Counted from the first letter of the stretch, positions 1 through 25,691 are shown. The stretch: DNA of 25,691 nucleotides from Macrostomum lignano (GCA_002269645.1 NIVC01005120.1:1-25691), one strand, 5' to 3'. Made by a program: numbers and translations. The notes: generated by a model not told the origin, from the letters alone.

Positions 1-402
1 TTGATAATTGAGCCAACCGGCGCTGGACAAACAAAACAGTTTGAGAAGGACGATCGAGAGAGGTGAGCGAGTTGGGGTGAAGCGTTTTAAATGAGCCGAC
101 TGACTCAGCATGCACAGCAAAATGCCCAGTGAGCACTAGAGCTCGACCCAGCCCGACCGAGCTATCCATAGGCCAGTGGGGTTGACCTGTCCAGCATCAC
201 GTGCTGTGTGGATATACACTGGCCACTCTTGAGCTCTGACCGAGCTGCTTAGCCAGTGCATTTCCATTACTCTTCGTTGTCGCTATATTAGCTCTGAGCA
301 ATTTTACAATGCTTCACCTCTCTGAGCACAAAGGCTAGTGGTCAATTGCTTCAAAACTTGCTTGTGTGCTACAACGCAGCAAGGTGCAGAAGCGGCTTCA
401 TC

Positions 403-1737
403 ATGCAGCTTCACTTACCGCCTATGCCAAGTAACTATTTTGATAAGCAGTTTCTGCCTACTCAAGGATACCACCTGGGCGACGATGTCAAACTAATCAG
501 CTGCGACATGAAGCCAGATATGGTTGAGCAAGTTGTCGGATCGGCCAGAGAGATTCTCAGTCGCAGAATTGTTAACGAACAGGTGAGGATTGAGGACGCG
601 AAATAAGTTAGCTTTAATATAGAGTGAATTAAGAATAAAAAAGATGTATTAGAAAGGATTCGAATTAAATCTTTTGGTGGTCCGATTAATTCTATGTGTA
701 GTGTTTTGTGTGTGGTGATTTTTATACAGCTACATGGCTACATGTGCATGTACAATTGTACACCTGTAAATCCATATTTTTCTATAGCGGGTCAATCTAA
801 ATGTAGCACAGATAGTTTTTTATTACTGCTATTACATGTCACTCAGCATGAGAGTGCTAAAAGATCAATAGCACTAATGTTGCCCCATGACTACAAAGAG
901 GATCAAAAGGGGAATGGAAGTGAAAGAGGACAAAGTTAGAAGATGAAAGGAGAACAAGACAAAGGAAAAGAGAAGCCAAAAAACTGATCAAGGTGATCTT
1001 TGAGATGCCTGGTTCTAGAAAACGGCTGGCTTGATACCAGGATTAGCTAGTGCTGCAGGTAGAGCATTCCATAATTTACTGTAATTGTAATAAATCACTG
1101 CTTCTGTTCTAGAAGAAGGAACTTGAAGGAGTAGCTTTGCTGTATGTTGTTATCTCCGTTCTGGAGACCATAGTATGACTTCATAGTGTGAGTTCAAATT
1201 TTCTCTTCTTGTCTGAATAGGCTTTGAACGGCAGGGTGTTAACTGTCGAAATGCTTGCGATAGTCCAGGGCGGGTTTACTGAGCATTCTGACAGCTCAAA
1301 CGGGCCTGGCTCTTGCGTCACCAGACAAGACGATTATAAAGTCAGGGCAGCTGTACACCCTGTGTGAGCGTGTGCATGAGTACAGCATCAGTGCGCTTGC
1401 ATGTGCTCAGGGGACAGCTGGTTGTGAGACGATGTCTCAAAAGGCGTCGGGACAGGGTGCCCGCAGACCGACAGATAATAATCGTTTTTTTCTGTCTGCG
1501 GAACTTTTCTAGAGTCTCAACAACTATTTCGTGCACCCAACTCAATTCAAGATTCTTCCTCGCGAGCTCAAGGAGGAGCTGGACGAGAAATTCGGCCACA
1601 ACTGGCAAGTGGTGGTCACTTCAGGCCAGTTCTGGGCCTGGTTCACCCACCTCGCTGGCTACTGCGTGGTGTTCAAGCTGCAGAGGTATTGCTTTCTGGT
1701 GTGGCGTACCAAGACTTGTTATTACAGAAAAAGTTGA
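403..1737 (+). CDS. Divergent dynein light chain LC8/type-1 family protein, join(403..582,1513..1737), 134 aa
   Basis: Exon 1 encodes VKLISCDMKPDMVEQVVGSAREIL (LC8 beta1/alpha1-like) and ends at CAG|GTGAGG (583, phase 0). Acceptor ttttctag|AGT at 1512/1513 follows a pyrimidine tract and joins in frame to ...ELKEELDEKFGHNWQVVVTSGQFWAWFTH...VFKLQRYCFLVWRT, matching the LC8 pattern KKEFDKKY.PTWHCIVG..FGSYVTH...F.L....LLFKS. The start could alternatively be ATG 424. Confidence 0.85.
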
Positions 1738-1772
1738 AAAATGAATGCAACAACTACCTCACTGTGCTATGC

Positions 1773-2116
1773 GGGGGCGTCGCCATGGAGTTTATGGTGG
1801 GGGGACAAAACCAACAACTCTACATGTACATGTACATAATTTTCAGAATCGGTGTTGTCAGCGCTCAATTGACGCCATAGGCACTCATTTAAGCGCCGCA
1901 GTCACTCATTTAAGCGCCGCAGGCACTCATTTAAGCGCCGAAGGCACTCATTTAAGCGCCGCAGGCACTATTTTCTGTCACCCTGAAACAAAATTATTGA
2001 TTTTAAAAACGGGTCATGAGGTTGGGGGGGAGGGGGACAAAGCATTGGCATGTCCCCAGCTTTTACTAGGGGGGGGGGACATGTCCCCCCTGTCCCCTCC
2101 CGGTGGCGACGCCCTG
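1773..2116. mobile_element. Non-autonomous DNA transposon (MITE; hAT- or MULE-like by TSD length)
   Basis: Perfect 11-bp TIR gggcgtcgcca (1775-1785) / tggcgacgccc (2104-2114). Flanking direct repeat tgctatgc at 1765-1772 and 2118-2125 (9 bp with one mismatch: gtgctatgc/atgctatgc). Internal 18-bp palindrome ggggggacatgtcccccc (2073-2090). Confidence 0.7.
1880..1969. repeat. 21-bp tandem repeat, ~4.3 copies, inside the MITE
   Basis: Unit ggcactcatttaagcgccgca at 1880, 1901, 1922, 1943 with single substitutions, plus a partial copy. Confidence 0.95.
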
Positions 2117-3397
2117 ATGCTATGCTTTTAATAATTTTTGCCTCGGTTATTTTTAAAATTTTATGTAAACTGAATATGCTCCTGTACAATGCTGCAGTTT
2201 GGCTAGCTTTTCTTGTTTTTGACCTTTGCACGATGTTCTAAGTACGCTCTTACTACTATTAGTATTGATATATTAAATTAAGTCGAAATAATTACGACAG
2301 TAGAAACTGTTTACCAGTCTTCATGACTTTCAGTTTTATATTTCTTTGCGTACATTTCGGAATTAAGAAACTGAAAAGTGCTGCATTAGAACGGTAGCTC
2401 CAAAGCTTTTCTTGCTAAGTTTTGTATGCCGGTGCCAAAAAAGTACTGTTGACAGGTATTTTGATGTTTATCAACATCTATAAACTGAGTTTTGGTTATC
2501 TTGTAACTTGAACTTCTGAAAAACACATTTTAATGCATATGATCGAATGCTAATTTTATTCAAAGCTCGTAAAAATCGTTCGTTATATATTTTTATTTCT
2601 GTATGGAGCCAAACATCATTTATTAAACAAATCACAGCACTGCAAACAAGGTTAGTCAGAATGATGTTTAAAATTTTGTGGACAGAATCTCGCTGGCTAC
2701 GGTGAATTCGAGTCAAAAAATTCCAGCAAATCGTCATCAGGAAAATGTAGCAAAAGTGGGAACAATGTTTTTGTCTTTCATTTTGTAAGAAATCTATATA
2801 GATTAACAAAATAAAAAGCTGTGAAAAGTACGTATACATTACGGTATGCTAGCCATAGCTACTGTCATATAATTTAAAAAACAGGAAGAAAAAGTGAATA
2901 GTGAAAGTGACACAGAAAAATGTTCAGCATTTAAAACACTACAAAAAGCTAAACTATTTTTAGTCGTGGCTACTAAAAACTACAGCAGATGGTGGAAATC
3001 GTTATATTATTTTTACCGTCTAAAGCTGAAACTAAAACTAAAACTAAAACTAACGGAATTTTTTTGTTAATTTTGTCGTCCTTTTTGATTTGCATGTAAA
3101 AGTAGCATCTAGCTAGTTGTAGATGATGTAGTGGAGCCCCTGTCTATCACAGGCTCATTTCTCTCATGAGAAATTTTACTTTGATTTATAGAAACGATGG
3201 CACTTCGGTATTTGCGTAGACCCTCATCCTTAATGATCAATTTAGTAAAAAATATCTTCATGATTTTAATTATTGGGGTATAGTTGTCACTAAAAGTTTT
3301 TGCAATAATAAAAATTGATAAGTTTTGATAAGATAACTTTCAAAAATCTTTTCTGGTGTAAAAAAGCAAGCGAATCTTTAGCGAATCAGAGCTATCT

Positions 3398-6300
3398 TTA
3401 AGATGATTCGACTTTTTCTAGGCCATCTGGGGCAGCTTCTGGTTCATTATCAAAGTCTCGCTTTCGATGGAAATTGGCCTTTCTATTCTTCTTTCGCTTG
3501 CTGAGAATCTCTTCCATTGACTCGATTTTGGTCTCCAGCCGTTGCAGATATTCAACCAGGTTTTGGCTCGCGGTGGCAGAAACATTTACTGCGTGCGACT
3601 TCAGTATCTCAGTATCGCTCTTGTTTCGCGTTATTTCGTTTAATAATTTCGGTCGAATTTCACGAAAAATAGCCGCTTGAAATTTTAAGAACTCCAGATA
3701 ATCTTCCGGGTATTGTGATTCCTGACTCCAGTAGCCCCTCTGCAACGAAGATTTGTTAATATAAACTAATGAGACAAGCAAGACAATAAAATATTCAATT
3801 TTACAAGTTTCGTGCTTATTCAATACAGTAGAGGAAAAAATCTAGTTTATTCCATTATAATCCGTCCTGTAGGTGGAGACAAGGGTCGTGACTGCCCTCT
3901 CAGCACAATGATCTACAGGATCTCCCAGAATTATGTGACAACCTTAGAAAAAGATCCTGACCGCACCTACTGGCTACATCTAGAACAAAATTCAAAATAT
4001 TCCGTGGGAGCCTTACCGGTTTATGTCCAACTTTTGATCTTCGAATATGCTGCTTCTTGCATCGGATTATTATTCTGATCGGATATTCCAGAAAAGAAAA
4101 TGGAGGCGGCAAAAAACTGATGTTCTTGTACTCCTGCAGCATTTCATAGTACGTCCTCCTCCAGATTCCCAAAGCCCTGCTGTGCTTTCTGATCACAGTG
4201 AGGTTGAACCGAGCTATCAACAGATTGAGCATGACAATATTAGACAGAGTCAAGAACACGAACATGAACAGGTTGTTAAACCAGCCGAAGCCGTCTGGAT
4301 GGGCAACTCGGCCCACATCCTGGCTTTCAGTACTACTGGTTGTTTCAAATCCGATCTTGTCAAAGTTTGTGAACAGCAGGTGAAAGGGCAGTGTCAATAT
4401 CTGCACGGTAGCATTCAACCTGTATTCCGTTGTGTTTGTTTTCGATGACAAAGCTGCGACGACTGGGAACAATAAATTGAAAAAAAACACCCCAAAAGAG
4501 TAGAAAATCACCAGCTGAATCAGTAAGAAAGGAACCAAATCCTTCAAGAGCAGGCTCTTAAGCATCGAGATGACCGGTCCAGTTTTTTGAAAACGATTGA
4601 GGAATGACACTGAACGAAATCCCCACAGCAGAAACGAGGTGGTCAGAATCATCTGGCAGACGTATTGTGTTTGTGGAGAAACAAACCATTGCGTTTCCAG
4701 CAGCTGTGCATTGTTGCGATTAAAAAAGCAAAAATCATTTTTTAAGTCACGGTTCGCGGGAAAGCACGTAAGCCAAAGTTTCAGTGATAAACCGGCCCAC
4801 ATGAAAAGAAGGGCCGACATGTCTAAATAATTCTGGACTTCCTTCAGGTACTTGTTGCAGTGACGGAATCCGCAAAGCGAGACTCGCCTATTTTGCCTGA
4901 GAAATTCATTAACTTCCTGCATTGTCAGCGAAGCAGCGTATGCAAGCATCACAACATCCGGCGACCAATACTGGAACGTTGTTCGAAAATCCACAATGTA
5001 CCAAGCAAAGTAAAGCATAAACACAATGAACCCCACTAGATGACACCAAAAGCGTTGATTCGGGGTATAGACCTTCCCTTTGCCTAATGTGCTACAACTT
5101 TCGGATGTCACTTTGTTGCTTTTTTTCAACCGATTGTGCCATTCCTCATAAACCAGATTGTGCACGCAGTCTGTTGCAAACAGATCATCGACAAAGGCCT
5201 CCTCGACCATTTCCATCACGGTGCGAACTTCAGTTTCCACTTTATCACTACCATCACTACTGAACTGTTTGACACAACAGCAGCTTTCCAATTTTTGCAC
5301 ACTGGCCGTAGACCGCCGACAAGGAAATCTCGGTCCCTGTTCTTCAGGCGGCGTGCCTTTGTCACAAAGCGTACCGCGCATGTAATTCATTAAAAGTTTT
5401 TTTTCTTTTCTATTTGCGCTATTGAAGAGTCCATCGAGTGCGTTTACAGCAATGTCAACCACTTTATTGTACAACTGTTGCAAGTCCTTGTTTTGGGAAG
5501 CTCCTCTAGCACCATAAAGGAGTGGCTTCAGAATGATCAGTACGCTCGTGCATGCAGGGATTAGTTCAAACTGCCTAGTAGCCAATAAATCAGGCAGAAT
5601 TTTTCGTGATATCTTTTTCTTTTTTGCGTCGTCAACATGGATTGCTGCATCTATGATTTCTAGCTCAGAGTATCCAGTTTTTGGTTCTCTTAATAAACCT
5701 TCGTACTCTTTATTGGTGAACTTCATTTGCTGCAAAAACTTTTTCTCTTCTTCATCATTAATCATGTTCAAGCAGAAGGCGCTACGTAGAATCATAGGGC
5801 TGTCCATTTCAAACGCCTGAATAAGAAGTGCCAATGACCGATCGACTCCATTGTCACGTTTCTCAATTATGCCTTCGCAAATCTGTCTTGCTGCCGATCT
5901 GTCCGGTAGAATCAGTCCCCTCTTCTTTGGATCAATCAGACTGTATTTTTCGGATACTTCTAGTCTTATCGGAAAAGTATCTAACTTTTGCTTAACTTGA
6001 TCCAAGCTATAATTTTCCATTGCGAAACCGATGCAGGTCCAGCCGCGATCAGTTTCGTGGGCTAGTTGCAAGCCTTTTTTTTTTAGGTACTTGATATTTG
6101 CTCTATGCTCAGCCCTGGAGGCAAAGTGCAAGCAGGTAGCGCCTTTGTGTATTCCACCAGTGACTGTGAGGCGCAGTAAGTCATGGGGTGACAATTGCGA
6201 CAATTTACCAAGCGGCTCCACCAATTCCTTCAGTTCCTGGCTGCTCGAGAACGCGTGTATAGCATGCACACCGTTTGAATTCGACAGAATTCGCGCAATA

Positions 6301-8921
6301 AATAGCATTTCCCCAGCTTCTTGCTCCTGTAGAATGCCTTTCAATACGGCTTTGATCGGAACACCCGAGTTGGCGGCACACAAAAAACTGAGGCCTGTTT
6401 TGTTCAACGCGTACTTGCTAACTTTTTTACCAATCAAGGCTTTAATAGCGTCAATGTAGTGTTGCCATTTACTTTCAGAAATCTGTCTGTTAGGCTGGAA
6501 CAGGGAATGAAGCAGGGTGTTCTCTTCAGAGTCTGTTTCCCTGAATAGTCTCATTATTTCGCTATTTTTCTTTGTGTCTTTTTTTATATTTAAATGTTCA
6601 ATAAGTGGTCTGACAGTTTTGGGATTTTTCACGGCTAGATGCAAAACCGACTGTCCTTCAAAGTTTTTCCAGCCAAGACATTTCGGTATTTCTCGTAACA
6701 GCCAGAAAAATACGTCTTCTTTTTCTTTGCAGTTGTCAGCAGCAATATGAGCGACTGAGTTTCCCCATGAGTCCCTGCGCGAAAGATTCTTCTCAAGATG
6801 CGTCTCTTTTACTTCAGTTAACACATTGATCATATATGTAGGATCGCAGTAACGTATGGAAATCTGGAATAACGAAATTCCAAAGTCGTTTTTCCAACTG
6901 AGGCAACCCAGTCCAAACGTTTGAATTATTGAATGAATTATTTTTGAATTTTCTTCCGGTGTTGCTTTGGACTTTTCTTCCGGTGTTGCTTTGGACTTTT
7001 CTTCCGAGTTTGCATTAGAACTCGATCGTTCTAGCTTCTTAATGCTCTCATATTCTTTGCTCAGAAGTTTCGAATAGAATCGATCAATCTTTTTCAGCCT
7101 CGCTAACAGAACTAGATTATTCCAATTAGAAGCAGCTACATCGAAAACTGTTTCTCCATGGTTATTTCGCCAACTGAGGCACCTGGGTCCTATTTCTGTT
7201 TGCGTTTCCCAGAATTTTAATGTTGCTTCGTGGCTGGGGTTTCTTGCCAAGCAGTGCATCACAGTGTCTCCGCGGATGTCTTTCCATTGCCAACTGTCAA
7301 TGCCGGCCTTTCCAGTGAGCTTCTGTACGGTAGCTAGACTGTAGTTCTCCGCTGCCACGTGGAGAATGGATTTCTTTTTATAGTTCTTAAGATCCAAGCT
7401 CAACAAGCTTGTGAAGATACTGGCGACATTCTGATTGTCTATTTTTTCCAACATCAATCTTTCCGCTTTAGGGTTTTGGGCCACGTAGTGCCAAATTGTG
7501 TTGCCTTCACTGTCCAGTTCCGCTTCAGCATTGCCATCTATGAATTGCTCAAACACATCATCGGGTTCGCAATTCGCTGCCAAGAGCTGCAGTACAGTTT
7601 GACCTGCCTGATTTTTCTTGTACAGATTCCAGTGTGAAACATCAGCTGATGTCAATTGTATCGCCTTATTTCTGGCCAAAAAGTGCATGATAGTATCACC
7701 GTGGGCATCCATCATGCCTAGGCCTGTCAACTCGGCATTGGTTTTGAGTTCATTAAACGTCTCTTTGCTGCAGTTCTCAGCTGCAACATGTAATACAGTT
7801 TGGTTAAAGTTGTTTACAGAAAGCAGATACCGCTTTTCACCGAATTGCTTTTTGTCCACAAGAAAGTATTTAGAGGCAACTTCGTTTCGAGCAATACAAT
7901 GCAAAACTGTATTGCCATTTTTGTCCTTCATAAGCGCCCTAGCAACTCGGGTACTCGGGTCATTCGACAATAGCGTGTTCAAAACCTCGAAGTCGCAGTT
8001 TTGTGCAGCAACGTGCAGTACTGTTTCTCCTAGAGAATTGCTTTCATTTATTAACACTGCGCCAATATGTTCTTCAAGCATCGTGAAAATATCTGGCGTT
8101 GCTTTCTTATTCTTTGCCAAGTAATGCCAGACTCTGTTAAGGCCAGAATCTTTCCAGCTAGCAAAATGATAGCCGGCTGCTTGTAGGAACTCTTGGACAG
8201 TCTCTGAATCATAATTTTGCGCCAAGATGTGCAAAACAATTTGATTTTCACGGTTAGGGATACCCAGCCAGTAATAGGCTGACTGTCCGTTAGAAATTGC
8301 AGCTCGAATAGCCTTTTTCATGCTTTCGTTTCTCGCAGCATAATGAAGAATGCTATCGCCTCTCGAGTCTGACCTTTTCAAAGAATTCAACTTTGTGTCG
8401 AGCAGCTGGCAGCAATAACGTAAGGGCTCCTCTGAGACATCTTTGTTTCTTGCAGCGCAGAGTAATACGGCATTACAGGCAACAATGTCTCTAATTTTAC
8501 CTGAGACCCGGTAAAGATTTTTTTCAAATTGTTTTTCAGTGTGACACCGAGCAGAAAGGTGCAATGGAGTGACTCCGTCTTCATCAGGAGTTAACAGGCA
8601 TTCGTAGCCAACTTTATCAACGATAAGATCGAGTGCTTTCTCCCCATCAGGGCAACCGGCGGCGTAGTGGACTGCGGTCCTATTGACGCTGTCAAGTCCA
8701 ATCAGATCTTCGATTTCAGATTCTTCGGTTGTGTTGCTTCGAATAAATTCAATCGCGTCAGTGAACTTCCGATCACGCGTCCGTTTTAGAAGTTCCGTTG
8801 GGCGTTGAAAATCTAGCGGACCCGCTGCGCCAAATCCACACGTGAACACTTGCTCAACCAGCTCCAAAACTGTTTCATCTTTGTCCATAGGCCTATTTTT
8901 TCCGTCAGATTGCTGAGCCAT
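3398..8921 (-). CDS. TRP-family cation channel with ~23 N-terminal ankyrin-like repeats and a TRPM-like transmembrane/TRP domain; complement(join(3398..3739,4017..8921)), ~1748 aa
   Basis: The 1673-aa ORF carries repeated D/N-xxG-x-T-V-L-H-x-A-A motifs, a pre-S1 motif (LFATDCVHNLVYEEW), six hydrophobic segments, S4-S5 linker GPVISMLKSLLLKDLVPFL, S6 NIVMLNLLIARF and TRP domain IWRRTYYEMLQEYKNISFLPPPF. Donor CCG|GTAAGG (4017/4016) and acceptor ttgcag|AGG (3740/3739) give a phase-0 277-bp intron that joins the 3398..3823 ORF, which has a C-terminal coiled coil (LVEYLQRLETKIESMEEIL). Confidence 0.9.
6949..7006 (-). repeat. In-frame 24-bp tandem duplication within the TRP exon (EEKSKATP x2 + EENSK)
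   Basis: ttttcttccggtgttgctttggac is repeated exactly at 6949-6972 and 6973-6996, then partially. Confidence 0.95.
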
Positions 8922-9075
8922 TTTTTGGTTCTGGAATCGGCCCGGATGACCCCTCGACGCTGGACTGTCTGGTAAAGTTGATTAAAAATTGCAGTATTCA
9001 AAATCACTAAAAACAAAAACAGACATGTAAGATAAGATATGAAGATGAGAACTGAGTTAAAATTGTAAAAAAAAC

Positions 9076-9438
<363 letters not shown>

Positions 9439-9668
9439 CTTCTCAAGAGCTTCTTTAAGAAAGGCCCTACTTTGCACATGAGCTGCGCAGCACACCAACT
9501 CTTATTCTTTGGCCTTCAAGCCTACATGTACTGAAGTGTAAAAACTCTGTAGGACTTCGCTCAGTCTTAAAGCAAATATAAAGTAAGTCGTTTGAAACAG
9601 TGTAACACAGCGGGAATGCTCTCTTCAGGCTTACAGCTAATTGTTTAGCTGTTACAGCTAACAGCTTA

Positions 9669-11405
9669 CACCAAGAGACAGGGGCGCCCACCAAGAGACA
9701 GGGGCGCCCACCAAGAGACAGGGGCGTCCACCAAGAGACAGGGGCGCCCACCAAGAGACAGGGGCTCGCACTTAAAGACAGAGGGTCCCACCAAGAGACG
9801 GGCGCCCACCAAGAGACAGGGGCGCCCACCGAGAAACAGAGGCGCCCACCAAGAGACAGGGGCGCCACCAAGAGACAGGGGCGCCCACCAAGAGACAGGG
9901 GCGCCCACCAAGAGACAGGGGCGTCCACCAAGAGACAGGGGCGCCCACCGCCCACTAAGAGACAGGGGCTCGCACTTAAAGACAGAGGGTCCCACCAAGA
10001 GACGGGCGCCCACCAAGAGACAGGGGCGCCCACCGAGAAACAGAGGCGCCCACCAAGAGACAGGGGCGCCACCAAGAGACAGGGGCGCCCACCAAGAGAC
10101 AGGGGCGCCCACCAAGAGACAGGGGCGCCCACCAAGAGACAGGGGCGCCCACCAAGAGACAGGGGCGCCCACCAAGAGACAGGGGCGCCCACCAAGAGAC
10201 AGGGGCGCCCACCGCCCACTAAGAGACAGGGGCTCGCACTTAGAGACAGAGGCTCCCACCAAGAGACGGGCGCCCACCAAGAGACGGGGGCGCCCACCGA
10301 GAAACAGAGGCGCCCACCAAGAGACAGGGGCGCCACCAAGAGACAGGGGCGCCCGCCAAGAGACAGTGGAAGCCACCAAAAGACAGGGGCGCCCACCGAG
10401 AGATAGAGGCGCCCACCAAAAGAAAGGGGCGCCCACCTAAGAGACAGGGGCGCCCACCAAGAGACAGGGGCGCCCACCAAAAGACAGGGGCACCCACCAA
10501 GAGACAGGGGCACCCACCAAAAGACAGGGGCACCCACCAAAAGACAGGGGCACCCACCAAGAGACAGGGGCACCCACCAAAAGACAGGGGAACCCACCAA
10601 AAGACAGGGGCGCCCATCAAGAGACATAGGCGCCCACCGCCCACAAAGACACAGGGGCGCCCACCGAGAGACAGAGGCGCCCAGCAAAAGACAGGGGCTC
10701 CCACTAAGATAGAGAGGCTCCCACCAAGAGACGGGCGCTCAACAAGAGACAGGGGCGCCCACCGAGAAACAGAGGCGCCCACCAAGAGACAGGGGCGCCC
10801 ACCAAGAGACAGGGGAACCCACCAAGAGACAGGGGCTCGCACTTAGAGACAGAGGCTCCCACCAAGAGACGGGCGCCCACCAAGAGACAGGGGCGTCCAC
10901 CAAGAGACAGGGGCGCCCACCGCCCACTAAGAGACAGGGGCTCGCACTTAGAGACAGAGGCTCCCACTGAGAGACAAGGGCGCCCACCAAAAGACAGGGG
11001 TCGCCCACAGCCGACCAAGAGACAGGGGCGCCAAACAAGAGACAGGTGCGCCTACCAAGAGGCAGGGGCGCCCACCAAGAGACAGGGGCGCCAACCAAAA
11101 GACAGGGGTGCCAAACAAGAGACAGGGGCGCCAAACAAGAGACAGGGGCGCCCACCAAGAGACAGGGGTGACCTCCAAGAGACAGGGGCGCCAACCAAAA
11201 GACAGGGGTGCCAAACAAGAGACAGGGGCGCCAAACAAGAGACAGGGGCGCCCACCAAGAGACAGGGGTGACCTCCAAGAGACAGGGGCGCCAACCAAAA
11301 GACAGGGGCGCCAAACAAGAGACAGGGGCGCCAAACAAGAGACAGGGGCGCCCAGCAAGAGACAGGGGTGACCTCCAAGAGACAGGGGCGACCACCAAGA
11401 GACAG
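9669..11405. repeat. GC-rich ~20-bp minisatellite (consensus ccaccaagagacaggggcgc), ~85-90 units, with higher-order structure
   Basis: Continuous tandem units with variants and no unique spacers. The marker variant ggggctcgcactta recurs at 9761, 9965, 10229, 10832 and 10937. A 5x20 = 100-bp higher-order unit repeats three times at 11081-11380. Confidence 0.97.
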
Positions 11406-11701
11406 CGATCGATCATTAAAAAAAGTATTGTAGTGCTTAAGCGGAGACTTAAGTCTACAGAGTACAGTAGAGCATGTCCAACCATAACACTTTTGTTTGA
11501 GATTAAGTAGATAATCAAGGAGCAATACATCAATACATAAAAAATCAAGGAGCTGGGCACTTACCTAGTCCCGTTCACTCTTTGCAGCTCAGTAACCAGG
11601 AGTTATTTTGTTGTCTAAGCCTTGGACTTTGTCCGAGAAATCCTGCCTTGCCGCTACGACTCCGAGAAAACTGCTGTATATTTATCTGCATCAAAGGATA
11701 G

Positions 11702-11857
11702 TCAGGTCTCACCGATGCAACCAAATATGGCAATGGCGGTCCGCAGTAAAACGGTCTCAAGTCCATCTTTGGTGATGGATGAGCACAAAAGCTTGGCTTC
11801 TTGAAGTCCAATTATGGAAATTTGTCTCCGACGGAGTGTTTTCAGTCTAGAATATTT
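11702..11857 (-). mobile_element. Possible decayed non-LTR retrotransposon AP-endonuclease fragment
   Basis: A minus-strand frame not in the ORF track reads KTLRRRQISIIGLQEAKL, resembling the first APE motif (L.R..IDI..LQET.). It stops within ~30 codons and there is no other LINE evidence. Confidence 0.25.
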
Positions 11858-13569
11858 CTATGTACAATGAGAAGAATGGAATTCTATTTTAAAAACTGAA
11901 ACTCAGACTTAGACTTAGGCCAGCTGCCTGTAAGCAACAACACTTATCTTAGACTTAGGTGAGAAAATGAACTAGCCTTATTTTTTTCAATGACAGTGTA
12001 CTGAACCTGTGCACCTTTTTACTGTCATAAATTGTAAACTAGAAAACAGACTCGAGAAGTACTTCTAAGTAGATATACTGAGTAGGCATATTTGTCCTGT
12101 GAATTCCAAAAACTTATCTGTATTAATCTTAGCAACAGATTGACCATTAAGAAGGAAACTAATGAAAAAAACTGTCAATACTCTCATCGGTTTAGCAACT
12201 CGATGAGAGGCAGCCTAGCTGATAACTAAAATATTATTTATAGTGTAATATTTTGAATTTTTCATCATTATCATGTTGATAGTTTATCGTAATTTTCATG
12301 TAACAATGAATTAAATTCTATCAACGCCGAGTGCTTTTTGAGTTCGCATTGATTGATCGACTTTTGTCTATGGTCGAAAACGACGAGCCCGAGCTTTCGT
12401 AGAAATTTACACCCCCACGTAATGGGTTGGTCGGCCGTTTAATTTGGCTCTTTTTTTTCAGTGGAACTCCAAGTCTATGGTAATAGTTGGGACTTTTGCT
12501 GGGCGTCGTAAGAAGACACGATGGCTAAACCGACTATATGATGCTGTTGAAGCAATCGTCGGAGTTCGAGTAAGAAGTAGAATCGAATTTTTATCAAGCC
12601 CCAGTGAAAAAGAAAGTTCTTAGGATACCTTTCTTAGGCCGAGCTTGAGAATAGCGTTCATGGACTCTCGACCATAGGCGCCGATGTGACACTTATTAGT
12701 TACTCTATATACCTATAGAAAGTAAGCTAAAAACACAACCATTTGAATTTGTAAACACTTATCGCCGATTAGAACTAATCGAGAGTTTTAAAGATCAGAT
12801 CGTTAAACTCTGTAGTCTAAAAATAGCTGCAAATGAAAACCGAAACTGCGCAATGAAAATGTACTCAAACAGCTGTGTACAGTCTGTTTGGTAGCGAACG
12901 CAGAATAGTTTTATTTTTAGCTTCGAAGAAAAGAGAGGTAGAACTCAAGAACTCAACTCAAGTGAACTTAAATTCGACAGGACAGCCATAATGGCACTCA
13001 CAACTATGATCATTACGCATATATCCATAGTTTTAAAATCTTATATAATGCATGCTGTCAACTATACTTGATTTGACGAACAAAATAAGTAATTTATTTT
13101 GCCTTCCTGTATAATAATTTTACGGTTTTCTGTTGCATAGTTAAGAACTTGAATTCCGATTTGAAGGCCGATGAGCAGTGCTCGGCAGAAAGGAGCCAAA
13201 GAGCCTTGGCTGTAATAGTAGTAGTACGAGTAAAGGCTCAATCACACTGCAATCAAATGAAAGACCAAGTCACACGACTAGTTTGACTACACAGCATTTC
13301 CTCATTTTTCTGTGATCACTTGAAATCTCAGCTAACATAGAAAATTTTCAAATTCAGCGACAAAAGTTAATAACGCGAGGGCCAGTTGATTAACTAAAAC
13401 GCTGTAAATTGGTCGCTTGCCTCTTACACAGCACTCGAAGTTGCGCAACACACAAAACTCAACTCAAGCCACTCTATTTCAACAACTCTCCGTCTAGTTT
13501 GACTGTCGCTTCACAATTGATTGGTCATCACACCAGTCAGGTTATTAACTATTTTATTTTCACATGAGC

Positions 13570-13680
13570 CAGGGGTCGGCAAACTCCGGCCGGCAGGGCA
13601 CATGCGGCTTGCAAAGCCTCTCTGTCCAACCTTAGCGGTCCTTTGAAGCTCCACAATAGCAATCCGGCCCTTAATGTTGG
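13570..13680 (+). mobile_element. Truncated hAT-type MITE, left end only
   Basis: Begins caggggtcggcaaactccggccggcagggcacatgcggc, the pattern of hAT (Charlie/SPIN-like) MITE termini CAGGGGTCGGCAAAC...CGGCCC...GGGCC.CATGCGGC. No matching right TIR was found in the window. Confidence 0.5.
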
Positions 13681-13863
13681 TCTCTTCTCAGTTCTCTTCT
13701 CTCTTCTCCTCTCTCCTCTCTCCTTCCTCCTCTCCCTCTCTCTCCTCTTTTCTACTCTCCTAACCTAATTTTCATCTCGTCTCCTCTTTGCTCCATTTCC
13801 TCGCCTCTCCCTTCTCCTATCTCCCTTCTTTCTTTTTTATTCCCTCTCATCTTCTCCTTCCTC
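13681..13863. repeat. CT-rich low-complexity pyrimidine tract
   Basis: Directly visible; imperfect (CT)n/(CTT)n/(CCT)n mixture. Confidence 0.9.
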
Positions 13864-14101
13864 CGGACCGCAGTTATGCTCTATAGGATCTCTATCTAGC
13901 CCTTGAGATAAAAATCCGAACCCTGACATAATAGGAAAAAGAACCATCAGGAAAGTGTAATATGCTTGCTAGGTTGTTCGTTAGCTCGCGCCAGTTATAT
14001 CAATAAGAGCGCTGGCCTTTGTACTCTGATACAGACTGTACACTGGTACAATGTACAAAATAGCTTTCTCAAACTTGCTCAAAATATATATGTACAATTT
14101 A

Positions 14102-14201
14102 GGCTCGACTGAGGTCATTGTCAAAGATTCGTTATTCATCAACTCAAATTTAGTGTGATCACTCGAAAATTGGCCTCATTTGATGGCGGTGTGAACGAGC
14201 C
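14102..14201. mobile_element. Possible PIF/Harbinger-type MITE remnant
   Basis: TTA direct repeats (14099-14101, 14202-14204) flank a 6-bp TIR ggctcg/cgagcc. The right end gtgtgaacgagcc is Harbinger-like; the left TIR matches for only 6 bp. Confidence 0.35.
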
Positions 14202-14419
14202 TTAATGGTTGTGCTACTCCCGACTCGGGGTGTGCTAGATAAGTTTCTAGAAGTTCCCAGAATACGTTAGTACAATATTAGTAAACTCTATGATTAAATA
14301 TGTTATTGAGGTCAGCCAGGTTTGGAACTATATTTAGTTTGGCTGGAATGAAGATTTGGATTTAATTTTCATATTCGTAGAATTTGAATTCGCGCGCTCT
14401 AATCATAAATACTACTCAA

Positions 14420-14717
14420 GGACTACTTAAGTAGAACGGATGGGAAACTACGTTGCCTAAAAAAATAAGAATTTGAGCAAAAATGCGTAACAGAAAGATA
14501 AAATCGATTAATAAAAACATTGAGTTGAGTCGTTGCCGTTTTCTAAGATTTTAGACATATGACGCGTACGTAGGATAAAAAATTAACGGAATTCTAATTT
14601 TATAAACGAAAAGCTTTGTGAAAACCTACTATATCTCCTTAATGCATTTTTCTGTAAAATCTGCCTTCAAAAACTTCCCAAGAAGCGTAGTTTCCTGTCC
14701 TTCTACTTGACTAGTCC
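14420..14717. mobile_element. Kolobok-like non-autonomous DNA transposon (MITE), 298 bp
   Basis: Left TIR ggactacttaagtagaacggatgggaaactacg (14420-14452) vs reverse complement of right end ggactagtcaagtagaaggacaggaaactacg (14686-14717): 28/33 identical. Flanked by TCAA (14416-14419) and TTAA (14718-14721). A TTAA TSD with RR-starting TIRs is the Kolobok pattern. Confidence 0.7.
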
Positions 14718-15314
14718 TTAATGCTACTATGAGTAGCTCAAAGCTGCGAACACAGAATTTATAATGTTTATGGTCCGGAAATTTCTCAGAGAGTCTTCCA
14801 AGAGTTGATGTTAAGTTTCGAGCTGATATTACCTGCCGGGGAAAAGAACTTTATGAAAAACTGATTTGTTTTATAGATTAATGTGTTACGTCTTTTCGGG
14901 AAGTCACTTTGACTTCCCAATAAAATTAAAGAGATAAAATTGGCAATGGTAGCCTCACTACCGCAGTATACACGCATAAAAGTTTCTAGAATGCATGTTT
15001 TTTGGAATTGTATTTACAAATCAATTGTCAATGACAGTCAAAATCATACTTATTGATTATTGACGAATTGAATTTTCAATTGCGAATACTATAATTAATA
15101 ATGAATAAATATTTTGTGTGAAAAAAACAACTTAAAATATGGTATATAGTAGCATTCAGATGCGCTGTAGCTAAATTGCTACATGATTTTCAGGAAATTT
15201 GTGTCGAAAAAAATTATGCACCTAAAACCTCTATACTCGTAGCATACGAGAAAGCCATCTTCGAATAGATATTATAGACACAGAAGAAAACTGGAATTGT
15301 AAACAGATGAAACA

Positions 15315-15320
15315 TTTATT
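15315..15320 (-). promoter_or_regulatory. Candidate polyadenylation signal (AATAAA) of ankyrin-kinase A
   Basis: tttatt on + strand, ~115 nt downstream of the TGA at 15435. Confidence 0.4.
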
Positions 15321-15434
15321 ACATCCTTGATAACACATTTATATTAAGTACGATATTTGAGTACACTCGTATTGTCAGAGTTATATGATTTAAAAATTTG
15401 GCAATTAGTAAGACTTAATTAGAAGCACATTAAT

Positions 15435-18569
<3,135 letters not shown>

Positions 18570-20630
18570 TTCAGTTGCTACGAGAAGTGTACAGACAGAC
18601 AGTTTTATTTTAATTATTCTGTCTGAAAGGAGTTGATATACACGTATGCGACGCTCACGCTAGGGCTTTTTGTGCACCATTCAAACAACTAAAGGCAGAC
18701 TAATTGTGTTGCAGACCGCACAAACTATTTTAGCTCTGCCTTGTACAAGCGTACTTGTACATTAATTTAAGCTAATGGTAAAGTCAGTGTTAAGTCAAGG
18801 ATCAATAATTTTGAACCGTGGGGTTTGCTCACGGTCACAACAGCTGTTGTAGCAAGGAAGGTATGGATAGACAACTTTTTAGACCAGTGTTTCTCTCGAT
18901 CTAGTGTACATTGCCTTTTGTTTTTCCTAGAAAGGACTTTTTATTTAGTTTTGCCTACTCGATTGCGTGCCAGTTCACCTTAACCTCATTAGATAGATCT
19001 ATCTAAAAATGCAATTTTTACTATATTGGACTAGCAATTTTAGCCCCCCATTTGGGGGAAAGGGCTGAAAAATCAAGCATTTGCTACTATGATGGAAAAT
19101 CCCCAGGATGACATCCGTTCAGTACTTGGAACAAGTTCCTAATAGTAGCAAATCCCCTCATAGTGAAAAAACACTTAGAATAATGAGGAATTCTTTCAAA
19201 CGTATAAAAAATTAACGTTTTATTGAGTTTTCATGGTAACGGAATAACAAATTTGCTTTAATTATTCTAACTCGCGTTACCTTCCGTTACTATATCTCTT
19301 TTTTAGCTTCTTCTTACAGATTTTCTTCCGGTTTTTTCGCCATTTTCCTAGCACTGACGACAATCGTTTTACACCTTAAACTTACCTTTTTTAAAAGGTT
19401 TATTATTAAATTTAGATCTTTTTGGTCAACCTATACTATTTCTACAGGCTGTAAAAATGAAAAGAAACAAGCAAATACACGCGAAATTAATGTTGCAGAT
19501 TCTTGGAAACACAAACTGATATAATTGTACAGGTGTGTCAGGTGAGAACCAAAGACACGACTACATGATTTTCTCCCCGATTAATTAAACTCTCTGACAG
19601 AGCAGCTCGATGCTTGTCTTCAATTCGGAACGTCATTTGTTTTATTCTGCTGATGTTGTTGAAATTTTCAACCACAATTACCAACTAATCAACAGAACAG
19701 AGTTTTGAAACACGTCTGCGATTGATGGACTTGATGGCATTAAGAGTTTTACTATCAATTCAAGTCTTCTTGTCTTCTTCGATGCGGATTCGAGTTCTGG
19801 GACTATCATTAAGTTGCTCTTCACCAAGTACTACTAATCCTCCGAAGCTACCTTTTTTGCAAAAGCTGTCAAAAATCTTTGCAGTGGAATTAGTAGAATT
19901 CTTGCTATGTTTATTCATTGTAGCAACTGCCATTTGTCCCATCCATCTAATATACAGGAAAAAAAACTATTTTTGGACAGAGAAATAAGCAAACCATTTC
20001 ATTAAATTGGAGAGAGTGATGGGTGCACATGGATAAACACAGGCTCTCAGTTCTCAGTCCCTAATGGTCGGCCAATAGAGACAGCACAACCCTCTTGAAA
20101 ATGAGGGAGGTTGTAGGAACGAGGAACGAGCTTACCTTTAAAACTGACTCAGTCGCCTTAGTTATCTAAGCTCATTGCATGGGTTCCTTAATAAAGTTCA
20201 TTTAACATAGTCTTTATTTAACATTTGAAACTCAGAAGACAAAAAAAATTATTCAAATATAGGCCAACCCTACCGCTCCGACCCGAGTTTGCTGTCCAAT
20301 TTCTATTTATTAGTAATTCTGACTGCTCAGACGGTTGAGCTTAGATCTTATCTGATCTTATCTGGCTAAAGTATCTGAATCTGAATAGCTTTGCTTACAA
20401 ATTTTCTTTCTTGAACGCAAGCATTTCTATTCCTAAATAATTTAGACTGGCCTGTTCTTTATGGGGGTTAGGGGCTAAGTATGAGTATGTACCCATTAGA
20501 TTTTTCTATCTGGCTCTTAAAATCTTAAATAGCTCACAGATTGCACAGCTGCACAATAGAGACAACATTACGAAAGCTAGCACAGGGTAATTTCAATTCT
20601 CAAGCATTTCAAGGGCGATTTCTAAGAAAG

Positions 20631-20657
20631 ATGTGCGCAGACTACAGAGATGTCGAG
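20631..20657 (+). CDS. Putative first coding exon of ankyrin-kinase B (MCADYRDVE)
   Basis: ATG TGC GCA GAC TAC AGA GAT GTC GAG|GTAAGA is a phase-0 donor, in frame with either acceptor ctaccag| (21899) or tttcag| (21941). This mirrors the short phase-0 first exon of copy A, but sequence similarity is weak. Confidence 0.35.
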
Positions 20658-20769
20658 GTAAGAAAGTTTAATATTTCAATTGTGCAAAATTGATCCCCAA
20701 ATCTACATGTATGTCTAACATTAAATTCAATAATGCTTTCTTGTTGATAGTACGTAGTACATGTATTGT

Positions 20770-21017
20770 CGTAGTTAGCTAAATTATAGTTGATAACTGC
20801 GATAGTTAGCTAAATTATAGTTGATAACTGCGATAGTTTGCTAAATTATAGTTGATAACTGCGATAGTTAGCTAAATTATAGTTGATAACTGCGATAGTT
20901 AGCTAAATTATAGTTGATAACTGCGATAGTTAGCTAAATTATAGTTGATAACTGCGATAGTTAGCTAAATTATAGTTGATAACTGCGATAGTTTGCTAAA
21001 TTATAGTTGATAACTGC
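20770..21017. repeat. 31-bp AT-rich minisatellite, 8 copies
   Basis: Unit gatagttagctaaattatagttgataactgc at 20801, 20832 ... 20987, plus a slightly variant first copy. Confidence 0.97.
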
Positions 21018-21527
21018 GAGCGTAGAAATCAGCGCCCCCGTTGGGGAGCTAACAAAGAATGGAATACAAATTTTTGAATAAATTACATGTAGCTTCTCCT
21101 TGCAATAACCTCTGAAATTCCCCTTGTAAGTGGCTACGGGCTTCGGGGTTGGATTTAATGGCTGTGAATAACGAGACAATCACAAGTCCCAAATGACGCT
21201 TTTGTTGTTGAACTGCCCTAAAAATCTGCTCCTCCCTACTCAACTGCCAGGAATTTTCTTTTCCTCCCTTTGAGTTCCCACTTTTCCCAGCTCTTTTGCA
21301 CTCCTGATCACCATCCCTTCACTAAAGTCGTACATATTAGATCGCGAGTTTGCAACTCCAAAATCCATCGGCTTGACAGCTTTTTGCGGGTTACAATTGA
21401 TTTTCAAATTTTTACCCGCGATATTTTGTTACATTAAAATTTTTTTAGGGCTAACGCTTCTCGAGATTTATGGACTTGGAGGTGTGCCTGGTTGCTAGCG
21501 AGCTGTCTGAAGGCTGATTCTCGGGGC

Positions 21528-21788
21528 GTGCCATCTATAGGGGTGCCATCTATAGGGGGTGCCATCTATAGGGGGTGCCATCTATAGGGGTGCCATCTAT
21601 AGGGGTGCCATCTATAGGGGGTGCCATCTATAGGGGTGCCATCTATAGGGGTGCCATCTATAGGGGTGCCATCTATAGGGGGTGCCATCTATAGGGGTGC
21701 CATCTATAGGAGTGCCATCTATAGGGGTGCCATCTATAGGGGGTGCCATCTATAGGGGTGCCATCTATAGGGGGTGCCATCTAGGGGG
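21528..21788. repeat. 16/17-bp minisatellite gtgccatctatagggg(g), ~17 copies
   Basis: Directly visible; units differ by G4 vs G5 run length. Confidence 0.97.
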
Positions 21789-21905
21789 CGAAGTTTGGAA
21801 ACCCGACCTTGTTTGTTTGCAACTCAACTGTGATTTTGCAGCTTAAAAAATTACAATCTTATATTTCCTGCCAAGGTTTAAACTGTCTATTTCTACCAGA
21901 CAAAC

Positions 21906-24900
21906 ATGAAGCATGACCAAAAACCATACTGGAACTTTCAGTTACAAAAGCTCTGCAGGCTCGTCATCCGCGGTGACTACCCTCTGCTACGTCAGCAGGC
22001 TACAGAGCAGCTGGTAGCTGCGGCTGATGGGGCAGGTAGGACTGTCCTCATGCTGGTGGCTGGCACTCGTTCGACAATCGTACAGTCTGAAAAGTGCATA
22101 CGGTACTTAATCCAGCTGGGCGCGGATCCCATGGCAGCTGATCAAACTGGAAACACGGCTGCTCACCTTGCGGCCCAGCGGGACCATCTGCGGCTGCTGG
22201 AGCTGCTGCCGTTCAATGCGAAGTGGCTGTCGAACCAGCAGGGCGCCACTCCGCTGATGGAGGCGTCGCGGACCGGCAGCTGGAGATGCGCCAAGCACCT
22301 GTTGCACCTGTTGCGGCAGAAGGCCTGGAACAACAGTAGGAGGTTTGGAAACGAAACAAGAGAAGAGCTGCTTGGTCAGACAGATGCCGACGGGCAAACA
22401 GCGTTGGATCTTGCTCGGCGCAGTGGCTACAAAGATATGGCTGCGGAAATTGAGCTGTGAGTTCTTGCTAACTCTGACTCTGAAACGTTATTTACCGTAA
22501 TTTACAGGTTTCTCCACAGCAAAGTAGGCAGGCATATTCCGGATCTGTTTAGTTACAAATAAAATTAAATTTAAAACTATTTTTAGAGAGCTGCGACTAT
22601 CGGTGGATAGATCGGGGTTTATTCACGGCCTCACAGAATCCGTAAGTTTGCACATTTTTCTGTGGTGTTGCACTCAGATGGATTTGCCTATGATCCGTCA
22701 CGTTTTTACTCCAAAAAGTTTTTTACCCTCAGCTTGGCTCCTCTCTCAACTACGTTCTTTATAACTTGAATGATGATTCATGGTCTCAAAATTGGCACTT
22801 TTGGCTCGGCTCCTGCAAAGTCCCCTGGAGTCTGAGAGGTCTCCCAGTAGAGTAGCTAGTTTGTGGGTCTGGATGTCAGAGCCATCCCGGTCTCGTCCAG
22901 TGAGAAAACTTGACGATTTAACTAGTTTCGCCGAGACTTAAGTCATCATCCCCCTTCGTCATCAAGTTAGCGATGAAGCCTGAGATCATTTGAGATCAGC
23001 ACAGCATGTTGGTTCTGCATGTAGTGTAGTTTTACATATGTAGTTCCGCATATTTTCCGCTAAATCATACATATTATTTGCTAAGTCGGGGCATTTCAGG
23101 CCAAGACCGTACATATGCATGTACATTATGGTTATTCGATAATGTATTTATATGTTCAGCAGTGTATAAAGGTTCAATTCAAGTTACCTCCTACAAAAGT
23201 TCTCTCTGTCCCTGTATGGTCAATGCAATGTAGTCCCAGCAGTGTCCCTTGATATCAAATATAATTTGGGGATGGACAGCAAAAAGTTTACAGGTAAGTC
23301 CAGTGCCCCATCTAGTCGTATATCTGATTGTAAAGGAAAAGCTGATTTCGTGAGTTACATGTAGTTGGAACGGATTTGGTGCACGGTGGGTTAGTTCAAT
23401 CTCAGGGTAAGTAACAGCATACAATGGTAGCTTCTAGTATTCCCTGGCTTGTCTCTCGCTGCCTGCTCCTAGCTCATAAATGGCAAGTCTTTTGTATGCT
23501 TTTAGAATTTGTAAAATTCTTGCAAAAATATTTAGGAAGAGGCGATCAGAGCTGAACTGGAGCAGCTGGCAAGATCCGGTGACGCGATGGAGCTGCGACG
23601 AGTTGTGACTCGAAGCAACTGCGACCTGCCTGACGCCCGCGGCTTCACCCTGCCAATGTGGGCAGCTGCCAACAAGGAACTGAATGATCCGGAATTGTGG
23701 GCTCGCCTGCTGCAACTGGCTGATGCCACCTGCGCAGCGGTGTCAGGAGAGAGCTGTCTGCATCGGGCAGCTGGCAGCGGTAGCCCCATCGCAGCTAATG
23801 CGCTAATGGATGCTGGAGCGTCATCAAACAGCACAGCCCAGTTCGGACTCACACCCTTGATGGTGGCGGCCAGTGCGGAGAGACTCAGCAATGCTGACGC
23901 GGTGGGCTGGGTTCTGCTGTCTGCCGGATCTGACTGGACGGCCATCGAACGAAAGGGCAGGACTGCCTTGAACTTGGCTACTAAGAATCCGTATAGATCT
24001 GACGGATTAGTTGAGCTGCTGAGTGGGTAAGCTGCCAATTTACTCATTTGAAAACGTAATCTAAAAAATGAAAGCCGCTAGAAGTTACGGTTGTATCGAT
24101 GCACATTTTTCGGAAGTCCACGTTTGCTCAAAATTGCATGAACAGTGTTGGCCGGGTCATAGCATTTATCTCGACGGAATCAAGATTCAAATCTGATGGT
24201 GGTTCCGTTGATGCAGAGTATTACAGGTCACAACTCTTGCAACATGAAGGGGTGGCGCATACCAGTACAGTAACTCGACTTCGGCAATGTTGCATTTTGG
24301 CCGACGTTTTCGAAGTCCATCTACGACGCTAGCAAATAAAAAATTTACATTGCGTCGACATTTGACCGACATATTTCAGGATGTACGCCCCACTTTTCAG
24401 CAGAGTTAGTCAAAATAATCTGGTGTAAGGATTCTCTGGCCATAATCTCCGATGAATTCGTTCAAGAAGTCTGCCATAAAGTTAAGGGATGCAACCAAAT
24501 ACCCAAAACACCAAATGCATTTATCAGTATGCTTATACGAAATCTATTGAACCTTAGCACGATATTTAATAATATATGATGCACATGCATAATCTCCATG
24601 CAATGCAGATACGATGGAAAGGGTTACTTCGACGAGCCGATTGAACCACCGTGAGTTAACCTTTGTAATTTTGTTACAAAACGATACAACATTGCATTAC
24701 TTACAACACTGCATAGAGGCCTTCAAATAAATATTATAAATATAAAAGATGAAACTCATAGTTTTCTCGTGTCACATGTGCATGTCACTTGTTCTGCCAC
24801 ATAGTTGGTCACTAAAAACGTCGTCCGTACGGGTCATGACACCTGGCGTGAAAATAACAAACAAAACTGTATTTTATTGACAAACATTTCAGCAAACCCT

Positions 24901-25246
24901 TTTGGAGGAGTTGGTCCAACAAGATTTTGCTCGGACGTGGCGGCTTCGGCGACGTTAACGAAGTGTTCACCGACAGAGAGGTCAGATGCGTCGCAAAGAC
25001 TCTCAGATTTCCCATGCAGTTGGGAGACGATCGTCACGTCTTGTCTGAAAAAGTTAACAAAGCTGTTGAAAGCGAGAGGAATATGTGCTTACTATGGCAT
25101 GAGAACATCGTCCGATTCATGTACATTGCTCAGCAGGAGCAAATAACGGTTGTGATATTCATGGAGCTCCTTAGTGGCCAGTCATTAGAAAGGTTTCTTC
25201 AAGAAAGCCCCTAGAAGAAGCTACGACTTGGAAGTTCTGCACACAG
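21906..25246 (+). pseudogene. Ankyrin-ankyrin-kinase copy B, frameshifted/truncated paralog of copy A; exons 21906..22456, (22508..22523?), 23536..24026, 24609..24650, 24893..25246
   Basis: Exon-by-exon homology to A (LVIRGDY, GATPLMEA, RCAKHLLHLLRQ; ELEQLARSGD; YDGKGYFDEPIEP vs YEKRKFFDEPLQL; GRGGFGDV, RCVAKTLR) with the same donor phases. The N-lobe exon is 354 nt vs 355 in A, giving TAG at 25212. No HRD/DFG/APE exon is visible before the window end. An assembly error in a C-run cannot be excluded. Confidence 0.7.
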
Positions 25247-25691
25247 GTAAGAGAATCGGATTTTGTTCACACGTCTTTTTATAAACTATAGAACAGTCAG
25301 GAACCTGAGGAAAGTTTTTATGGAGAGTGAATAGAATTCAACCTTATATGAAACTTCTCAGATTCCGCAGCGGGGTGCTGTACTTTGTTACCGCACACGA
25401 CACTTTATTTGCTAAAAGTGCAAGCGTCCTTTAAACGGACTTTTGACGCATTTTAGCATATCGCATCTCTATAGGGAACCAGGGAGCTATAAATTGCTGT
25501 TTCAAAGTGACATTCAAGAGATTATTTATCAAACTGAAAGGTACATGTACACGTATGTATTCACCTCTTTCGAGATTTATCATTTCGTGGTTTCTCATAT
25601 TTTTCAAACGACAGTTTATCCAAAATAATTGTAAGTTTGGAGATGAAAGGGTCCCCAATTTAAAATTAAAACCCTAAATTACTGCATACAT

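Follow-up and report, generated by a model that had tools for sequence, protein, structure and literature searches.

The locus described here lies in a window of 25,691 nucleotides of Macrostomum lignano DNA (GCA_002269645.1 NIVC01005120.1:1-25691; positions below are counted along this whole stretch) and is an intact two-exon gene on the minus strand, 8921..4017 + 3739..3398, encoding a protein of 1748 aa. Very probably it specifies a subunit of a tetrameric TRPM-like cation channel of the flatworm group in which ankyrin repeats (ANK) replace SLOG, and belongs there to a separate long-ankyrin clade expanded in Macrostomum. Ankyrins come first, followed by an MHR4-like linker, pre-S1, S1-S6 and the TRP helix, with a predicted rib helix and coiled coil at the C-terminal end. 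The first-pass annotation had recognised an ankyrin array on a TRPM-type core that fits no canonical subfamily's textbook definition, and pointed to flatworm hybrids as a lead, but proposed a candidate novel mechano- or chemosensory channel class. The architecture is real, the core is not that of TRPA, TRPN or TRPC, and the flatworm lead was correct (cf. TRPM_MCLZ, Smp_333650). As ANK-for-SLOG TRPM-like channels have already been published as TRPM_MCLZ, however, such relatives are essentially described, and the locus is a long-ankyrin relative of a published channel kind, not a new channel class. What is new is narrower: a distinct long-ankyrin clade, made up almost entirely of M. lignano paralogues.

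TRPM_MCLZ, the ANK-for-SLOG TRPM-like channel through which meclonazepam acts on parasitic flatworms, is a validated anthelmintic target (PMC10788528, PMC11731825, PMC12861061), and its architecture has so far been discussed for parasites only. The free-living model flatworm M. lignano has short-ankyrin relatives and, separately, a sizeable long-ankyrin expansion whose members are currently annotated as 'hypothetical' or fragmentary. The practical gains are threefold: the roles of ANK-type TRPM-like channels can be studied in a tractable species open to RNAi, a series of outgroups becomes available for tracing the replacement of SLOG by ankyrins, and full-length gene models are corrected. The class picture of the TRP superfamily is unchanged by the locus.

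Gene structure and the homeologous copy

The extent first given for the feature, 3398-8921, is exactly that of the coding sequence (Table 1); the intron was absent from that description. A single minus-strand ORF spans 8921..3900 (1673 codons), of which 8921..4017 is the true exon 1 portion, ending ...VGHKP before a GTAAGG donor. The splice junction, HKP|RGYW, is identical in two public M. lignano models, themselves split or truncated fragments of this locus (P0041, 782 aa; P0042, 877 aa), and a metagenomic homologue (L002) has its intron in the same position. The exon 2 product can be aligned with the C-termini of the paralogues P0001, P0003 and P0043.

A syntenic M. lignano contig (L001) carries a homeologous copy, with 91-98% identity across window positions 1-14484. 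The exon-1 frame is open there too, with all indels multiples of three; exon 1 has a dS of 0.116 between the copies, and dN/dS is 0.38 overall and 0.32 in the transmembrane (TM) domain. Judged from this comparison, the ORF is intact and under purifying selection.

Table 1. Features of the long-ankyrin TRPM-like gene, in window coordinates and protein residues
Feature	Window	Strand	Residues	Remarks and basis
Coding exon 1	4017..8921	-	1-1635	ATG at 8921; 1635 codons; ORF list, sequence, translation
Ankyrin-repeat array	5967..8693	-	77-985	about 19-23 units
24-bp tandem repeat, in frame	6942..7006	-	~639-660	low-complexity loop EEKSKATPEEKSKATPEENSK; TRF
Helical linker domain and pre-S1	5136..5966	-	986-1262	MHR4-like part ~1111-1262
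Transmembrane domain	4206..5063	-	1287-1572	AF2 model, PDB sequence and profile matches, alignment
TM helices S1-S3		-	1287-1310, 1320-1343, 1362-1386	AF2 model
TM helices S4-S6		-	1416-1443, ~1455-1484, ~1547-1572	AF2 model
Pore helix		-	1498-1516	AF2 model
TRP helix and second TRP box	4086..4199	-	1575-1612	...IWRRTYYEMLQEYKNISFLPPPFSFLEY; alignments
Single spliceosomal intron	3740..4016	-		277 nt, GT..AG, phase 0; directly after TRP domain
Predicted rib helix and coiled-coil 'pole' helix at the C-terminus	3449..3706	-		AF2 helices, profile alignment
Coding exon 2	3398..3739	-	1636-1748	includes stop codon (3400..3398)

The ankyrin array and the linker

The count of ~23 motifs at 6013-8693 (residues 77-970) made at first pass was accurate: a repeat HMM of our own recovers 19 units over residues 77-984, and four further degenerate units can be seen by eye. 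The units are of two alternating types ('GDT..H..ARN' and 'Q-TVLHVAAENC'). Pfam Ank_2 matches the protein in seven stretches (E 8e-33), a PDB sequence search matches the array to the repeats of NOMPC and of ankyrin-1/2, and in the AF2 model paired helices extend to about residue 980. The EEKSKATPEEKSKATPEENSK loop falls between ankyrin units, and the homeologue has one additional 8-aa unit there.

Beyond the array, the linker contains DLFATDC and the family-invariant RQFELIP (residues 1116-1122, window 5556-5576), and pre-S1 carries DLFATDCVHNLVYEEW. Pfam gave no direct PF25508 (MHR3/MHR4) match anywhere in the protein, and hhalign found nothing significant between the linker and canonical TRPMs. 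Compared with a TRPM_MCLZ-type profile, residues ~1111-1262 align at 92% probability (hhalign; E 6.6e-7) with the very stretch that matches PF25508 or a self-built MHR3-4 HMM, and BLASTP gives an HSP to residues 564-643 of Schistosoma TRPM_MCLZ (E 0.002). The likely homology to MHR4 is transitive only, by way of MCLZ-type sequences, and the linker is best termed MHR4-like.

A TRPM-type channel core

The AF2 model (mean pLDDT 81.7) has six TM helices, coinciding with the six segments placed earlier at about 4090-5060, together with a pore helix and an S6 continuous with the TRP helix. The pre-S1, S6 and TRP-domain motifs reported at the same time are all present; S6 has NIVMLNLLIARF and the TRP domain IWRRTYYEMLQEYKNISFLPPPF, the TRP helix being TRPM-type (IWRRTYY...LPPPF) with a W1587 that is invariant across the family. 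A terminal coiled coil is likewise predicted: a 20-residue rib helix (YPEDYLEFLKFQAAIFREIRP, residues 1647-1666) is followed in the model by a 56-residue helix (1677-1732) with the 3-4-3-4 hydrophobic spacing of a heptad coiled coil (988-1007 and 1018-1073, respectively, in the model's own numbering).

In a single-sequence phmmer search of the PDB (nvTRPM2, 1e-12), the top matches to the TM region were all TRPMs, and no TRPA1 chain appeared at E<0.01; over the sequence and profile searches together, the TM domain was matched by TRPM2/3/4/5/7. A family profile matched drTRPM2 residues 795-1204, from pre-S1 to the coiled coil (E 6e-29), with an alignment extending through the rib helix and coiled coil; against the TM domain of NOMPC it reached E 8.4e-9. 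Foldseek related the AF2 model to TRPM2/3/4/5/8 (E ~1e-12, probability 1.00), although its top match by E-value was NOMPC, because there the ankyrins and the TM domain both align. We reject membership of TRPN/NOMPC in view of the weaker TM match (8.4e-9 vs 6e-29 for TRPM2) and the TRPM-like C-terminus: the arrays are of comparable scale (29 ankyrins in NOMPC, about 23 here), but NOMPC lacks a C-terminal coiled coil of this kind, and the locus has a TRPM-type TRP domain followed by a rib helix and coiled coil that are probably of TRPM type as well. TRPA membership is also rejected, as TRPA1 is matched through its ankyrins: in the profile search, the best stretch listed for every TRPA1 chain fell within the ankyrins (profile positions 72-413 or 127-347). 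In sequence and in predicted fold alike, the core is that of a TRPM.

From pre-S1 through the coiled coil, the best sequence and fold matches are canonical TRPMs (TRPM2/3/4/5/7/8), with which the protein has in common the S6 'LNLLIA.F', the TRP domain and the S2/S3 Ca2+-site positions, a cluster of E1336, E1339, N1364 and D1367 aligning with the Ca2+ site of TRPM2/4/5/8. Unlike canonical TRPMs, which are characterised by having no canonical ankyrin array, it has a long one (19-23 repeats), and it lacks SLOG/MHR1-2, has no directly detectable MHR3/4 and has lost the Gly-Glu/Gln of the selectivity filter. The canonical Pfam set is LSDAT_euk, PF25508, Ion_trans and TRPM_tetra. Here, PF18139 (LSDAT_euk) had no match at E<=1, a SLOG HMM trained on five canonical matches did not match the protein though it found 21 others, and Pfam matched neither TRPM_tetra (PF16519) nor Ion_trans. 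Full-length hhalign places residues 1700-1748 on the TRPM_tetra-matching region of P0119 (confidence 6.4); the C-terminus alone against a TRPM profile was not significant (probability 1.3%). In the pore loop (FTNFD), F1517-T1518-N1519 stand where TRPMs have F/Y-G-E/Q, the conserved Gly being missing both here and in P0001; with this Gly lost and the position divergent, permeation properties, and even conduction, are uncertain.

Relationship to TRPM_MCLZ

Schistosoma mansoni Smp_333650, the characterised member of the group, was described in 2023-2026 as TRPM-like, without MHR1/2-SLOG and with N-terminal ankyrin repeats (PMC11731825, PMC12861061). Trematodes, monogeneans and cestodes have ~63 orthologues of it ('TRPM-like' in Rohr et al. 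2026). We recognised TRPM_MCLZ orthologues through the published residue numbering (PMC12861061): a Schistosoma protein (P0241) has H827, H831, Y864, E868, R943, H946, Y1038 and Y1117 exactly, and the published variants Y944 of S. mekongi and F952 of E. granulosus were also matched (PMC12861061).

The locus has the replacement of SLOG by ankyrins that defines these flatworm TRPM-like channels (PMC11731825, PMC12861061), and sequence comparison demonstrates co-linear homology with the TRPM_MCLZ orthologues. Profiles of the window family and the MCLZ type align co-linearly from ankyrins to C-terminus (hhalign, E 1.4e-44), the last ankyrins alone doing so in register at 96% probability, and BLASTP against P0241 aligns the TM domain (E 5e-13) and, co-linearly with it, a stretch of the linker. 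Both have ankyrins in the SLOG/MHR1-2 place, an MHR4-like linker with RQF[ED]xxP, TRPM-type S1-S6, a TRP helix with W....Y and LPPPF, a helical C-terminus and few introns (three exons in TRPM_MCLZ, two here), and both are restricted to flatworms as far as seen. They differ in that TM-domain identity is only about 23%, the ankyrins number about 20-23 rather than about 5, the length is 1748 rather than about 1380 aa, and the locus has no Pfam PF25508 match and a different pore loop. Moreover, the clade of the locus is multi-copy in M. lignano, whereas that of TRPM_MCLZ is a different, neodermatan one, reported to have one gene per parasite, with exon 3 duplicated in some species (PMC12861061).

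At the published meclonazepam-pocket positions (H827, H831, Y864, E868, R943, H/Y/F946, Y1117; PMC12861061) the protein has H1294, F1298, L1332, E1336, R1436, S1439 and Y1592. The S1 His, S2 Glu, S4 Arg and TRP Tyr of this VSLD pocket are conserved, and the other three (F1298, L1332, S1439) differ, including a Phe for H831, reported to be completely conserved among TRPM_MCLZ orthologues (PMC12861061). With only four of seven positions conserved, shared pharmacology is not to be assumed.

Paralogues and phylogeny

The distinct clade to which the locus belongs has about 17 members. These are long-ankyrin paralogues that come, with few exceptions, from M. lignano, and each of them carries the annotation 'hypothetical'. 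The full-length paralogues P0001 (1801 aa) and P0003 (1761 aa) have the same architecture, and an independent metagenomic contig shares architecture and intron position. In a neighbour-joining tree (unrooted, without outgroups, and weak at its deep nodes, 70% or less), both the window family and a short-ANK M. lignano clade had 100% bootstrap support, and the neodermatan MCLZ clade had 94%. All ANK-type sequences were split at 70% from the rest, which included every SLOG-type TRPM detected; window family plus MCLZ alone had 28% support, the family lying outside the neodermatan clade. TM-only phmmer favours ANK-type relatives (1e-20 to 1e-22) over the SLOG type (1e-17 to 1e-18) by a small margin. 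The placement in the tree supports no more than the status of a homologue or paralogue of TRPM_MCLZ. Every named member of the three ANK-type clades is a flatworm.

The short-ankyrin M. lignano paralogues (for example Mlig030565, Mlig019746, Mlig012389 and Mlig033956; about 1100-1400 aa) likewise have ankyrins followed by a TRPM-type core, several matching Pfam Ion_trans, and they fall on the same side of the 70% split as the window family and TRPM_MCLZ. They differ from the locus in having about 5 ankyrins and a retained V/Y-G-E filter, and the TRPM_MCLZ clade of the parasites is nearer to them (68%). The C-terminal half of PF25508 is detectable in two members scanned with Pfam (P0081, P0102), and most others match the self-built MHR3-4 HMM.

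Alternative origins

Could the family instead form a TRP subfamily of its own, descended from an old line with ankyrins that split off before TRPM and TRPS lost theirs, and share with TRPM_MCLZ nothing beyond being a TRP channel? It is a long-branched clade with full support and has no TRPM-specific domain according to Pfam, and Himmel et al. inferred a pre-TRPM ancestor with ankyrins (PMC7306681). Yet the linker and C-terminus match the TRPM_MCLZ type specifically and co-linearly, which points to common descent with the described group, the ANK-type clades fall together in the 70% split, and their restriction, among named members, to flatworms is easier to reconcile with an origin inside that phylum than with the survival of an ancient relic; we regard such a relic as very improbable. 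The long array might also have arisen with no link to that of TRPM_MCLZ, when an ankyrin gene fused to a SLOG-less TRPM. Similarity among ankyrins is generic, this array is four times as long as that of TRPM_MCLZ, and the TM tree puts the family in neither short-ANK clade. But convergence would have to account for a non-ankyrin linker with RQF[ED]xxP at the same place between ankyrins and pre-S1 in both, and for last ankyrins in register, and internal repeat expansion from about 5 to about 23 is a simpler route, which makes it very improbable.

That an ankyrin gene and an adjacent channel gene have been misread as one frame, or that the copy is decaying, might be suspected from the split or truncated public models (P0041, P0042), but hardly deserves credence: the run of 1635 codons is uninterrupted, the homeologous frame is continuous over ankyrins and channel alike at a dS of 0.12 (in-frame indels only, dN/dS 0.38), and architecture and intron position recur in P0001, P0003 and the independent metagenomic contig.

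Possible workings of the channel

As a member of the ANK-for-SLOG group, the protein would function as a non-selective cation channel; in its own, Macrostomum-expanded clade the array would have lengthened from about 5 repeats to about 20-23. By analogy with established TRPM structural biology, four subunits would come together around a central pole formed by their C-terminal coiled coils, the ankyrin and linker layers making a cytoplasmic skirt. The S1-S4 voltage-sensor-like domain may act on the S6 gate by way of the S4-S5 linker and the TRP helix. The acidic S2/S3 cluster at Ca2+-site positions would make intracellular Ca2+ a likely co-activator, and the likely ligand site would be the S1-S4 cavity, where relatives accommodate meclonazepam, praziquantel or menthol. 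With so many divergent paralogues, the sensory repertoire may have diversified, but the mechano- or chemosensory role proposed at first pass is speculative. An array this long, the likeness to NOMPC in Foldseek and the paralogue expansion are what might hint that flatworms reinvented a tethered mechanosensor of the NOMPC kind, in which a ~23-repeat 'spring' would gate a TRPM-type pore and the ~17 paralogues would serve different stimuli, mechanical or otherwise physical; we think this unlikely.

Gene structure and constraint

The single long frame of the region (ORF listing) runs on the minus strand from 8921 to 3900 and comprises 1673 codons; a short intron near its end leads to a second coding exon (see the table below). 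The resulting HKP|RGYW junction is identical in two public M. lignano protein models of this locus or its homeolog, P0041 and P0042, which are 94% (phmmer) and 96% identical to the window protein, respectively. Both are fragments: P0041 has 782 aa, starting at Met968 and lacking the ankyrins, and P0042 has 877 aa and is mis-spliced, with pieces removed. Because the open frame is continuous, the true product of the window locus is about 1750 aa and not of the length of either of these truncated or mis-spliced models. It is now possible to draw correct full-length gene models of the locus, and this appears to be new.

Another contig of the same assembly (L001, GCA_002269645.1) is 91–98% identical to window positions 1–14484 and, on that evidence, is a homeologous or allelic copy of the locus. 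Its exon 1 is one open frame of 1728 codons, counting read-through into the intron, in which 47 aa are inserted in frame after residue 785. Across 1625 aligned codons of exon 1, dS between the two copies is 0.116 and dN/dS is 0.38 (ankyrins 0.36, linker 0.44, TM domain 0.32), and each of the ten internal indels has a length divisible by three. These values indicate that the whole fused channel protein is under purifying selection, and they speak against a pseudogene or the read-through of two genes.

Features of the window locus and of the encoded channel protein
Feature	Position	Strand	Remarks
Channel gene, exon 1	8921..4017	minus	1635 codons; GTAAGG donor directly after codon 1635
Channel gene, intron	after 4017, to 3740	minus	277 nt, phase 0; GTAAGG donor, polypyrimidine-CAG acceptor
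Channel gene, exon 2	3739..3398	minus	1748-aa protein with one terminal stop when joined to exon 1
S1	residues 1287-1310		AF2 model
S2	residues 1320-1343		AF2 model
S3	residues 1362-1386		AF2 model
S4	residues 1416-1443		AF2 model
S4-S5 linker and S5			AF2 model
Pore helix	residues 1498-1516		AF2 model
S6-TRP helix	residues 1542-1600		AF2 model; single long helix
Rib helix	residues 1647-1666		AF2 model
Terminal helix	residues 1677-1732		AF2 model; 56 residues, 3-4-3-4 hydrophobic spacing
Second gene	15435-18169	minus	ankyrin exons 17672-18169, 16936-17520; protein-kinase exon 15435-15980 (Pkinase E 2e-36)
Ankyrin gene, clearly paralogous to second gene	21906-24030	plus	head-to-head with second gene
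(TTAC)83 microsatellite	18196-18527
Near-perfect array, 31-bp x 8	20772-21019
Near-perfect array, 15-bp x 17	21528-21783

Protein anatomy and assignment of the channel core

In Pfam, the window protein matches ankyrin families only (Ank_2, E 8e-33), and neither Pfam nor a SLOG HMM found a SLOG/MHR1-2 domain in it. A repeat HMM made from the protein's own units places 19 ankyrin units between residues 77 and 984, and four further degenerate units are visible at residues about 678, 796, 839 and 880, so that the count of about 23 in the first-pass annotation, and their coordinates, were correct. An AF2 model of residues 660–1748 (38-sequence alignment; mean pLDDT 81.7, pTM 0.73) was used, an earlier run on residues 801–1748 with a 6-sequence alignment (pLDDT 55) having been set aside. 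In this model ankyrin helix pairs extend to roughly residue 980; a helical linker domain (about 1008–1182) comes next, and after it a pair of short strands and then the pre-S1 helices. Within the ankyrin array lies a 24-bp in-frame tandem repeat (window 6942–7006) coding for a low-complexity EEKSKATP loop, of which L001 has one more unit.

Membership of TRPN or TRPA was weighed against a TRPM-like core. With the single protein sequence as query against PDB, the significant matches to its TM region were TRPMs only (best Nematostella TRPM2, 1e-12, then TRPM1/2/3/4/5/7), and no TRPA1, TRPC or TRPV chain was found at E<0.01. A profile of five family members matched zebrafish TRPM2 residues 795–1204 at E 6e-29, over a span that starts with pre-S1, takes in the TRP domain and the rib helix and extends into the coiled coil; the NOMPC TM domain reached 8.4e-9 with the same profile, and on this comparison TRPN membership is rejected. 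TRPA membership is also rejected on the TM domain: for every TRPA1 chain, the best of the listed stretches falls in the ankyrin region. Foldseek with the AF2 model returned dozens of TRPM structures (E ~1e-12, probability 1.00). NOMPC ranks first there only because its alignment takes in the ankyrins in addition to the TM domain. Globally, Foldseek does not discriminate NOMPC from TRPM; the TM-scores are 0.31–0.38, since the domain arrangement of the monomer dominates them. The earlier description of a TRPM-like core behind an ankyrin array of TRPN scale is correct.

Relatives in flatworms

When 1.84 billion cluster representatives were scanned exhaustively by HMMER with residues 851–1635, 33 clusters came out at E<1e-30, with a sharp drop beyond. 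Named members of this top tier are all from M. lignano (Mlig016442, 022947, 016225, 010193, 034326, 021601, 018559, 028468, 023275, 015722 and others), apart from two exceptions. One is L002, a 5.1-kb contig (JAZBNS010000602.1, GCA_036350755.1) binned in a 'Kangiellaceae' MAG, which at 42–4966 encodes a 1537-aa long-ankyrin family member; its GT..AG intron coincides in position with that of the window gene and is followed by a rib-helix/coiled-coil exon. The contig is a eukaryotic contaminant, probably from a flatworm, in a bacterial bin, and it is the sole sign of the long-ankyrin clade outside M. lignano. The other is the Opisthorchis viverrini model P0070 (1e-33), apparently the closest relative outside Macrostomum. 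This standing is rejected, because P0070, like P0199, is a TRPM_MCLZ gene model with two tandem TRPM-like TM modules (in P0070, 684–985 and 1343–1690), which inflate its whole-protein score; the double module fits the exon 3a/3b duplication reported for trematode TRPM_MCLZ, in which the two exons are probably mutually exclusive.

The next tier comprises flatworm proteins of ~1100–1400 aa with about five ankyrins, some from M. lignano and others, auto-named 'TRPM7', from Schistocephalus, Dicrocoelium and Fasciolopsis; two of them, P0081 and P0102, match Pfam Ion_trans and, over its C-terminal half, PF25508 (MHR3/4). Canonical TRPMs (LSDAT_euk, PF25508 and Ion_trans, with or without TRPM_tetra) rank after this short-ankyrin tier. 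A SLOG-type TRPM from a 124-kb gene (P0103, GCA_003604175.2; LSDAT_euk, PF25508, Ion_trans and a weak NUDT9_N) also has a weak N-terminal Ank_2 match (residues 63–119, E 1e-7). Should this match be genuine, an arrangement with ankyrins ahead of SLOG could represent an intermediate architecture.

TRPM_MCLZ and the origin of the architecture

Smp_333650 is TRPM_MCLZ, the meclonazepam target, a three-exon gene formerly classed as TRPM7-like, with multiple N-terminal ankyrin-like repeats (Park et al., PMC10788528) in place of the NH2-terminal MHR1/2 or SLOG domain (Sprague et al., PMC11731825). Its clade, with 63 orthologues from trematodes, monogeneans and cestodes, adjoins the TRPMs, and the label 'TRPM-like' has been suggested (Rohr et al., PMC12861061). 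The Schistosoma protein P0241 has H827, H831, Y864, E868, R943, H946, Y1038 and Y1117, identical to the published positions, and Y944 in S. mekongi and F952 in E. granulosus also match; by residue number, then, the parasite relatives are this described channel. The first-pass proposal of a hybrid class stands as regards the non-canonical architecture, and fails as regards a new class, since that architecture has been described for flatworm TRPM_MCLZ. No mention of free-living flatworm relatives of TRPM_MCLZ was found in these three papers or in further literature searches.

Profile–profile alignment of ten full-length window-family members with five MCLZ-type sequences (four neodermatan TRPM_MCLZ orthologues and P0086) is co-linear (E 1.4e-44), with confident blocks in the membrane-proximal ankyrins, the linker and the whole channel; window residues 1100–1250 align with 587–691 of P0085, its MHR4-like stretch. 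In hhalign against the MCLZ-type profile, the linker alone reached a probability of 92% (E 6.6e-7) and the last ankyrins alone 96%; in direct comparison with canonical TRPMs neither was significant, nor was the C-terminus alone. By BLASTP the window TM domain is 23% identical to that of Schistosoma TRPM_MCLZ (E 5e-13), with a co-linear linker HSP around an invariant RQF[ED]xxP motif (E 0.002).

An NJ tree of the S1–TRP region (292 columns) was unrooted and made without TRPA/C/N/V outgroups. In a first version deep nodes were below 70%, partly from rogue fragments, six of which were removed for the figures used here. The window family forms its own clade (bootstrap 100%), as do the short-ankyrin M. 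lignano proteins (100%) and the MCLZ-type sequences (neodermatan orthologues with P0086 and P0093; 94%). The latter two group together at 68%, and all sequences with ankyrins replacing SLOG separate at 70% from the rest, which includes every SLOG-type TRPM detected. Provisionally, because the tree is distance-based and unrooted, this suggests that the ankyrin-for-SLOG architecture arose once, in flatworms, and that the window family branched off deeply and separately, its ankyrin array perhaps growing about fourfold. The distinct long-ankyrin clade appears to be new, as does its apparent expansion in M. lignano to about 17 lineages less than 90% identical in the TM domain.

Candidate functional residues

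The S2 Ca2+-site pattern in TRPMs is E-x-x-Q. The candidate Ca2+-site positions in the window protein are E1336 and E1339 in S2 and N1364 and D1367 in S3, which we take to be those of the TRPM2/4/5/8 Ca2+ site in published TRPM structures; within the window family, E1336 and N1364 do not vary. Also conserved are R1436 in S4, W1587 and Y1592 of the TRP domain, and the S6 motif NIVMLNLLIARF. At the filter position, TRPMs have F/Y-G-E/Q, whereas the window protein has an unusual F1517-T1518-N1519; most paralogues keep the Gly. From these residues a tetrameric cation channel with TRPM-like gating would be expected, and its modulation by Ca2+ is probable. Meclonazepam sensitivity would not be expected, because only four of the seven pocket positions of TRPM_MCLZ are conserved.

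Surrounding DNA

Directly upstream of the start codon of the channel gene lie a (GA)n tract of ~330 bp (9089–9416) and a GC-rich 20-bp minisatellite (CACCAAGAGACAGGGGCGCC) of ~86 copies (1.7 kb, 9669–11405). In L001 the minisatellite occupies only about 380 bp (L001 3602–3983), and copy number therefore differs strongly between the two copies of the locus. Further along the window, the (TTAC)83 microsatellite and two tandem arrays are situated between two genes of the ankyrin–kinase type.
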